From assembly GCA_963833125.1 (NCBI GenBank), contig CAWHWX010000001.1:345702-409701 (forward strand): a DNA stretch of 64,000 nt. Direction: 5' to 3'. How positions within the stretch are numbered: position 1 is the first letter of the stretch; each line of letters opens with the position of its first letter. Positions 1 to 64,000 of this stretch are shown piece by piece. The notes beneath the pieces were generated by a model. The model did no database searches. It saw nothing but the letters and a program-made list of their open reading frames with translations, and was not told the DNA's origin. The translations under genes and the position numbers were made by a program. This stretch comes from Candidatus Bathyarchaeota archaeon (lineage in GTDB: Archaea > Thermoproteota > Bathyarchaeia > 40CM-2-53-6).

Positions 1-863
1 GCTCCGCCTCTAAGCAGGGGTCTTAGGTCGAATCCAGTTTTGTCAAAGAGACACGGAACTATTTTGCCATCCGCGGAAAGACGGATTCTGTCGCAATCGG
101 AGCAGAATGGTTCGGTTATTGAAGTAATTATTCCGATCTCACCTTTTCCGTCTTGAAACTTGTAGAGCTTTGCAGTGCTTCCGGCTTGGCGTGGAACTGG
201 GGCCAGCGGGTAGTGTTCTCGAATTCTTTCCACAATCTCATTGCCGCTCACTACCTTATCCATGCCCCAATGTTGTTGACCATCGAAGGGCATGTATTCA
301 ATGAATCTCACCGTGACGTCGCCCGCTATCGCAAGGGAAGCCAGGTCCGCAACCTCGTCATCATTGCAGCCGCGAATGATTACGGCGTTTATTTTGAGAG
401 GTTTGAAGCCGCTTGATTTCGCAGCTCTTATTCCAGCGACAACGGTCTCGAGGACACCGCCTCCCGTTATCTGGCTGAACCTTTCGGGCTTGAGGCTGTG
501 AAGGCTTACAGTGACTCCCTTCAACCCGGCCTTTCTTAGGGCCGAGGCTTTCTCAGACAGGAGGAATCCGTTCGTGGTCATGCTGAGCTGGCGGAGTTTG
601 GGAATCTTAGCTAAGAGAGCGACTAGTTCCTCGATGTCGCGGCGCATTAAGGGTTCGCCGCCACTCAACCGTATGTTCTCTACACCCATACCCACGAAGA
701 GAGATGCAACTCGCTGAATCTCCTCATAGCTGAGAATCTCGCTCTGCGGCAACCAGACCGGGTGTGTGGGCATGCAGAACTGACAGCGGAAGTTACAGCG
801 GTCCGTAACCGAAATTCGGAGCTTACGCGCAACGCGCCCATAAGAATCGGTTAGAACCGGCAC
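1..863 (-). CDS. moaA: GTP 3',8-cyclase (molybdenum cofactor biosynthesis, radical SAM); runs off the window start
   Basis: Manual translation from GTG 863: MPVLTDSYGRVARKLRISVTDRCNFRCQFCMP (CxxxCxxC), LSGGEPLMR, FCSDCDRIRLSADGKIVPCLF. Absent from the ORF track because there is no stop codon in the window. Confidence 0.93.
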   Translation of the reverse strand, partial: MPVLTDSYGRVARKLRISVTDRCNFRCQFCMPTHPVWLPQSEILSYEEIQRVASLFVGMGVENIRLSGGEPLMRRDIEELVALLAKIPKLRQLSMTTNGFLLSEKASALRKAGLKGVTVSLHSLKPERFSQITGGGVLETVVAGIRAAKSSGFKPLKINAVIIRGCNDDEVADLASLAIAGDVTVRFIEYMPFDGQQHWGMDKVVSGNEIVERIREHYPLAPVPRQAGSTAKLYKFQDGKGEIGIITSITEPFCSDCDRIRLSADGKIVPCLFDKTGFDLRPLLRGG

Positions 864-942
864 TAGACCTAAGCCGCCCTATGTAGCATGCAGAAAGTGC
901 ATCATTTAAAGCCTAATTTTCCCCATCAAGAGTGAACCAGAT

Positions 943-1407
943 ATGAGTCCATCAGGACCTCCGCTGGTGTCCTCATCCTCTGAGCAAATTGTATTGTTCG
1001 TTTGCGTGGAGAATACCTTTCGTAGTATCATAAGTGAAGCTATTTTCAACACATATGCACCAAAAGGCTGGCATGCAGAAAGCGCCGGCGTGCAACCCAG
1101 CGAAGCCATCAACCCAGTCGCCATCGAGCTCCTACGAGAGATTGGAATCGAAATCGGCTCGAAAAAGCCTAGGTCGGTCACGCCGGAGTTAGTCGCCGGT
1201 GCAACTCGGATCGTCACTTTCGGCTGCTTAGACCGCTGTCCCATCGGTGCTAAAGAAAAATCGGAGGATTGGCCTATCCCCGGGAGCACGACCGGGAAGA
1301 ATGGCTCTCTGAGGAGCCCTGTCGAGTTACATGCGATTCGCGGTGAACTAGAACGCCGGATTCTCAAGTTAATCCATGAAATCGAACGAAGCACACCAGC
1401 TCAGTAA
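943..1407 (+). CDS. Arsenate reductase / LMW phosphotyrosine phosphatase family protein
   Basis: LFVCVENTFRS (CX5R P-loop), ESAGVQP, GCLDRCP, EDWPIP. Confidence 0.8.
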   Translation: MSPSGPPLVSSSSEQIVLFVCVENTFRSIISEAIFNTYAPKGWHAESAGVQPSEAINPVAIELLREIGIEIGSKKPRSVTPELVAGATRIVTFGCLDRCPIGAKEKSEDWPIPGSTTGKNGSLRSPVELHAIRGELERRILKLIHEIERSTPAQ

Positions 1408-1463
1408 ATACGTCAACCACCATCGAAACAATATATCGGCGGGGTTAAGGTAATGGTGCAGCC

Positions 1464-1715
1464 ATGCCTAGAAAACTTCCGTCCTCATACTTGCGGAAAC
1501 TGAACGAGGAACAGAAAAGAACCAAAGTTTACGCTGAGAAAGCGGCAGAAAAGAAACTGGAGCCAAAGGATCCGGATTCGGGAAAGCTCAAAGGGTTTAC
1601 GGGGATTTGTCAAACGTGTGGGTCTCGCACGAAATTCACTGTAGACAAGTTTGGGTACGCGACATGCGGAAACTGTAGGGCAATTGCCAGTTACAAGTTC
1701 GGGCACGTAGCGTAA
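1464..1715 (+). CDS. Small zinc-ribbon protein
   Basis: 83 aa with CQTC...CGNC pairs; GGTG SD-like motif upstream. Confidence 0.55.
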   Translation: MPRKLPSSYLRKLNEEQKRTKVYAEKAAEKKLEPKDPDSGKLKGFTGICQTCGSRTKFTVDKFGYATCGNCRAIASYKFGHVA

Positions 1716-1733
1716 TCTGAGTTCGATAGGAAG

Positions 1734-2399
1734 CTACGTAACCACAGGTTGCTCGAGAGCATCAACACTCGCTTCATCTAGATCAAGATCGAAGACTTCC
1801 TCGAACCTCCTTCGAACCTGCTCTTTCACATCACGGAACTTCAGGTCTGTCCCAAGCAGGGCTTTCATCGAGGTCATGGTTGAACCAGAGAACCCGCAAG
1901 GGTTAATCTTGTGGAAGTAACTCAAGTCCGTGTTCGCGTTGAGCGCGAATCCGTGAAAGCTTACCCAGTTTCTGATCGCTGCCCCGATTGAAGCAATCTT
2001 CTTGCTTCCTACCCATACACCAGTCTGCTCTCCTCGCCCCCCAGCTATCCCAAACTTCCCAATCGTCAGAATGAGAGTTTGCTCAATATTTCTTAGGAAT
2101 CGATGAATGTCTCGCTCTCTCTCATTCAAGTCTAGAATCGGATAACCCACTACCTGTCCCAAGCCGTGGTACGTCCATTGGCCCCCGCGCTCTATTCGAT
2201 AGACTGGGATGCCATCTATTTGGGGAGGGATGTCCCCAGACACGGCTTTGCCTACTGTGAATACATGTGGATGCTCCACCAAGATCAAGCTATCCGGAAT
2301 CAGTTTCCTCGCTCGAAGATCAACGAGCTTCCGCTGAAGTTCCCAGACTTCTGCATACTCTCGTTGTCCGAGGTCGAGTAGATTTCCTTTCGTTGTCAT
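1734..2399 (-). CDS. lipB: Lipoyl(octanoyl) transferase
   Basis: LVEHPHVFTVG, RGGQWTYHGLGQVVGYPI, KIASIG, SFHGFALN, INPCG. Confidence 0.92.
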   Translation of the reverse strand: MTTKGNLLDLGQREYAEVWELQRKLVDLRARKLIPDSLILVEHPHVFTVGKAVSGDIPPQIDGIPVYRIERGGQWTYHGLGQVVGYPILDLNERERDIHRFLRNIEQTLILTIGKFGIAGGRGEQTGVWVGSKKIASIGAAIRNWVSFHGFALNANTDLSYFHKINPCGFSGSTMTSMKALLGTDLKFRDVKEQVRRRFEEVFDLDLDEASVDALEQPVVT

Positions 2400-3787
2400 T
2401 TTTGTAGGATGTGAATCGCTTTTCCTTTTGCTGCCTCGGCTGCCTCCATCACACTTTCTGGTAAAGTGGGGTGGGGGTGAACTGTGAGTCCAATGTCTTC
2501 TAATGTTGCTCCCATTTCTATGGCGAGAGCGGCCTCGCTGATTAGGTCAGAGGCTTCGGTACCAACTATGTGAACACCGAGAACCAAGTCGGAGTTCTTG
2601 TCGGCCACTATCTTGGTGAAACCCTCGGTTTCCCCTGCGAGGAGTGCGCGTCCCAAGGCTGTAAACGGAAACTTCCCAACGATAGGTTCGTACCCCTTTT
2701 CTTTTGCTTGCGATTCGGTGAGGCCGACAGTTGCGATTTCTGGGTCGGTGAATATGACTCCTGGGATCGCATGAAAGTCAGCTTCACTGCTCATTCCCGC
2801 GATAACCTCCGCGGCTACAATCCCTTCCTTGGAGGCCTTGTGTGCGAGCATGGGTGGTCCCACCACATCACCGATCGCATAGATTCCTGGTGAGCTGGTT
2901 TGCATCTTCTTGTTGACTTGAATGAACCCGTGGGAATCAGTTTGGACCCCGGCCTTTTCCAAGCCGATTTCGTCGCTATTTGGACGCCTTCCGACGGTGA
3001 CCAAGACCTTGTCAGCCTCAAATGCGCCTTCCTTCCCGTCCTCTAGGGTGGCGTAGATTTTCCCGTCACGATATTCCTTTGCCTTGGATTTGACATGATA
3101 TTCAATGCCAAGTTTTCGAAGTGACCTTTCGACGACTCTCACGAGGTCAATGTCGGTTCCCGGGAGAAGTTGGTCTAACATTTCGATTATGGTCACCTTC
3201 GTTCCAAGTTGGGCGTACATAGTTCCCATCTCCAATCCAGTCACGCCGCCCCCGATTATGCCCAACTTTTTCGGGACTTGCTGAAGTGAGAGTGCTTCGG
3301 TTGAGCTGATTATGCTGGTTCCGTTGAACTTGAAAGTGGGAAGGTCGAAGTAACGCGAACCCGTTGCTATGATGATGTCCTTTGCTTCAATGATCTCCGT
3401 CCCAGTCGACTCTTAACTTCAAGCTGGTGAGCGTCAATGAATTTCCCGGATCCTTTTACGAGCTTGACGTTGTTTCCTTTGAGTAGGTAATCGATACCCG
3501 ATACTAAGCCGATCGACTACACCCTGTTTCCATGCTTGCACTTTAGCAAAATCTACGTTAACCCCGGTTACCTCTAGGCCAATCTGTTTGGCTGCTTCTA
3601 CCCGCTGTTTTAGTTTCGCGACGCGGATAAGTGCCTTCGAGGGTATACATCCAATGTTTAGGCATACACCGCCTAGCTTTTCTTTTTCTATGAGGATCGT
3701 TTCCTTTCCGAGCTGCCCGAGTCTTATGGCTGCAACATAACCGCCCGGCCCACTCCCAAGCACAGCAGCTTCCGTCTTCTGTGTCAT
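2396..3787 (-). CDS. lpdA: Dihydrolipoamide dehydrogenase (E3); two small frameshifts near 3400-3510
   Basis: GSGPGGYVAAIR, GGVCLNIGCIPSKAL, IIIATGS (intermediate frame), IIGGGVTGLE, HPHPTLPE. Confidence 0.93.
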
Positions 3788-3959
3788 TTTAACCCCTAAA
3801 TTCAGATTTATGAGGCGAATGTTAGGCTTAATCCTAAAAGTTTGCTTCGACCCTCCCGAACCTCCCGTTCGGATTTCTCCAGCCGTTCAGCCACCTCGTC
3901 GAGTTCGGCTAGGTACTGGATCTCAAATCACCGATTGCTCGCAGAAATCTAGACGTATG

Positions 3960-4037
3960 GCAAAGCTACGCTAACCTGGTCTACCGTAGCGGTTTAATGG
4001 TAGTCCAGACTGAGTTCAAATTCAGTTGCCCGCACCA
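3960..4037 (+). pseudogene. Degenerate tRNA-like remnant (tRNA-Gly-like ends)
   Basis: CTAACCTGGTCTA (D-loop-like), 30-nt spacer, CTGAGTTCAAATTCAG (T-arm-like), 3' GCCCGCACCA; acceptor and anticodon stems do not pair. Confidence 0.35.
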
Positions 4038-4053
4038 CTAGACCCACACACAC
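4031..4053 (+). repeat. 23-bp direct repeat, copy 1 (CGCACCACTAGACCCACACACAC)
   Basis: Identical to 7130-7152. Confidence 0.9.
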
Positions 4054-4090
4054 TGAACGACCCGCCGGAAGACTGCCCTCGACTAATTCT

Positions 4091-4426
4091 TCAAGTGTTC
4101 AACGTCCATCCCATTAGATCTCTTACAAGTGTGATCTGTTCGCGTATTACGTCCACAAGCTTCTTCACTGGTTGTAACGCTGCGAGGTATGCGCCTTGCG
4201 ACCCGTAAGTTGTTGCAATAAGCTCTTCATGCTGCCGGTTATAATGCTCGCAATGAATGAACAGGTTTCGCAATGCTCTAAATTGGATAGGTTTTAGCTG
4301 AAACAGAAGTCCACTCGACTTTGCGACTTCCCATGAATCAAGAGGGATGTACGGAAGCTTATCGGAGTCAAGTTCGTGAAACACTTGATCCATCACATCA
4401 ACCTCTTCTCTCAGTAACAAAAGCAA
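4091..4426 (-). CDS. Hypothetical protein
   Basis: 111-aa ORF co-oriented directly downstream of the nuclease ORF. Confidence 0.45.
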   Translation of the reverse strand: MLLLLREEVDVMDQVFHELDSDKLPYIPLDSWEVAKSSGLLFQLKPIQFRALRNLFIHCEHYNRQHEELIATTYGSQGAYLAALQPVKKLVDVIREQITLVRDLMGWTLNT

Positions 4427-4431
4427 CTTGC

Positions 4432-5025
4432 CTAGGTCGCCTTCCTGTTTCTCCCACTTCCGTTGAGCGGCGGGTATGCGATAAGTAACACGAATTGAGT
4501 GGGATTTAGCGAAATCTGTTCGAAGAGACCCTCGTAGCCACAGACTGGTTTATCGCAACGGTTCGGTGCAACAAGCTCTGGGGTATACTCGGTTCTGCAA
4601 CGAGGGCATCTAACCATACGCTTTCCTGACCACGCAATCGTCGCGAATCCAGCATTGGCATAGATTGGTGCCCAACTTTCCGCGTCGAGTTGAGGAATGA
4701 CAACACTAACAGTGTCAGTTGGGTGGCTTCTCTTGTACTTTTTGAGTTGTCTTAGTGTTCCTCCGATATCATATTCGTGAATCTCCCCAACCCGCAAAAC
4801 CTTGACGTGCGTCTTTATCTCGAATCTTAGTCTATGATTCGAGGTCGTGGCTGAAACATCGGGCCAGCCTTCCCCAGAAGGATCTTCCAGATCGAAGCCC
4901 AAGAGATCTTCCCGCACCAGTTCTTTTGTGATTGTTCTTAGACCACCATCCAGAACAAACGTGCGAGCAACATCATCCTGAAGAGTCACTGACCGGACAC
5001 TTCCTACTCCTTTGCAATGGATCAC
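4432..5025 (-). CDS. PD-(D/E)XK restriction-endonuclease-like protein with C-terminal Zn ribbon
   Basis: WPDVSA...FEIKT motif; CPRC...CDKPVC. Confidence 0.6.
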   Translation of the reverse strand: MIHCKGVGSVRSVTLQDDVARTFVLDGGLRTITKELVREDLLGFDLEDPSGEGWPDVSATTSNHRLRFEIKTHVKVLRVGEIHEYDIGGTLRQLKKYKRSHPTDTVSVVIPQLDAESWAPIYANAGFATIAWSGKRMVRCPRCRTEYTPELVAPNRCDKPVCGYEGLFEQISLNPTQFVLLIAYPPLNGSGRNRKAT

Positions 5026-5058
5026 GTCTGGGAGACATTATGTGATCTCCACACTGTT

Positions 5059-5865
5059 CTAGGTTTTGGTTATTGGAATGCCAAAGTCGGCAAAAGTCTT
5101 CTGGATCTCAGAATTGGCCAGACTTACTGCTATCCCGTATAGACTTGGTATCTTTATCCAAATTTCTTGGCCGTTCTTCTCCAAATGCCTTTGACGAACT
5201 GGCATGGGTTGAAAGCGTGTGCAAATAGCATGAACATTTCCAGTCGATTGAGCGATAATAGGTCCACCGCTATTTCCGTAGTTCAAAGCCTTGTCAAGCA
5301 CGTATACCTTTGTATCCGCCGCGGACATCACCATTCTTGACTTCTCGAAAGTTGAAGAAACTATTGCAGATGTAACTCGCGGGGAATGCTCAACTATTCC
5401 GACTGTTGCGCCCGGCATTTCGAATGATTTTGCCATCGACAATGGGTACCCAAATGAGTATACGGGCTCTCCCTCCTCCAAGTCGCGCACTGAAGTGAGT
5501 ATGTAGGGAAACTCAGTTTTTCCTTGTAGCCAAGCCTTGTTGGAGTTCTTTGCGAAATCAACTTTTATTAGCGCAAAATCATTTTTCGAATCTACATGTT
5601 TTAGCTCAACGTACTGACACATGTCTCCGGGTCTCCCTTGCCCTGGTCGAGATTCTTTCATCAACCAAGCCTGGTTGACATCATCTCGAACTTTTGCTGA
5701 CTCACCTTCGCCATGCATTACGACATGTGCAGCCGTAGCAAACCAGCCGTCACTTGACACGAAGAAACCTGTTCCTGCAGGTGTTGGCAGACCTTTGTTC
5801 AAATCGCTGGGAAGATCGATAGAGAACGTGGCAGTTTGTGTTCGACTAAGGGTTTTCCTAATCAT
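5059..5865 (-). CDS. Trypsin-like serine protease (Trypsin_2-like)
   Basis: GTGFFVS, TAAHV (His), DFALIK (Asp), GYP, GNSGGP (Ser). Confidence 0.88.
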   Translation of the reverse strand: MIRKTLSRTQTATFSIDLPSDLNKGLPTPAGTGFFVSSDGWFATAAHVVMHGEGESAKVRDDVNQAWLMKESRPGQGRPGDMCQYVELKHVDSKNDFALIKVDFAKNSNKAWLQGKTEFPYILTSVRDLEEGEPVYSFGYPLSMAKSFEMPGATVGIVEHSPRVTSAIVSSTFEKSRMVMSAADTKVYVLDKALNYGNSGGPIIAQSTGNVHAICTRFQPMPVRQRHLEKNGQEIWIKIPSLYGIAVSLANSEIQKTFADFGIPITKT

Positions 5866-6252
5866 CGATTGTACCTTCTATCCTTGCAGCGACCTTACGA
5901 TACACTCGAAAACTTTTTCGACCTTTGGCGTTTTGTCGGAGATAATGAAGCGTACTCTTGCCAATGCCCCGTTGTTTGGCATGAGATCCAGTGAGCGAGA
6001 ATCTTAGCGCGCATTCCAAGATCCGCATTTCGTACTAGCCTTGGTGCAGGATAGTCCGCACTACAATTTCAACACGCCGAACAGTAGCGCGTCACGGCCG
6101 GCGGCTGCGAAGAGTGGTGCAGGGTGTGGGTATTCATGGTTTGAGGTTTGTAAGTTTATGGCGAGTTGGGGATGTTTATGAAATCAATATGCTTTCGTTT
6201 CTTGGAACTTGGATAGACATAAGAAGAATCAATGGTAACCTTCCGGCCTGCA

Positions 6253-7094
6253 ATGACCCGAAGAACAAAGGTCCCGAAACAGATCGAAGCAAGCGTTCTC
6301 TTTGAGAATGATCACACATGCTGCATTTGCAGAGAACCGCGGGAAAGACGTAATAACACATCATATAGACGGAGACAGCAGTAACAATGATCCGACGAAC
6401 CTAGCCGTTCTCTGTCACGATTGTCATAGCAGAGTCACAGGTACACACGGCCTTGGCCGGAAATACTCTTCAATAGAGGTCGGGAAGTACAAACGGGATT
6501 GGGAGTTCATTGTACGAAAGAAGCGGCACCTTATCATTGAACCGTATCGGAAACTTGAGAAATCTGAAGTGAGATCCACTAGATTCGAGATCAAAAGAAA
6601 TCTGTACGAGCTAGCCGACGGAGAATGGCAAACGAGCCAAAGAGATACTGGAGCTACTAGACATTTATTACATCTATGAGGGCGAGTCGGATTATGTTTT
6701 GGATACGCTAAACGTTCTGGTACCACTCACTCACGGCGCCACAAACCGCCTCGCAGCGGAGTACGCTCTTCACTATTTTTGGCATCTCCCCGGACCAGAG
6801 TACACCCAGATCACAAAGAAAGACATGCGAATTATAGGCAAGGCCATACAATTTCTTACTTGGATGGGGGAATACAGTGCTGAATTCGGCGAAGAAGGCA
6901 CGACAGTACGGGCGGCCTTGAGAGCTCTTCACTCACTATTCGAGACGGTCAGCTCCTACCACGTGAAGAAGCTGGAGACCAGAATTAAGAAATCATATCG
7001 GTCAATCAGGAAGGCAATGCTGGCGTCCGAATATCCGAAAAGAGAAAAGAAGTCGATCATAGCGACCGCAGATTCTTACTTGAGAAGAACATAG
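6253..7094 (+). CDS. HNH endonuclease with C-terminal helical extension (two frameshifts)
   Basis: MTRRTKVPKQIEASVLFENDHTCCICRE joins HHIDGDSSNNDPTNLAVLCHDCH and probably continues into ORF 6699-7094. Confidence 0.7.
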
Positions 7095-7129
7095 ATGGAA
7101 TAGAAGTTCGTCACGGGCGGCGGGGGCGG

Positions 7130-7152
7130 CGCACCACTAGACCCACACACAC
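7130..7152 (+). repeat. 23-bp direct repeat, copy 2
   Basis: Identical to 4031-4053. Confidence 0.9.
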
Positions 7153-7172
7153 GAAGCGCTACATTACAAGTC

Positions 7173-7949
7173 CTACGTGACCAGTGTTGCTTCGCCGTTT
7201 TGTTTAATTTGGATTTCGTGCCATCGAGCATCGTGCGGCTGGCCCTTTAGGCTTCTGATGCGGAGGAGGTTCTTCGCTTCCTCATCTCGCTCCTTAACCC
7301 GCACGTCGATAACTCCGTCAATGTCGCTTTCCAATCGTTTGTAAAATGACTCCGTATGAATACCACGGACAAATCCGTTGAGAAGTATCCTTTTGGCTCT
7401 CCGGCAGTTTGGGTTGACTCTGCTGATCGCCCCTTCCAGGTAGGGTTTCTCTTCATTGAATCGAAGCAATTGCGAGCTGGACCCCGCTACGGTGAGAGCG
7501 CCTGGAGGCCAAGTTTCAAAGGCGTCCCCAGATTCGGGGCCTTGCGTCATATCCTTGAGGTATTGAACGCTGAGGTCGGAGAGTTTCAGAGAAATGCGCA
7601 CGGTATCCTCCCTCGATCGGTTCGAACATAGAGGGCCCTCCTTCCTCAAGTCTACCCCCGGTAAGCGTTGCTGAATACCAGTCGTCCAAGGCAAAACGGC
7701 CTTCGCTAATCACCGTTGAGACATCAACGCCCAACGCAAGCAGCCTCTCCCTAACGGTTTCTGGGGATCCAAGCATGGCGGTGTATGATACGCGTCCCCC
7801 TGCACGAAGGTAACCTGCGGTGATCGTGCCGCAACAGGTAACCATTAGGATTCTGGATCAAATTCAACAAGGAATAATGTTCCAGGTTTAACTCCATCCG
7901 GGATGAGGTCGGTTAGGACTGGGATGCTGACTAGGTGGTCAGAGGGCAA
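7173..7949 (-). pseudogene. RAD55/KaiC-like (RecA-fold) protein with degenerate Walker A; disrupted by a stop codon and frameshifts
   Basis: IPVLTDLIPDGVKPGTLFLVEFDPES*W..., FYKRLESDIDGVIDVRV...NLLRIRSLKGQPHD; three fragments. True pseudogene or assembly error. Confidence 0.65.
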
Positions 7950-8129
7950 GGTAGGGCGAGGGAAGCAGTGGTTGAGGTCACCAAAAGGATTGACGGTTGA
8001 ACTCGTTTTTTCTGGGGGGAAGTGCACACCACTAAAGCCCGGTTCTGTTAACTTAAACGGGTGGTCGAGTCAGTGTTTTCCCATGTTAACTATTCGGGAG
8101 GTTATTCGATAGTCTATCGGATGCTAACT

Positions 8130-8264
8130 CTAGAGTTCGCTTAGGAGATCGGTTAGCCTCTTTTCTAGCTTCTTGAGTTTTGGTTCAATAATATAGAATT
8201 GAAAGTGGTTGACGGCTAGGCCGATCATCTTTTGAATTTCGCTCTCGTCAGGTTCGCTCAACAT
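8130..8264 (-). CDS. Small hypothetical protein (44 aa)
   Basis: MLSEPDESEIQKMIGLAVNHFQFYIIEPKLKKLEKRLTDLLSEL*, with a strong GAGGTGA SD upstream; below the ORF-track cutoff. Confidence 0.5.
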   Translation of the reverse strand: MLSEPDESEIQKMIGLAVNHFQFYIIEPKLKKLEKRLTDLLSEL

Positions 8265-8538
8265 TCTTCTTTCACCTCTATGACGAGAGGTCTTCGTACG
8301 TACCTTAAGAGAACTTTTCTTCTTTCCAACGAATCGAAGTTTAATTAAATCTCAGTGTTAATTCGTGAAAGCAGTTTTCTTATTTTTGTATCTTAGACGA
8401 AAATGACGGGGAAATCGTTGGGGGATTTGTTCAGCCGACGACTTGCAAACCAGTTTTTCAGCCTCTTGCGAACATATAGAATGGCGGGCGTCATGGCTGG
8501 AATCGCAGTCAAGACGACTTCAACCATTTGAATGCCGA

Positions 8539-8871
8539 TCAATAAATCCACTCCTCCTTAAGCTGCCGCCGAACACCTGTTATGCCAAATGCCTCTTTCA
8601 CCCAATCGCTAATGGAAGCTGGCTCCATGTATTTTTGCGTGAAATAACGAACTCCAAGCGTTCCAATCCCCATGTTGCAATTGTAGCACAAAGGAACGAG
8701 ATTCCTTAGGCTGTCACTTCCACCCCTTGACTTTGCGATCTTGTGACCAACATGCCATGCACCGTGCTGACCCTGTTGCCTATTTGAAAAAGAAAGCCAC
8801 TTCCCGCAAATGTAACACTGACCATTGTTCGATTCGAAAACCAACATTTCTCTCTCGGCTTGAGTAAACAC
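8539..8871 (-). CDS. HNH endonuclease
   Basis: CYICGK...WHVGHKIAKSRGGSDSLRNLVPLCYNCN. Confidence 0.85.
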   Translation of the reverse strand: MFTQAEREMLVFESNNGQCYICGKWLSFSNRQQGQHGAWHVGHKIAKSRGGSDSLRNLVPLCYNCNMGIGTLGVRYFTQKYMEPASISDWVKEAFGITGVRRQLKEEWIY

Positions 8872-8895
8872 GGGCAGTCCCCTCTATTCTTGAGA

Positions 8896-9129
8896 TTATG
8901 CGTTCATTCTTCTCAGCAATCGGATGCGTTCTTTCTTCTCCCTGTCCCACTCAAGCTTTCCACGCGGTAAGGGTTTAGGACCACCGATTTCGAGCTCGGC
9001 ACGATCTGGAGAAATTGTATTGATTACTGTTTCCCCGACCTTGGGTTTTCGTGAAGCATGGCCCACCCTAAAGTATTTGGGGCTTTTACGCCTAAACATT
9101 GACCTACTCCCTCCCAATCTAAAGCTCAA
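8896..9129 (-). CDS. Hypothetical basic protein
   Basis: Co-oriented small ORF; GGGAGGGAG SD before an internal ATG (MFRRK...). Confidence 0.45.
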   Translation of the reverse strand: MSFRLGGSRSMFRRKSPKYFRVGHASRKPKVGETVINTISPDRAELEIGGPKPLPRGKLEWDREKKERIRLLRRMNA

Positions 9130-9380
9130 ACCTGAACGCCCTCTATCGTATGGAAGAATGCTTTGTCAAATACTGGTTGCCAAGTCGGATGGTCTTTCTT
9201 CACACACTCGATACATTGCGCAAGGGTTTCTTCCTTAGTCTTCCCCAACTTCAACCCTTCTCGTCTTAAGGCATTGTAAAAGCCACGCAAATCTGCTTGA
9301 CCATCGTAGATGTGCCTACCCGTCCTCGGAATATGTTGAAGTTCGCCGTTAACTATCTGTGTCATCTCTTCCTTTTTCAT
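9126..9380 (-). CDS. Hypothetical protein
   Basis: 84 aa, tightly packed with its neighbours; GGGTG SD. Confidence 0.55.
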   Translation of the reverse strand: MKKEEMTQIVNGELQHIPRTGRHIYDGQADLRGFYNALRREGLKLGKTKEETLAQCIECVKKDHPTWQPVFDKAFFHTIEGVQV

Positions 9381-9383
9381 AAT

Positions 9384-9539
9384 TCACACCCATTCATGCC
9401 CACAGGAAGCCGCACCGCATCTATGAGGTTCTACGTGTCCTTTAGGAAGAACGCAACCGTGAATGTGAGTCGTGTCGGTAGCTTTGCCAACTCCACAACG
9501 GTCAGGTGGAGCATACTCAGTTAGATGTGCTCTATTCAT
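9384..9539 (-). CDS. Small Cys/His-rich protein
   Basis: MNRAHLTEYAPPDRCG...HGCVLPKGHVEPHRCGAASCGHEWV. Confidence 0.45.
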   Translation of the reverse strand: MNRAHLTEYAPPDRCGVGKATDTTHIHGCVLPKGHVEPHRCGAASCGHEWV

Positions 9540-9709
9540 CCGAGTCACCGAGACAGAAGGAGAAGGTGATGGGTATTGAGAAGTTGATCGTAGCGCAGCT
9601 GCCACAAGAGCACTCAATTGGATGATTTTGTGAACGCTGATAGAGCCAAGCTAGACCTTCGACAGCGAGAGCAACTAAAGCCGCATTCCTTCGCTTCAAT
9701 AGCAGTCAC

Positions 9710-10138
9710 TTATCCGAAAAGATTCGCAAAGAACTGGAATACAGGCAAGAGAAAACCGAACGCAAAAAGCATTGGTGCTAGGTATTTGCAAGCTTTCTTA
9801 ACCGCTAACAATTGGTCATGCTGTTGACCACTGAACGCCAATGTCAAAGCAACCATGCCCAAGACGAAGCCAGCACTTGTGAGCCAGTTTATCCCAACCC
9901 ATCCAGCGATCTGAAGTCTTAGTTCGGGAATGCCCATCGTAAAAGTCCATGTTAGAATGCCATGCTCAACTAGGAGTGTGGGAAAATACAGGATTATGGT
10001 TACGACTGCGCAGAAGAAAGCCCAAACACCGCTACGCCACCTAACCGAATCGGCAAAGCGATTCGAGATGGCCATTAATCCACCAAGGACCACACCAGCA
10101 AATAGTCCAACGAATAGAGGATCTCCTAGCATGTCCAT
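9710..10138 (-). CDS. Hypothetical membrane protein (~4 TM)
   Basis: Several hydrophobic stretches. Confidence 0.55.
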   Translation of the reverse strand: MDMLGDPLFVGLFAGVVLGGLMAISNRFADSVRWRSGVWAFFCAVVTIILYFPTLLVEHGILTWTFTMGIPELRLQIAGWVGINWLTSAGFVLGMVALTLAFSGQQHDQLLAVKKACKYLAPMLFAFGFLLPVFQFFANLFG

Positions 10139-10192
10139 GTTAGTGCTACACTGTCCTAGCTGTACAGTTAGGACAGTAATTATACTGTATTA

Positions 10193-10357
10193 TTAAGCTT
10201 TGCTCGGACGTTGGACAGGCTGTATGAATACCTCTTTGCCCTTTGACACAAGCGCCACGTACTCTGGGTCACCGAGATCAGTCATTACATCCTTAGGAAT
10301 TGTAATTCTCTTGCTACCTGAGCCAGTTGGGAATACCTTCACAATCTTGAAGCTCAT
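10193..10357 (-). CDS. AbrB/MazE/SpoVT-like DNA-binding protein
   Basis: MSFKIVKVFPTGSGSKRITIPKDV...EVFIQPV; AAGGAAGGAG SD upstream. Confidence 0.7.
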   Translation of the reverse strand: MSFKIVKVFPTGSGSKRITIPKDVMTDLGDPEYVALVSKGKEVFIQPVQRPSKA

Positions 10358-10491
10358 ATCACGAAACACTATCTCCTTCCTTAGCATAAAAATTAGTGAC
10401 AGTCTGGCACTTTTAACACTTGGTACACCTGAACTCACAAAAATCGACACCAGCACTGTTTTAAATGACGCTATTGCCGCAAACAAACACA

Positions 10492-10626
10492 TCAACTCTG
10501 CTTGGCCAAGTATTCGCTCACAATCACACGTACTGTCTCTGGGATCGAGTCCAAGAGTCATTTCTTTCGTTCCTTCTCTAATGCCCGCTCCATTTCTTCC
10601 GAGATGGAGAGGGTAAATCGTTTCAT
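10492..10626 (-). pseudogene. CopG/ribbon-helix-helix protein with internal TGA
   Basis: MKRFTLSISEEMERALEKERKK*LLDSIPETVRVIVSEYLAKQS*; stop codon at 10558-10560. Confidence 0.55.
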
Positions 10627-10776
10627 TATCGTGCTCGGCACTTATTGACACTGCCACTCTCCAACCCATCCCTTCAGGTTTCCTTGACAAGGCGCTCAGT
10701 TCGCTCTCCATAGCCCGCTCCGATATGAACACTATAATCGTGATGAGAAGACGAACACCGCACGAACAATTGTCAT

Positions 10777-12034
10777 TTAGTCCGTTTCGAGAAGAAGGAG
10801 TTTTGGATCTTCTAGGTATTGTTTGATTGCGTTTACGAAGCGGGCTGCCATTGCGCCGTCTAATACTCGGTGGTCGAAGGATAGGGAGAGGTAGGTCATG
10901 TCACGGATTGTGATTTGGTTGTCCTTGACGACGGGTCGTTTGGTGATTTTATGGAGCCCGAGTATGGCGACCTCTGGGTAATTGATTATGGGCGTAGCGA
11001 ACACTCCCCCAATTCCGCCTACATTGGTTATTGTAAAAGTGCCTCCCTGAACTTCATTCAACGCCAACTGACCTGCGTGAGCTTTCTCACTCAGGGTTGC
11101 AATTTCAGTGGCGAGTTGGGTTATCGATTTGTGTTCCGCATCCTTGACTATTGGAACGACTAAACCTGATTCCGTGTCGGTTGCTATGCCAATGTTGTAG
11201 TATTTCTTGAGCACTATCTCCTCTTTTTCGTCATCCAAGCTGGAGTTGAGGTAAGGGTATTGCTTCAGTGCCGGAATTAGCGCCTTAATGACAAAGGGCA
11301 GATAGGTCAGCTTAACTCCGCGTTTCTCAGCGGAAACCTTCGCCCTCTCCCTCAGATGGACAACTTCGGTCATGTCAACTTCGTCCACGTGGGTTACTTG
11401 TGCCGCCGCATTCTTCGATTTGAGCATGTGTTCAGCAACTTTTCTTCGAATTCCGCGCAACGGAACTCGCTCTTCAACACCACGCGGCCCAGAGGTAGTA
11501 ACAGCTACAACCGCGACCGCTCCCCCTAGCTGTTTGAATCGTTGCACATCCTCGTCGGTAATTCTTCCCCCGCGGCCAGTTCCCTGGACAACAGATAGGT
11601 CTACGCCAAGATCCCTTGCAAGCTTTCGAGTCGCAGGAGTCGCTAGGATTTCTTCGGGTTTTCGTGAAGCTTGAGGGGCGGTTGTTATGTGGGATTTCTT
11701 GTGGCCTAGCAATCGTGGATGTTTTCGCGGGTATGGGGGGAGCTGGTTTCGTGGCAATGGGTGTTCTTTCTGATCCCGGGACACTTGGTTGTCCACCCTT
11801 TTCTTCTATTGAGAGGAGACCTTGTCCCACTTTGACGACTTCGCCCTCTTTGGCCATGAGTTTCTGTACTATTCCTTGCTTGGGGGAAGGTATCTCTACG
11901 TTGACCTTATCGGTCATGATTTCGACGAGTGGCTGGTTTTCCTTTACCTCGTCTCCTTCCTTCACAAGCCATTTTACAACCTCGCCTTCAGCGACGCCTT
12001 CACCTATGTCGGGAAGGCGGAACTCGTAGACCAA
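10777..12034 (-). CDS. pdhC: 2-oxoacid dehydrogenase E2 acyltransferase (frameshift in the linker)
   Basis: Lipoyl domain PDIGEG...MTDKVNVEIPSP; PSBD ATPATRKLARDLGVDL; FDHRVLDG. Confidence 0.92.
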
Positions 12035-12054
12035 TCAGTATCACTATTTCCCGG

Positions 12055-13029
12055 TTAGAAGTTGTGAACTTTCTCGATTGCAGCTAGGACCCGAGGGGTG
12101 TTGGGCATGTATTCGTCTTCGAGAACGTATGGGAAGGGAATGTCGAAGCCTGCTACCCTTAGGATAGGCGCTTTCAAACTTAGAATGCAACGTTCAGCGA
12201 TTTGAGCCGCTATTTCTGCGCCGAACCCACAGGTCTTGCATGCTTCATGCAGAATCACTACCCTTCCTGTTTTCTTAACTGAATTGATGATTGTTTCGAT
12301 GTCGAAGGGTGCGATGGTTCTGATGTCAACCACCTCGACATTGATGCCTTTCGCTGCTGCAAGTTCCGCGGCTTCCATAGCTACGTGGAGCATCGCCCCG
12401 TAAGCGAATACGACTACATCATTCCCTTCGCGGGCGATGTTGGCCTTACCTATGGGGACCGTATATTCCTCTTCAGGGACTTCTCCGCGGACTGTTCGAT
12501 AGATTTTCTTGGGTTCAAGAAATATGACAGGGTCGGGATCGCGCATTGCAGATGTGAGTAGGCCTTTGGCGTCGTAGGGTGTTGCTGGAATCACAACTTT
12601 GAGCCCGGGTGTGTGGGCGAAGAACGCCTCGGTGCTTTGAGAGTGGTAATGGCTGCCCCTGATACCGCCCCCGTAAGGGGTTCTGACTACGACGGGGGTT
12701 GTGAATTGGCCTCCGGATCTGTATCTGAACTTGGAAAGTTCGCTTTGGATTTGGTCGAAGCCGGGATAAATGAAATCCATAAACTGAATCTCTGATACAG
12801 GCCTTAACCCATACAGAGCCATCCCGATGGAAACCCCGATGATTCCTGTCTCAGAGAGTGGTGTGTCGATGACTCGGTTTGGGCCAAATTCCTGGATTAA
12901 TCCTTCAGTTGCTCGAAAGACACCACCGTCGATCCCCACATCTTCACCGAGTACTATGACCTTGTCATTTCGCGTCATCTCTTCTCGTAACGCGTGATTG
13001 ACCGCTTGAACCACATTCAGAACAGTCAA
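12055..13029 (-). CDS. pdhB: 2-oxoacid dehydrogenase E1 beta subunit
   Basis: GEDVGIDGGVFRAT, DTPLSE, HYHSQS; TTG start overlaps the E1 alpha stop. Confidence 0.92.
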   Translation of the reverse strand: MTVLNVVQAVNHALREEMTRNDKVIVLGEDVGIDGGVFRATEGLIQEFGPNRVIDTPLSETGIIGVSIGMALYGLRPVSEIQFMDFIYPGFDQIQSELSKFRYRSGGQFTTPVVVRTPYGGGIRGSHYHSQSTEAFFAHTPGLKVVIPATPYDAKGLLTSAMRDPDPVIFLEPKKIYRTVRGEVPEEEYTVPIGKANIAREGNDVVVFAYGAMLHVAMEAAELAAAKGINVEVVDIRTIAPFDIETIINSVKKTGRVVILHEACKTCGFGAEIAAQIAERCILSLKAPILRVAGFDIPFPYVLEDEYMPNTPRVLAAIEKVHNF

Positions 13030-14114
13030 TTGTTGCCCCCTTGTTGCTTTTCTTCTCGCAGCTGTCTCAACTGTTCTTCGAGATGCCACGGCATTTCGGC
13101 GTACACATCGGTGAATAGGGTTTCGAGGGCTGGTTTCGGTAATTTCTCAGCGTGTTGAACCGCCTGTTCTATCTCGCGGTTTGTCTCATCCTGTGTCTTC
13201 TTTTCGTCTGCCTCGCTCCAAATTCCCTTTCTTTCTAGATACTTTCGGAACCGTACTAGCGGGTCCCGTTTCTGCCATTCTTCTAATTCTTGATCTGTCC
13301 TGTAGCGTTTTGGATCATCCGAAGATGAATGTGCGCCCATGCGGTAAGTAACGGCTTCTATGAGAGTTGGGCCTCCTCCCTTCCGAGCTTTTTCAACCGC
13401 CTCCTTTGTGGTTCGATAGACAGCGAGAATATCGTTCCCATCGACGCGAACACCTTCGAACCCGTAAGCCTGCGCCTTAATCGCTATGGTCTCGGAAGCG
13501 GTCTGTCGTTCAACCGGTAGGGAAATGGCCCAATGATTGTTCAAACAGAAGAGTATCGTAGGAGTCTTGTATACACCCGCGAAATTCATGCCTGCGTGAA
13601 AATCATTTTCGGATGTCGCTCCATCTCCGAAATAAGTTAGCGTCACAATCTGATCTCCTCGTAGCTTGGCTGCGAGGGCGGCGCCAACTGCGTGCGGAAT
13701 TTGTGTGGCTATCGGCGCGGATCCTGTAACATAGTTAAGGGTCTTGACACCGAGGAGATTCGTCAGTTGTCGACCTTTCTGAAGGTCTTCAGCGTTAGCG
13801 AAGTATTGGTCGAGGAGCTGAGTAAGTGTGATGCCACGTAGAAGCATTGAACCTACTTCTCTGTATGCAGGGAAAACCCAATCTTCCGGCTTCAGAGCAT
13901 AGGCGCTTCCAATATGCGCTGCTTCCTGCCCCAAACAGCCGATGTAGAAGCCTATTCGTCCCTGCCGCTGCAACTGTAACCCACGAGTGTCCAGATTTCT
14001 CGTTAGAACCATGACACGGTAGAGCCGCCGCAGTTCGTCTTTGGGGATTTCTGGCTCCATGTTCGCAATTGACTCACCGCTAGGCTTGATGACCTGCAGT
14101 AACTCGAGAGTCAA
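13026..14114 (-). CDS. pdhA: 2-oxoacid dehydrogenase E1 alpha subunit (pyruvate or branched-chain substrate)
   Basis: LQRQGRIGFY, YFGDGATSENDFHAGMN...NN (TPP motif), YRMGAHSSSDDP. Confidence 0.92.
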   Translation of the reverse strand: MTLELLQVIKPSGESIANMEPEIPKDELRRLYRVMVLTRNLDTRGLQLQRQGRIGFYIGCLGQEAAHIGSAYALKPEDWVFPAYREVGSMLLRGITLTQLLDQYFANAEDLQKGRQLTNLLGVKTLNYVTGSAPIATQIPHAVGAALAAKLRGDQIVTLTYFGDGATSENDFHAGMNFAGVYKTPTILFCLNNHWAISLPVERQTASETIAIKAQAYGFEGVRVDGNDILAVYRTTKEAVEKARKGGGPTLIEAVTYRMGAHSSSDDPKRYRTDQELEEWQKRDPLVRFRKYLERKGIWSEADEKKTQDETNREIEQAVQHAEKLPKPALETLFTDVYAEMPWHLEEQLRQLREEKQQGGNN

Positions 14115-14229
14115 ACCTTAACCCTCATGGAGGTTGCGTGAAACGAAGGCAGAGCCGAACTAGGGCTTGTAAAGCTTGCCCTTTGAGCCAGATTCTTCCA
14201 GTACCAGCTTGCTTCAAGACTGTCAAAGA

Positions 14230-15163
14230 TCAGCTTATGATTCCCATTTTCTTCTTACGAATCAGCGCTTCGACGAAGAACTCCCCAGCCCTGTATGAGC
14301 TTCTAACGAACGGGCCGGAGGCCACGTACAAAAATCCTAGGTTGTCAGCGAGGCGTTTGTAATGTTCGAACGTTTCCGGGCTGACGTATTCGCTTACTGG
14401 AATATGGCCCTTCGACGGTCGAAGGTACTGTCCAAGGGTTAGGATATCTACCTCTGCTCGCCTCAAGTCCTCCATCGTCTTGACGATATCACTCTCAATC
14501 TCACCCAAGCCAAGCATGATAGATGATTTCGAGTATACTGAAGACCCGACTTCCTTGATGTGCTTGAGAACTCGAAGTGACTGGTCGTAGGTTGCTCTTG
14601 GATCTCGCACATTCGGTGTTAGCGTTTCAGTAGTTTCTATATTATGTGCGATGACTTCCGGTCCCGCTTCGATGACTTTGTCTATGTCTGCAAAGTTGCC
14701 CTGGAAGTCAGGTATGAGGACCTCCGTTATTACATCAGGATCTCGTAGTTTGATGGCTTTGATGGTGGATGCAAAGTGTTCTGACACCGCCGTCCGGAAT
14801 ATCGTCTCTATCAACCGAGGTTATCACGACATACCTCAATCCCAAGTCCGCTATGGCTTCCGCGACCTTCACGGGTTCAAAGACATCCAACATCGCACGT
14901 GGGTTTCCTGTCTTAACCATGCAGAAACGACAGCCACGTGTACAAGTATCACCCATGAGCATGAATGTGGCTGTTCCTCCTCCCCAACATTCGGCTACGT
15001 TAGGACAGTGCGCCTCCTCACAGACTGTGTGGAGGTTGTGGCTCCGAAGCACGCCCTTGATTTTCTCGTAATTGTCTCCCGTTGGATATCTCACACGTAA
15101 CCAACCAGGCTTCGATACTGGAGAGGCTTCTTGGACCTGTAGGACGTGTGAGTATCTTGGCAT
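14230..15163 (-). CDS. lipA: Lipoyl synthase (frameshift near 14790)
   Basis: [41 protein letters not shown]. Confidence 0.93.
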
Positions 15164-15370
15164 TGAAGACCCAGGTTTAGTCAAACCAGTAATGTTCCGC
15201 GCATTTGGCTTTTGCTTTGCTGAATAACTCACTAACGTGTTTACCAAAATGTGGATATAGAATAGTGCTCAATCGAGAGCGTATTACAGGGTTAATTCAC
15301 TCATCTCTCTCCGTTATGTGAAAAAGAACGACAACCTGTGCTTGAACGAACCTGTTAGCGAAGTAGAACT

Positions 15371-16679
15371 ATGAATCCCAGAGAAGTGGAGCATGAAGTG
15401 GAGAAACCGAATCAGGTTCCAGGCCTTCGAAAAGCTATCCGATTGAGAAATGCTGTTGCCCTGTACGCGAGTTCAGTTCTAGGGTCTGGTGTACTGGTGC
15501 TTCCCGGGTTGGCGGCCCAGATCGCGGGGCCAGGATCCATTCTCGCGTGGGCTTTGCTTTCCGTTGCAAGTTACCCCTTTGCGTACACATTTGCTTCCTT
15601 GTCTGCTAGGCGACCGGAATCTGGAGGCGTCTATTCGTTCGCAAAGGAGGGTTTTGGGTTTCGAGCCGGTGCAGTTGTTGCTTGGCTTTTCATTTTCTGG
15701 GTTGTTACGGGGGCGCCCGCGGTCACTCTAATTGCGGCTTCCTATCTAGGCTACGCTTTTCCATTGAGCCGAGCGGAGACGTACCTTATCGCTTTCGGGA
15801 TTATTCTTGCAGCGTTTGCGATTAACTATAGAGGGATAGTTGTTAGCAACAAGGTTCAGTTTGGTGTTATTGCAGCCATTGTGGCACTTCTTCTAGCGAC
15901 TATAGTCGCCTCAACATTCTTTGTACGAATGCAGAACTTTACCCCGTTCCTTCCGAACGGCATCCTCGCGGTGGGCACGGCTGCTGCGTTAATCTTCTGG
16001 TCCTACCTGGGATACGAGAACACTTCGAATGTGGCTGAAGAGTTCGAAAATCCAGAGAAGGACTTTCATCGTAGCATCATTCTAAGCGTGGTCGTTATCA
16101 GCGTTCTCTATTTGGCCGTCGCCTTTGTAACGATCGGGACTCGAGCGTACGAAGCGGGAGGGAGCGTCGCGCCATTCGCTGCGATTCTCTCGAATGTGCT
16201 GGGAAGGTATGGAGCTGAAGGAACAGGACTTCTCGCGGTGTTCATAATATTCGGAACCGCTAACGCCTATACAACAGGCGTGTCGAGGTTGGTGTTTGCC
16301 GCGGCAAGAGACGGTGGAATCCCCCGAGTCCTGGATCACTTGAATAGCAAGACTAGGGTTCCGGATCGGGTTCTGTTAGCACTCCTGAGCAGCTATGCCC
16401 TCGTGCTGATAACATATTATTTTTCTAAGGTTGATTTAGAAACGGCCCTCCTAATTCCGAGCGGCGCAGCCATTTTAGTTTACGTGATCGGCTCGGCGGC
16501 GGGCGGCGAAGATACTTGCTCGAGATTATAGAGGTAGTCGGAGAAAGGTGATTTTTCCTTTGGTTTCTCTTGTAATCTCACTCATAATTTTGCCTTTCAT
16601 TGGGCCATTGATTTTTGCAAGCCTGATTGTTGTCGCGGCTGCTTTCGTTTATGTCTCTGTGATTAGGAGGGGGGCTTAG
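15371..16679 (+). CDS. APC-family amino acid permease (frameshift near the C-terminus)
   Basis: LGSGVLVLPG, RPESGGVY, FWSYLGYE; the second frame continues hydrophobic to TAG 16679. Confidence 0.88.
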
Positions 16680-16987
16680 ATTTTGAATCCGAAAGCTGAT
16701 GCGAAGGATTCGACTCTTCGGAAATTATTAAGAAACTCAGTGCCTTTCTGGGTTAAGCTGTAGATCTTATCGTCCGTTCCAGTTTCTTGTATTACTCCTA
16801 AGGCTTCTAGTTCTTCGAGGTATTTGACGAGTCGATCGTGGGAAAGGTTTGCTCCGTAGAGGATCCTCGTGGGTTTCGCTTGGTTGCTTTCGCGCTGAAT
16901 GACGTACATTACGTCCACATAGATGCGCAGTTGTGAACGATATTTTGCAGTAGGCTTAGCAGGTTGCCCCTGCGTGTCCAGGGTCAT
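16676..16987 (-). CDS. Winged-helix DNA-binding protein
   Basis: YRSQLRIYVDVM...PTRILYGANLSHDRLVKYLEEL...YSLTQKGTEFL. Confidence 0.8.
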   Translation of the reverse strand: MTLDTQGQPAKPTAKYRSQLRIYVDVMYVIQRESNQAKPTRILYGANLSHDRLVKYLEELEALGVIQETGTDDKIYSLTQKGTEFLNNFRRVESFASAFGFKI

Positions 16988-17607
16988 GCGGGATGATTCA
17001 CCCTAAGCAGCATGGCCAAGAGTAGAAGGAAACCGAACAATTGTGCGATCTGCGCGATCGGGAAGAAGAGGGGGGCTACGGTGAAAAGTAGAAAGAATAC
17101 ATGGGCTACTGAGAGCGAGGCAAAGGCACCGAAGACCAGCATTGAATTCGTGTTCTTGTTGATGCTATAATTAATCCCGGTTTGAGTAGCGATGTAGACT
17201 AAGAGAAAGATTAGGATAAGTTCCGTTACCGCGTTGCGTTCGAAGAACAATACTGGAACAGCTGCCAACACCTCTGTCGCAGCGGTTACATTCCTAGCCT
17301 GATGAACATACGCGTACACTAGGAGCCCGTAGGCAATGAGTTGCGCGATGAAATTGATCGTGTAGCCGATACCAAAAAGATAGAAAAATTCTCTATGAAG
17401 ACGAGCGAGGAGAACGATTAGGCCGGAGAGTCCGTCGATCAGTAAGCCGGCGCCGATTAGGACGAAGCTCAGGTTGAGGTAGAGAAGGGTTTTCTCTTTC
17501 GATAATTTGTAGGCTTTCAGGGCTTGATAGGCGACAGCGATCGCGATGACGAACGCTATGAACTCCATCATGGAGCCGAAACCAAAGAACCAGGAAAGAC
17601 CAACCAT
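16984..17607 (-). CDS. Polytopic membrane protein (~6-7 TM), translationally coupled to the wHTH gene
   Basis: Hydrophobic helices; ATGA overlap with the downstream ORF. Confidence 0.7.
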   Translation of the reverse strand: MVGLSWFFGFGSMMEFIAFVIAIAVAYQALKAYKLSKEKTLLYLNLSFVLIGAGLLIDGLSGLIVLLARLHREFFYLFGIGYTINFIAQLIAYGLLVYAYVHQARNVTAATEVLAAVPVLFFERNAVTELILIFLLVYIATQTGINYSINKNTNSMLVFGAFASLSVAHVFFLLFTVAPLFFPIAQIAQLFGFLLLLAMLLRVNHPA

Positions 17608-17728
17608 TAGGACTTCAGACCCTACTGGTCTTTACCAGAGTTGGCGTACTTTTCAGCGTTGTGCACTAATCGTACATCGAAAATCTCCTCTCACTGAACG
17701 AGAGGATTCCTGTGAGGGATTGGATGGT

Positions 17729-17890
17729 TTATGCTGTGGCGAGTTGTACAAGTTTACCGTTCGTGAAGAAACCTTTGAGCCCGCATTCCTCGCATCGGGC
17801 TCCCAGCTGAAGGTCGGACCCCTCATCGTAGTAAACGTCTAACGTCTTTTGCCCGCACCTTGGGCACACATCGCCTTCGACCTTATCCAT
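17729..17890 (-). CDS. Small zinc-ribbon protein (53 aa)
   Basis: MDKVEGDVCPRCGQKTLDVYYDEGSDLQLGARCEECGLKGFFTNGKLVQLATA*; not in the ORF track. Confidence 0.65.
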   Translation of the reverse strand: MDKVEGDVCPRCGQKTLDVYYDEGSDLQLGARCEECGLKGFFTNGKLVQLATA

Positions 17891-18087
17891 CACTAACCAA
17901 GAAGTTTACACATACACGACCATATAGGCTTGAGAGATGACTGAAAATAACAATAATCAGCCTAAAAGGCGACTTTCCTTCCCCTTCGGAGGGGTGAAAA
18001 CTCAAACAGTATGGGACTAGGAACCTATGCTTGTTTGAGGAGTTAGGGCGTAGTCGCAGCCGTTGCAGCTTTTCGCGGGTTTGTATC

Positions 18088-19321
18088 TTATGCTGGTAGC
18101 ATGAGGAGTGGGGTTTCTTCTTTTGTCACTTCATTCCATTGAAACCCGAGTTCAGTGAAGGCTTTCATGATTGGGTCGGGGGCTAATGCTTCGGGTGGAA
18201 ACACTCCTTTTTCTTTAATCTGTCCGCGAGCCAGTAGAGTGGCTGCGGTGGCTGTTGGAAGCGCTGTCTGCAACGCAGTCGCAGTAACGCCGTAGTACGC
18301 GTAGGCTTCTGTGTGGCTCATGATGTTGTAGATGTAGTGGCTGTATCTCTTTCCAGCTTTTTCGCCGATTACCATGGTGCCAACACAGGTGTACCCGTCG
18401 GTTCCACTTTGAAGTCGATGGTCTACTGGGGAGGGCATGCAGGCGGTTACAACGTCGCGGGGTGCCACTTCCATTCCTTTTACGTTGATTGGGGAGGGGC
18501 TTGCTAGGCCTAGTTTCTTGAGAACTCGCATCGTCTCCACTGTCTCGTTGCTGAGAGATATCATGAAGTTGCATTCGTTGCATTTTATGAAGCGGGCTAG
18601 TGTTTGTGGTTCTTCGTGGTCCACTGCCCAAACGCGCAACTTACCTATTGGCGCCGGGAAGTCCCATTCCTCACTTCTCGTGAGCGAGGGTAATCTTTCG
18701 TAGTGGCCGTTGGTCCAGACAAGGGCGTCGGCGTAGGCAACTTCTTCTATGAACGTGTCGGGTGACCATAGGGATACTAGTCCGTCGAAGCCGCCGGTTC
18801 TGGCGTTGTCCCCGTCTCTAATCAGGATCCGATCTACGGAATCTAGGTGGTTTGAAGCATATCGTGCAAATACATTTGCGGCGCCTGGGTCGGCACCCCA
18901 GCAGACCATGGCAGCGAGGCCTGCGCTCTTCCATGCATCAGCTTGTTCGAATTGGTAGTCGTAGGGTACTTTGTTGATTCTGTCTCCAGCCCTTGAGTTC
19001 GCTACGTCGATGTCGGTGGCCATGTCGATGTAGTTCGCGCCGCTCTCGAGGCTTGCTTTCATGATTTTGAGGAAGAAGCGTGGGAGTGTGGCGTTTATCA
19101 CGAGATCAACGCCCTTCATTGCTTTCTTCATATCGGCAATGTTGTTGGCGTTCATGGCGATTGGGGTCATTTTGCAGGGGCCAGACTGCATTCGCCGCTA
19201 CTAGTTGCGCTGTTTCCTGTTTTAGGTCGGCGAGAATGATTTCTTCGAACTCTGGACGGGATTGCAAGATTCGGCCGATGACGGAGCCTATCGCGCCTGA
19301 TCCAACTACTAGCACCTTCAT
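18088..19321 (-). CDS. Saccharopine dehydrogenase family oxidoreductase (carboxynorspermidine-dehydrogenase-like; frameshift near 19190)
   Basis: MKVLVVGSGAIG Rossmann motif, GADPG, HEEP, GVFPPE. Confidence 0.85.
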
Positions 19322-19884
19322 CGCGAATCTACCTCCAGATACTTCCTCTACCATTCTTTACCGTATTCCACCATATAGGTTAATCCTACGGTATTCTTGT
19401 TCGTTTTCTGGGTTTTCTTGACTAAAAACTGCGATTTTCGAGCCAAAACCGGGCCCTAAACAACTAAGAACCCAAATTCAACCATTTCTTGAATTATTCA
19501 AATAATTATTTAACCTAAAGGCAACTACAACCCATCGAACCATCTGCCCAAATCATGAACACACCTGCTCCACCCCCCCGGTAACATGTTGTACCCAGAA
19601 AACTACACCACATATTCAATCCCACATTCGAACGTACGCACACACAACAGCAAACCCGAAACGAGTCATCCTTGTCGGAGACACACACGACCCAAACGCA
19701 GCAAAGTAACATGTTCTCCCCACAAATTACACCACCCCCCCGGGACTATGGAAGCACCAAGTTCGCCTCACAAGCCTGAAGCGACAAGAACCATCCTGCA
19801 TTCGACGTTGAATTTGCGAATCTAACGAAGTTACTGATTTTTCGCTGCACCGGATGGAATATTATTATCAGCACTCAAACCTTT

Positions 19885-20901
19885 GTGGGGTTGACGCAAT
19901 CGGGTGAGGCCGCCGATCGAGATCTTCTGAAGGTTAACGATCTCACCCTAGACTACGCGACTGTCGACCAAAGAGTACGAGTACTCCAAAACGTCTCATT
20001 GCATGTGAAGAAAGGAGAGATACTGGGCGTTGTGGGCGAAAGCGGATCAGGGAAAACAACGCTCGGGTTATCGATTATTCGTCTCCTAGACTCGCCGCCC
20101 GCGGATATCATCGGTGGTTCCATAACATTCGAAGAGAAAGACCTCCTCAAACTGAATCCTACCGAACTCTCACAATTCAGAGGCCCAGGAATAGGAATGG
20201 TGTTCCAAGAATCCCTAGCAGCACTAAATCCAGTTTACAGAACTGATTCACAGCTCAAAGAATCGATTCAAGTTCTCCGAAGAGCTCAGAACCTAACTCT
20301 TTCAGCAAAAGACGAAAACAAAATGATGGTAGAGATCCTGAAAGATTTGCGCCTCGACAAACCTGAATGGGTCCTGAAGAAATATCCCCACGAGCTTTCC
20401 GGTGGGATGAGGCAACGGGTCTCAATTGCAATGGCCATCGTGGAGAAGCCGAAGCTTCTGATATTGGATGAAGTCACTACTGGACTTGACGTGTATGTTC
20501 AGAATAGAATACTGAACATTCTGAAGGATTTGAATCGGCGAACAGGAACCGCTATGATGTTCATAACCCACGACCTGATGGTCGCTTCACAGATTTGTGA
20601 TAGATTGTACGTGATGTATGCGGGGAGGGTAATGGAGGAGGGCAGCACGGAGCGTATATTGAATGCGCCTGCGCACCCTTACACTCAGAAACTTTTCGCC
20701 GCGATACCGCAGGGGTTTGTAGATTCTCCCCCTCTTCCCGCTCCCATAGGTGAAGCGCCAGATCTAAAGAGCCTGCCCGCTGGCTGCAAATTCCATCCTA
20801 GATGCCCATTCGTGATGGAGAAATGCAAAGAGAGTGAGCCGCCGTTTTTTGAGACCGATGATAATCGAAGCGTCTTATGCTGGTTGCTAGAGAAGAAATG
20901 A
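19885..20901 (+). CDS. oppD: Oligopeptide/dipeptide ABC transporter ATPase
   Basis: GESGSGKT, LSGGMRQR, HPYT, GCKFHPRC. Confidence 0.88.
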   Translation: MGLTQSGEAADRDLLKVNDLTLDYATVDQRVRVLQNVSLHVKKGEILGVVGESGSGKTTLGLSIIRLLDSPPADIIGGSITFEEKDLLKLNPTELSQFRGPGIGMVFQESLAALNPVYRTDSQLKESIQVLRRAQNLTLSAKDENKMMVEILKDLRLDKPEWVLKKYPHELSGGMRQRVSIAMAIVEKPKLLILDEVTTGLDVYVQNRILNILKDLNRRTGTAMMFITHDLMVASQICDRLYVMYAGRVMEEGSTERILNAPAHPYTQKLFAAIPQGFVDSPPLPAPIGEAPDLKSLPAGCKFHPRCPFVMEKCKESEPPFFETDDNRSVLCWLLEKK

Positions 20902-21866
20902 GCAACATCGTCGAAGTAAACAACCTCACGGTTTCCTTCATCGTTAGGGGAGGAAACCTATTGCTGTTCGAGAGAGGATCCGGAATGATGAACGTAGTTA
21001 ACGACGTCACTTTCAATGTAAGGGAAGGTGAAACTTTTGGCTTAGCCGGTGAGACCGGATCTGGAAAATCAATAATAGCTTGGGTTCTCGTTGGCCTATT
21101 CAAGCCGAGGTCTGGGTCCGTCAAGTTACTCGGTAAGGAGATAAACTTCCGAAAGAAAGCGGACGTGACCTACCTTAGGCGAAATGTCGGAATCGTCTTT
21201 CAAGATCCAGTCGGTTCGCTAAACCCGCGTTTACGTGTTAAGGACATCATAGAGGAGGCCCTAGTGGCCGCTAGAACCTTCAACCGACGAGATTATGATA
21301 GCAGAATCGAAGAGACGATTGATTTAGTTGGATTGAGAAAGAGCTGCCTCGAGGCATATCCGAGGGAGCTCAGCGGTGGCGAGAAACAGAGAGTCAGCCT
21401 TGCTAGAGCTATTGCGGTGCCGAGAAAAATGTTGGTGCTCGACGAACCCACTAGTTCATTGGACGTATCGGTCCAGGCCCAAGTTTTGAACACATTGAAA
21501 GAATTGAAGTCAAAGTTGCATCTCTCCTACTTCTTCATAACTCATGACATCAACGTCATGAAGTACATGAGCGACTCGCTCGGTATCCTCTATTATGGAA
21601 AGCTCCTGGAAGTAGGACCGACCTATGATGTTGTGACAAATCCTCAGCATCCGTTCACGGTGAGGCTGATGTCAAACGTCCCCGGAGTCAGGCGCGGTGA
21701 ACTTCGGCAGGAGGAAGATGGAGGGGAGCGTGGATCATCACCGACCGGATGTGTGTACAGTAAGGTATGCCCGCACGTCTTTGAAAGATGCAGTAATTCT
21801 CCACCAATGTTCGAGTCAGGTTCCGGACATTTTGCCTCTTGCTTCCTTCTCGACAAGAGTAGTTAA
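20898..21866 (+). CDS. oppF: Oligopeptide/dipeptide ABC transporter ATPase
   Basis: GETGSGKS, LSGGEKQR, LDEPTSSLD. Confidence 0.88.
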   Translation: MSNIVEVNNLTVSFIVRGGNLLLFERGSGMMNVVNDVTFNVREGETFGLAGETGSGKSIIAWVLVGLFKPRSGSVKLLGKEINFRKKADVTYLRRNVGIVFQDPVGSLNPRLRVKDIIEEALVAARTFNRRDYDSRIEETIDLVGLRKSCLEAYPRELSGGEKQRVSLARAIAVPRKMLVLDEPTSSLDVSVQAQVLNTLKELKSKLHLSYFFITHDINVMKYMSDSLGILYYGKLLEVGPTYDVVTNPQHPFTVRLMSNVPGVRRGELRQEEDGGERGSSPTGCVYSKVCPHVFERCSNSPPMFESGSGHFASCFLLDKSS

Positions 21867-21884
21867 CGCGTTACGGTTAGGGAA

Positions 21885-22862
21885 TTAGTTTGAGGCTTGC
21901 TGTGGGGATGTTCGTTGCTTTGCTAGTTCCTGTTTGAGAATTTCGGGCGCTTTTCCGAATACTCTTCCTTCGAAGAGGATGTAGGGTCTGACTTTCACGT
22001 CGGATGCTTCTCTGGCACCTTCGCCTAGGAAACTGAAGCCAACGACGAGAAGCATTGTGATGAAAGCCGGGAAAAGAGCCTGCCACGGGTAACTGTAAAG
22101 ACCATAACTGATCGAACCTACCATTATCCCAAGCTCTGGAGTATTTGGTGGAATCCCAATCCCCAAGAAACCCAGTATGGATACTTCAAGCAGAGCCGTT
22201 CCGATATCGAGAGTTGCGTATGTTAGAACGGCCGGCAATATGTTTGGGAGAATACCTTTCAGGATTATGTGAGTGAACGATGAGTTCAATGCTTTCGAGA
22301 TTGAAATGAAATCTTCCGCAACAACCTCCAAAACGCCCCCCCTCACTAGCCTCACATAGGGTGGCCACCAAACGAACACGAACGCCAGCATTGCGTTGAC
22401 CAAACCTGCTCCTAACGTCGCGGCCACCGCTAACACCATAATGATCGTCGGAAAGGCCAAGAAGAGGTCGGTAATTCGCATGATGACCTCATCCACGAGG
22501 CCTCCCAAGTAGCCCGCCGCCATACCGAGAAATATTCCCAGCACAGACGAGAGTAGAACTATCGCGATTGGCAAACCCAAGTCAATGGGCAAGGCGGCTA
22601 TGACTCGAGAGAATATGTCTCTACCCTGAAAGTCCGTGCCAAAGAAATGGGCCAAGCTCGGCGGCAGATTGGATTCCTGAAGGTTCAGTGCGTATGGGCT
22701 GTAAGGAGTGATCCGCCCGCCAAAAATCGTGAAAGCTACAGCTAGACTCACGGATATGATTACGATGGTCAATCCAAAGGTTGAGAGCCGGTTGGATAGG
22801 ACCAGTTGCCTGAACTTAAATGACTGCGCCGTTGTGACCACCAATTCCGATTCTAGGATCAA
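21885..22862 (-). CDS. oppC: Peptide ABC transporter permease
   Basis: HFFGTDFQGRDIFSRV, DEVIMRITDLFLAFP. Confidence 0.88.
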   Translation of the reverse strand: MILESELVVTTAQSFKFRQLVLSNRLSTFGLTIVIISVSLAVAFTIFGGRITPYSPYALNLQESNLPPSLAHFFGTDFQGRDIFSRVIAALPIDLGLPIAIVLLSSVLGIFLGMAAGYLGGLVDEVIMRITDLFLAFPTIIMVLAVAATLGAGLVNAMLAFVFVWWPPYVRLVRGGVLEVVAEDFISISKALNSSFTHIILKGILPNILPAVLTYATLDIGTALLEVSILGFLGIGIPPNTPELGIMVGSISYGLYSYPWQALFPAFITMLLVVGFSFLGEGAREASDVKVRPYILFEGRVFGKAPEILKQELAKQRTSPQQASN

Positions 22863-23873
22863 GAAGCGAGTAGGCTACATCCGCGACGAAATTAGCCACA
22901 ATTACCCCAAGAGTGAATACTACTACGATTGGAATCAGGACAGGATAATCGCTGCTGAAAATTGCCTGGTAAGCGAATTGACCTAAACCAGGCCACGCGA
23001 ACAACTCCTCAACTACTAAAGTGCTAGTTAAGACCCAACCGAAAATTACAGCACTAAGGCTAGTCGCGTCAATCAAAGCATTCCGTAGAATATGCTTACG
23101 CCTAACTTCATTTTCACTCAACCCCTTTGCCCGTGCAGTCTTCACGTGCGTTGACCATCGAACATTTAGAATGGAAGATCGAACCGCTCTGGAAATTAGC
23201 CCAAAATTCACGAAGGCAAGAGCCGCGGCTGGAAGAATCAAATGTTGAAGTCCCGACAAAAACGCGGACATGTTGAGTGCTAGAAGTGCGTCGATTAGGA
23301 AAATGCCTGTCACGGGTTGGGGTGGCGTGATAGATAATGAGTACATACCGCCTGACGGGAATATTGGGATGTAGTTTGCGAATACAAGGATGGCCACGAT
23401 TGCTGCCAGGTACATTGGCGTTGACCAAGAAACCAAGTAGGCTATTCTTGCAATTGAGTCTCCAAGTGTACTGAAGTGCATTCCCTGCAAAGTACCCTAC
23501 GGCTACTCCTACTATGACGAGGATGACGAATGAGAAGAGCACTAGCTCAAGGGTGTTCGGAAGGTAGAATCGAATTTCGGAGAGAATCGTTTGACCAGTT
23601 AGCGGGTCGATGCCGAAGTTTCCGGTGAAAAGGTCTCGCATGAAGTAATAATATTGAGAGTACAGCGGCTCATTCAAGTGGTATCTTGCTGTCACTGCAA
23701 GAATCGTGGACTCACGGGCTCTCGGGCCCGCCCACAGTCGTGCCGGGTCGGGGTTGAGTATGTGCGAGATGAAGAAAATGATGGTAACGGTTCCTATGGA
23801 TACGAGTATCGAGCCTACTATTCTTCTTCCAAGAACTGGAAGAAAATCTTTGAAGTAGACCAGAACGGGTCAT
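22816..23873 (-). CDS. oppB: Peptide ABC transporter permease (frameshifted)
   Basis: DPARLWAG, LPNTLEL, TARAKGLSE...HILRNAL, VEELFAWPGLG. Confidence 0.85.
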
Positions 23874-25737
23874 CTATGAAGTGTAATGTACCGTATTGTA
23901 GAACATGAAGTATCCCATGCCTGATCCGGCAGGGTTAGGAATCATTCCGGCGACGTTGCTTCTGTTCGTCGCCATGAAGTATGGTACGTATAGCCAAATG
24001 TTCGTGTAGTCGTAATACATGGCTCGGGTAATTTGTTGAAAGTTCTGGATTATCGTGTTTTGATCTAGTGCGGTTGCTGCTGACGTCGTCCAACCGGCTA
24101 CGGTCGAGTTGGAGAATCCGGAGAATCCGACTTGGCCAGTTGTAGTTAGAGCGGACACGTAGTCTATGCTCGCGGTGTAGTCTTCACTATAGTAGCTTAT
24201 GCCGAACGGATATGCGGTACTGTTTACATTTCCAGTTGAGGTTACCACATTCGCGTATTGCTTGAACGTAAGGGGACTGAGGGTTATCGTAACTCCTATC
24301 GTTTGGAGTTCTGATGATATGATTTGTGCAGTTTGGGCTTCAGGTGAACTGTCAGCGTCGTAAAGAAAGTTCACTGAAGGGAACGCTTTCCCCGTAGGGT
24401 TCAGAGTTGTCCCGTTAGGTAGGGTGGACTTGTAACCTGCCTGAGCAAGTAAGGATGCGGCCTGAGTTGGGTCGAACTGGTAAGGCTGCAAGCCCTGTGT
24501 CGATTCATTGTAGTAGGGGAACCCTGGCGGAACAGGACCAATCCATTGAGTCGCCAGATCATTGTACACTGAATGGATTATAGATTTGTAATCGATCGCG
24601 TAGGAGATGGCTTCTCTGACTCGGCGGTCTTGAAATGCTGGGAATGCATATGGATCCATGTAAACGAAGATAATGCTTGCCGAGGATCCGAAAGCAGTAG
24701 GCAGGATCGTCGTGGTGATACCTGCGGCTTGCTGAAGAACGCTGTACTGAGTGGGAGGCGCTTCGATCATTTGAGCTGTGTTGGATTGTAAATCAGCGAT
24801 CATTGCGGATGCGGCTTTGTAATAGAAACTAATTGTGTCAAGGACCGCAGGCTGAATTGCATAATTGCTTTCAGATGCTGGAAGACTTGTTCCCCAGTAA
24901 TTCGGATTCTTGGTTAGCGTTACGCTCTGTCCCTGAACCCAGGACTGCAATTCGTAGAAACTGGTTCCTAAGGCGTTGGTTTCCATGTAATTATTCGGTT
25001 GCCCCGCAACTACGCCGCCGTTCGCTTCCACAACTTTCGGGTCTACAGCCATGGCCATTGGCGTAATGAGGGTCGCCGGAAACTGCGGAATACGGTGAAT
25101 TGCCGTTGTAACCATATCCTAGGTGGATAACCAATTGATTGGGTGACACAGCTTGAATCGATTGGTTTGCAAAAGTCAAGTAATTGAGATCCTTCGGTGA
25201 AGGGTTAGTGTAGTTGATGGAATTTAGTATGCTGTCGGTTATGTTGAATCCAGCGCCATTTGTTGTACCCAGATTCTGGCCAAGAATCCAAGCAGGTGCT
25301 TGATTCATGACGAGCGTTCTGTATATTGAGAACCACATTACGTACGCATTGAATGGATCTCCATTGCTGAAAGTTACTCCCGGCCTGAGCGAGAACGTGT
25401 AGGTCATCCCGTCGGATGAAACCGTCCAATTCTGAGCGAGGACACCGATGTATGTGGTGTAGCTCGTGCCGTCCGGCGCCAATAATCCCTGATAGACTTG
25501 CTCAATGATTTCCCACCCAGGAGTCGTATAGCCAACCGCCGGATCCAACGAATCAGGCTGACTTTCCTCTTCCACTACCAGCGACGTGGGCAGTTGACTA
25601 GTTGAAACACCGGTTGTTGTGCTTGGCGTCTTGATTACGGAGTAAAAGTAAACTACGCCCACGACGGCGACGATAAGGACCACAATTATTGCGATACCCT
25701 GTATCTTGCTAATGCCCGATTTCTGCAATCGATTCAC
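23874..25737 (-). CDS. oppA: Peptide ABC transporter substrate-binding protein (frameshift near 25085)
   Basis: N-terminal TM anchor, SLDPAVGY, YTFSLRPGVTFSNGDPFNA, VREAISYAID. Confidence 0.88.
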
Positions 25738-25887
25738 CCAATGAGTAATCGACTAGTTGCGAGTAGAAGATACGTCGAAGCACGCGATTTTAACATTTGG
25801 CATTTGACTCCCACGAATCTACTCAGATGGCTTCTACTTCCTTCAAGCTTCATATGGAGCGGATATGTACCTCAATTGGCCTCATCA

Positions 25888-26475
25888 ATGAACGCGAACT
25901 ATGCACAGCAATGCCCCAGCTGCGACAACACCTCAATGCTCACCAGCCAAACTCAATATGAAGTAGACCACTTTGGGGCAGTATTGCTAAGCGTAGCCGT
26001 ATGCCAAAGGTGTGGCTACAAACATTCAGACGTCATCACGCTCACTAACCGCGAAGCCACTGCCCTAACTGCCAAGATAAATTCTCTCGACGATCTGAAT
26101 ATGCGGGTAATCAAGTCCGGAACTGCAACGATCAGCATCCCGGAATTCGGAGCGACAATCACCCCCGGTCCATACAGCGAAGGTTACATCTCAAACGTAG
26201 AAGGCCTCCTCGGGAAAATAGAAGATGCCCTAACATTCATGCTCAGTACGGCGAAGGGAAAACGCTTGAAAAAAGGAGAGACAATGTTGAAGAAAATGCG
26301 AATGGCACGAGATTCGAAACCCCGATTCACCCTTATCATCAAGGACCCCCTCGGAAATAGCGCGATCGTATCTACAAACCCGCGGAAAGTTAGAAAACGC
26401 AAGTTGACAAATCGAGAACTACGAAACGTTAAGTTTGGCCAATATGCAATTTTGGAAAATGTAACTCAAAACTGA
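25888..26475 (+). CDS. ZPR1 zinc-finger domain protein
   Basis: CPSC...CQRCGYK, GYISNVEGLL, FTLIIKDPLGNS. Confidence 0.88.
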   Translation: MNANYAQQCPSCDNTSMLTSQTQYEVDHFGAVLLSVAVCQRCGYKHSDVITLTNREATALTAKINSLDDLNMRVIKSGTATISIPEFGATITPGPYSEGYISNVEGLLGKIEDALTFMLSTAKGKRLKKGETMLKKMRMARDSKPRFTLIIKDPLGNSAIVSTNPRKVRKRKLTNRELRNVKFGQYAILENVTQN

Positions 26476-26507
26476 AACTTCGGGTACAAAACTGAGGCGC
26501 AACCATC

Positions 26508-27534
26508 TTGCAGGAACAGCCGATCGGATGGAGCAATGGGATAATAGTGAATACTGGCTCGTCGCGCCTTCTCTTCGATCCAACTTTAGGTAGGCGTTTA
26601 GGTGAGGATTGGAATGTTTTCATCACTCACGCACATTCAGACCATACCTATGGTTTTGGAACTTCCGCGAGAAAACATTCCACGCCGGAGACCTTGCGCA
26701 TCTACGAATCACTTTCAAAACGTACAGTCAAGAACGATCAGACCATAAAGATCGGCGAGAGAATGCGATTTGATGATACTGAAGTCAAGGTCCTCGATGC
26801 TGGTCACATGCTTGGTTCCTGCCAGTTCCAGCTCATCGCTCCCGAATTTACTGCGCTCTATACAGGCGACATCAACTGCGTCGATACACTGACTACCAAG
26901 GCGGCAGATGCTGAGCCATGCGATTTTCTGATTATAGAAGCTACGTATGGTCATCCGTCATATGTGTTCCCAAAAAGAGACACCATATACGCCGACATCA
27001 TTCGATGGACAATGACGGAGATAAATGACGACAAGTTACCAACTTTCCAAGTTTACTCATCAGGTAAACCGCAAGACATCGTCCGCCTCTTCAACGTCTA
27101 CACCAAAATCCCAGTCGTATGCGCACCCGGTATAGCGGCAGCAAACCTTGTCCACAATGAAAACGGCGTCCAACTCGAATACCTAGATTCTTCGACCCCT
27201 GACGGAAAGCACGCGCTGAAATCGAGGGGATGCATCTACGTTACGACTACTCGAGGAAATCAGGTGCCCCATAATGCTTCAAGAGCAGTTGCTACAGGTT
27301 GGGCTCTACGAGAGGCTTTTCGCAGTTTTACAGCCTTTCCCCTGAGTAGCCACGCTGACTATCAATCAGCTCATGCAATTTATCGCGGCCGTCAACCCGA
27401 AAGCGGTGTTCATCTTCACAGGATACATAGATCTGTTGTCGGCCCAGATAGAAAGGAAGCTAGGCATCAAAGCTGGGCCACTGCCTGTACTCGCGCAGAC
27501 GAAGTTAGCCGACTTTACGCGAAAGGCTACTTGA
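26508..27534 (+). CDS. Metallo-beta-lactamase / beta-CASP nuclease (frameshift near 27365)
   Basis: THAHSDH, AGHMLGS, YTGD, IEATYG, LSSHAD. Confidence 0.85.
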
Positions 27535-27706
27535 AAGTCACATACATGAAGAGACTTACGGCAACAAGGCCGATTGCTCCCATAATTACAACCTCGGGCC
27601 TTACCTTTACTCCCGGAGTCTCCTCTTCAAAGAACCGAAGTAAGCCGGCACTGGCAGCGGGCATTGGCGATTCTCGTTTGCGTCTTTTCTCACGTGCGGT
27701 TGACAT
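27527..27706 (-). CDS. secG: Preprotein translocase subunit Sec61beta/SecG
   Basis: MSTAREKRRKRESPMPAASAGLLRFFEEETPGVKVRPEVVIMGAIGLVAVSLFMYVTFK*; 59 aa, missed by the ORF track. Confidence 0.88.
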   Translation of the reverse strand: MSTAREKRRKRESPMPAASAGLLRFFEEETPGVKVRPEVVIMGAIGLVAVSLFMYVTFK

Positions 27707-27783
27707 TATTTACTAGGTCCCTGCTGGTTGGTTTTGGACGACGCTCAATTAAACTTTCATTTAGTGCATTAGGAGACGGATTG

Positions 27784-29144
27784 TTATCGGATTTTGATGT
27801 ATTCGTATGCTTTCCTTGCGCTTTCGAAGCAATAGTGGACGTCCTGGAAATTCTTTCGCAATTCTGCAACGTCCTGTTTGACTTTCTTCGGGTCTTCCTT
27901 GTTGATTACTACACTCTTGATGAGCCTTGCGATCTCACTCATTTCATTCTTCCCCATCCCTATTCGGGTTATTTCCGAGGTTCCTATGCGTATCCCGCCT
28001 GGATTCTGATAATGCCGCCCGGCTTTAATGTCACCAGGAAGTAGCTGACGATTCACGATGATGTTAGCCGCTTCGAGTGCCCTCTCCGCATCTCCTCCAA
28101 GGGTGTACTTGGTAACGTCTACGGCGATTTGATGTGACTCCGTGAAGCCCTTACTCTCCCCAAGAAGAGAGAACCCCGTCTCATGTAATGCCTGCCCCAG
28201 AGCTTTCGGCGTTATCAATAACTTGCACAACGTACTGCTTCCCGAACTCCAACATCTCCGCAAAAGCAACGGCCTTCCCAGCCAAATTATGCAGGTGGTG
28301 GTTACTCGTATTCGATGGGAATGTCGCTTTCTTAATTTGATCACCATATTTATCGAACGACAACACAGCGCCCCCCTGAGGCCCGAAGAGCGTCTTATGA
28401 GTACTCAAACATACGGCGTCAACTCCTTCTCTCAGCGGATCCTGAAAACGCCCACCCGCAATGAGACCACCGACGTGAGCGGCGTCGTATGCTATTTTGG
28501 CGCCAACCGAATGCAAAGCGTCCGCAAGTTCGCGGATTGGTTGTGGGAATAGGAATAGGCTGCAACCAAACATCGCGAGTTTCGGCGGCTTATGCTCTTC
28601 CTCAGCCATCTTCCGTATTTTCTCCTTCGTCTTGTCAACGTCAATATTCATCTCCTCTTTGTCGAACGCGAAGTACTCCACGTCAAGGCCGTGTACGGAA
28701 CCGGCGGTTCCGTTGAACTCCTTTCTTCCCGTAGAAATGTGCCCACCGTTCGGGATGGCCATGGCTAACATGCGGTCACCTGGATTTGTGAAAGTAGTGT
28801 AGACGACTAGGTTGGCACAAACTCCAGAGACGGGTCGAACGTCAACGAATTCGGCTTTGAACAGATCCTTTGCTAGGTCGATGCAGATTCGTTCAACTTG
28901 ATCTATGTATACGCATCCGGCGTATACTCGTTCCCCGACCCATCCTTGCGTAGACTCGACAGGATGTCTAGGTCTATTCCGCGTAACGGTTGCCGAAGTC
29001 GGAAACGATTGCTTCGCGCACCGCCGGGCTGGGAACGTTTTCGGATGCGATCAATGGTATCGATTCGGAGAACCACTTATGGTGCTGCTCCAGTAGTTGG
29101 AGCACCTTGTTGCGGGACTCCTTTGGCTGTGGTAACTCAAACAC
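27784..29144 (-). CDS. glyA: Serine hydroxymethyltransferase, interrupted by a 31-nt insertion (28946-28976) and a 1-nt frameshift near 28205
   Basis: LIASEN, GNRYAE|GWVGERVYAGC, GGHIS, YDAAHVGGLIAG, STHKTLFGPQGG, GIRIGT. Confidence 0.93.
28946..28976 (-). other. Candidate 31-nt BHB-like mRNA intron in glyA
   Basis: TAGACCTAGACATCCTGTCGAGTCTACGCAA; its removal restores YAE-GWVGER in frame; forms a hairpin with a relaxed BHB. Confidence 0.6.
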
Positions 29145-29231
29145 CCCACCCAAGGTGGTTCCCTAGGTCTCTAAATGCCTTTTGCCCTGAGAGTCCTCTG
29201 TAACGAAGTCTCTTGGAGTTGCTAGGTCCCA

Positions 29232-29594
29232 TTAACCTATGCTTAGGTTCCAGAAGTAACCTAGAATGAGGCTGACAATTAGAATCAGCATCACAGAACC
29301 TGTAACGAAAACGAACTTGCGGTCATGATTCGCGGCAAAAACTAGAATGGAAAGGAAAACGCGGGTAATTGGGGTCGCGATCAAAAGTATTGTTCCAACC
29401 ATCAGAATTGCTGAAGCACGCATGGCAATCAGTTGCTGAACAAAATCATTCAGGCTAGTGTATCTTACCAACGTCGCCTGCATTGGATTGGGGTTCTGTA
29501 AGAGGAATAGGATTAATCCGAATATGTAAACGACGGAGCTTGAAATCATTCCTACAACCAAAACGACGTACATTGCCCTATTCAAGTCAACCAT
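29232..29594 (-). CDS. DUF1634-like membrane protein
   Basis: GTILLIATPITRV motif; adjacent to the TauE gene. Confidence 0.75.
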   Translation of the reverse strand: MVDLNRAMYVVLVVGMISSSVVYIFGLILFLLQNPNPMQATLVRYTSLNDFVQQLIAMRASAILMVGTILLIATPITRVFLSILVFAANHDRKFVFVTGSVMLILIVSLILGYFWNLSIG

Positions 29595-29600
29595 TGTGGC

Positions 29601-30495
29601 TCACCCCAAGATTGGAATCTTGATTCCAAACGACACGAGCGCCTGCGCGAACATGGTATACGCGAGGTATGCAACTAAGAGGCCGAACGCGACTTTCAAC
29701 AGCGTAACTGCGAAGCCTGTTCATAATTGCAGTGCCAAGCGTCGCGCCTAGCGTAGTTCCAAGCGCGATCGGTGCAAGGACGTACACGTTCACCAATCCG
29801 GTAACGAAGAAGAGGAGCGCCCCAACTGCGGCTGTTACACCTATCATGAATTTGCTTGTAGCGATCGCGGCTTTCAACGGGACATTCATGGTCAAGTTCA
29901 TCGCTGCCACTTTGATGATTCCGCCTCCGACGCCCAGCAGCCCTGCGGTGATTCCGGCGAAGCTTGAGATTACCGCTCCCTTGACGGTGCCATTGACAAC
30001 GTAGTCTACCTCCTTCTTCTCCGAACCGTCAAAGTAGGAACCTGTGAGTCCCAAGTATTTCGATATGCGATCTTGCTTTGCGCTGGTAAACTCATTCTTG
30101 GCGATTCGCTTTTCTTCCATCGATCTTGATTTAAGATTGGAGACCGCAACGTAAGACAGCAATACGCCGAAGATCATGAATAGTACCCAACTTTGAAGAA
30201 GCAGCGCGACAACGCTACCTACGAGAGCTCCGGCGGTGGTGGCTACTTCAAGATACATGGCGAGCTTGATGTTTGTGATTTTCTGCTCTAGATATGAAGA
30301 TCCACCGGCATTCGAGGTAGCGATCACTGAAACGAGACTGATCGCTATTGCCTGATGGATTGGCACACCCATAAACACGGTTAGAAATGGAACAATGATG
30401 GCTCCGCCCCCTATCCCGAAAAGACCGCCGAAGAAACCAGCAAATATTGCTGTCAAGAAACAGATCGCCAGAAAACCGAGAGTAATTTCCATCAA
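29601..30495 (-). CDS. TauE/SafE (TSUP) family transporter (C-terminal frameshift)
   Basis: GGLFGIGGGAIIVP, GLLGVGGGIIKV, AIATSKFMIGVTA. Confidence 0.85.
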
Positions 30496-30563
30496 AGCAC
30501 ATGCACCATCGCAGATAGCGAGTTAGGCCCCTGTGTGAGTGCCGCTATCTGCCTTTCTACCAA

Positions 30564-31229
30564 TTATTGAGAGCGCCTCATCTCTCTTAGAAAACGGCCC
30601 GTCTTGTTACGCATGTGATGATGCATGAGCCACCTGAAGTCTTTCGGTTCGTCCACATCAAAACTGATTCCGATTGATCTTATCACTCGGCGGGAGACGC
30701 CTTGCCTATCCGCAAGAGCCAGATGCCTTTGGAAACTATCTATTCCGAAGACATTGCGAATTACTCCAGGCGGATGCATCAGCAGAGCATTTGTCCCGGT
30801 TCCATCTTTCGAGGGTGTAAGCGCCACGGAATAACCGGCGGCCTGATCGAGAAAGTTGGCGATCTCACGGGGAGTGATCAATGGAATGTCGGCGGGCATT
30901 ATTAGTGCGGCTGAGGCGCCTCGGTGTTGCGATTCATTGATGGCCAACCGGACTCCCTTATTCAAGCCACGCCTCTTGCCCTCCCAAAGCCAACTGGCAC
31001 CATGGGACCGTGCGATTTTCCCGACTGCGTAATCGGCGCTCACAACCGTTACGCCATCAAGCCTCTTGACCTTTCTCAGGACTTCGAGAACATCTACTAA
31101 CATTGCAACGGAAAGGTGGGCTCTTTGGGCAGGGTTCAGTACGGTTGCTAGTCTAGTCTTTGACAGCTTCAGGATATTTACGGGAACTACAGCGTGGACT
31201 TTGGCCGGTCTTCGCCGCTTTTTTCTCAA
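30564..31229 (-). CDS. cofC: 2-phospho-L-lactate guanylyltransferase (F420 biosynthesis)
   Basis: AVVPVN...SKTRLA, MPADIPL, GTGTNAL, FDVDEPKD; adjacent to cofD. Confidence 0.85.
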   Translation of the reverse strand: MRKKRRRPAKVHAVVPVNILKLSKTRLATVLNPAQRAHLSVAMLVDVLEVLRKVKRLDGVTVVSADYAVGKIARSHGASWLWEGKRRGLNKGVRLAINESQHRGASAALIMPADIPLITPREIANFLDQAAGYSVALTPSKDGTGTNALLMHPPGVIRNVFGIDSFQRHLALADRQGVSRRVIRSIGISFDVDEPKDFRWLMHHHMRNKTGRFLREMRRSQ

Positions 31230-32152
31230 CGCTTGAATTCACTTGTCGCTGTTCGTGCTAAGTGAATTTTGTCTGTCATGGTTTTCATGAGGGTCTGAGT
31301 CACGATCGGTTTGATGCCGAGTGCTCTTATCTGAGGCGCAAGTTCGACGTCAACTTTGTCGATGATTAGTACATCTAGGAAATCTTTGTAGCATGTTGCT
31401 ACGCCCACCGCGCTTGCTTCTATGCCTGAGGCTTTCATCAATTTGTCAGCTGGACCCTTTACAGTCTTACCGCCCACGATTGGACTGATGCCTAAGACCT
31501 GCGCCTTTGTTTTCTTAAGCGCTGCACGGATACTCTTTACGGCTAAAATTGCTCCTATGCTCACGATAGGATTGCTCGGACAAATTATGATCCCGCTTGC
31601 TTCGTTTATTGATTCAATTACATGCGGTCCAGCCCTTGCGGAATCCGACCCTTTGAAGAGAACGCTCTTGACCTTTGGCCTCGTCTGATGCCTAACCATG
31701 TATTCTTGGAAGTGCATGCGACTCCGGCCGGACAAAACGTAGGTCTGAAGCAGATCGTCAGTTGAAGGAAGAAGCGTCACATCGAGTCCCAAACGCGAAA
31801 CTATACTCGCCGTAGCGGCTGACAACTTCTTACCTTCACGCATTTGTTCAGTGCGGTAGAGGTGCGTTGCCAGATCGCGATCCCCGATATTGAACCATGG
31901 TCTGTAACCATACCTCTGAAGCAGTTTTTGGCAATAGAAGGTGTCTCCTTTGAATCCCCAACCTCTTACCGGATCGACCAAACCGGCGAGGGTGTAAGTG
32001 ACAATGTCTAAGTCGGGAGACACATGAAGGCCGTAGAACTCTATGTCGTCTCCAACATTGCCAATTATCGTGATACGTCTTTGCGGCTCGACTCGAATGA
32101 GACCCTCAAGGAATCTCGCAGCTCCAACCCCGCCGGCTAAAGCGACGATCAA
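31226..32152 (-). CDS. cofD: 2-phospho-L-lactate transferase (F420 biosynthesis)
   Basis: LAGGVGAARF, NVGDD...SPDLD, GDRDLATH, PSNPIVSI, VKGPADKLM. Confidence 0.92.
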   Translation of the reverse strand: MIVALAGGVGAARFLEGLIRVEPQRRITIIGNVGDDIEFYGLHVSPDLDIVTYTLAGLVDPVRGWGFKGDTFYCQKLLQRYGYRPWFNIGDRDLATHLYRTEQMREGKKLSAATASIVSRLGLDVTLLPSTDDLLQTYVLSGRSRMHFQEYMVRHQTRPKVKSVLFKGSDSARAGPHVIESINEASGIIICPSNPIVSIGAILAVKSIRAALKKTKAQVLGISPIVGGKTVKGPADKLMKASGIEASAVGVATCYKDFLDVLIIDKVDVELAPQIRALGIKPIVTQTLMKTMTDKIHLARTATSEFKR

Positions 32153-32181
32153 GGGCTGAACCAGTCGGGAACAGCTATCTG

Positions 32182-32871
32182 CTAAGCCTTGCTAAGCCTG
32201 CTTATCCAGGGATGACCTGAAGCGATTTGGGGAACCTTCGAGTAGATCGACGTGAAAACTGCGTAGGGTACCGCGACCGAGAAGACTGCGTGCAGAGCAT
32301 TGAAGATGCTCGTAAAGAGCAACATGGCCGAAAGAATCTGCCATGGTCCTGCGAATTGCATGTGGAGCGTACCTTGAAGGGTTTGTTGGCTAAAACCCAG
32401 ATAGTCTATACCGAAAATTACTGGGCCAATATACGTGAAGACAAAGTAGTTGATTACTAGCAGAATCAAGACTCGAGTCATGATTGCAAACGCAAGCATT
32501 GTGCCAAGAGCTAAGGATATTCGATTATGATTCACCGCTAACCGTCGATAGGTTATGCTTCCTAACCACAAACCCAAGAGTGTTGAAAGTACCGAAGCGA
32601 ACTTTACGGCAGGCCCTAACGGCGTATCGGTTCCTGTGGCAGTGAGAAACATCCAATGAACAGTAGCGGTTACAAGCGCGGGGATCGGACCGAAGATAAA
32701 GAAAGCTAAGACCGAGAATAGCTCGGCCGGATCAAACTTGAGGAATGGCAGTATTGGAAATGATGGTTGAATGCGAGCAGGAAGTATAACGGTAGTCAGG
32801 GCTGCAAGCGCACCCATCACTGCAGCGCCCGTTAAGCTCACGCTTCGCCTCGCAAACAGACTTTCCGTCAT
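32182..32871 (-). CDS. ECF transporter S component-like membrane protein
   Basis: FPILPFLKFDPAEL motif; multiple TM segments. Confidence 0.7.
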   Translation of the reverse strand: MTESLFARRSVSLTGAAVMGALAALTTVILPARIQPSFPILPFLKFDPAELFSVLAFFIFGPIPALVTATVHWMFLTATGTDTPLGPAVKFASVLSTLLGLWLGSITYRRLAVNHNRISLALGTMLAFAIMTRVLILLVINYFVFTYIGPVIFGIDYLGFSQQTLQGTLHMQFAGPWQILSAMLLFTSIFNALHAVFSVAVPYAVFTSIYSKVPQIASGHPWISRLSKA

Positions 32872-32973
32872 CTAAAGCACCAACGCTGTGCACAGAAAGT
32901 CACAACTACTTAACTTTTATTTTATGACAATCTCATGAAAACAACATGATATTATGTTTAAGTAGTCATTGTA

Positions 32974-33270
32974 TTATCTTCGTTTGTTGAATCCTTTAGC
33001 TTTTGTTATGAAGTCGCGTAACTGTTCAACGTTTAGGGGAGAGAGAACCCTGGATCTACCGACCTCGTAAACTTGGAGGAGGCCTGCCCTTCTGAGTATT
33101 TCGACGTGCCTATACACTCCTCCGTAATCCATTTTCAAATTACTAGCTACAGCAGTAATGTGTAATGGCTTCTTGCTGTCCATGAGCATTAACAGAATAC
33201 GGAGCCTAACACTATTCCCTAACGCCGAGAACATTGCCGAAGCTAATTGGAGTTCTTCGGCAGCGGACAT
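32974..33270 (-). CDS. ArsR-family transcriptional regulator
   Basis: FSALGNSVRLRIL...VYRHVEILRRAGL. Confidence 0.8.
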   Translation of the reverse strand: MSAAEELQLASAMFSALGNSVRLRILLMLMDSKKPLHITAVASNLKMDYGGVYRHVEILRRAGLLQVYEVGRSRVLSPLNVEQLRDFITKAKGFNKRR

Positions 33271-33287
33271 TGATGATCAAGCCCTTC

Positions 33288-33479
33288 CTATGGCAGACAG
33301 TTATCACGGTTACTGAGAGTTAACCTTGTCCAGCGCCATTCCTTTCCTGCGGCAAACTCAGCCATGTGCTCGTTAGAGCAGAAATGGTACATTTTCATGT
33401 GCCCTTCTTCATCGATCGCGAAGGACAGTGAGGCCATGAGGTCGGATACCTTCCCACAGACATTGCACATGACTTTCAT
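33288..33479 (-). CDS. Small metal-binding protein (TRASH/YHS-like)
   Basis: CNVCG...YHFCSNEH; probable C-terminal frameshift. Confidence 0.5.
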   Translation of the reverse strand: MKVMCNVCGKVSDLMASLSFAIDEEGHMKMYHFCSNEHMAEFAAGKEWRWTRLTLSNRDNCLP

Positions 33480-33498
33480 TCTCTTGACCTAGGATCCT

Positions 33499-34263
33499 CT
33501 AGCTAACGTAGGGTAGTTCCCTTTCGCCGCCCTTACGGCCTTCGCGGGGAAAGGAATGCGAGAGATCCTTGGCCTTTTGCACAACCTCCGCGTTCTCTTT
33601 GGCTTGTTTCTCAAGCGCCGTGAGATCTATGGAGATGTTCAACATTCGCGAGGCGAGCTGTAGGGCTGCTTTCGCTGCGTTAGCATCTAGTGATAAGTAA
33701 CCCGGGGTTTCGGCTAGGAGGCAGATGGCTGGAATTTTCTTTTGTTTGGCGAGCCCGAATATGAGGCCGTTCGTTCCCGTTATTGCGCCTCCGGCTAGTT
33801 TCACTGCGCCCAAAGATTCGAGCTCCTTCACCGATTCGACATCTGTTGCACCAGCATATACCTTCGGCTGCTCTGCAAACCTGTCCGTAGCCATTCCACC
33901 CATAGTGATCACTTTTTTCGTAGCGAATTTCGCTGCTAAGTCTAAGACCACTTCCGCGAGCTCGTATTGCCCTTCGGGTGAATAGGGCTGCTCGTTAGCT
34001 GTGAAGAGAAGTAGATCGGATCCTCCGTCCTTGTTCTTCCAGTAGTGGAATTCGCCTTTCATCATACCCACGACTCCATCCTCACTCAACCAAACTTTCG
34101 GGGAGAACATTGGAGAGAAGACTTCCGCGAACAGTTGAGCTTTCAGCTCTTTCTGGAGGTGGTTGACTGCTAACCATGCGACTGAGCCGATGCCTGGAAG
34201 ACCACATACCATTACGGGGTCTCGGAGTTCGGGTTGTTGCGAGTAAAGCACTTCTGTTTGCAT
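33499..34263 (-). CDS. PAC2-family proteasome assembly chaperone
   Basis: GLPGIGSVA, ITMGG, GAITGTNGLIFG, CLLAETPGY, C-terminal YVS. Confidence 0.85.
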   Translation of the reverse strand: MQTEVLYSQQPELRDPVMVCGLPGIGSVAWLAVNHLQKELKAQLFAEVFSPMFSPKVWLSEDGVVGMMKGEFHYWKNKDGGSDLLLFTANEQPYSPEGQYELAEVVLDLAAKFATKKVITMGGMATDRFAEQPKVYAGATDVESVKELESLGAVKLAGGAITGTNGLIFGLAKQKKIPAICLLAETPGYLSLDANAAKAALQLASRMLNISIDLTALEKQAKENAEVVQKAKDLSHSFPREGRKGGERELPYVS

Positions 34264-34362
34264 TGTGATTCACGATGGATCATGAGTATTGGTATGGAAT
34301 CTATGTGAGTAGCCGGTAATTAGCATGCTTGTGAATAAGACCGGATTAGCGAGTGTTGGCGG

Positions 34363-34647
34363 CTATTGAGAAGGCAGTTTCTGTTGGCCAAATGGAGTGA
34401 GCCCCCATGCGAATGGTCTCGTCTTGCTCAATCGGTCCACCAATCGGTCCTTTCTGAGTGCTTTGAGGTGATAAGTGACGCATGCGTAAGACAGCCCGGC
34501 CTCTTTCACTATTTGTGGTGCACTCTTTCGGTCTTTCTCAAGAACTATGAGGATCCTAGTTCGTGCGACTAATCCTGCCTTGACGTTACGCTTCGAAGTG
34601 AGATAGGCTTTGGGATGAGAGCGCGCCGCGCTTTGACATGTTATCAT
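34363..34647 (-). CDS. Winged-helix domain protein
   Basis: RTRILIVLE...GLSYACVTYHLKAL. Confidence 0.7.
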   Translation of the reverse strand: MITCQSAARSHPKAYLTSKRNVKAGLVARTRILIVLEKDRKSAPQIVKEAGLSYACVTYHLKALRKDRLVDRLSKTRPFAWGLTPFGQQKLPSQ

Positions 34648-34648
34648 C

Positions 34649-37600
34649 TCAAACGAATTGCGCTAGGGTTGGCTGTTTCTTTTTCTCTTCATGTTCATTA
34701 AAGAGGGATTTGATCTCTTCGCGGAGAAGCAACAATCGCTGTACGTGGTACTGACCTAGGTCGTATCGCTTAACCAAATCCTCCGCTACCGTCAAGTACT
34801 TTTCCACACCCCCCTTGTACACAGTTAAAGAGAGTTTCCCGCCGCACCTGGGACAAGCTCCTTTCAACGGTAAACGCCGGAATTTCGAATTGCATTTCGT
34901 GCACCGAAATCTCTGCCCGGCAAAAGCCTTCAGGTTTCCAGTAAGGTCCCGCATGAAATGAGTTGACAACACCCTTTTCGCGACTTCCCCTGCTTCCACC
35001 GCTTTAATCGACTCCGCCAATTTCAGTTGCAGGGTCACCTTTTCAACCATCGACCCAAGTTGCTTGTAAACGCTCTCCAAGTTTCCCGCGTCCACATCTT
35101 CAGTATTATGAGTGAAACCTAGAGACTCCAATACTGCCTGCGAACCAAGCCGGTCCTGAACGGTCTCGATGATGCTCGCTTGAGATTTGGGGTCAGAGTG
35201 TTTTTGCGTTGCTTCGTAGAACTGTAATGGAAGACGGCTGACTGTCTCGATGTTGAAGGCTTGGCGGGCCACCTCCCGCGGCTTAATTCCGATGGTTAAC
35301 AGTATTGGCGCATCCATTATTCCCCCAATCCTTGAGGGAAGAAACTGTTTCGAAAAATTCAGAAGTATATCCAAAGCAAGGCTGACGGAGTCCTCATCTC
35401 CATCACAATCCCTGCGCTTTGCGGCGTGCCAGAATGGGTGTGCTAGGGTGACGCTGGCTTTCGTAAAGCCGATGATACGTCCAATGACACCCACTGAGGT
35501 GTGTGGTGAGAGGCCGATAACCAATTGACCGACGAGATCCTGTTTGGTCTTCGCATTGTAGAATGGGGGCAAGCCGTATAGGAGTTGTAGGAGATCGTCG
35601 ATGAATTTTGCAACTCGGACGAAATAGTCTCCGCACTCTTCAGGGATGATGATGTCGTGTACTCTGAGGCTACAACATTGATTCGATGTAAGCGGGTTGC
35701 CTGCTACGTCGACATCGTACCCCAACTCAATTAGCTTGTCGACCTCTACGCCGATCTCAGCAGGTTTGAAGTGTGTAAGCGGCGCATTCGTCGCATCGAA
35801 TCGTACGGTTCCATCTTTGAAGACGGATACGTCATACTTCGCCCTTAGAAGTCCCTTCTCAAGCGGTTCTGGCGTCCTCGTCTTATTGGTCAACCCGCGC
35901 ACGCCTTTTACGCTCTCGGGAGTGACGGTAAGGGAGAGTCTTTTTTGCGCCGAATTGAATAAGTCACGTATGGGTACGTTTCTTCGAGTAAACGCCTCGG
36001 CGTTGCCTTTGCATGAGGGGCAGATTTTACCGGGGGTATCGATACCGCACCTTTGGCAGGTGAACGCGCCGACCGTATCGGCGCCACATTTCTCACATTT
36101 GCCCAAATGGGTCGTGTTACCGCAGCTCCCGCATTTTCGATATGCCAAATCAACTGAGATTATGCTGTGTTCTGCTATAGTTTCAACAATATTCCGTCGA
36201 GAACCCCCTGCTAACCCAATAGGAAAGAGGCAATGGACGACAGGCCGCATTTCACGCCGCGCCGCCTTTTCCGGCCGACCCATCCGAGCACCAACGTAAA
36301 CCGGTGCCTTTCTCATCACCCGCATCCCCGAGGCGTGAAAGAGCTTCTCGAACACGTCCTTCCCCTCCACTGCACCGCTCTTAGAAGCCAACCCAAGGCA
36401 TTCATACAAGATCGGCGCATCCTCGTCTACCACTAGGAACTCTCGATCAACTCTGTGCGGGACGCATAGGTTCTCCAGAATCGCCTTCGTCATTACATCA
36501 TTCCTAGTCGATATACGATTAGGGGATGAGGTTGTTTGGTTGGGATCCAGCAGCCTCGAGCGTAAATGATCATAGTCTTGTGGGGCGATGTTCTCCCAGA
36601 ACCAAGTATACTTCGGATGCAGAGGAACATTGGATTGTTTGGCGATGCGAATTGCCTCCTCAGCCGTTGGACATTGTCCACCTGAGTCATTCAGATAGGC
36701 AACAATGCGAGATTCGTCAACACCTATGTGACCCGCAAATTCATGCAAGCTGGAGTGCTTTGTAGCTTCAAGTTCCATTAGCTGCGTCCACCATTCCTCA
36801 ACAAAACCTGATGGGAGTAGGGGGCGATTGTTCTCGAGAAATTCTCCGAATCCTATCAGTATGTCTCCTAGGAACAGGATCTTATCCACCGAATCGAGGA
36901 GCGATTCCGTTCGCTTTGCATCTGACAGTCTGACAACGGAACCATCCTTCAATCGGACAATGGGTGGTTCGATTGAATCAACGGTGGCCGCTATGCCTGC
37001 CTTGCCAGGCTTCTCTAACCTCAGCTGTGTCCCTACTGCGATGAACTTGCCGAGCACGATCATTGTAGAAGGATGAAGTCCGATTGCAGCTAGGCCGGTG
37101 TTTCTAGATCTACCATATCTCAGCCTGAAGCCTCCCGTGAACTGAGGGAAAGAGAAGATTGGCCGTCCTGCCAGAACATCCTCCATGAACATGAACTCAC
37201 GTGCTTCTTCAGCCTCAGCCACGGGGGGCTTGATTTCCTTCAGCCAGCTCCATCCCTCTATTCCCAGGCTGTCGATTATCTTCAGGACCTTGTGGCTTCT
37301 CCCGATCAATCCATCGTGAACAACCCTTAGCGCTCCGCCTCTGACCCGGTTCGTGTCTACCCGTGGCACGTTCCGGTACGCTGAAACTTCGACGGGATCA
37401 GTTTCAACACCGTTGACTTCAACAGGTAGTCGCATGACGGCGTTGAACAGCTCCTCATCTGAGACCTTAAACTGAAATCGGGCCACCTCTCTCTCGTACA
37501 AGCGTAGTTCTTCCACGAACCTTTTCGCTTCAAGTTCAGTAGCCTTGTATCGACCCAATCCCACCTGGTGTCTCACATAATCAGCTATGACAAGAATCAA

Positions 37601-38062
37601 TGCCATATCGGTGCCCCCAGCAGACCTAATGGGGCCTGCAAAATAGACGGCTAGATACTTTGAACCATCTTGATTTGTTCTTATCCTGACGCTTGAGATT
37701 CCCTCAATCGGCGCGGCGGTAACGCCTTCATCTAGAATGGCCGAAGCTGTTCGGACCGCTTGCTCTGCTGCACGTTCACCATCAACTCCATATTTGGAAA
37801 GCGAGATCTCTTCAGCTATCTTGAGCGCTACTAGCTCACGCGGCATTAGAAGCGAGAGTTCGCGGATTCTTGCAGCCACCGTGGGGGGACCGACGGCTTT
37901 CTCGACGCGCTCCGCAACATCCTGGGTAACCACAGACTCTGGGTCGCGTGAGGGATCAAACCCCTTTACACGTGCCTGTCTGGCAAGATCATAGATCTTG
38001 TCAACCTGATCCTTCAGGCCCTGAAAATACAGGTCATGTCGGCTTAGAGCTGTGGCATCCAA
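34649..38062 (-). CDS. polC: DNA polymerase D large subunit DP2 (no intein)
   Basis: FAGPIRSAGGT, GFRLRYGRSRNTG, RMGRPEKA, HAAKRRDCDGDED, C-terminal Zn finger, PIP-like QPTLAQFV. Confidence 0.96.
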   Translation of the reverse strand: MDATALSRHDLYFQGLKDQVDKIYDLARQARVKGFDPSRDPESVVTQDVAERVEKAVGPPTVAARIRELSLLMPRELVALKIAEEISLSKYGVDGERAAEQAVRTASAILDEGVTAAPIEGISSVRIRTNQDGSKYLAVYFAGPIRSAGGTDMALILVIADYVRHQVGLGRYKATELEAKRFVEELRLYEREVARFQFKVSDEELFNAVMRLPVEVNGVETDPVEVSAYRNVPRVDTNRVRGGALRVVHDGLIGRSHKVLKIIDSLGIEGWSWLKEIKPPVAEAEEAREFMFMEDVLAGRPIFSFPQFTGGFRLRYGRSRNTGLAAIGLHPSTMIVLGKFIAVGTQLRLEKPGKAGIAATVDSIEPPIVRLKDGSVVRLSDAKRTESLLDSVDKILFLGDILIGFGEFLENNRPLLPSGFVEEWWTQLMELEATKHSSLHEFAGHIGVDESRIVAYLNDSGGQCPTAEEAIRIAKQSNVPLHPKYTWFWENIAPQDYDHLRSRLLDPNQTTSSPNRISTRNDVMTKAILENLCVPHRVDREFLVVDEDAPILYECLGLASKSGAVEGKDVFEKLFHASGMRVMRKAPVYVGARMGRPEKAARREMRPVVHCLFPIGLAGGSRRNIVETIAEHSIISVDLAYRKCGSCGNTTHLGKCEKCGADTVGAFTCQRCGIDTPGKICPSCKGNAEAFTRRNVPIRDLFNSAQKRLSLTVTPESVKGVRGLTNKTRTPEPLEKGLLRAKYDVSVFKDGTVRFDATNAPLTHFKPAEIGVEVDKLIELGYDVDVAGNPLTSNQCCSLRVHDIIIPEECGDYFVRVAKFIDDLLQLLYGLPPFYNAKTKQDLVGQLVIGLSPHTSVGVIGRIIGFTKASVTLAHPFWHAAKRRDCDGDEDSVSLALDILLNFSKQFLPSRIGGIMDAPILLTIGIKPREVARQAFNIETVSRLPLQFYEATQKHSDPKSQASIIETVQDRLGSQAVLESLGFTHNTEDVDAGNLESVYKQLGSMVEKVTLQLKLAESIKAVEAGEVAKRVLSTHFMRDLTGNLKAFAGQRFRCTKCNSKFRRLPLKGACPRCGGKLSLTVYKGGVEKYLTVAEDLVKRYDLGQYHVQRLLLLREEIKSLFNEHEEKKKQPTLAQFV

Positions 38063-38134
38063 CGGGGCAGGCCTAAACTACAGACTGGCCTTCCTCTTCT
38101 TTAAGACTAGGAGACGCTAGTGCCCGCACGCAGT

Positions 38135-38422
38135 TCAAACCGGGGCAGATTCAGCGGGCTGCTGACTCTGCTGAGTTTGAGCTTGGGCCTTATCTTTGAC
38201 GTAGAAGCTGTCCATGAACACGCAGTATATGTCGACGATCTGACTTGACGGGGTCGCTTCGAATTCGCGTTTGAGTCCACACGAACCACATTGGACAATC
38301 GCGGGACCGGCCCCCTGCGGAAGTTTTACGCGTATGGCCTCCTCGCCACAGACGGGACAGGTAAAGACTGAGGGTAATTTCTTCTTTACAACTTTGACTA
38401 CCCGTCTTCTACGTCTACCCAA
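38135..38422 (-). CDS. elf1: Transcription elongation factor Elf1
   Basis: MGRRRRR...LPSVFTCPVCG...CGSCG...VDIYCVFMD. Confidence 0.88.
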   Translation of the reverse strand: MGRRRRRVVKVVKKKLPSVFTCPVCGEEAIRVKLPQGAGPAIVQCGSCGLKREFEATPSSQIVDIYCVFMDSFYVKDKAQAQTQQSQQPAESAPV

Positions 38423-38884
38423 ACCCGACTCCTCTCTAATTCATGAGCAGAGATTAGCCCGAGTTATTTCAACGTTCCACCTGGTCTAACATCAGACTCA
38501 GTCCTGAAGGTAACGTCAAGTTAACGGTTGTTAGGAGGTTCCTTCTGTTTTCTGTGCGGAATTAAATGGGGTGGAGCCACCCCTCGAGGGGTGGTGCCAA
38601 ACGGTGCCAAACGAAGGACACCCTTGCCCCATTTCACGCCTCGATTCACCCATACGAAGCGATTTGCAGCAGCGAACCAACAAGTTGACGTTACCGTCCT
38701 GAATCCTTTGAAGTGCAATTCACCCTCATGTACCAATCAGAATCATGATGGGTCACGGACCGAAATGGGAAATGTGGTTCGTAACCCGAATCCGGAAAAG
38801 ATGTGTGAGGGTGTCAAACAGAATTTGGGAGCTAGGATTTGTTACCCTCATACCCGTTACTTGGATGGGTCTCAAAGATTTTAA

Positions 38885-39385
38885 GTGAATACGAAACCGT
38901 ATCCACACGGGAGTCCCTTGGGAGAACAACCTGACCCGTCAGAAGCGCGCCATTCAATCCACGACATCGTGAACGATCCAATCACGAAACTTCTCCTAGA
39001 AAGCAGCCACCTAACCTTGCCGCAACTGGAAACACTACTCGCTGACTCCGTTTCACAAGAGAAAACAATGAAAAAAGGTTACAGACGCCTTTTCAGGCCA
39101 TCAACGAAGAGAATTAGTCGCGGATCATATAATCGAAGCCTAATCCAAGCGCAAAATAACATTATTCGATCGATTTACACGATCTTGCTACTGGGATACG
39201 TGGGGTTGTTCGATACCTCAGCGTTGCAGCCATTCATCGAACTCTCGGACACACTCCAGGGCTACATCCAAGAAAACCAGTCCTCCTCACCCGGCGACTC
39301 AGAAGCGATTCGAGACTTGAAGCGAAGACTCTCAGAGGCTATCTCCGCATTGGCCTACCGTCAAAGCTTCAAGGATATCCTATGA
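38885..39385 (+). CDS. Hypothetical protein, probably DNA-binding, origin-proximal
   Basis: LLESSHLTLPQLETLL...ISRGSYNRSLIQAQNNIIRSIYTILLLGYVG. Confidence 0.65.
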   Translation: MNTKPYPHGSPLGEQPDPSEARHSIHDIVNDPITKLLLESSHLTLPQLETLLADSVSQEKTMKKGYRRLFRPSTKRISRGSYNRSLIQAQNNIIRSIYTILLLGYVGLFDTSALQPFIELSDTLQGYIQENQSSSPGDSEAIRDLKRRLSEAISALAYRQSFKDIL

Positions 39386-39393
39386 CCAATCAT

Positions 39394-39600
39394 GTGATGT
39401 CACGTGATATGTCAAGAATAAGCCGCGAGCTATTCAACCACACTGCACATTTGGCGAAATGAAAACGGGAATAAATAGGCCAAATCAGTCTATACGGTCA
39501 TAATATATGCCGATTGCGTGATGTCACTGTGAGCTAGGTGGATGTCACATCATCGTCACGTTCAAATCATTGTGACATCATAGGGCGACTGTGACATCAC
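39394..39600. repeat. Cluster of GTGATGTCAC/GTGACATCAC quasi-palindromes
   Basis: Copies at 39394, 39518, 39539 (partial), 39572 (inverted, 9/10) and 39591 (inverted), plus a variant at 39404. Confidence 0.8.
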
Positions 39601-39647
39601 AAGGTAAAAGAGGTTAAAGCGTCCTGAATCTCCCCTTTTCCATAACC

Positions 39648-40347
39648 TTGGACGCCTTTGCGCTATCAGTGGATTTGATTTCCGTTCTCTGTTTGGTATT
39701 GATAGGCATCGTAGGGAGCAGGGCGATCCGCGCTTTTCAGCAAAGCAAGCAAGCGGTAATCGAATCCTCGTCATTGATCAGCGTGATCGTAGATGCTCTT
39801 TCTTCACGCATTCAACGCTCTGAATCGGTAATGATTCAACTACGGTCAGACATGGAGACAACGACGCAGCGCAACGACGCCATCGCGGGAGAACAGGTGA
39901 ACTTACGTGCATCACATCAGGATACTTTGCATCATTTGCAAGAGATCTTAGCCAGCGACAAGAAGCTCATCTTGGAATTCGAGCAGCTAAAATCCAAACT
40001 CAACGCAATTCAACCAAGAAGCCCGAGTTAACGATGCCCTACCGAAACGTGAGAATTTGACTGCTCAAGTCTCTGATGGAGACTTCTTGGCCTCCCTCAC
40101 ACCAACTGAACGTCTAACATTAGAGATTTTGAGGGATGAAGGCGCGAAAGCGGCTCCGGAAATTGGAAAGCGCCTGACGAAGTCTAGAGAACACACATCG
40201 CGACTGATGAAGAAGTTGTATATGGAAGGGTATGTCGACCGTGAATCGAACCATGCTCCGTTTAGGTACAAACTGAACGAGGCGTTGCGGTCAACACTCG
40301 AAAGCTCCAGTAACCCCATCAGGGCGAAACCGTCGGAGACGCCTTAA
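39648..40347 (+). CDS. TM-coiled-coil-winged-helix (MarR-like) protein (1-nt frameshift near 40026)
   Basis: N-terminal hydrophobic helix, heptad-rich middle, LTPTERLTLEIL...KSREHTSRLMKKLYMEGYVDR. Confidence 0.75.
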
Positions 40348-40716
40348 GTCTATAAAACCAGTGAGCAGCCGACCCTGTCCTCTCCAACATACCACGATCC
40401 ACAAGCCGCGATAAATACGTCGAAATTGCACCAAGGGTGAAACTCTCCCCCCAGACTTCTCGGTAAGATTGGTAGATCTCGCGAGAATCGAAACTGCGAT
40501 CGGCTAGCCGTGTGTTGATAACGTCCGTTAACCGATCCATCTTGCTCTCTCGATCCTCAACCGAAGGGGTGTGTTGGTTAGGACCGGCAACGATTTCCGG
40601 TATTCCAATAGCCGATTAACCTTCTCCACTGTAAAGTCACCTTCAATGGCCAGGCTGTGTTTTGCACCGGAACGGTCGAAGAATTCGAGCTTGATGCGTT
40701 TCTTCATAACAGCCAC
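40319..40716 (-). CDS. Hypothetical protein with C-terminal winged helix (frameshift near 40600)
   Basis: MKKRIKLEFFDRSGAKHSLAIEG... joined to ...LGAISTYLSRLVDRGMLERTG. Confidence 0.65.
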
Positions 40717-40769
40717 TAATCACAGGTCAACAAATTATAAGCTGATGGCAGATGTTGAACATGCTACTG

Positions 40770-41250
40770 ATATAGTTTCACCGGAAAAATCATGCTTGCA
40801 GTGGAAACTAAGGGGTTATTGCGACAGTCTACAGTTGACAACATGTGAATTGTAACGAAGCTACTTAAGATGAGAGTCCCTAACCCCTTGATTTCGACTG
40901 GACAAACGCATTTGTTCAAATACTGAATAGAGATCCAAAATTTCTGCCAGCTAGTGAAAGTTAGAGGAACGAGTACAATTCACTGAATGAGAGTACATTT
41001 ATTTTGAAAGAGTAATAGTACAATGACTTCTTCTTAACAGCATGAAAAACACCTAACCGACTTCACTATACTTGGAGTGGAACCATAGGGGTGAGGGGGT
41101 CCGAAATCCATTTTCTAACAGGTTTTACAACAATTTTACAGAGTACTACGTGGTAACTCAGCATAGGAGTTCCAGTGGCTGTAGTTGATTTTCTTGTACA
41201 ACAACCATTAGCTACTTTTCAAGATGTAGGACCGGTGTGACCAGTGGAGG
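40770..41250. other. Chromosomal replication origin (oriC) with ORB elements
   Basis: TTGCAGTGGAAACTAAGGGGTT (40796-40817), inverted GTCCAGTCGAAATCAAGGGGTT (40882-40903), TTGGAGTGGAACCATAGGGGT (41072-41092), GTTCCAGTGG (41169); AT-rich stretch ~40970-41050; immediately upstream of cdc6. Confidence 0.8.
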
Positions 41251-41277
41251 CATGTTCTCTTACCAGCTGTAGACGCA

Positions 41278-42507
41278 ATGGAGACTCTATTCGACAAGTA
41301 CCTGTCGACTGCCAAAATATTCGCAGAGTGCGACGTTCTGCGGCACGACTACATGCCACCTCACTTACCACACAGAGATGAACATATTCAGCGTCTGGCA
41401 GGAATTCTTGCACCCGCCCTCCATCAGTCGAAGATATCAAACGTATTCGTTTACGGAAAAACAGGCACAGGCAAGACCATAGTTACGAAATTTGTACTTG
41501 AAAAGTTGGAAAAGAAAGCCGTCGAGATCGGGGCCCCAGTCAAGATGGCTTACATCAACTGCCGTCTTGCAGGAACAAACTACCGAGTCCTGGCCGAGAT
41601 ATGCAGAGCAGTGGGAGTGGAAGTACCTTTCACAGGAATCGCCGTCGGGGAGCTCTTAGATCGATTCTCAAATGGGATTAATGCCGACAGAACCGCCCTA
41701 CTAGTAACTCTGGACGAAATTGATGCTCTGATAAAGCATAACGCGGACGATTCCCTACTGTATGAACTCACGAGAATCAATGAAACGCTTAACTCTTCAT
41801 GGATTAGCATTGTAGGAATCTCAAACGATCTCCATTTCAAGGAGTTCCTAGACCCACGCGTCCTAAGCTCTCTTAGCGAAGAGGAAGTCGTGTTTCGACC
41901 CTATCTCGCAGATGAGTTGTTTGACATTCTCCTCGACAGGACAAGATTGGCTTTCCTCAAAGGAGCCCTCGACGAAAACGCCCTGAGACTCTGCGCCGCC
42001 CTGGCCGCCGGAGAACATGGTGACGCGAGGCGAGCACTCGATCTTCTCCGCGTCGCAGGCGAACTGGCGGAGCGCGAAGACTCAGGTCGAGTGATAGAAC
42101 AGCACGTACGCCAAGCGCAGCAGAAGATCGAACACGACCGCGTATCTGAGGTTTTGAAATCACTTCCTGCACACTCCAAGATCCTACTTGTCGGAGCGTA
42201 CTTGTTGAGCAACCATCTCGCTAGTGGTGCAATTACTGGTGACGTGTATGAAGTGTACCACGAACTGTGTGGAGCTAGCGATTTGGAGGCGCTGACGCAG
42301 CGTAGGGTCAGTGGCCTTATCAACGAACTTGACGTTATGGGAATATTGAACGCGCGGGTAGTGAGTTTCGGGAGATACGGCAGAACGAAGAAAATAAGGC
42401 TCGGAGTATCTCCTCGCGTTATTGCGGATACCTATGCCGAGGACAACCTTGCGGGAAGACTCTTCGGATACATCCCCAGATCCCTCCAGAAGCATCAGTC
42501 AACCTAG
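41278..42507 (+). CDS. cdc6: Orc1/Cdc6 replication initiator
   Basis: YGKTGTGKT, LDEID, GDARRAL, GRYGRT wHTH. Confidence 0.95.
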   Translation: METLFDKYLSTAKIFAECDVLRHDYMPPHLPHRDEHIQRLAGILAPALHQSKISNVFVYGKTGTGKTIVTKFVLEKLEKKAVEIGAPVKMAYINCRLAGTNYRVLAEICRAVGVEVPFTGIAVGELLDRFSNGINADRTALLVTLDEIDALIKHNADDSLLYELTRINETLNSSWISIVGISNDLHFKEFLDPRVLSSLSEEEVVFRPYLADELFDILLDRTRLAFLKGALDENALRLCAALAAGEHGDARRALDLLRVAGELAEREDSGRVIEQHVRQAQQKIEHDRVSEVLKSLPAHSKILLVGAYLLSNHLASGAITGDVYEVYHELCGASDLEALTQRRVSGLINELDVMGILNARVVSFGRYGRTKKIRLGVSPRVIADTYAEDNLAGRLFGYIPRSLQKHQST

Positions 42508-43052
42508 AATCGTAGGGGTGGACGATGGCGCGTTTCAACTTAGAAGAGGAACTGTTGGATCAGCCGTTGTTGTAGCAGTACTGTTTCACGGATCCCGAAT
42601 ATCTGCCGCGAGGCTGGGGAGAATAGAGATCGATGGGACTGACGCTAACGCCGTCCTCATTGCATTATTGAAGACTATGAGTTACGACGTCGTAATGCTC
42701 AGTGGAATTTCTTTCGGCGGCTTCAATCTCGTCGACCTCAAGTCCCTTTCAGAGGAATATAGGAAAGCCAGTCATAGCCGTCGTTAGTGAGAGACCGAAC
42801 AACATGGCTGTGCGACTTGCATTGCGAGATCACTTTGAAGACTGGAAACGGCGGTGGCGGATAGTTCGGAACGCGGGACCCTTGTACTCGTGCAGGCCAT
42901 TGCTCAAGGGGTCGAAGGTTTACTTCGAAGTTAAGGGGGCTTCTCCGCGTTTTGCTCGGAAACTTATCGCCTCATCATCTATGATCTCTCGGCTCCCGGA
43001 ACCAATCCGGGTGGCCGGACTATTGGCTAGAGGCCTGACACCGCTTGGTTAA
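42500..43052 (+). CDS. DUF99 / endonuclease V-like protein (frameshift; start uncertain)
   Basis: IVGVDDG, IDGTDA, GISFGGFNLVD, LPEPIRVA. Confidence 0.78.
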
Positions 43053-44545
43053 GCTTCGTTGAAATTGATTAGACGAATCTGCATAGTGTGAAGGTTCAGG
43101 GCCGTTAGTATACCTGGAGTAGGGACCAAGCCGACTCGTCGTTGGTAATCAGTCTGCGCTTGCCAAGCGCCCGAGTTAATTATCTGAGTTCCGCGGTAGT
43201 TCTCGTATTTGACCACGTGTATGTGACCTGATTGAAAAACGTCGGGAACCCGTTCAATAACCAAATGATCAACCTTCTCAGGGGATATTGACGTCCGATT
43301 CCCATATTCCGAAGCCAAATGCCTACACTGGAGTTGAAGCCTCATCGCCTTTTCGGGTTGAGTGAAGTCTACGTTTGGGGAGCTTGAGATAATATCATCG
43401 AGGCTTCGGCCATGATGAAGAAGGAACTTGACGCCGTGAAATGACACCTCAGCTGGGTTTCCGAGAGAGACTAGTTCACGAGATTCATACAGTGGTTCTC
43501 CAAAATCGTGCGGTATCGGGGGTTGGGGAAGCGCTTGCCTGACGGGGTCGTGATTGCCAGGGATCACGACGGTTTCAATGTAGTCAGGTATCCTGCCAAC
43601 ATATTTGGCCGCCTCCTGGTACTGCTGATATAAATCAACGATCGCTAGTTCATGTTCTTGCCGCGGGTAAATTCCGATGCCGTCAACAATGTCTCCGCAG
43701 ATTACCAGATACTTCGCGCGTTCGGCGATTGATCGTTGGTTAGGATCTCCGATTTTCAGGTTTAACCAGTCGAAAACTCTGCTCAGCTCTGTACTCAAGA
43801 ATTTCTTGCTTCCGGCATGAAGGTCCGACAGTAGGATTGCCCATACGTCTTCTTCAGCCAAGTGTGGCTTGTGATCTGGAATGTCAGGAAGTAGAATTTC
43901 TTTCGCTACAAACAAGTCTCCTTTCGCCCTTACTCCGCTTACGCATATCACTTGATCCAGAGGAAGTCTCTGGGCTGTTTCGTACGCTGCTCTTTCTTCT
44001 GGCGAAACTAGTACAGTCGCTGTATCTTCGAAATCGTCGAGCTGCAAAAACAGTTTTCGCTGCCTTTCGCGCTTCTCCATAATCATCGCGATGAACTTTA
44101 CCTTCTTATTTTGCTCCTGGCCGAGGGCAACGCCTAGGGTAGTCGCATCCCTTGAATCTGGCCGTTCGCGAAACGTTCGAGTGAGTTTCTGAAATCTGTC
44201 TCTGAAATAGTGAGAGAAGTCGTCTATGCCGCCTCCCGTCCCTATCTCCTTCGATGGGTCTCTCAGAATTTCTAATCGCGGAGAGATTTGCTTCGCAGGA
44301 ATCGTGCGTGACACTGAAACTTGAACCTGCGGGGTCTCCAAGAGTGGAGGTGCTGAGATCTCAAGTAATTCCTGTCTCGATAATATGTGAGATGTGTTGG
44401 TCTTGTCACCAACTGAAAGGAGAACGTTCTTTGCGAATGTTGATGCCTGGGCCTCATTCATGGTTTTGAGGTAATCGTATGCCGAGCGGTCGAGTTGGTA
44501 TCCTGCTAACGCAAGTTCTTGAACGAATCGTCGTAGATGCTCCAC
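43049..44545 (-). CDS. polB: DNA polymerase D small subunit DP1
   Basis: LSDLHAGS, GDIVDG, PGNHD, HGRSLDD, SGHIH. Confidence 0.93.
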   Translation of the reverse strand: MEHLRRFVQELALAGYQLDRSAYDYLKTMNEAQASTFAKNVLLSVGDKTNTSHILSRQELLEISAPPLLETPQVQVSVSRTIPAKQISPRLEILRDPSKEIGTGGGIDDFSHYFRDRFQKLTRTFRERPDSRDATTLGVALGQEQNKKVKFIAMIMEKRERQRKLFLQLDDFEDTATVLVSPEERAAYETAQRLPLDQVICVSGVRAKGDLFVAKEILLPDIPDHKPHLAEEDVWAILLSDLHAGSKKFLSTELSRVFDWLNLKIGDPNQRSIAERAKYLVICGDIVDGIGIYPRQEHELAIVDLYQQYQEAAKYVGRIPDYIETVVIPGNHDPVRQALPQPPIPHDFGEPLYESRELVSLGNPAEVSFHGVKFLLHHGRSLDDIISSSPNVDFTQPEKAMRLQLQCRHLASEYGNRTSISPEKVDHLVIERVPDVFQSGHIHVVKYENYRGTQIINSGAWQAQTDYQRRVGLVPTPGILTALNLHTMQIRLINFNEA

Positions 44546-44680
44546 AGGCAGGACCTTTCCGGATGGAATCAGCGTAAGATGAGTGGAACCTGCCTATAGT
44601 ACCTTTTATTGGGTAGAGAACATTAACGCACGTGAAAATGGAAGCTCGCGCAACCGAGTATCCGGCTTCCATGTTGGATA

Positions 44681-45463
44681 GTGTTCGCCTCATTGAGTGA
44701 AAGTGAAAGGGTCAAGACAGGAATCAAAGGTCTCGATGAATTAATCGAGGGTGGTTTGCCTAGAGGTTTCAGTTTTCTTTTGCTTGGTGGACCAGGCACT
44801 GGGAAGACTACGTTCGGAGTTCAATATTTGTACAAGGGCGCCACCGAATACGGCGAGGGAGGGATGTACGTCACATTCGATGAACCGCCATACTCGATAT
44901 CGGGCAATAGCCTAAGGTACGGTTGGGACCTTGGTGAGCAAGAGAAGGTCGGTAAGATATCTTTCGTAGACGCCTCACCGATAAAGCGCGAAGCAAGAGC
45001 CGGGACGTTCGTCCCACCTTCGCTAGGGCAGAGTTTCTTGGGGGGAGCCAAATTTAACCTCGAAAGTGTAGTTTCCGCGATTAGAGAGGTAAAACAGAAG
45101 ATCAATGCGAAACGTTGTGTTATCGATTCAGTTTCGGCTCTCACGCTGCAGTACAAGGACGATTTTGAAATTAGACAGCAGACGCTGAAACTCATCAAAG
45201 ATCTAACGGAGATGAACCTCACTACAATCATGTTGGCTGAAAACCCCGAGGACAGGCAGGATATGACTCGGTTCGGTGCCGAAGCATTTCTCGCACAGGG
45301 CGTAATTGTACTTCACATGTATCGAGTCGAGGAGTCTAATGTCAAAGCTCTCGAAGTTCGAAAAATGCGCGGAGCGAAGCATACAGATCGACTGTGCCCT
45401 TATAGAATTACGGCCGAGGGGATTGAGGTCTACCCTGAAGAAACTGTCTTCCGCTCAGTGTAG
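44681..45463 (+). CDS. KaiC/RAD55-family ATPase
   Basis: TGIKGLDELIEGG, GGPGTGKT, VIDS, LEVRKMRG. Confidence 0.9.
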   Translation: MFASLSESERVKTGIKGLDELIEGGLPRGFSFLLLGGPGTGKTTFGVQYLYKGATEYGEGGMYVTFDEPPYSISGNSLRYGWDLGEQEKVGKISFVDASPIKREARAGTFVPPSLGQSFLGGAKFNLESVVSAIREVKQKINAKRCVIDSVSALTLQYKDDFEIRQQTLKLIKDLTEMNLTTIMLAENPEDRQDMTRFGAEAFLAQGVIVLHMYRVEESNVKALEVRKMRGAKHTDRLCPYRITAEGIEVYPEETVFRSV

Positions 45464-45486
45464 TAGGTTAAGATGACTGCAAAGTT

Positions 45487-45759
45487 TTGTCTGAATTCGA
45501 CCTAACCGATGAAGAAGAAGAGAGGCTCATCGGCAACATTGCTAAGCTTGTTGTAGGTAAAGGGCTTGAAGCACCCGCAATTATGTTCCTTGAGGTTACA
45601 AAACCTCTAGCCTTCATTGCTTCGCAGTTAGCAATCGTCGTCCTCGGGCCTCTGCAATGGCTCTTTGACCTTGAAGGCCCTAAGTATACTGGGCTATTCA
45701 TGAAGAAGCAGAATGTAAGCAGAATCATCGATCGAATAGAGGAGCTGTCTAAGTCTTAG
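45487..45759 (+). CDS. Hypothetical protein
   Basis: IAKLVVGKGLEAPAIMFLEVTKPLAFIASQ; follows the KaiC-like gene. Confidence 0.65.
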   Translation: MSEFDLTDEEEERLIGNIAKLVVGKGLEAPAIMFLEVTKPLAFIASQLAIVVLGPLQWLFDLEGPKYTGLFMKKQNVSRIIDRIEELSKS

Positions 45760-45761
45760 GC

Positions 45762-46520
45762 TTAGTTATTTTCGACTTCGTTTCGGTAATGGGTCGCTTG
45801 TTTTTCTCCCTGTACATGTAGTAACCGAAAATTACCAAGAATGCGACTACCCCGATTGGAGCATAAGCACCTTCGGTAGCGGTTCCCATTCCTAGAGCGC
45901 GCCAAGGGAATGACGCAGTTGCCTACAAGAAATTGCACTCTTTGAATTATTATCGCCATTCGTCCCAAAACCGTGCTTCCGAAGACAGCCCCAAGGGTTG
46001 CGAGGATGAAGTACTTGCCGATTTTTGTAACTCCTCCCCAGACCCCTTTCTGTTCCCGGTGCAGGATGAAGTAGGAGAGAGATAGGATGGTGCCTGCAAC
46101 TAAGACTACATTGTCGAAAGTAGTAAGCACATTTCCCGTAAAGAGAGGGACCATGGTTGCGATCACTTGTTTTACAAAAAACGTCGCAAATACGCTCCAG
46201 ATAGTGACCCCTAAACCGTAACCAATCGCTAGACTCAAGGGCACGCGGTATAGATCCGAGTATTTCTTCGTGAACTGCGCATAAAACAGCGAACCCAGGA
46301 TGACTGGTACTATGAACGTTAGGTTTCCGTCAACGAAAATCGGGTTCAAAGCTTGGTTTAGGAACAGGCGTAGGGAAGCGGCAAGAGCGTAACCGGCGGC
46401 GAGGCCGATAAAGGAGTATTCGGCTAGTCGGAAGAATGGGTTTTCCTTGTACAGGAAACTAAGCACCATAAGCGTAATGAATACACCAACCCAAACCCCA
46501 ATCAGATCAATTGGATTCAT
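45762..46520 (-). CDS. Membrane protein of the DUF6754-associated operon
   Basis: SFLYKENPFFRLAE; multiple TM segments. Confidence 0.75.
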   Translation of the reverse strand: MNPIDLIGVWVGVFITLMVLSFLYKENPFFRLAEYSFIGLAAGYALAASLRLFLNQALNPIFVDGNLTFIVPVILGSLFYAQFTKKYSDLYRVPLSLAIGYGLGVTIWSVFATFFVKQVIATMVPLFTGNVLTTFDNVVLVAGTILSLSYFILHREQKGVWGGVTKIGKYFILATLGAVFGSTVLGRMAIIIQRVQFLVGNCVIPLARSRNGNRYRRCLCSNRGSRILGNFRLLHVQGEKQATHYRNEVENN

Positions 46521-46523
46521 CGT

Positions 46524-47366
46524 TCATTTCTCCTTCTTCGAAGTTCGCCGACTAATGAAATAGGCCGCATTGCCAAATACGACCATCGCGACTATCAGAA
46601 CATGAGACGCGGATAATGCAACCATGGAGGAGGTTGCGCCGCTAATCCCCAGGCAGCAATTATACTGCTGGTTAAGCAGCGACTCGTACTCTGCGGCCCC
46701 GCGTATGCTAATCAGGACGCCCACAAGCTGGCCTGAATTGTAGAATGGCATGAAGCCTGGAGCTATTGTGGCTGTAGCTCCGACTGCAACTGCGATATTG
46801 AAACTCCCTTGCCAATATTGAAGATAAGAGTAGAGGGCGCTGCTGTCATCGTCGAATGTGATTACGAATGCAGCGTCTTTTGCGGCTGGAAATTCTTTGA
46901 TGATCGGAAGGCTAGCCGTGGGATTGCCGTGTGTGTCAATGGGCAGGAATTGGGCTATGTTTGATGGCATTCCAATTAGCGTCGCAGTGTTGGGAATGTA
47001 TCCAAGGTTCGCGTAGTCGACTCCATAGGTCTTATTGCCTTTGTTGATTGTGTCGAGGACTGCGTCCGCTAACGGTGGGCCGTTATTATCCAGCGCGACG
47101 AACAGAACCTTGAGCGGCCTCATGAAGATGTGTTGCGTGACGACTATGGCTTGCGGGTGCAATTCAGGGACGACGCTTGTAGCGTAATCGAAGCTCTCTA
47201 CCACGAGACTATTGGGGGGTAAATTCTGGATGAAATCAAATAATGCTCGCGTCGTTGGGGTGATTGGAACCGCGATTACTGCATTCGTAAGAATAGGTAC
47301 AGTAATGACCAGCAAGAGGATTAGGTACACTAGCCTTGGATCCGATCTGAGACTTGAGGAAGCCAT
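46524..47366 (-). CDS. Membrane-anchored protein of the DUF6754-associated operon
   Basis: YGVDYANLGY, GAAEYE; N- and C-terminal TM segments. Confidence 0.75.
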   Translation of the reverse strand: MASSSLRSDPRLVYLILLLVITVPILTNAVIAVPITPTTRALFDFIQNLPPNSLVVESFDYATSVVPELHPQAIVVTQHIFMRPLKVLFVALDNNGPPLADAVLDTINKGNKTYGVDYANLGYIPNTATLIGMPSNIAQFLPIDTHGNPTASLPIIKEFPAAKDAAFVITFDDDSSALYSYLQYWQGSFNIAVAVGATATIAPGFMPFYNSGQLVGVLISIRGAAEYESLLNQQYNCCLGISGATSSMVALSASHVLIVAMVVFGNAAYFISRRTSKKEK

Positions 47367-47370
47367 TAAG

Positions 47371-48063
47371 TTAATCTCCCCAAGGGTACCGGAATAATCT
47401 GCGAACGCTGAACACAAGAATCCCGAGAGCAGCGCCGATGAGGATGCCTCTTTGACCAGCTGTATTGGGAAACGCCAATATCCAGTCGCGAATCACACCA
47501 AATCCTGGCCACACCAAATCTGCTATTGGCGCCTGTCCTAACACGACCAGTAAGCCTGCGGCAAGGAGAATCGTTGATTCTAAGGATCGCGCTTTGAAAG
47601 CCCGGTAAGCTGCTGAGGCAATGAAAAAGGCGAGAAGAGAAAAGATGCTTGAGTTTATGTTAACAAGAATTTTGTAGTATAGAAATTCCCAGATCGGGGT
47701 TGAGAATGCGATGACACTTGCAGGTATTACGGCCGCCTGGGGGTCCAGCGCGTAAGGTGAAGCGATCATGCTGAATATCGCCATAGCATAAAGGGACACA
47801 AGCAGAATTATGCTGTACCTCCAAGTCGCCCGCTTTCTTTTGATGTTGTTCACATGAACGCGAGTGAGGTTGATGACTCCAATTGCGAATGCGGCCGTGA
47901 GCATTGCAGTCAAGTAGGCTAATAACTGGTCAGAAACAGCTTGTAAATCAACTATTCCTGGCACTGCAACATAGTAGACGATTGCATAGAAGAAACCCAA
48001 GCTGAAGATAATTACCTGAAGGCCAAGGTCCCCGCGAGTCATCTTCTTCTTGTCTGAGCTCAT
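47371..48063 (-). CDS. Membrane protein of the DUF6754-associated operon
   Basis: FSLLAFFIASAAYRAFKARS, PNTAGQRGILIG. Confidence 0.75.
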   Translation of the reverse strand: MSSDKKKMTRGDLGLQVIIFSLGFFYAIVYYVAVPGIVDLQAVSDQLLAYLTAMLTAAFAIGVINLTRVHVNNIKRKRATWRYSIILLVSLYAMAIFSMIASPYALDPQAAVIPASVIAFSTPIWEFLYYKILVNINSSIFSLLAFFIASAAYRAFKARSLESTILLAAGLLVVLGQAPIADLVWPGFGVIRDWILAFPNTAGQRGILIGAALGILVFSVRRLFRYPWGD

Positions 48064-48070
48064 CGGCGAC

Positions 48071-48841
48071 TCATAACCCCATCAAGGCGATCAGGATCGA
48101 GTTACCGAAAGTTATGAGGAGAGCGCCAGCCAAAATGAGGAGGATCGCGAGGATCTTTCCTGCGTCGGGTCCGATGAGCTGGGAAATGGCCTCAGGGTCC
48201 GAGGAGAGGTATCCTTGTGCTGTGTATAGTTCCTCTCCGATTAGAGTTTGATCGCAAGTCGTCATGAAAAATGCCAATTGATCTGTATTGGTTGTGCCTC
48301 CGAACTGGTAGATGGCTTCGCCTCTGCCAGTCTCGGCAATTTGCAATGCTTCGGCCTGAAAGTCGCCGACGAAAAAGTTAACGGCGGGTTTTTCGCGACG
48401 CAGAATCCCCATGACACCAGCTGCATATGCGAACTGTCGGGTAGATACATACCGCACCATGTCGGTGCTGTACTCTTTCTCTCTCCCGGCCTTAGCATAT
48501 GCACTTTTCACCATATCCTCAGTAATCTGTTGCACTTGCGGGTCGGAGTTTGCAACGAGAAGTCGAGCGTTATGTTCAACACAATGTTTCGCTACGTATC
48601 CGAGGAGGGCTAGTGCGGCAAGTGTGTCTGGTGTGGTTATCCCGCCTGTTCCGGGTGTGAAGAAGACGCTTCGATTGAGTTTTGCTGCTTCCTTAATCCA
48701 TTCATCAATCCTCTCCAGGCCAGGGATGCCCCGCGTCTTCAGTTTCCTTTTCGACGCGAACTTTGCAACCGCGTAAATAGCAACCAACACAATAACGAGT
48801 AGTATGGCTTGTGCTATACGGCCGGGTATTAATTCCAACAT
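48071..48841 (-). CDS. DUF6754-like protein
   Basis: IPGLERIDE, QFAYAAGV, AEALQIAETG, LIGEELY. Confidence 0.75.
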   Translation of the reverse strand: MLELIPGRIAQAILLVIVLVAIYAVAKFASKRKLKTRGIPGLERIDEWIKEAAKLNRSVFFTPGTGGITTPDTLAALALLGYVAKHCVEHNARLLVANSDPQVQQITEDMVKSAYAKAGREKEYSTDMVRYVSTRQFAYAAGVMGILRREKPAVNFFVGDFQAEALQIAETGRGEAIYQFGGTTNTDQLAFFMTTCDQTLIGEELYTAQGYLSSDPEAISQLIGPDAGKILAILLILAGALLITFGNSILIALMGL

Positions 48842-49014
48842 AAGACGAACACTACGAGCGTTCGCGGCTGTATGCGGCGATTTGCTTAAGACTCTATCTG
48901 TACCCGAATCCAAGGGAAACAAACGCAATTAGCGTCTGCAACGAGAAAACGAACAGATAAACAGAAAAAGACTGAAAATAGGGTTGACCAGGAAACGGAA
49001 CCCGACATGCGGGT

Positions 49015-49095
49015 TTAAGCTACCATTTCCTCTTGTCTAACGTTCTTGTCGTGCTCAGTACCTAATTTCATCTTAACCTTACGTTTCTTCGCCAT
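49015..49095 (-). CDS. 26-aa small protein, copy 1 (MAKKRKVKMKLGTEHDKNVRQEEMVA)
   Basis: GGAGGTGA SD, TTATATA box upstream, hairpin plus T-tract downstream; paralog at 60137-60217. Confidence 0.8.
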   Translation of the reverse strand: MAKKRKVKMKLGTEHDKNVRQEEMVA

Positions 49096-49227
49096 CTCAA
49101 TTCACCTCCCTGTTTTCTGGTCTTACATAACCAGGCTGCTAAGAGCTGGGATGAATCTTGTATATAACTGGGCTTGGAGAAAAAGGTAAAAAGCCCGAAT
49201 GTTCTACATTTCCACCGGAGATACTTA

Positions 49228-49464
49228 GTGTCGAGAACATTCGAACCGGGCAAAAAGAGGCGGCTTAGCCGAAGTATCAAGATCAGCTCCGATATGTACG
49301 AGCGACTTGTGAGCCTACAGGGGTTTTTGCAGTTGAAAGAGAGACGTAAGCGAAGTATGGATGAGTTAATCGAATTCATCTTATCTTTCGTGCCAGACCT
49401 AGAGATCGACGTAGACGAAAACTACTACATTGTTCAGAGCAAGGCGAAAAAACAGTCAGCATAG
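49228..49464 (+). CDS. Ribbon-helix-helix-like protein, divergent from the small-peptide gene
   Basis: RSIKISSDMYERL...SMDELIEFIL; GGAG before the GTG start. Confidence 0.55.
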   Translation: MSRTFEPGKKRRLSRSIKISSDMYERLVSLQGFLQLKERRKRSMDELIEFILSFVPDLEIDVDENYYIVQSKAKKQSA

Positions 49465-49655
49465 TCGCAAACGTTCCAAATCCACGCCTCTCCAATAATT
49501 GTGTCCCATTTTCGGCGATATATGTAGACAAGGTTCGGCAATGGCTTATTCATGGTAGGAATTATGCCGCTAAGAAGTTTATACGGCATCTAACACAGCG
49601 GTCTGGCACCCAAGGAACAGCGTAAACCGACTGTCTTTGCTGGAGGTCATAGAGA

Positions 49656-50870
49656 ATGCAACTCAAAGTGTACAATTCACTTACCCGCAGGAATGAACTG
49701 TTCACGATATCCACGAACGGGCAGGTTAGGATGTTCGTATGTGGACCCACAGTATACGATTTCGTTCATTTGGGACACGCTAGAACATATCTTGCCTTTG
49801 ATACGATCACTCGTTATCTGAAGTTCTTGGGCTATAAAATCCAATACCTCATGAATATCACAGATGTAGCTGAGCGAGTCGTTCAACGAGCCGAGCAGTT
49901 AAAACGAGACCCTCTTGACCTTGCCCGAGAGTACGAAGTCGACTTCTTGGAAGACATGCAGGCTCTTGGAATAACACAGGTTGACCGGTTCGAAAGAGCT
50001 TCCGAAGCCATTCCGAAAATGATCGCCCAGGTAACTGGTCTAATCGACAGGGGAATAGCATACGAAACAGAAACCGGAGTCTATTTCGAGGTCGACAAGT
50101 TCCCCAAGTTCGGTCAACTTTCCGGCTTAACCCACGAAGAACTCGGCTTGCGAAGGCTTGAGCTATGCTCTTCGAAACGACAACCCGAGGATTTCTCATT
50201 GTGGAGAAAGTATGAGAAAGGTCTCGCTTGGGATTCACCTTGGGGACGAGGCAGGCCGGGATGGCACATTGAGGACACAGCCATCTCGATGGCGCAGTTC
50301 GGAGACACGTATGACATCCATGGTGGTGCCCGAGAACTCATTTTTCCACACCATGAAGCCGAGATTGCGCAGGCAGAAGCCCTGACTGGGAAGATCCCGT
50401 TCGTGCGTTACTGGCTTCACACGGGTTTGTTGAATGTAGAGGGTCGTAAGATGAGCAAATCATTGGGTAACGTAATCCGTATTCGCGACGCCCTCCGAGA
50501 ATACACCGCACCGGAAATCAGATTCTATTTTGAATCGGTGCATTACAGGCAACCGATGGTATTTTCAAAGAGTGGAATGATCAAGGCCAAACGTCGGTTG
50601 GATCATCTCCTCAAGAATTTCAACGCATTCTTAGACGCAACGCCAGCGGCAGACCTAAAGACGAAAAACCCACCTGCCAAAATGGCGAGATACGAATCAA
50701 CATTCACACGCCATATGAACAACGACTTCGACACACCTGGAGCACTAAATGTCCTAGAAGAATTCGCTGATGAGCTCGCAAGAGTGGGCCCGACGCTCAA
50801 TCAACAAACGAAAACAGGATTCGAAGCAACATTTCGAAGCCTGGCAGGTTTGCTTGGCTTACTTTCCTAA
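49656..50870 (+). CDS. cysS: Cysteine--tRNA ligase
   Basis: CGPTVYD, HLGH, GRPGWHIE, FPHHE, KMSKS. Confidence 0.95.
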   Translation: MQLKVYNSLTRRNELFTISTNGQVRMFVCGPTVYDFVHLGHARTYLAFDTITRYLKFLGYKIQYLMNITDVAERVVQRAEQLKRDPLDLAREYEVDFLEDMQALGITQVDRFERASEAIPKMIAQVTGLIDRGIAYETETGVYFEVDKFPKFGQLSGLTHEELGLRRLELCSSKRQPEDFSLWRKYEKGLAWDSPWGRGRPGWHIEDTAISMAQFGDTYDIHGGARELIFPHHEAEIAQAEALTGKIPFVRYWLHTGLLNVEGRKMSKSLGNVIRIRDALREYTAPEIRFYFESVHYRQPMVFSKSGMIKAKRRLDHLLKNFNAFLDATPAADLKTKNPPAKMARYESTFTRHMNNDFDTPGALNVLEEFADELARVGPTLNQQTKTGFEATFRSLAGLLGLLS

Positions 50871-50877
50871 TTCCAGC

Positions 50878-51255
50878 CTAGTAGAGCCAAGCGCGAAGCG
50901 GATGCCTTGCTTCCTTAAGGACGAAGCGAAATGCCTCTTTCCCGGTGTCGAAATAATACCATTCATCCTTTCCTCCCGCTATATGCTTCCGCAATTTCGG
51001 GTTCCATAATTTATCGCAGATATTCACGCAATAACTGCCCCGATAGATGCCCACGAAGATGAATCCACCGTTTACGTGGTTCTCCAGATTTCCGTCTGCA
51101 CGCACTCCTTCGTCCTCGTCTAGGGCTTCGATGAAGTCTAACAGGTCTTTTTCATTTCTGATAGTGCGCTCAGAGTACGTTACTTGTGACGTCCGCTTTC
51201 TACTGTGTTGCATCAACGCCCCCCCGGAAGTTTCTAATGGTAATAGATCATTCAA
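50878..51255 (-). CDS. Hypothetical protein
   Basis: 125-aa ORF; likely start MQHSRK. Confidence 0.55.
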   Translation of the reverse strand: MNDLLPLETSGGALMQHSRKRTSQVTYSERTIRNEKDLLDFIEALDEDEGVRADGNLENHVNGGFIFVGIYRGSYCVNICDKLWNPKLRKHIAGGKDEWYYFDTGKEAFRFVLKEARHPLRAWLY

Positions 51256-51317
51256 ATCTACTTATTGAGTGGTCTATAAGTGGACTCGTGAGCCAAGAAA
51301 TCAAGGAAGCGCGTTGA

Positions 51318-52247
51318 TTGCCGTCAGTTTTAGTCCAATACGATGGCGACAAGGTGGAAACGAGAACATTCCGAACTCATCTTCGCGCTTTGGCATGGGA
51401 TAGCCACGGCCCCGATCCAATAATCGTGGGCAACGGAGGGCAGGTGATAAGAATCCGAGACCGCGAAATTCAACGACTCAATACAGATACCAAGTACAAC
51501 CTACGTGCTGTGTCAGTTAACCCGGTCGATAACTCGGCCTTGATCGTGGGAAATGCTGGCACGGTCCTACTGCTTCATGATGATGGGAATTTCATAAAGC
51601 TAAGCACGTCGACCGGTGAAAATCTTCGTGCTGCAGCTTGGAATCCGAAGGGAAATCTAGCATTGATTGCTGGAAACAATGGCGCTTTAATGAAATACTA
51701 CGAGAGCCACATAGAAGCGGTTGACAATGGCAGAGCGAATCTACGTGATATTTCTTGGCGACACGCTTCCGATCAAGCGCTAGTTAGCTCCAACTGCTTC
51801 GCTGAAGAATTCATCCCTTCCCCCAACCTCTTCGTGTACGAAACAAAATCGGATACTGTAAGGTCAGTCAATGAAGGGCGCTCCGACCTAATTGGCGTCG
51901 ACTGGAGGCCAGACGATGCATATGCGTTAGTGGTTGGGTATGATGTTGTCTGGCATAACGGATTAATCGCGAAATTCGACGAAAACACATTGGTGCCGAT
52001 CAAATTCGAAAATAAGCGCGTCTACCCAGTTGCAGTAAGGTGGGATCCGACGGGTAAGGTGGCAGCCATCGCCACAGCAACAACCCAAGTAGGGACCGGA
52101 AATGGCCAACTCAGCCTATGGGACGGAGAAAGCTTCAAGCAACTTTACAACAGCAACGAATTCTTCTTCAGCCGCGTCTCCTGGGCTGCGCATGGCTTCA
52201 AACTTGCCGCAATTGCCTCGACCTATACTAGGACTTTCAACTGCTGA
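51318..52247 (+). CDS. Beta-propeller repeat protein
   Basis: Repeated NLRAxxWxP...ALIVGNxG blades. Confidence 0.75.
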   Translation: MPSVLVQYDGDKVETRTFRTHLRALAWDSHGPDPIIVGNGGQVIRIRDREIQRLNTDTKYNLRAVSVNPVDNSALIVGNAGTVLLLHDDGNFIKLSTSTGENLRAAAWNPKGNLALIAGNNGALMKYYESHIEAVDNGRANLRDISWRHASDQALVSSNCFAEEFIPSPNLFVYETKSDTVRSVNEGRSDLIGVDWRPDDAYALVVGYDVVWHNGLIAKFDENTLVPIKFENKRVYPVAVRWDPTGKVAAIATATTQVGTGNGQLSLWDGESFKQLYNSNEFFFSRVSWAAHGFKLAAIASTYTRTFNC

Positions 52248-52372
52248 GGGAACATGATTCCTTAGCCGGATTGAGAATGCGCAAACATCTGCGTTATTGG
52301 CAGGGGCGTGAGTTGGCAAGTCTTTTAACTGATGAAAAGCGATGTTTGCAAAGACCAAAAGCGTGAAGCTCG

Positions 52373-54022
52373 ATGTCTAAGCCAGCCGTTTTTGTCAGGG
52401 AAGCAACCGGACTAGTTCGATCCATGTCCGCGTGGGATATGCTGTTTCTTAACATAGTCTCTTTCGGAGGAGCTTGGTCGATAATCTACGCGCTAGAATA
52501 CGCCCCTCTCTATGGTGGCAATGTACTCGCAAGTCTGGTGCTTACAGCGCCTGGAATCCTCGCTTTGTTGGGCGTCTATTACATTTTCCAAGTGAGTATG
52601 CCGAGATCTGGGGGAGATTATGTTTTCATTAGCCGGATTATCCACCCGGCAGTTGGTCTTGCAGCAAACTTTGCCGGCTACACTTTCTTCCTCTGGTTCT
52701 GGATTGGTGATGCTGCGGACGTTTTTTCGAGCCAAGGACTTGCCCAGACTCTAAGCGTGTATGGGTCCTTGACTGGGCAGCAGTGGGCCACTAATGCCGC
52801 GGCAACATTCACACCTTTGACTACTTTCCTGGTAGGTACCGTTGCAATTATCATCTTCACACTAATCGTGATGTTCAGTACCAAGTTATACTTCCGAATT
52901 CAGAACATCTGCATGATAATCGCCATCGCGGCCATTGTAATCATCGTTGGTTTATTGGCTAGTACTAATCCAACCTCCTTTGCTACCGTATTCAACAACT
53001 ACGCCACTTCACAAGGGGTGTCACTGAGTCAGGGTGCTTACGGGAACTTTACCGCAACTGGCAATTCGTACTGGGGGGGTTCGCTTCCAACTGATCTGAT
53101 GTCGACCTTCACCCTAGTGCCTCTCTGGTTCACTGTTCTGTTTTGGGTTTATGTTTCAAATTACCTAGCTGGCGAACTCAAGAACGCTAGAGCTAGCGCG
53201 AAGACTGCGTTGTTTGGAAGTTTCGCAATCATATTCATCACTACCGCGGCTGTCCTAGGATTAGCCTACAACAATTTGGGACCACAATTTCTAACTGGTG
53301 CAGGATACTACGCCTTCGGTTACGTTACGAATCCCCTTCCAGTGATACCCAACCTCACTCTCTTCGCTTCATTACTAGCAAATAACCCACTTCTCGTCTG
53401 GTTCATCGGAATCGGGGTGATCGCTGGATTCATCCTCGTTACGCCCCAATGTATGCTTTTGATGTCTCGAATCGTGTTTTCCTACTCCTTCGATCGACTC
53501 GCCCCTAGCCTTTTCACAAACATTAGCGAGCGATTCCATACCCCCACCAATACGATCCTGGTCGCTGCCGTTGGAGGCGAAATTTTCCTCGCATTCTTGA
53601 GTGGCGTCGTAGGGCCCTCAACTTCAAACTACGCATTCCTACTCTACTCATACGCTGGACTAGCAGCTGTGGGCGTTACGTTTGTATTCATCTCAATCTC
53701 CGCGATAATGTTTCCCTACAGACGCAAGGAACTCTACGACACAGCCTGTCCGATCCGGAAAAAGATCGCCAAAATCCCAATAATCACTTGGCTGGGGATA
53801 ATAGCGCTGGCCTACTCACTCCTTACGATTGGATACTACTCATACAACTATGTTTTCTACTTCGGAGCGGGCACGTTAGCTGCGAATCTCTACTTCCCAT
53901 TCGTAGGGGGAGTGATAGCCCTATTCGTAATTTGCCTAGCATGGTTCTACGTGGTGAAGATCATTCGAAACCGTGAAGGCATACCCTTCGAGAAGGCGTT
54001 TCAACAGATACCGCCGGAATAA
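52373..54022 (+). CDS. APC-family amino acid/polyamine permease
   Basis: FVREATGLVR, MPRSGGDYVFISR, FEKAFQQIPPE. Confidence 0.9.
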   Translation: MSKPAVFVREATGLVRSMSAWDMLFLNIVSFGGAWSIIYALEYAPLYGGNVLASLVLTAPGILALLGVYYIFQVSMPRSGGDYVFISRIIHPAVGLAANFAGYTFFLWFWIGDAADVFSSQGLAQTLSVYGSLTGQQWATNAAATFTPLTTFLVGTVAIIIFTLIVMFSTKLYFRIQNICMIIAIAAIVIIVGLLASTNPTSFATVFNNYATSQGVSLSQGAYGNFTATGNSYWGGSLPTDLMSTFTLVPLWFTVLFWVYVSNYLAGELKNARASAKTALFGSFAIIFITTAAVLGLAYNNLGPQFLTGAGYYAFGYVTNPLPVIPNLTLFASLLANNPLLVWFIGIGVIAGFILVTPQCMLLMSRIVFSYSFDRLAPSLFTNISERFHTPTNTILVAAVGGEIFLAFLSGVVGPSTSNYAFLLYSYAGLAAVGVTFVFISISAIMFPYRRKELYDTACPIRKKIAKIPIITWLGIIALAYSLLTIGYYSYNYVFYFGAGTLAANLYFPFVGGVIALFVICLAWFYVVKIIRNREGIPFEKAFQQIPPE

Positions 54023-54074
54023 TCTGACCTAGCGACCACCGCCAAACCAATCGTTTGAGGAAGCCGTGGGTCGT

Positions 54075-55235
54075 ATGTCAAACTCCGTATTCGTACTTGG
54101 GGGAGGGCGAATGGGAGAGGTCGCCGCTCGCGACCTCTGTAGATCAACGTTGTCGACGAAGTAATCATTGGTGACATTGATATTACCAGAGCAGAGCATG
54201 CTAAGAGCACTATTGCGTCTAACAAAATCAAAGCCGTGAAGGTTGACGCGACTGATCAAGCTAAGATAGTTGAGAAAATCAGCGCATCCCGAGTCTTGAT
54301 CAACGCCGTGTGGTACGAACACAATTTGGACGTGATGAAGGCGGCGATTCAAGCGAAAGTTCACTATAATGACCTTGGGGGCCTCTTTCACATGACACGC
54401 AAACAGATGGAACTCAATAACGCTGCCGAGAATGCAGGAATCACGGCAATTCTGGGAGGAGGAGAAAGCCCGGGAATCACAAACGTAATGGTTGCTCTCT
54501 GTTCGAAGAAACTCGATAGTGTTCAGAAAATCAAAATCCGCAGTTGGAGGGACGGAGATAGGAAATAGACCTGCAGAGGACCGATTGGTTTTCCCATTTG
54601 CGGTTTCAACCGTATTCGACGAGTACTCTAAGACCCCTGTTATGTACTTGGACTCAAAATTCCAGGAAGTTGTCCCGCTCTCCGGAGATGAGATAGTAGA
54701 ATTCAAGGAGCCAGTTGGCAAGAACACCTGTCATTACTCCATCCATTCCGAAATTGCGACACTGCCGCTGAATTTCAAGCAGGCTACAGACGTCGACTTC
54801 AAGCTCGGCGTTTCTCCGAGAATCTTCAAAGCGATTAGGCCCATAATTGAGGCTGGGTTAGATGACTCCAACTCCATCGAAGTGAAAGGGATGAGTGTTT
54901 CACCTCGCGATTTCGCGATAGGCTACCTCCAGTCCCGTTCCAGCAATGAGGAACCAGAAAGGTGCGTTGCCCTGAAGACGGAAGTTGAAGGGGTAAAGGA
55001 TGGGAGAAGAACGATTGTAATCTCTGACGTTGTGGGGAGACCGGATCCAATATTCGGGGTAAAGAACGGCACGGCTCTTCTAACCGGTGTCGGCGCGTCT
55101 ATTGTCGCTCAGATGATCATGACTGGAGCCATAACAAAGAAAGGAGTGGTTGCTCCGGAAACCTGCGTTCCGCCTGAGGAAATGTTTTCCGAACTCGAAA
55201 AACGAAACATCCAAACCTCGATTACAGTCACGTGA
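54075..55235 (+). CDS. Saccharopine dehydrogenase family oxidoreductase (two frameshifts)
   Basis: MSNSVFVLGGGRMG, YNDLGG, GESPGITN, HSEIATLP, GVVAPE. Confidence 0.85.
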
Positions 55236-55570
55236 GCCTCTATCCGTGACGAAAAGGCCGGATCAATAAGTAAAGAAGTAGCTCATCTGTCCAAAAGGAA
55301 GGGAGCGAGTTTTACGGTAGACGTTACTCTGCGGTACCTGCTGCATAACCTCGCGGCAGCCTAAAGTTATATTGCGCATTTCCAAACTCTGCCGAAGAAG
55401 ACAATCGTACTCGGGCGAGATTCATGCCCTCAAATGACAAAGATATTTTCTATTTGAAACTTCAATGGATTTCTGCGAAAAACGACACTGAACGAAAAAA
55501 TCTGGCCGAAAAGATACGACAACGTTTGTCCGAGAAAAGTACGAGTGCAAGCCAGTAGGGCCACACTCGA

Positions 55571-55957
55571 TTGTCAACTTCTGCCCGTCCGTTTGCAATT
55601 AAACTACTTGTCGCATTAGACCTGGTGCTAGGCATACTCTCGCTTCTGCCCTTGTTGATTCCAGAAATTCGGCCGTCGCCAAGATTTGGCATCGCCAGTG
55701 ATCTGGGGTCAGTAATCTTCGCTTTGATCTGTTTCATATTGGCGTATGGACTTTGGAGTAGGAGAAGGTGGGCTTGGGTCGTTTCCCTCATATTCTCAAT
55801 TCTCGGCATAGCGCTTCTCATATTCACACTGTATGCAAGGCCGCGCACGGGCGAATTTGTTGCCTTGATCATAGACCTGGTAATTCTGTACTTGCTAATG
55901 CAACCCGGAGTGCAGCGCTATTCCGGAAAACTTTCACTGCCCCAAGCCCCGGCTTAG
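55571..55957 (+). CDS. Small membrane protein
   Basis: 4 TM segments; LAYGLWSRRRWAW. Confidence 0.65.
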   Translation: MSTSARPFAIKLLVALDLVLGILSLLPLLIPEIRPSPRFGIASDLGSVIFALICFILAYGLWSRRRWAWVVSLIFSILGIALLIFTLYARPRTGEFVALIIDLVILYLLMQPGVQRYSGKLSLPQAPA

Positions 55958-55998
55958 GAAAACATGATGCTCGGTTATCTGCATGAGGAAGTGTCTTC

Positions 55999-56970
55999 AT
56001 GAGTGGACTGAAAGTCGATCTACAAGCGATTGAAGACGCCAGCCGGAGAATCGCAAACGTAGCCTACAAGACGCCTTTGTACTATTCTCCGGGCCTCAGC
56101 AATCTCACAGGCGCCAAGGTGTACTTGAAGCTTGAGTCCTATCAACCAATCCGCGTCTTCAAAGTCCGAGGTGCGGCAAATAAGATCCTGAAACTTTCAC
56201 AAGAGGAACTAAAACGGGGACTACTCGCTGCTTCATCCGGGAATCATGGACTGGCGGTTTCGTATCTTGCAAAATTGACGGGAACTAAAGCAACGATAGT
56301 AGTGCCAATTACCGTCGTCGAGGAGAAAGTGAGAGCGATCGAAGAGTACGGGGGAACAGTTATCAAACATGGCCTATTCCATGACGAGCGTTACGCTAAG
56401 GCACTTGAGATTCAGAAGATGTCTGGTGCCGTTCTTATCCCACCCTTCGACGATCCGGACATAATTGCGGGACAGGGAACCATTGGACTGGAAATCCATC
56501 AGGACTTACCAACCGTAAGCGCGGTCATTGTCCCGATTGGTGGAGGTGGCCTCATTTCTGGAATAGCTACAGCATTGAAGAGCTTGAAGCCGGAAATGAA
56601 GATATTCGGAGTCGAACCTGAGAAGGCCTCGTCGATGTATCTTTCAGTTAAGAGCGGGAAGATTACTCGACTAACAGACACAACCTCCATCGCGGACGGC
56701 CTGGCAACCCGCGAACCAGGAGTGCTTACGTTCGAATGCGTAAAGCGCTATGTGGATGAAATTCTCCTGGTGAGTGAAGAGGAGATCGAGAAAGCCGTTT
56801 TCACAGTAATGCGAGAATGTCATTTGATCGTTGAGCCATCAGCCGCTGCAGCCGTCGCGGCTCTCGTTGCGAAAACTGATCTCAGAAAAGATGCTGAGAT
56901 CGTGGTGGTTGTAAGCGGGGGAAATATCTCGCTTAAAATATTATCCAGGATTCTGTCGAAATATAGCTAA
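55999..56970 (+). CDS. ilvA: Threonine/serine dehydratase (PLP-dependent)
   Basis: FKVRGA, ASSGNHG, AGQGTIGLE, PIGGGGLISG, SGGN. Confidence 0.85.
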   Translation: MSGLKVDLQAIEDASRRIANVAYKTPLYYSPGLSNLTGAKVYLKLESYQPIRVFKVRGAANKILKLSQEELKRGLLAASSGNHGLAVSYLAKLTGTKATIVVPITVVEEKVRAIEEYGGTVIKHGLFHDERYAKALEIQKMSGAVLIPPFDDPDIIAGQGTIGLEIHQDLPTVSAVIVPIGGGGLISGIATALKSLKPEMKIFGVEPEKASSMYLSVKSGKITRLTDTTSIADGLATREPGVLTFECVKRYVDEILLVSEEEIEKAVFTVMRECHLIVEPSAAAAVAALVAKTDLRKDAEIVVVVSGGNISLKILSRILSKYS

Positions 56971-57248
56971 CCTTTGAACCCTATCTGAAACATATTTTCT
57001 AGGTCGTAGTTGCTGTACGACTTGAATGCGATCAATGTCATCGTTCGCGTTATGCCCTTCACCCTTGCAAACCGTTCTGTAACAACCCCGGTCAGATCTT
57101 CAGCTTCTTTCACTCGGACTATTGCTACGAGGTCGAAGTCGCCTGCGATCGAGTAAACCTCTGTTACGTCGGTGATTTTGAGTAGTTCCTCGGGGATGGC
57201 AGCAATACGGTCCCTTTCCGCATTCATCATGACAAAGGCAGTGATCAT
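56967..57248 (-). CDS. Lrp/AsnC ligand-binding domain protein
   Basis: EVYSIAGDFDLVAIVR...GITRTMT. Confidence 0.82.
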   Translation of the reverse strand: MITAFVMMNAERDRIAAIPEELLKITDVTEVYSIAGDFDLVAIVRVKEAEDLTGVVTERFARVKGITRTMTLIAFKSYSNYDLENMFQIGFKG

Positions 57249-57321
57249 TGACGACGCCTAACCAATCTAGGTCCGGCGAGCCAGGTTCTTAAATTCTAGC
57301 TATTCCAGCTTCACGAACAGT

Positions 57322-58180
57322 TCAAATCTTCTTTTCGAAAACAAGGCAATGTTTTCCCCATGGGCTCCGCCTGAAACCGCATTTCCCTGCAATTGAAAGT
57401 TGGTAGGGTTCATAAGGTATGTATGAGCTCAGGATCTTCGCGCCAAGTGCCCCTGCTATATTCTTCGCGCTATTCATTGACTTTGGCACGGGTCCGGTCA
57501 GAATTGTTAGACTACTCTGAGGTTCCTTGAATCTTATCTCCGGCCTTGTTACGAGAAAAGCGGAATCCCCCGCAACGTAGAGCTCACCTTGCCTTTCCAA
57601 TTGCCTAAGCAGACGCTCTGAGCTTCTCATGAAATGCGGTCCACGCGCTATGTAGCCATTCATCTTGCTTGAGTAGCTTGATCTCAGGAATAATCGCAGT
57701 TGAGTGTTGGAAGCAAAAGTTGGGAATACGGACTGTGCCTTCTTCTTTACTCTTAGACGGCAGGAGACGTGGGCAGCCTCACATACTAGCTTGAATCCAC
57801 CCTTTTCGCAGGCCTTGATTGACGCCTTATTCTTCGATAACGCCCATAGCCTTAGAGGGCCTAGCCCTTCCCCTTCGCGTAGTCAACGATTTGCTTTTGC
57901 AGGAAGATGGCTACTCCACGTCGACGCCAAGCGGGATCTGTGCGCGCCATGCTTAGCCATCCGCTGCGGTCGACGCACTTTTCGAAGTTAGTCATACCTA
58001 CGAGCTCGGATCCTTCCCAAGCCAAGAAGAGTTAGCCATGGGCGATGACGTTGGAAAGTATCTTGAATACGTAGTCATATGGGCCGACCGCTCGGCGACA
58101 AAGCCTAGTTATCGAGCGTAGGTCCGATTGCTTCGCTATTGTGCGTTTGAATTGAGGTTGCCTCGTCTGAAACGCACCGG
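57322..58180 (-). pseudogene. GNAT acetyltransferase, disrupted by a stop codon and frameshifts
   Basis: LFLAWEGSELVG...WLSMARTDPAWRRRGVA read manually; C-terminal part in ORF 57322-57663. Confidence 0.6.
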
Positions 58181-58186
58181 ATTGGG

Positions 58187-59410
58187 TTACGCCGTGGCGA
58201 CGTGAAGGAATACTTTCCGTCGTTGATCATGTTCTCAATTTTACAGTATTCATTGGGCTGATGAGCCATGTCGTCGAGCGTTGACCAAACGGCAGTTTGG
58301 ATTCCCTTGCGCCTAAAGTACGCTCCCACAGTGCCGCCGCCGATTCCGATTGCTTTCGCGTCTAACCCACGCAACTGTTTCAAAGCGGCCTTCAATCTGA
58401 CCACAATTGGGCTGTCGATTGGGGTCGGGCTCGTATTTTGTTCCTGTTGAATGGGTTTAACTTCGATCGCTGCACCAGTTTCCTTTTCTACCCTCAACCG
58501 GAGTAGAGTCAATTTCTTTCAGTACGTCAACGAGAGGGTAGCGTGGAAGAATTCGACAGTCGAAATATTGTACGTCAATTCCAGGAACCGTGTTGACATT
58601 GTCAACATTCGCATCGCATTTCGTCGGTTCGAAGGTTGAGGGTTGTGGATCAAATAAGGGGTCTTTAGCGGGATATTTGGAGTGCAGCATCTCGTCGAGT
58701 TGAATTGCAAACTTCATGCCTGCGCGGCGGGCGTTCAATCCTCTCTCAGGAGTGCTACCATGGACCTGCATGCCTTTTGTCGTGATTCGCAGCCAGAGTA
58801 TGCTTTTTTCTGCGGTTTCGATTTCTGAGCCATCCGGCTTCCCGCTGTCGGGTACCAGAGCCATGGATGTTGGCTTGAATACGTTTTTCTCAAGAAGCGG
58901 AATAACTCCGTACTTGCTTCCGGATTCTTCGTCGGAGAAGAGAACAAGGCCAAGAGTCATTTTCGGTTTAATTCCCAGCGTTTTGATCGCTTTCATGGTG
59001 AATAGAGCTGAGCAAACCGATTGCCCATTGTCCTCTGAGCCCCTCGCGAAGATCTTGCCATCCTTTACGACCGGGACGTAGGGATCGGTTGCCCAGAGTT
59101 CACGTGAACCCTCAGGAACAGTGTCTAAGTGCGCGGCCAACCACAGGGTTCGACCCGCATCCTCACCCTCTATGATAGTCGTGAGGTTTACTCGGACGCC
59201 TTCTGCCACGCGATTATCAGGAATATCGTACCTCATTACCTTCAATCCATTCTCTTCAAGCCATTTTTTCACGAAGAGAGCACGGTCGTATTCCCCTTTT
59301 CCTCCGAAATCTGGGTTTACAGCCTTGATCTTTAGCATGTCGACCATGAATTTCGTCATGTTATCGCGGGACTGGTCAATCCATTTTATAGCATCAATTG
59401 AGTTCGCCAT
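58187..59410 (-). CDS. M20 metallohydrolase (DapE/ArgE-like; frameshifts)
   Basis: AHLDTVP, RGSEDNG, DEESGS, HGSTP, GGGT, AHQPNEY. Confidence 0.88.
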
Positions 59411-59477
59411 CGAGTTTCAGCCCAATTGAATCGAGGTTGGCTTTCGACCAAAAGATAAAGCTTGACTACTGCAGGCG

Positions 59478-60062
59478 GTGATTGTGACTGGCCAGTTTAC
59501 CTTGGATTCTCTCAGGAATCGACTATTACCTCAGAGTTCAGTTCGGGAATCAGGAGAAGGGCCTCCAGTCGCCGCCGTAGCGATTATCATCAACCCAGAT
59601 GATCGTGGCGGCTCAGTGCTTTTCATTAAGAGGACTGAGCGGAGGGGAGATCCGTGGTCAGGACAAATTGCGTTCCCGGGAGGACGCAAATCGCCTAGAG
59701 ACAAGGATTTTGCTGAAACAGCCGTCCGAGAGACATGGGAGGAGGTTGGAATACAGCTCAGTGGCCACGAATTACTTGGCCACTTACCAATCGTGACCAC
59801 GAGGTCTCGACGGCTGCGAGTGTTGCCTTTCGTCTTTCAACTCAAATCAACCGTTAGTATTCGTGTAAACGAAGAGGTCGCTGAGGTGTTCTGGATACCG
59901 TTGAGCGATCTGAAGAGGCTTGAGGTTGAGAGTCGAGAAGTTAGAGTTGACGAAGGTACCTTGTCAGCTGATTCCTATGTCTATGACGGTCACGTGATAT
60001 GGGGATTGACCTTCAGAATAATCAACTTGCTCTTAGACAGAGAAACCCAAACCGACTTGTGA
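59478..60062 (+). CDS. Nudix hydrolase (CoA pyrophosphatase-like)
   Basis: WSGQIAFPGG...TAVRETWEEVG, IWGLT. Confidence 0.88.
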   Translation: MIVTGQFTLDSLRNRLLPQSSVRESGEGPPVAAVAIIINPDDRGGSVLFIKRTERRGDPWSGQIAFPGGRKSPRDKDFAETAVRETWEEVGIQLSGHELLGHLPIVTTRSRRLRVLPFVFQLKSTVSIRVNEEVAEVFWIPLSDLKRLEVESREVRVDEGTLSADSYVYDGHVIWGLTFRIINLLLDRETQTDL

Positions 60063-60136
60063 AAGCGTTCTAGTCAAGCGAATTGATAACTAAAATAAGA
60101 AAAGAAGAGGCGGAATATGCCGCCCCCGTGGCAGCC

Positions 60137-60217
60137 TTAAGCTACCATTTCCTCTTGTCGAATGTTCTTATCGTGCTCAGTACCCAACTTCATCTTAACT
60201 TTGCGTTTCTTAGCCAA
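60137..60217 (-). CDS. 26-aa small protein, copy 2 (MAKKRKVKMKLGTEHDKNIRQEEMVA)
   Basis: GGAGGTG SD, TTG start, TTAAATA box, GGCGGCATATTCCGCC hairpin plus T-tract. Confidence 0.8.
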   Translation of the reverse strand: MAKKRKVKMKLGTEHDKNIRQEEMVA

Positions 60218-60761
60218 CCCCAAACACCTCCACAAATCTTCTAGAAGCAGGCTATCTGTGTTCAACGTATTTAACGGGGCCTGGAGAAAAAGTAAGAAAG
60301 GGAGAATATTCCTCATTTCTACCGGGTAGAGAGTAAAGTCTTCACGCGCAATCTCTCTACAGGTCAGTAGGATCTAGAACGGCAATGACACGAATTAGGG
60401 TGAGTCGCCCTCTCTGAAAAATCCAATCCACCTATTCTACCAAGTGGAACCATCAGCCGGTCGAACCACCTATTCCACCTAGGCTTATCACATTTCGCAC
60501 AGGAAATACTTGGTTTACCGGTGACCGCGGGTGTTAAGTGAGCAATACACGACGGAGGTTACACAATTCAAATGTGGTTTCTGTGGGTTTGTTTACAGCG
60601 ACTTAGAAGAAGCAGAACAGTGTGAATTACAGTGCGTCACGCGTGCTCCGCGTCAGTAGAGTTGAAAGAACGCCGTTTGCAGGCAACTAGCAACTAGTCG
60701 AGAACACGGCAAAATTCACGTCGTCCGTGCGACGTTGTCTTATGACCTTAGTATGCTGCGT

Positions 60762-61231
60762 TTACTTTCTTTTCACTGGGACCTGAACTTCCGCGTTAGC
60801 CCAGCATGTGGGTTGCGCCATGGGTTTCCGTTGTATACCTCTCGGCCTTGGGTCGTGTCTTTGAACCCTGCGTATCTCAACCATCCATAGATCCCCGAGT
60901 AGACTAGGCGGGGCGAGACTTTGTCAGGGTTGAATGTGACGCTGGCGACTTTCTGTGCGGGAAGAGTCTTCACTTTGATTCTTCCTTCACTCGTCGCCTT
61001 TCCCTTGATTTGGAGGCAGGCTTCGGACCGAAGCTTGTTCATCGGCCTACGTCCACCCGGCTCATCTATGAAAAAGAGCATCCATTTCCCGGTTCGGAGT
61101 TTTTTCTTGTTTGCCCATTTTACAAGTTGGCTGAATTCAGACCGGAGCATATTGCTCTCGTATGATCCAACTCGGAGCATAGAAGCTACTTTGTATGCAG
61201 GAGCACGTTTGACTCGAATATCTACTGTCAA
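60762..61231 (-). CDS. GyrI-like small-molecule-binding protein
   Basis: VKTLPAQKVAS...YSGIYGWL...REVYNGNP; C-terminal frameshift. Confidence 0.72.
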
Positions 61232-61297
61232 CCGCGATCGGAGATGTATCTACTCGCGGGGGCTATTAATGTGTAGGTACCCGAGTTCTCTTCTCGA

Positions 61298-61636
61298 TTA
61301 CTTGCGTTGTTTGTCCGCTAGCTCTTGAAGTAGTTTAGCGTGGCGGTCCTCGTCTTCCATAATCTTGTCGAAAGTCTTACGAATTGAAGTCAGCATTCGA
61401 ATGTGGTTTTTCGAATCTTCAACGATACCCGTGAGAGTTGACTTAACCTTCTTGTCTGCACTCTGGTTTGCCAGTTTTGTATAACTGTCTATGATGTCTT
61501 GTTCGACCGCAAGCCAGTAACTGACATTCTCGTCTATCACTCCATGATAACCTGACTCAACATCTTTCTCAGCTTTGACGGCTTGATCTAGGGTTTCGAT
61601 GTCTTTGATTATTCGTTCTCTTCCTTTCTCACTCAC
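61298..61636 (-). CDS. Ferritin-like helical hypothetical protein
   Basis: EQDIIDSY...EDSKNHIRML...EDEDRHAKLL. Confidence 0.55.
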   Translation of the reverse strand: MSEKGRERIIKDIETLDQAVKAEKDVESGYHGVIDENVSYWLAVEQDIIDSYTKLANQSADKKVKSTLTGIVEDSKNHIRMLTSIRKTFDKIMEDEDRHAKLLQELADKQRK

Positions 61637-61730
61637 CAGTAATCCCTCATGATCTGCTTAAGGTAACTTTCAGAACATTCAGATTAGGGTGTTGAGCAAA
61701 TTCCGGCTCTGGCATGATGTCTTCGCTCAT

Positions 61731-63200
61731 TCAGGAGATCCTTCCCAACAGTAGCCACGGAATGAACCCTGTCAACAGGCTGAGAAGCAGCAGTAGCAGC
61801 GGCGAGATTGTGAGTCGCCAAGATGTTTTCATTTTCTCGCTTTGGTCTGAGTGCTGGGAGACTGCAGTAATAATCTTGGAGTAGTATCCTACTGACAACG
61901 CAATGTTCAGGACTACGAATACGGCGAGTGCATAGAACGAGAGTTCGTTGGTTGCAAAGAGTGATTGAATGATGAGTAATTCACTCCAGAAGGTTCCGAA
62001 AGGTGGGACACCTATCATACCGAGCGAGGATAACGCGAAAGTTCCTCCCAGAAGCCTGTTCTGGCCGAACAGTCCCTTAATCTCGCTCAGCTCAGACGCT
62101 TCGTACCTCTCACCCTTCTCGCCGGTGAGCATGAAGAAGGACGACTTGACCAGACCGTGGTTCCAGATATGAAACACAATCGCCACTACTCCAAGAACGG
62201 AGAAAGTTGCGAGCGCAGCTAACATGTATCCAACGTGGGCTATGGAACTGTAGGATAAAAGACGCTTAACGTTACTTTGCCCCAACGCGCCCAAGTTTCC
62301 GATGAGCATGGTCATTACCGCTACGAGAATGAGCCCAAGCTGAAACGTAACTGTTAGGCTCTGCGAAACTTGTATGTGTGGGATAACGAATGTTGGGTTA
62401 ATGATTTTGATGAGCGCGTAAACCGCCGTCTCAGTTACAACGCCGGCTAACGTCGCGCTTACAGCCGTTGGAGCGGCAGAATATGCGTCAGGTAGCCATG
62501 TGTGTAGCGGAAATATGGCAGCCTCTACGCCCAGTCCCGCAAAAAGTAACGCTAACCCGAACGTGCCTAATCTCGGGTCGCTCTGAAATATTGTGGGCAG
62601 ATCCTTGAGTTGGATGCTACCTGTGAGGGAGTAGATTATCGAAATACCGAAGAGCGCAATTAAACTCCCGGCACCAGCGAGGAAGAGGTACTTCAAAGCT
62701 GCTTCAAGTGAGACAGCGATCTTCTTTCTCCAGGCGACCAAGCCGTACGCAGCAATGCTCATGCCCTCCCAGAAAAGAAACAGGGTCAGAAGGTCCCCCG
62801 CCACGATTATTCCAACAAGTGACAGTAGGAGAATCAGGAGTAGGGAGAAGAATGGGCCGACATTTTCATTAGGGTTTATTGTTGTCCAGGCATAGAAAGA
62901 GACGGCCGTCCCAACAGCGAGAACCGTGAAAATTACGAAGACCCCGAACTTATCTACGATGTACAAGCTCGCGAGGTTCGATTCAACAGGGCGGAGGGAT
63001 ATCTGTCCCGCAATGCCCGTGGACCAGTTAACTAATACATCAACTAGTGAAATGGCTAAGGCTGTGGTGCAAATTATTCCTCCCGCGTACACCCTCCACC
63101 TGTCGGTGTACTGTTTAGCTAGGTCGATTAGGAGGCATGCCATGGCGCCCGCGAAGAGGATCTCCATGATGTCGGTTAACCACAAACTCATACACCCCAC
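61731..63200 (-). CDS. Proton-conducting membrane subunit (NuoN/MrpD family)
   Basis: FLFWEGMS, EAALKY, PLHTWLPDAY, KRLLSYSSIAHVG, GVPPFGTFWSE. Confidence 0.88.
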   Translation of the reverse strand: MGCMSLWLTDIMEILFAGAMACLLIDLAKQYTDRWRVYAGGIICTTALAISLVDVLVNWSTGIAGQISLRPVESNLASLYIVDKFGVFVIFTVLAVGTAVSFYAWTTINPNENVGPFFSLLLILLLSLVGIIVAGDLLTLFLFWEGMSIAAYGLVAWRKKIAVSLEAALKYLFLAGAGSLIALFGISIIYSLTGSIQLKDLPTIFQSDPRLGTFGLALLFAGLGVEAAIFPLHTWLPDAYSAAPTAVSATLAGVVTETAVYALIKIINPTFVIPHIQVSQSLTVTFQLGLILVAVMTMLIGNLGALGQSNVKRLLSYSSIAHVGYMLAALATFSVLGVVAIVFHIWNHGLVKSSFFMLTGEKGERYEASELSEIKGLFGQNRLLGGTFALSSLGMIGVPPFGTFWSELLIIQSLFATNELSFYALAVFVVLNIALSVGYYSKIITAVSQHSDQSEKMKTSWRLTISPLLLLLLSLLTGFIPWLLLGRIS

Positions 63201-64000
63201 ATTGCAATCAGAATTAACAGGAGTACTAGTGTCACTAGCATCAAAATTCCGTTAATGCCCAACACACCTGTCTGAACATCGCCTGCAGCCCTCCCGGCCC
63301 GCGGCACGATTCTCTGAGTGATACTGGAATATACTGTTCCGAAGGCTCGCTGCAGAGCTGTGGCGAAAGCAATGAACCCATGTCCGATCGCAACATATGC
63401 GACATCGAAATCTTTCAAGTGCGTCTCATGGGGCGCCAGGTATTTTCGTCCGAGCGTGAAGAAAGTCAAAGCGGCCGCGGCTAAGACCAGCGAAGTTTGT
63501 AGTAATTCGTTGAGTGCGAATGGTTGGTATCCCGAGCCACCGAATGGAAGTATTGCGTAGAGCAGCGGTGGATATACGCCGATAGCGACGCAAAGTCCAG
63601 CCGCGCCGAGCATCGCCGCCTTCATTAACAGAGGCGGATCGCTTGCTTCGATTTTTCCGGGGCGGAGGAATGCGAAGTATCCGAGTTTCAGAAATGAAAG
63701 GAATGTGCCAAATGATGCGATTTCGAGCAGTACGAAGATTAGCGTGTTGCTTTGCTGAGCAGCCGATACTACCATACCCTTTGACACGAAGCCGTTGAAT
63801 AGCGGCACACCAGAAATTGAGAAGGCGGCGATCCAGAACGCGATTGCGGTAACGGGCATTTTCCGCATGAGTCCGCCAAGTTTGTCCAGCGTGTTCTCGC
63901 CGGTCTTCCAGATGATTACACCGACGGTCATGAAGAGCAACGCTTTGTAGAGTATGTGGTTGAATACGTGCGCCATTGCTCCATCCAAAGCCAGCTGGGC
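63188..64000 (-). CDS. MrpA/MrpD/NuoL-type antiporter-like subunit (5' end truncated by the window)
   Basis: HVFNHILYKALLFM, LGGL, ISGVPLFNGFVSK. Confidence 0.85.
   Translation of the reverse strand, partial: AQLALDGAMAHVFNHILYKALLFMTVGVIIWKTGENTLDKLGGLMRKMPVTAIAFWIAAFSISGVPLFNGFVSKGMVVSAAQQSNTLIFVLLEIASFGTFLSFLKLGYFAFLRPGKIEASDPPLLMKAAMLGAAGLCVAIGVYPPLLYAILPFGGSGYQPFALNELLQTSLVLAAAALTFFTLGRKYLAPHETHLKDFDVAYVAIGHGFIAFATALQRAFGTVYSSITQRIVPRAGRAAGDVQTGVLGINGILMLVTLVLLLILIAMWGV

What the first reader, a model, noticed from the sequence alone, without database searches (positions are those of the whole stretch)
28930..28990. Candidate bulge-helix-bulge mRNA intron in glyA
Seen: on the minus strand glyA reads ...AAC CGT TAC GCG GAA [TAGACCTAGACATCCTGTCGAGTCTACGCAA] GGA TGG GTC GGG GAA CGA GTA TAC. 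The 31-nt insert carries in-frame TAG stops and splits the conserved SHMT motif RYAE|GW.GER.Y. The other frameshifts examined in this window are single-base indels, so this one differs. The insert folds into a hairpin (AGAC/GTCT, inner GAC/GTC). The flanks give a relaxed BHB: central helix GCGG/ACGC (3 Watson-Crick pairs plus G.A) and 3-nt bulges AAU and AAG. Cutting after the second nucleotide of each bulge, the canonical EndA cut position, gives exactly GAA-GGA in frame. Known: archaeal tRNA splicing endonuclease removes BHB introns; the established mRNA case is cbf5 in Crenarchaeota. Inference: glyA mRNA is spliced by EndA/RtcB, which would extend protein-gene introns to a metabolic gene and could serve as a regulatory switch.
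Basis: partly seen in the sequence, partly recalled or inferred. Interest (0 to 1): 0.88.

Follow-up and report, generated by a model that had tools for sequence, protein, structure and literature searches.

The report
Spliced mini-intron inside an archaeal glyA gene
A 31-base insert that breaks the serine hydroxymethyltransferase gene of a soil/peat Bathyarchaeia archaeon is most likely a real intron removed by the tRNA-splicing enzymes, which would make glyA only the second archaeal protein-coding sequence known to carry such an intron.

Summary
On the minus strand, 31 nt (window 28946-28976) sit between the codons of RYAE|GW in glyA. Pfam SHMT positions 4-50 and 51-310 lie directly either side.

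It is not an artefact. An insert of 25-34 nt sits at the same codon junction in 19 other genomes of the same Bathyarchaeia order and in 13 metagenome contigs. All fold as a 4-bp helix, a 3-nt bulge and a hairpin. 91% of cells pair, against 32-45% in slid controls, and 10 of 13 pairs show compensatory changes. Cutting after the second nucleotide of each bulge restores the frame in 20 of 20.

A peat metatranscriptome contig matches relative G010 with its 32-nt intron precisely absent. The genome encodes two EndA subunits and RtcB. Its cbf5 carries the known type of mini-intron at the catalytic Asp codon.

A homology-based genome scan found only these two introns. The roughly 190 other breaks are 1-2-nt frameshifts.

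Verdict: new member of a known kind. The proposed regulatory role is untested.

The parts
28977..29153 (-). glyA exon 1 (N-terminal 57-59 codons, ends ...NRYAE; start codon not determined)
   Evidence: Pfam SHMT positions 4-50. Aligns to PDB SHMT 4uqv/4bhd up to RYAE. pN/pS against G016 is 0.054/0.301.
28946..28976 (-). 31-nt BHB (HBh'-type) intron, UAGACCUAGACAUCCUGUCGAGUCUACGCAA; in-frame UAG at its first codon
   Evidence: Covariance-model hit of 51.1 bits, the only hit in G000. Homologous inserts in 19 further genomes.
28979..28982 (-). Central-helix 5' strand (GCGG, in exon 1: Ala codon plus first G of Glu codon)
   Evidence: Pairs with ACGC at 28948-28951 (3 Watson-Crick pairs + G.A). 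In 18 of the 20 genomes the partner gives 4 pairs. Compensatory variants are GCCG/CGGU and GCAG/CUGC.
28976..28978 (-). Bulge 1 (A A | U); 5' cut after the second nucleotide
   Evidence: The junction is defined by protein homology. The cut rule itself is recalled from the BHB literature.
28952..28975 (-). Intron hairpin h' (AGAC...GUCU outer stem, inner stem, 5-nt loop)
   Evidence: and folds. All 9 pairs of this helix show compensatory changes across relatives.
28948..28951 (-). Central-helix 3' strand (ACGC, last part of the intron)
   Evidence: The ACGC variant is shared by G016 and metagenome contigs L314 and L321.
28945..28947 (-). Bulge 2 (A A | G); 3' cut after the second nucleotide, G28945 is the first base of exon 2
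   Evidence: No exon-side closing helix was found, so the motif is the relaxed HBh' form.
27784..28945 (-). glyA exon 2 (GWVGERVYAGC... to the stop), carrying one extra C at about 28208-28209 that shifts the frame in this assembly
   Evidence: pN/pS against G016 is 0.007/0.537 over 245 codons.

Best explanation
The 31 nt are an archaeal bulge-helix-bulge intron of the relaxed HBh' type inside the coding sequence of the only canonical serine hydroxymethyltransferase gene of this Bathyarchaeia genome. In the pre-mRNA, the last bases of exon 1 (GCGG) pair with the last four helix bases of the intron. The rest of the intron forms a hairpin, and two 3-nt bulges are left, 4 bp apart. The two-subunit splicing endonuclease (EndA alpha/beta) cuts after the second nucleotide of each bulge. 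RtcB then joins GAA to GGA and restores ...NRYAE-GWVGERVYAGC.... Unspliced mRNA ends at an in-frame stop within the first five intron codons, so active enzyme requires splicing. Shown here: the anatomy, its conservation and covariation, the presence of the enzymes, purifying selection on both exons, and a spliced-form RNA contig for a relative. Inferred: that EndA and RtcB are the enzymes acting, and that G000's own slightly imperfect motif is cut.
For: (1) Same site, different sequence. Of 29 orthologous loci read have an insert of 25-34 nt exactly between the Glu and Gly codons and 13 have none. A covariance model found it in 20 of 105 species genomes of the order: genus g1 13 of 23 including G000, g15 1 of 10, g9 3 of 4, g10 3 of 3. 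It found it in 0 of 116 Bathyarchaeia genomes outside the order. (2) Structure. 91.1% of 192 cells are paired against 32-45% with slid partners; 10 of 13 pairs have changes on both sides; 0 of 500 shuffles reach the covariation score. The central helix covaries between a synonymous exon position and the intron. 13 of 16 sequences give this fold as MFE. (3) Cutting after the second nucleotide of each bulge gives the homology-defined junction in 20 of 20, although six introns are 30 or 33 nt. All 20 carry an in-frame stop within 5 codons. (4) Both exons are under purifying selection in their own frames. (5) RNA. In run X1 a 244-nt contig lies on exon 2 up to 28947 and continues directly into exon-1 sequence. 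Its two 30-nt flanks match G010 (L008) exactly; they are 87 nt apart in that genome and 55 nt apart in the contig, so the 32-nt intron is missing. The nearest DNA relatives (G010, G006, contig L343) all carry the intron. None of the 22 intron-less metagenome contigs holds either 30-mer. (6) Machinery. There are two tRNA_int_endo proteins of 185 and 190 aa, each with N- and C-terminal domains. The first is most similar to chains 3p1z_B, 3ajv_B, 2cv8_A and 2zyz_B. RtcB is present. (7) The same genome and 28 of 30 order loci carry a 17-21-nt BHB intron in cbf5 at the catalytic Asp codon, with 99.4% of cells paired and 5 of 7 pairs compensatory. This shows that the lineage tolerates coding-sequence introns of this kind.
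Against: In G000 (and G016, L314, L321) the central helix has only 3 Watson-Crick pairs plus G.A. The BHB fold of G000 is -7.0 kcal/mol against -12.1 for a competing fold in a 49-nt context. No exon-side outer helix exists. No RNA covers G000's own junction. The spliced-form evidence is one assembled contig (depth 6.6) from one RNA library, for a relative; such libraries can hold DNA, and I could not lay DNA runs of that sample. Intron-less genes with the identical junction letters GCGGAA|GGATGGGT exist as DNA in 22 metagenome contigs, so the junction string alone is not diagnostic. G000's glyA also has a 1-nt frameshift, so as assembled the gene is not intact even after splicing. No cleavage or ligation assay was possible.
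Confidence: 0.87

Rival explanations
1. The insert is a sequencing, assembly or template-switch artefact of this one assembly.
For: The assembly does carry many errors. About 190 of 296 split-alignment pairs against a reference proteome differ by only 1-2 nt, and glyA itself has one extra C.
Against: The insert is present at the same junction in 19 other species genomes and 13 metagenome contigs, with different sequences and lengths and compensatory pairing.
Confidence: 0.01
2. The insert is never removed: this glyA copy is a decaying pseudogene, or is expressed as two pieces, and the SHMT-like paralog does the work. The RNA contig would then come from an intron-less strain or from DNA in the RNA library.
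For: A second SHMT-like gene exists (C32, 438-aa open frame, 45% identical). Intron-less alleles occur in the same genus (G015, G019) and in metagenomes. Contigs from an RNA library do not prove transcription (note).
Against: pN/pS is 0.013 in exon 2 and 0.18 in exon 1 between G000 and G016 (ratios computed by me from the pN and pS values). The BHB geometry is maintained by compensatory changes across three families. The paralog lacks the RYAEG.PG.R motif. The RNA contig's flanks are identical to an intron-bearing species, and none of the 22 intron-less contigs holds them.
Confidence: 0.05
3. Ribosomes bypass the insert (translational hopping, as in phage T4 gene 60) instead of the RNA being spliced.
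For: In 15 of the 20 genomes a stop codon directly follows the last exon-1 codon, and a hairpin starts next to it. This superficially resembles a take-off site (the T4 comparison is recalled).
Against: No landing codon matches the take-off GAA: the inserts end in CAA, CAG, UAG, UAU, UUU, CAC, UUG or CAU. What is conserved is pairing between exon 1 and the intron's 3' end with two 3-nt bulges 4 bp apart, which hopping does not need. An RNA contig lacks the insert.
Confidence: 0.02
4. The intron is spliced, and its removal is also rate-limiting and regulated, so that it works as a switch on one-carbon metabolism.
For: Only circumstantial. Unspliced mRNA is dead because of the in-frame stop in 20 of 20. 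A negative-regulator role has been suggested for the cbf5 intron (passage of PMC2738675). G000's motif is sub-optimal.
Against: The intron is dispensable: close relatives and most of the order lack it. No condition-dependent data exist. Neutral persistence of a harmless, efficiently removed element explains the pattern equally well.
Confidence: 0.15

Closest known systems
BHB intron in cbf5 pre-mRNA of Crenarchaeota (Watanabe et al. 2002; Yokobori et al. 2009, PMC2738675: abstract and passages read)
   Same: It is a short intron inside a protein-coding sequence, folded as a bulge-helix-bulge and removed by the tRNA splicing machinery. It sits at a catalytically important motif. It is patchily distributed, with inferred gains and losses, and occurs in organisms with a two-subunit endonuclease. 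The present genome also has a cbf5 intron at the same place as described there, between the 1st and 2nd letter of the catalytic Asp codon.
   Different: The host gene differs (a metabolic enzyme, SHMT, rather than an RNA-modification enzyme). The lineage differs (one order of Bathyarchaeia from soil and peat-type metagenomes rather than hyperthermophilic Desulfurococcales/Sulfolobales). The motif here is the relaxed HBh' form without an exon-exon outer helix.
BHB intron in the 5' UTR of Haloferax volcanii HVO_1309 (PMC7714728: abstract and passages read)
   Same: An mRNA is a substrate of the archaeal splicing endonuclease. That paper states that, apart from it, only the cbf5 mRNA intron had been reported.
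   Different: That intron is in the untranslated leader (46 nt) and does not interrupt a reading frame. It was shown by circRNA-seq and in vitro cleavage, which is lacking here.
Non-canonical tRNA introns with relaxed HBh' motifs in Thermoproteota, cut by (alpha-beta)2 or epsilon2 EndA (abstract of PMC5829648, listing)
   Same: The recognition element is the same (4-bp helix, 3-nt bulge, one flanking helix), and so is the presumed enzyme type. Two EndA paralogs are present here.
   Different: The host RNA is an mRNA. One strand of the central helix is made of codons, so the protein sequence and the splice signal constrain the same bases.
IRE1/RtcB unconventional splicing of HAC1/XBP1 mRNA in eukaryotes (mentioned in PMC13149111, passage)
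   Same: It is protein-only, spliceosome-independent removal of a short frame-changing intron from an mRNA, with RtcB-type ligation (the RtcB role in metazoans is recalled).
   Different: The endonuclease is different (IRE1) and the stem-loop signals are different. Regulation by stress is established there and unknown here.

Membership tests
Archaeal bulge-helix-bulge (BHB) intron | Two 3-nt bulges on opposite strands, separated by a 4-bp helix | tested here: met
   Across the family: 4 pairs (G.U allowed) in 18 of 20 genomes, with 96.7% of central-helix cells paired in the 16-sequence alignment. In G000 itself and G016 there are only 3 pairs plus G.A.
Archaeal bulge-helix-bulge (BHB) intron | Cuts at symmetric positions, after the 2nd nucleotide of each bulge (rule recalled), give the mature junction | tested here: met
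   The rule reproduces the homology-defined junction GAA|GGN in 20 of 20 genomes. For cbf5 it reproduces the published G|AU position.
Archaeal bulge-helix-bulge (BHB) intron | Outer helices h and h' flanking the bulges (strict hBHBh' form) | tested here: not met
   The intron-side helix h' is present, and all 9 of its pairs show compensatory changes. No exon1-exon2 helix h exists: CGCUAC against GAUGGG gives 1 pair (read). The motif therefore fits only the relaxed HBh' class.
Archaeal bulge-helix-bulge (BHB) intron | The genome encodes a splicing endonuclease able to cut relaxed motifs, and an RtcB ligase | tested here: met
   Two EndA-family proteins (185 and 190 aa; Pfam PF02778 + PF01974 in both). 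The best PDB relatives are two-subunit-type chains (the organism names are recalled). RtcB scores 574 bits. Substrate range cannot be tested with these tools.
Archaeal bulge-helix-bulge (BHB) intron | Spliced RNA (and circular intron) observed | tested here: inconclusive
   One 244-nt contig of an RNA library shows the exon-exon junction of relative G010. There are no raw reads, no cover of G000's own junction, no circular intron data and no matched DNA control.
Serine hydroxymethyltransferase (Pfam PF00464) | Contiguous match to the SHMT profile once the insert is ignored | tested here: met
   Exon 1 covers profile positions 4-50 and exon 2 covers 51-310. The C-terminal part follows in a third frame after a 1-nt insertion.
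Programmed translational bypass (T4 gene 60 type) | Matching take-off and landing codons flanking the gap (feature recalled) | tested here: not met
   The take-off codon would be GAA. The last intron codons differ from it in all 20 genomes.

The most novel reading that the evidence does not exclude
BHB introns may be mobile at the level of protein genes in this archaeal order. The same codon junction of glyA carries introns with unrelated stems and lengths in three separate clades: 25 nt in g9, 31-32 nt in g10, and 29-34 nt in g1/g15. One intron-bearing genome (G070) sits inside an otherwise intron-less clade. The tree needs at least 4 changes, and well-supported branches force at least 2-3. 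Together with cbf5, both coding-sequence introns sit at or beside a catalytic-residue codon (for glyA the role of that Glu is recalled). This would fit site-specific re-insertion, for example reversal of the endonuclease/ligase reaction followed by reverse transcription, with survival only where precise removal is enforced. It would give a tractable natural system for how protein-gene introns are gained.
Probability: 0.2. Interest if true: 0.85.

Novelty: new member of a known kind. Interest (0 to 1): 0.7.

Why it matters
Endonuclease-spliced introns inside archaeal coding sequences have rested on a single gene, cbf5, since 2002. A 2020 paper still states that cbf5 and one 5'-UTR case are the only mRNA examples (PMC7714728, passage). 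Five full-text searches for glyA or SHMT with BHB, for Bathyarchaeota with introns or cbf5, and for BHB introns in protein-coding genes returned nothing on this.

A second host gene matters for four reasons:
- It shows the phenomenon is not a peculiarity of cbf5. The host is a core metabolic enzyme in a mesophilic, uncultured lineage.
- It shows that gene callers will split or truncate such genes, which affects completeness estimates and metabolic reconstructions of Bathyarchaeia.
- It offers a rare case where codons and a splice signal share the same bases, with visible covariation between a synonymous site and the intron.
- Its patchy presence among close relatives gives natural with/without pairs for studying intron gain, loss and any cost or regulatory use.

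Tried and rejected
Structure-first genome scans for BHB-like motifs joining two open or coding-like frames. They gave thousands of candidates and no excess of canonical cuts over cuts shifted by one base (for example 235 against 227-272 at h' of 8 or more). This approach cannot see a handful of true introns and I draw nothing from it.

Homology-first scan. I ran 2609 ORF proteins of a single-contig reference genome (G134, 1.65 Mb) by tblastn against G000. This gave 296 split-HSP pairs, and 30 distinct sites had 10 or more extra nt. glyA and cbf5 were recovered. I followed up only the three other sites with the best BHB-like motif, and all three were rejected:
- Lhr-like helicase, C1:132634-132676. 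Relatives G019 and G016 show that G000 merely has one extra T, and most relatives read through for about 950 aa.
- Gamma-glutamyltranspeptidase-like gene, C18:142408-142436. The candidate would delete the conserved ...FVDFRERAP stretch (that this stretch is a conserved family motif is recalled); a 1-nt shift explains the break.
- Aminotransferase (GSAM-like), C4 near 5300. G016 reads straight through.

The other 25 sites were only inspected in the listing (weak motifs, low identity or a plain gene boundary). They were not tested further. Introns shared with the reference, in-frame introns without stops, and introns in genes without a reference homolog would all be missed.

ARAGORN with intron mode gave mostly implausible long-intron tRNA calls and was not used. 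Rfam and ARAGORN found nothing in the window.

RNA run X1. Nothing covers G000's own intron, and most of the gene has no cover. I draw nothing from those gaps. A second contig (28025-28196, one difference) does not reach the 1-nt frameshift at about 28208.

I first thought that GCGGAA at the junction marks intron-bearing genes. One search refuted this: 22 intron-less metagenome contigs carry it.

Supplementary files of the papers were not opened. The supplements of PMC2738675 and PMC7714728 might list further intron cases that I could not see.
Full report
WHAT IS THERE. The window is G000:C1:345702-409701, from a 3.07-Mb, 39-contig genome with 87.8% completeness and 7% contamination. Its nearest named relatives are MAGs titled 'Candidatus Bathyarchaeia archaeon'.

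glyA lies on the minus strand from about 29153 to 27784, in three frames. The first frame ends ...SDFGNRYAE and then meets TAG. The second frame starts GWVGERVYAGCVYIDQVE....

Pfam places exon 1 on SHMT profile positions 4-50 and the next frame on 51-310, so the insert lies between adjacent positions. Exon 1 aligns with solved SHMT chains 4uqv/4bhd up to ...RYAE.

The second frame change, near 28208-28209, is one extra C relative to the closest relative G016.

NOT AN ARTEFACT: THE SAME SITE IN MANY GENOMES. I searched 40 relatives with the exon-2 protein and read the junction in 29 orthologous loci. Sixteen, including G000, carry an insert of 25-34 nt exactly between the Glu and Gly codons. 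Thirteen are uninterrupted. Within the genus, 12 of the 14 other genomes that have this ortholog carry the insert; G015 and G019 do not.

A covariance model built from the 16 sequences hit 20 of the 105 species genomes searched in the order: g1 13 of 23 including G000, g15 1 of 10, g9 3 of 4, g10 3 of 3. Each of those genomes had exactly one hit. In a class-wide sample it hit 0 of the 116 genomes outside the order.

In a phylum sample of 100 near-complete genomes, orthologs outside the order had open frames of 417 aa or more, apart from one cut by a contig end (this is a proxy only). Among 80 loci from named genomes, only the Bathyarchaeia close to G000 had the insert. The Nitrososphaeria, Caldarchaeum and Asgard loci I could read were continuous.

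One scan of metagenome contigs allowed a gap of 0-30 nt. It returned 13 more intron variants of 29-30 nt and 22 uninterrupted genes.

STRUCTURE AND COVARIATION. All inserts share one anatomy. Exon 1 ends GCGG-AA. The intron begins with one bulge nucleotide, forms a hairpin of about 9-10 bp, and ends with CCGU (or CCGC, ACGC, CGGU, CUGC) followed by two nucleotides. The next nucleotide, G, is the first base of exon 2.

That is a 4-bp central helix with a 3-nt bulge on each strand. The intron-side outer helix is present and the exon-side one is absent, which is the relaxed HBh' form.

On the 16-sequence alignment, 91.1% of 192 cells pair, against 32-45% when partners are slid by 1-3 columns. Ten of 13 pairs have changes on both sides, and no shuffle of 500 reaches the observed covariation score.

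The central helix itself covaries. It is GCGG/CCGU in most genomes, GCCG/CGGU in genus g9 and GCAG/CUGC in G070. A synonymous change in the Ala codon is therefore matched by a change in the intron.

Thirteen of 16 sequences give this fold as their minimum-energy structure.

Cutting after the second nucleotide of each bulge reproduces the homology-defined junction in 20 of 20. The cut rule is recalled from the BHB literature; it also reproduces the published cbf5 boundary (see below). Six of the introns are 30 or 33 nt and would not shift the frame, yet all 20 have an in-frame stop within five codons. Every one must therefore be removed for the enzyme to be made.

G000'S OWN COPY IS THE WEAKEST. 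In G000, G016 and metagenome contigs L314 and L321, the central helix is GCGG/ACGC, which is three pairs plus G.A. For G000 the BHB fold scores -7.0 kcal/mol, against -12.1 for a competing fold that pairs the intron with exon 2 in a 49-nt context. In a shorter context a BHB-like fold is the optimum at -10.9.

The variant persists in four distinct sequences that form one clade. The gene remains under strong purifying selection between G000 and G016: pN/pS is 0.007/0.537 over 245 exon-2 codons and 0.054/0.301 over 55 exon-1 codons. I therefore take the variant to be functional, but this is an inference.

RNA EVIDENCE. The one run offered was a peat metatranscriptome kept as contigs, holding 0.05 of the sampled words. 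I laid it on 27700-29300.

A 244-nt contig (depth 6.6) aligns to 28893-28947 with four differences. On the sense strand it then continues upstream into sequence that reads ...SDFGNRYAE. Exon 1 is thus joined directly to exon 2.

Both 30-letter overhangs match locus L008 (genome G010) exactly, at 1260-1289 and 1377-1406. They are 87 nt apart in that genome and 55 nt apart in the contig, a difference equal to G010's 32-nt intron. G010's exons differ from G000 at exactly four positions in the aligned 55 nt, as the table reports.

The closest DNA relatives of that sequence (G010, G006 and metagenome contig L343) all carry the intron. The 22 intron-less metagenome genes are only 63-78% identical to G010 over the first 120 nt of exon 2. 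None contains either 30-mer, and 17 of them group with genus g15.

This is good but not conclusive evidence of splicing. It is one assembled contig from one library, for a relative, with no matched DNA control.

MACHINERY AND PRECEDENT IN THE SAME GENOME. G000 encodes two tRNA-intron-endonuclease proteins of 185 and 190 aa, each with the N-terminal and catalytic-type domains. The first is closest to chains 3p1z_B, 3ajv_B, 2cv8_A and 2zyz_B. I recall these as catalytic subunits of crenarchaeal enzymes, two-subunit (heterotetrameric) for three of them. The second is more distant. RtcB is present at 574 bits.

The cbf5 gene of G000 is also interrupted. A 19-nt insert splits the Asp codon of GGTL-D-PKVTG at C19:108179-108197, and further on there is a 1-nt frameshift. 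The same 17-21-nt insert is present in 28 of 30 loci from across the order. Its mini-BHB has 99.4% of cells paired and 5 of 7 pairs compensatory.

The canonical cuts fall between the first and second letter of the Asp codon. That is exactly where the crenarchaeal cbf5 intron was assigned (PMC2738675, passage). That paper lists no intron in Cenarchaeum, Nitrosopumilus or Korarchaeum and predates Bathyarchaeia genomes.

ARE THERE MORE? Structure-first scans were uninformative.

In the homology-first scan, 2609 ORFs of a 1.65-Mb single-contig reference were run by tblastn against G000. It gave 296 split-alignment pairs, of which 192 differ by only 1-2 nt (112 by +1).

Thirty distinct sites had 10 or more extra nt. 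glyA and cbf5 were recovered. Three further sites with the best BHB-like motifs were tested against relatives or conserved motifs and rejected. The remaining 25 were only inspected. Within the limits of this scan, glyA and cbf5 are the only coding-sequence introns found in G000.

THE PARALOG. The only other SHMT-like gene is C32, with a 438-aa ORF that is 45% identical over the query. It reads ...CRYGNAYAPTLSTDWEAFAKVRWYEG where SHMTs have RYAEG.PG.R.Y.G. It is therefore unlikely to replace glyA. This is an inference from the motif only.

HISTORY. On the SHMT tree, intron-bearing genes form three groups: g1 (with the intron-less G015, G019 and L340 as a well-supported sister or nested clade), g10 and g9. 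G070 sits inside a mostly intron-less g15 clade. The tree needs at least 4 changes, and well-supported branches force 2-3. The backbone is unresolved.

G070's intron resembles the g1 introns at both ends, which points to common descent within the family and later losses. The g9 and g10 introns share only what pairing with the exon dictates. One old gain with several losses, or repeated gains at one site, both remain open.

Rows left out of the trees:
- From: G025 and G027, because my motif filter missed them. Both are uninterrupted.
- From: three metagenome contigs with fewer than 150 usable residues, and five of the seven outgroups.

COMPARISON AND NOVELTY. Mechanistically this is the cbf5 case again, in a new gene and lineage. 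PMC7714728 (2020) states that besides its own 5'-UTR example only the cbf5 mRNA intron had been reported. The 2025 paper PMC12397907 cites only the cbf5 work for pre-mRNA splicing in the reference-list passage I saw. The 2026 review PMC13149111 does not mention cbf5 and names no archaeal mRNA intron in the passages I saw.

My searches returned no paper on a glyA/SHMT intron or on mRNA introns in Bathyarchaeota. The library lacks most subscription journals, and supplements were closed.

I rate the finding a new member of a known kind. The regulatory-switch idea remains speculation.

Noticed in passing
G000:C19:108179-108197 (+), outside the window; locus L035:1483-1501: cbf5 carries a 19-nt BHB mini-intron between the 1st and 2nd letter of the catalytic Asp codon. 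It is conserved (17-21 nt) in 28 of 30 loci across the order, with compensatory changes (99.4% of cells paired). This is the known crenarchaeal cbf5 intron position. My searches found no report of it in Bathyarchaeia.
   Followed up: yes
Whole genome G000; in the window, glyA at about 28208-28209: The assembly holds very many single-base frame breaks in conserved genes. 192 of 296 split tblastn pairs differ by 1-2 nt (112 by +1). Examples are glyA, cbf5 (near C19:108684), an Lhr-like helicase (C1 about 132650), a GGT-like gene (C18 about 142420) and a GSAM-like gene (C4 about 5300). In the cases checked, relatives read through, so these look like assembly indel errors rather than biology.
   Followed up: partly
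G000:C32:50537-51853 (L002:1063-2379, +): A second SHMT-like gene (438 aa, 45% identical to glyA over the query) has the conserved RYAEG.PG.R.Y.G motif replaced by a longer, different stretch. Similar paralogs occur in many relatives. Its function is unknown.
   Followed up: partly
Metagenome contigs L312-L346: 22 uninterrupted glyA genes carry the same junction letters GCGGAA|GGATGGGT as intron-bearing genes, and 17 of them group with genus g15. Either the exon strand of the splice helix outlives intron loss, or it pre-exists intron gain.
   Followed up: partly
Whole genome G000: ARAGORN found only 4 uninterrupted tRNA genes. With intron mode it found 27 further calls, many with implausible introns of up to 1218 nt, and none in the 64-kb window. 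tRNA genes of this genome are probably heavily interrupted or otherwise hard to detect.
   Followed up: no
window 26508-27716 (+): The 402-aa ORF upstream of glyA starts like a metallo-beta-lactamase-fold protein (HxHxDH). Its last third looks like out-of-frame sequence to the eye, possibly another 1-nt frameshift.
   Followed up: no

Follow-up and report, generated by a model that had tools for sequence, protein, structure and literature searches.

The window, a 64,000-nucleotide stretch of the genome of a Candidatus Bathyarchaeota archaeon (G000), holds two genes, copies A and B, of a newly described family of ~26-residue microproteins. As judged from sequence, the microgene family is real and codes for protein; A and B are two of its eight copies in this genome, each apparently monocistronic, and the family is restricted to one clade of one genus of uncultured Bathyarchaeia. 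The promoter type that precedes these genes is found solely before microprotein genes, and by concerted evolution all paralogues of a genome specify nearly the same peptide. The shared promoter, the microprotein regulon, and the concerted evolution went unmentioned in the first-pass annotation of this DNA.

Copies A and B

Copy A (49015..49095, minus strand) and copy B (60137..60217, minus strand) are each 81 nt in length, comprising 26 codons and a TAA stop. Copy A starts with ATG and encodes MAKKRKVKMKLGTEHDKNVRQEEMVA, whereas copy B starts with TTG and encodes the identical peptide except for isoleucine at position 19 (I19). Translation and alignment reproduced both open reading frames and the nine differences between them reported in the first-pass annotation. 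The coding sequences are thus identical at 72 of 81 nucleotides, with seven synonymous differences, one nonsynonymous difference (V/I), and the start codon. As that annotation also reported, a GGAGGTG SD sequence precedes each copy (49103..49109 for A and 60225..60231 for B, both on the minus strand), with the ATG of A and the start codon of B 7 nt further on.

Each copy likewise has the TATA-like box ascribed to it. The promoter block of copy A (49160..49221, minus strand) consists of an upstream element (GTRGAAATG..GAAC.TTC), a CTCCAAGCC box, and the TATA box TTATATA (49161-49167). The block of copy B (60266..60330, minus strand) contains the TATA-like box TTAAATA (60268-60274). Both blocks are matched by R1, a model built from 40 aligned promoters of the family (G000:C1:394861-394922, E 1.2e-15 for A; G000:C1:405967-406031, E 1.6e-18 for B). 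The untranslated regions had been described as diverged. This is true of the flanks, which have only 44-49% identity in a global alignment, but not of the upstream region as a whole, which keeps the conserved 66-nt promoter block.

A hairpin plus T-rich terminator had also been assigned to each copy. Copy B has such a structure, a terminator-like hairpin of eight pairs, six of them G-C, with a T-rich tail (60096..60127, minus strand), of which 60127-60106 holds the hairpin and T tail as first located. At the 3' end of copy A (48941..49015, minus strand), the hairpin stands (49015-48999; 6 bp, GC-rich) and is retained in positional orthologues, but the T-rich tract (~48980-48941) lies ~25 nt beyond it, and a simple terminator scan gives no score. 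Rfam yielded no match in the window, and no tRNA was found there.

Family size and distribution

The first-pass annotation counted two dispersed copies and proposed a tblastn search for more. This search found eight full-length copies in G000 (E 1e-9 to 1e-12), all of them intact; the next-best match has an E value of 1.8, which excludes chance. Three further small ORFs in G000 have the same basic N-terminus and promoter, making 11 loci in all. Relatives occur in 13 of the 22 other genomes of the genus, at 1-12 copies each, and in none of 36 genomes of sister genera or 378 genomes elsewhere in the class. Copy A, which has syntenic orthologues in nine other genomes, is the ancestral copy; copy B has syntenic orthologues in G019 and G016.

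Metagenome contigs contributed 78 more loci, with an SD sequence at 76 of them. They include 77 complete ORFs, of which 76 are 24-26 amino acids in length and 73 end in E-x-V-A. The family had not been recognized from the sequence, and we found no family match to the peptide in Pfam, NCBIfam, PADLOC, PHROGs, or PDB sequences. A family profile had no match at E up to 10 among 177,635 PDB sequences, a comparison in which such short queries have little power. The literature searched contained no occurrence of an eight-residue piece of the N-terminal half, and nothing related was found in the literature on small proteins of Bathyarchaeia.

Selection and concerted evolution

The peptide has a basic N-terminus and an acidic C-terminus, as first described. 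Its N-terminal half (MAKKRKVKM) is invariant and polybasic, with a net charge of +6. The C-terminal half is hydrophilic and acidic (net charge -2), differs between species groups, and nearly always ends in E-x-V-A. The opposite charges of the halves, the GRAVY of -1.23, and the low helical hydrophobic moment (0.34, Kyte-Doolittle scale) argue that the peptide is not membrane-inserting.

That the peptide is translated and selectively kept, as the first-pass annotation maintained, is strongly supported by the intactness of all eight G000 copies, by the uniform length of the metagenomic ORFs, and by the substitution pattern. Among 27 coding sequences from four species, the variable sites are distributed 9/10/20 over the three codon positions, with a pN/pS of 0.175; within G000, pN/pS is 0.118. 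The range over the whole coding sequence, 0.12-0.19, indicates purifying selection, as the first-pass annotation had claimed. Frame, length (24-29 codons), start, SD sequence, and stop are maintained in more than 100 copies.

Between species, the nucleotide sequence of the C-terminal half is replaced outright. In a comparison of G014 with G018, each member of three syntenic locus pairs has the C-terminal half of its own species, from which it follows that the copies evolve in concert. In G016, the substitutions K10S and T13K, made with the same codons, occur in five of seven copies, among them those that correspond by position to A and B. The conversion is patchy, as pS within a genome (0.41) equals that between genomes (0.42).

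Promoter class and translation signals

An alignment of the 40 promoters has 66 columns and no gaps, with 78% column identity. R1 has 8-13 matches per peptide-bearing genome, and all 11 of its matches in G000 stand before microprotein ORFs. The other genes found behind this promoter encode only microproteins, namely a C2H2 zinc finger and a His/CxxC peptide, and these have the look of intracellular zinc binders. A search for the His/CxxC microprotein in G000, the assembly of which is 87.8% complete, gave no match. In one peptide-less genome, G022, the promoter element is retained next to a conserved 78-amino acid ORF (see below), while R1 had no match at E up to 0.01 in four other peptide-less genomes carrying that ORF.

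All copies of the gene have the promoter block and GGAGGTG, and most have a hairpin and T-tract. Among 48 distinct copies, a T-run is present in 40, and the mean hairpin z score is -1.73. The full GGAGGTG is otherwise rare in the genome (3.07 Mb), occurring before just 40 ORFs of at least 60 amino acids.

Genomic context

The 78-amino acid ORF (49228..49464, plus strand; GTG start) is divergent from copy A, and its start abuts the promoter block. It is conserved in 18 of the 22 genus genomes (84-99% identity) and has no Pfam, PDB, or fold match. Its predicted model (pLDDT 75.5) has two helices and a hairpin. A resemblance to ribbon-helix-helix proteins found no support in either sequence (no Pfam match; best PDB sequence at E 0.15) or structure (best Foldseek E 0.59; best VIA-align Z 4.0).

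Downstream of copy A by 86 nt, on the same strand, lies a gene for a DUF6754 membrane protein (48071-48928, minus strand), an arrangement kept in nine other genomes. It is packed tightly with three membrane ORFs of no family (47371-48063, 46524-47417, and 45762-46520, all minus strand), the four genes forming an operon that spans 45762..48928. DUF6754 occurs in 12 of the 22 genus genomes and in none of the 36 sister-genus genomes, and it is present in 10 of the 13 peptide-bearing genomes. The G013 genome is 100% complete and shows a deletion that has joined the ORF of copy A to a piece of DUF6754. The operon is lost from this genome and most promoter-linked genes have decayed too, such that only one of eight promoter matches still precedes an intact peptide gene; all are intact in the sister species G014. 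The fusion partners of DUF6754 (PQQ_2, fn3, glycosidase-like, or none) offer no functional lead, and the literature searched has no mention of the domain by this name. In G009 and G005, the position upstream of DUF6754 is occupied by a C2H2-type small ORF, considered as a source of the peptide, but the resemblance between them is too slight to tie the two together.

Across G000 the surroundings vary. The next gene is convergent at five of the 11 loci, and at the other six a same-strand gene follows at gaps of 86-1437 nt. When the 12-kb contexts of all 11 loci were compared all against all by tblastx, no neighbor gene recurred. At most 2.1 kb downstream of five of the 11 loci are proteins that carry a C-terminal sorting signal of the PEYP... 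type, in a genome with 48 matches to the pattern, ~38 of them convincing. They were rejected as general neighbors, being found at just four of 64 loci, two of these from G000 itself.

Possible functions

For the function, the first-pass annotation offered a binder of nucleic acid or the ribosome, a stress peptide, or a RiPP or signaling precursor; of these, the RiPP reading is weakened (see below). The amplified copies, strong translation signals, and homogenized product suggest that the peptide is needed in stoichiometric amounts. Our best guess, a tentative one, is that it is an abundant, dosage-amplified intracellular adaptor that binds polyanions; that its role is stoichiometric, and neither catalytic nor that of a purely cis-acting element, is likewise put forward with some hesitation. 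Such an adaptor would be made under a specific program. With its polybasic N-terminus it would grip a polyanion (DNA, RNA, the ribosome, or the anionic face of a membrane); the acidic tail, with E-x-V-A fixed at its tip, would serve either to adjust this binding by folding back or to hold a partner protein that is particular to the species. The five G000 loci followed by a convergent gene point to action in trans. An acidic half would be unusual in a simple nucleic acid-binding protein, however, which speaks against the adaptor. Moreover, the location of the ancestral copy upstream of the membrane operon, the 10-genome overlap, and the decay in G013 favor a membrane or export role at least equally, and the peptide may be linked in function to the DUF6754 operon beside copy A.

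The peptide may accordingly be a partner, substrate, or cargo of the four-gene DUF6754 module, an explanation we consider rather unlikely. It could be a cytoplasmic regulator whose polybasic end rests against the membrane, or a peptide that is exported and differs by species, in which the invariant N-terminal half would be a recognition "leader" and the variable C-terminal half the active part. The conserved spacing and strand of copy A and DUF6754, their overlap in 10 genomes and joint absence from the sister-genus genomes, and the contrast between G013 and G014 all fit this explanation, as does a constant N-terminal half joined to an episodically switching C-terminal half, in the manner of leader/core or signal/receptor systems. 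Yet one intact copy persists in G013 without the operon, the co-occurrence is among close kin and hence not independent, and the decay took place only once. In addition, the peptide has no signal peptide or cleavage motif, the operon encodes no ATPase or peptidase, and the other promoter-linked genes have an intracellular look. The species-specific, episodic switching of the C-terminal half resembles signal/receptor or precursor/enzyme coevolution, a further point against the adaptor. An archaeal peptide "identity" or signaling system is conceivable, although we consider it improbable. In it, the neighboring DUF6754 membrane complex, itself acquired horizontally, would recognize the peptide by its invariant polybasic half; the concertedly evolving, species-specific C-terminal half with its E-x-V-A end would carry the message to a coevolving receptor; and the one promoter class, which also drives the zinc-binding microproteins, would switch the system on. 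We know of no established peptide-based signaling in archaea.

Many scattered copies with invariant N-terminal and variable C-terminal segments could also be dispersed RiPP precursors of the prochlorosin kind, sharing one conserved leader and one enzyme encoded elsewhere. This, too, is improbable: no Cys occurs in the aligned members (16 + 12) or in the 28 variants from metagenomes, and no RiPP enzyme family is found among 23 neighboring ORFs (window positions 43-64 kb), both of which weaken the case. No Ser/Thr position is conserved, the "cores" are identical within a genome instead of diversified, and the "leader" has only 11 residues. The order of ORF, hairpin, and T-tract, the same-strand gene downstream of six G000 loci, and the clustering of Lys/Arg codons in the invariant half would suit a cis-acting leader peptide or attenuator, in which translation of the Lys/Arg-rich ORF governs read-through of the hairpin. 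It is largely refuted, and very improbable, because at the five loci with a convergent gene there is nothing to regulate; further, the downstream genes are mutually unrelated, the whole peptide is under selection, its E-x-V-A tip included, and a cis model gives no role to a product that evolves in concert. We give equally little credence to the conserved unit being a small regulatory RNA with an incidental ORF. The short, predicted monocistronic transcripts, stable 3' hairpin, and purine-rich sequence are compatible with an RNA, but the substitutions fall mostly at third positions, pN/pS is low, the frame and its signals persist despite replacement of the C-terminal nucleotide sequence, and Rfam has no match.

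Three other candidates fit poorly. A type I toxin or leaderless bacteriocin-like peptide would have a hydrophobic or amphipathic membrane-active helix, which the GRAVY and hydrophobic moment argue against. For an antiphage or viral gene, no PADLOC or PHROGs family matched, and none of 142 pattern matches in viral contigs proved to be a relative. Very small ribosomal proteins, eL41-like or lineage-specific, would be expected to be single-copy and uniformly basic, unlike a peptide with eight copies and a C-terminal half of net charge -2. No ribosomal protein family in Pfam or NCBIfam and no chain of a solved ribosome among the PDB sequences matched either, in searches that have little power for so short a query.

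Comparison with known systems

The gene architecture, though not the sequence, is like that of the α/β SASPs of Firmicutes, the small acid-soluble proteins of spores. In one published account, α/β SASPs are encoded by 2-12 copies that are easily duplicated and lost and that share one sigma-G promoter type, and they bind DNA and account for as much as 20% of the protein in spores (PMC3533761). The family here has 1-12 copies behind a shared promoter block. SASPs are described there as made in bulk and acting stoichiometrically on DNA, and the strong SD sites and homogenized products here recall the bulk production. However, SASPs are bacterial proteins of 7-12 kDa made in sporulation under sigma-G, whereas the peptide has 26 residues and is archaeal, and two family members searched against Pfam at E up to 10 matched no family that would indicate SASP membership.

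Prochlorosins (ProcA/ProcM) are also reported to have many scattered precursor genes with a conserved N-terminal and a variable C-terminal part (PMC10783134). The peptide differs from them in several ways: it lacks Cys and any conserved Ser/Thr, its "leader" has 11 residues where theirs is of the long Nif11 type, its C-terminal halves do not vary inside a genome, and the neighborhood of the copies revealed no maturase. Another short example is sP26 of Methanosarcina mazei, a 23-amino acid protein reported to act on glutamine synthetase (10.1101/2020.05.06.080432, PMC11456600). Like the genes here, those of the M. mazei microproteins are very short, unannotated archaeal ORFs, and the M. mazei products are described as translated and acting in trans on a protein partner. 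They appear as single-copy, condition-regulated modulators of known enzymes, in contrast to the family here, which is multicopy, evolves in concert, and has a promoter class to itself.

Significance

Genes so short escape gene callers, and all four peptides looked up exactly are absent from a 15-billion-protein collection. The peptide is nonetheless among the most carefully maintained sequences of these genomes, with up to 12 copies, kept alike by gene conversion, and a promoter class of its own, and it defines, for a lineage of uncultured archaea, a clean, computationally delimited regulon that consists of microproteins only. G013 provides a natural "knock-out" species, and a peptide this short is open to synthesis. 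If it binds nucleic acid or the ribosome in bulk, it would represent a novel type of chromatin or dormancy factor in archaea; if it is the partner of the DUF6754 operon, it would give a first handle on a widespread uncharacterized domain (1750 clusters).

Coding nature of copies A and B

The microprotein is encoded twice in the window, both times on the minus strand. Copy A (49015–49095) translates to MAKKRKVKMKLGTEHDKNVRQEEMVA; copy B (60137–60217) starts with TTG and encodes an otherwise identical peptide with I19. The two 81-nucleotide units differ at nine positions: seven synonymous changes, the V/I substitution, and the start codon. The sequence GGAGGTG is located 7 nt 5' of the start in both copies, and each has a TATA-like box 50–70 nt upstream. 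The first-pass annotation had these sequence details right, but its picture of copy number and promoter was incomplete. It also assigned each copy a hairpin plus T-rich terminator. This holds for copy B, whose hairpin and T tail were scored by a terminator scan. In copy A, a 6-bp hairpin directly follows the stop codon and the T-rich tract lies separately, ~25 nt beyond; the scan did not score it.

Selection was assessed over 27 coding sequences from four species (8 + 6 + 6 + 7), which are all copies with a stored locus except the shorter or divergent L035 and L037. Variable sites number 9, 10, and 20 at codon positions 1, 2, and 3, respectively. By the Nei-Gojobori method, pN/pS comes to 0.175 across 351 pairs and to 0.118 for the copies of the window's own genome, G000 (pS about 0.41). 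Although synonymous changes occur in its codons, the N-terminal half, MAKKRKVKM, is the same in all species groups. The C-terminal halves vary between groups (for example, MAKKRKVKMKLAESGHVKSETGQTEYVA, MAKKRKVKMKIGHEASEVKDTSDYVA, MAKKRKVKMKIAGEDVRAESAATEYQA, MAKKRKVKMKLEGREARDTTEYVA, and MAKKRKVKMRVGERESSRAEQAYEYEA) and stay hydrophilic and acidic, with length kept at 24–29 codons throughout. The copies are coding sequence under selection. An RNA-only reading is at odds with the third-position bias, the pN/pS, the kept length, the invariant N-terminal half, and the lack of any Rfam family at copies A and B.

Copy number and distribution

Rather than the two copies originally counted, G000 (3.07 Mb in 39 contigs, 87.8% complete) has eight intact full-length copies by tblastn of its own assembly (E 1e-9 to 1e-12); the following match has an E of 1.8. 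The promoter profile adds three small ORFs behind the same promoter, each with a related basic N-terminus and a different C-terminal half (C32:9488, C16:245834, and C9:about 84250), two of which again end in E-x-V-A. Of the 22 other genomes of the genus, 13 have 1–12 copies each by the family profile, compared with none of 36 genomes in four sister genera. A class-wide sample of 401 genomes included 378 from outside the genus, and none of these had a match.

Scanning 185,579 species genomes with a sequence pattern returned 16 loci, each from a record bearing the title Candidatus Bathyarchaeia archaeon; a pattern scan of viral contigs returned no family locus. Metagenome contigs yielded 78 loci with the pattern MAKKRKVK, by which ATG-start copies alone are detectable. 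The ORF is complete in 77 of these, 76 being 24–26 amino acids in length and one, with an ambiguous base, reading on. E-x-V-A forms the end of 73 of the 77, a Shine-Dalgarno (SD) site occurs at 76 of the 78 loci, and 28 distinct peptides are represented. None of four exact peptides looked up occurs in a 15-billion-protein collection, curated families gave no match for the peptide, and the literature searched held no paper with an 8-residue piece of the N-terminal half.

A shared promoter class

A gapless alignment of 40 promoters from 12 genomes spans 66 columns (78% mean column identity). Three elements make up the block: upstream GTRGAAATG followed by a GAAC.TTC-like sequence, a CTCCAAGCC box, and either TTAAATA or TTATATA. 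The first-pass annotation had described the UTRs as diverged. Globally they are, as the 5' leaders, further upstream DNA, and 100 nt downstream of copies A and B are just 44–49% identical in global alignments, but the promoter block is kept.

R1, a sequence-only model built from the 40 aligned promoters, has matches in 14 of the 23 genomes of the genus, listed as the 13 peptide-bearing genomes, G000, and a remnant in G022. There are 11 matches in G000, 13 in G016, 10 each in G019 and G015, and 8 each in G013, G014, G018, and G021. The extra matches that were read precede other microproteins, namely further E-x-V-A peptides, a C2H2 zinc-finger protein of 60–75 amino acids, and a 46-amino acid His-rich CxxC protein. 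As all 11 matches in G000 stand 5' of ORFs of 75 amino acids or fewer, the family promoter defines a microprotein-only gene set. The full GGAGGTG is not typical of G000 as a whole: there are 331 sites versus 378 expected, and just 40 precede an ORF of 60 amino acids or more. In 48 distinct copies, the stretch of 55 nt 3' of the stop codon folds better than shuffled sequence does (mean z -1.73, with 28 copies below -1.5), and 40 have a T-run within 80 nt.

The C2H2 microprotein of G000 is located outside the window (C5:117298–117560) and was found by the promoter profile. It is conserved (L127, L129, L142, L143, L154, and L158), has an A-F-[ST]-E-E-E-L motif, and stands behind the family promoter without an SD site; it may be leaderless. 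The His-rich CxxC microprotein (46–63 amino acids) likewise has the family promoter in G018 (L155), G014 (L159), and G016 (L162), and is without a match in the 87.8% complete G000. On contig C23 of G015 (L027/L054/L065), a 29-amino acid ORF lies roughly 400 nt away from a family copy and lacks the family promoter. It has the same basic N-terminus and an R-W...S-W C-terminal half, resembling the C16:245834 variant of G000.

Evolution of the copies

Copy A is ancestral: the order CysRS, 78-amino acid ORF, peptide, DUF6754 is kept in nine other genomes (G019, G016, G015, G014, G018, G021, G020, G011, and G001). Copy B, flanked by a GyrI-like and a NUDIX gene, has a position common to G019 and G016 only. 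Positional orthologues do not share C-terminal halves. At three syntenic locus pairs in G014 and G018, each species has its own C-terminal half at all three. In G016, five of seven copies, among them those orthologous by position to A and B, have K10S and T13K; each substitution needs two base changes, and the codons used are the same. These patterns amount to concerted evolution, most simply through short gene-conversion tracts limited to the coding sequence. Within-genome pS equals between-genome pS, so conversion is patchy, not sweeping.

The C18 copy of G000 has no promoter block. Straight after its stop codon lies a second C-terminal fragment, an orphan that has a stop of its own (L026:1579–1602, equivalent to C18:186928–186951), which looks like a recombination or gene-conversion scar.

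Genomic neighborhood and the DUF6754 operon

Divergent from copy A, abutting its promoter and upstream of CysRS, is a 78-amino acid ORF with a GTG start (49228–49464, plus strand). It seems to be unannotated and is single copy, with 84–99% identity in 18 of 22 genomes of the genus, including five without the peptide. Its predicted model has two helices and a β-hairpin. A ribbon-helix-helix regulator was suspected, but the tests support no fold, and neither a fold nor a family matched. Elsewhere in the window, two overlapping ORFs (317 and 135 amino acids) divide the frame of an M20 peptidase (58105–59410, minus strand), which may be frameshifted or a pseudogene. G000 also has about 38 small secreted proteins (141–268 amino acids) with a sorting-signal-like C-terminal tail, PEYP[LF]GL...hydrophobic...RR(K/R). 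Several are in tandem and some adjoin peptide genes. Such proteins are encoded at C12:103773–105469, C18:187164–187970, C16:245263–245688, and C32:about 9230–9320. The tail suggests a putative archaeosortase-type substrate family.

A tightly packed four-gene membrane operon (45762–48928, minus strand) is located 86 nt 3' of copy A. Its gene 1 encodes DUF6754 (E 4e-69), and the three other ORFs have no family match. Within the genus, the four-gene operon is confined to the peptide-bearing part, and G013 has lost it by deletion; DUF6754 itself is in 12 of 22 genomes of the genus and 0 of 36 others in the family sample. Ten of the 13 peptide-bearing genomes have DUF6754, the exceptions being G007 (67% complete), G004 (75%), and G013 (100%). 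The family is otherwise mostly bacterial among ESM Atlas clusters, which suggests horizontal acquisition. It counts 1750 clusters at E up to 1e-3, frequently occurs as a C-terminal domain in larger proteins, and appears in none of the literature searched. In two more distant members of the genus, G009 (L101) and G005 (L100), a 55-amino acid C2H2-type ORF with its own SD site and hairpin stands where copy A would be before DUF6754.

The copy-A ORF of G013 is fused to a fragment of DUF6754 through a deletion that also placed the PolD small-subunit gene alongside. Just one of the eight promoter matches in this genome precedes an intact peptide gene. At other sites the ORF is deleted (L141 and L148) or missing its 5' end (L149), the zinc-finger gene is absent (L150), or the His/CxxC gene is frameshifted (L151). 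The corresponding genes are all intact in the sister species G014. This suggests that the operon and promoter-linked microproteins belong together, the loss being a single event among kin that are not independent.

Possible function

Several roles were rejected. At five of the 11 loci the next gene is convergent, and the neighbors are unrelated, which argues against a cis-acting leader, and a GRAVY of -1.23 and low hydrophobic moment argue against a membrane-active toxin or bacteriocin. No known defense or phage gene matched. A typical RiPP precursor is disfavored by the absence of Cys, the identity of C-terminal halves within any one genome, and the absence of a maturase among 23 window ORFs scanned. 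No ribosomal-protein or other family matched, with queries this short having little power.

The charge di-block (+6 over residues 1–11 and -2 over residues 12–26) leads us to favor, tentatively, an abundant intracellular adaptor. Its N-terminal half would bind a polyanion, such as nucleic acid, the ribosome, or an anionic membrane face, while the acidic tail with its fixed E-x-V-A tip would self-inhibit this binding or dock a co-evolving partner. Nearly as likely, though itself doubtful, is that the peptide acts at or through the DUF6754 membrane module, which could include export as a species-specific peptide.

The α/β SASP multigene family (PMC3533761) is the nearest parallel in gene architecture to the microprotein family. 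The latter's amplification to 8–12 monocistronic copies, perfect SD sites, private promoter class, and homogenized product would indicate a protein that is needed in bulk.
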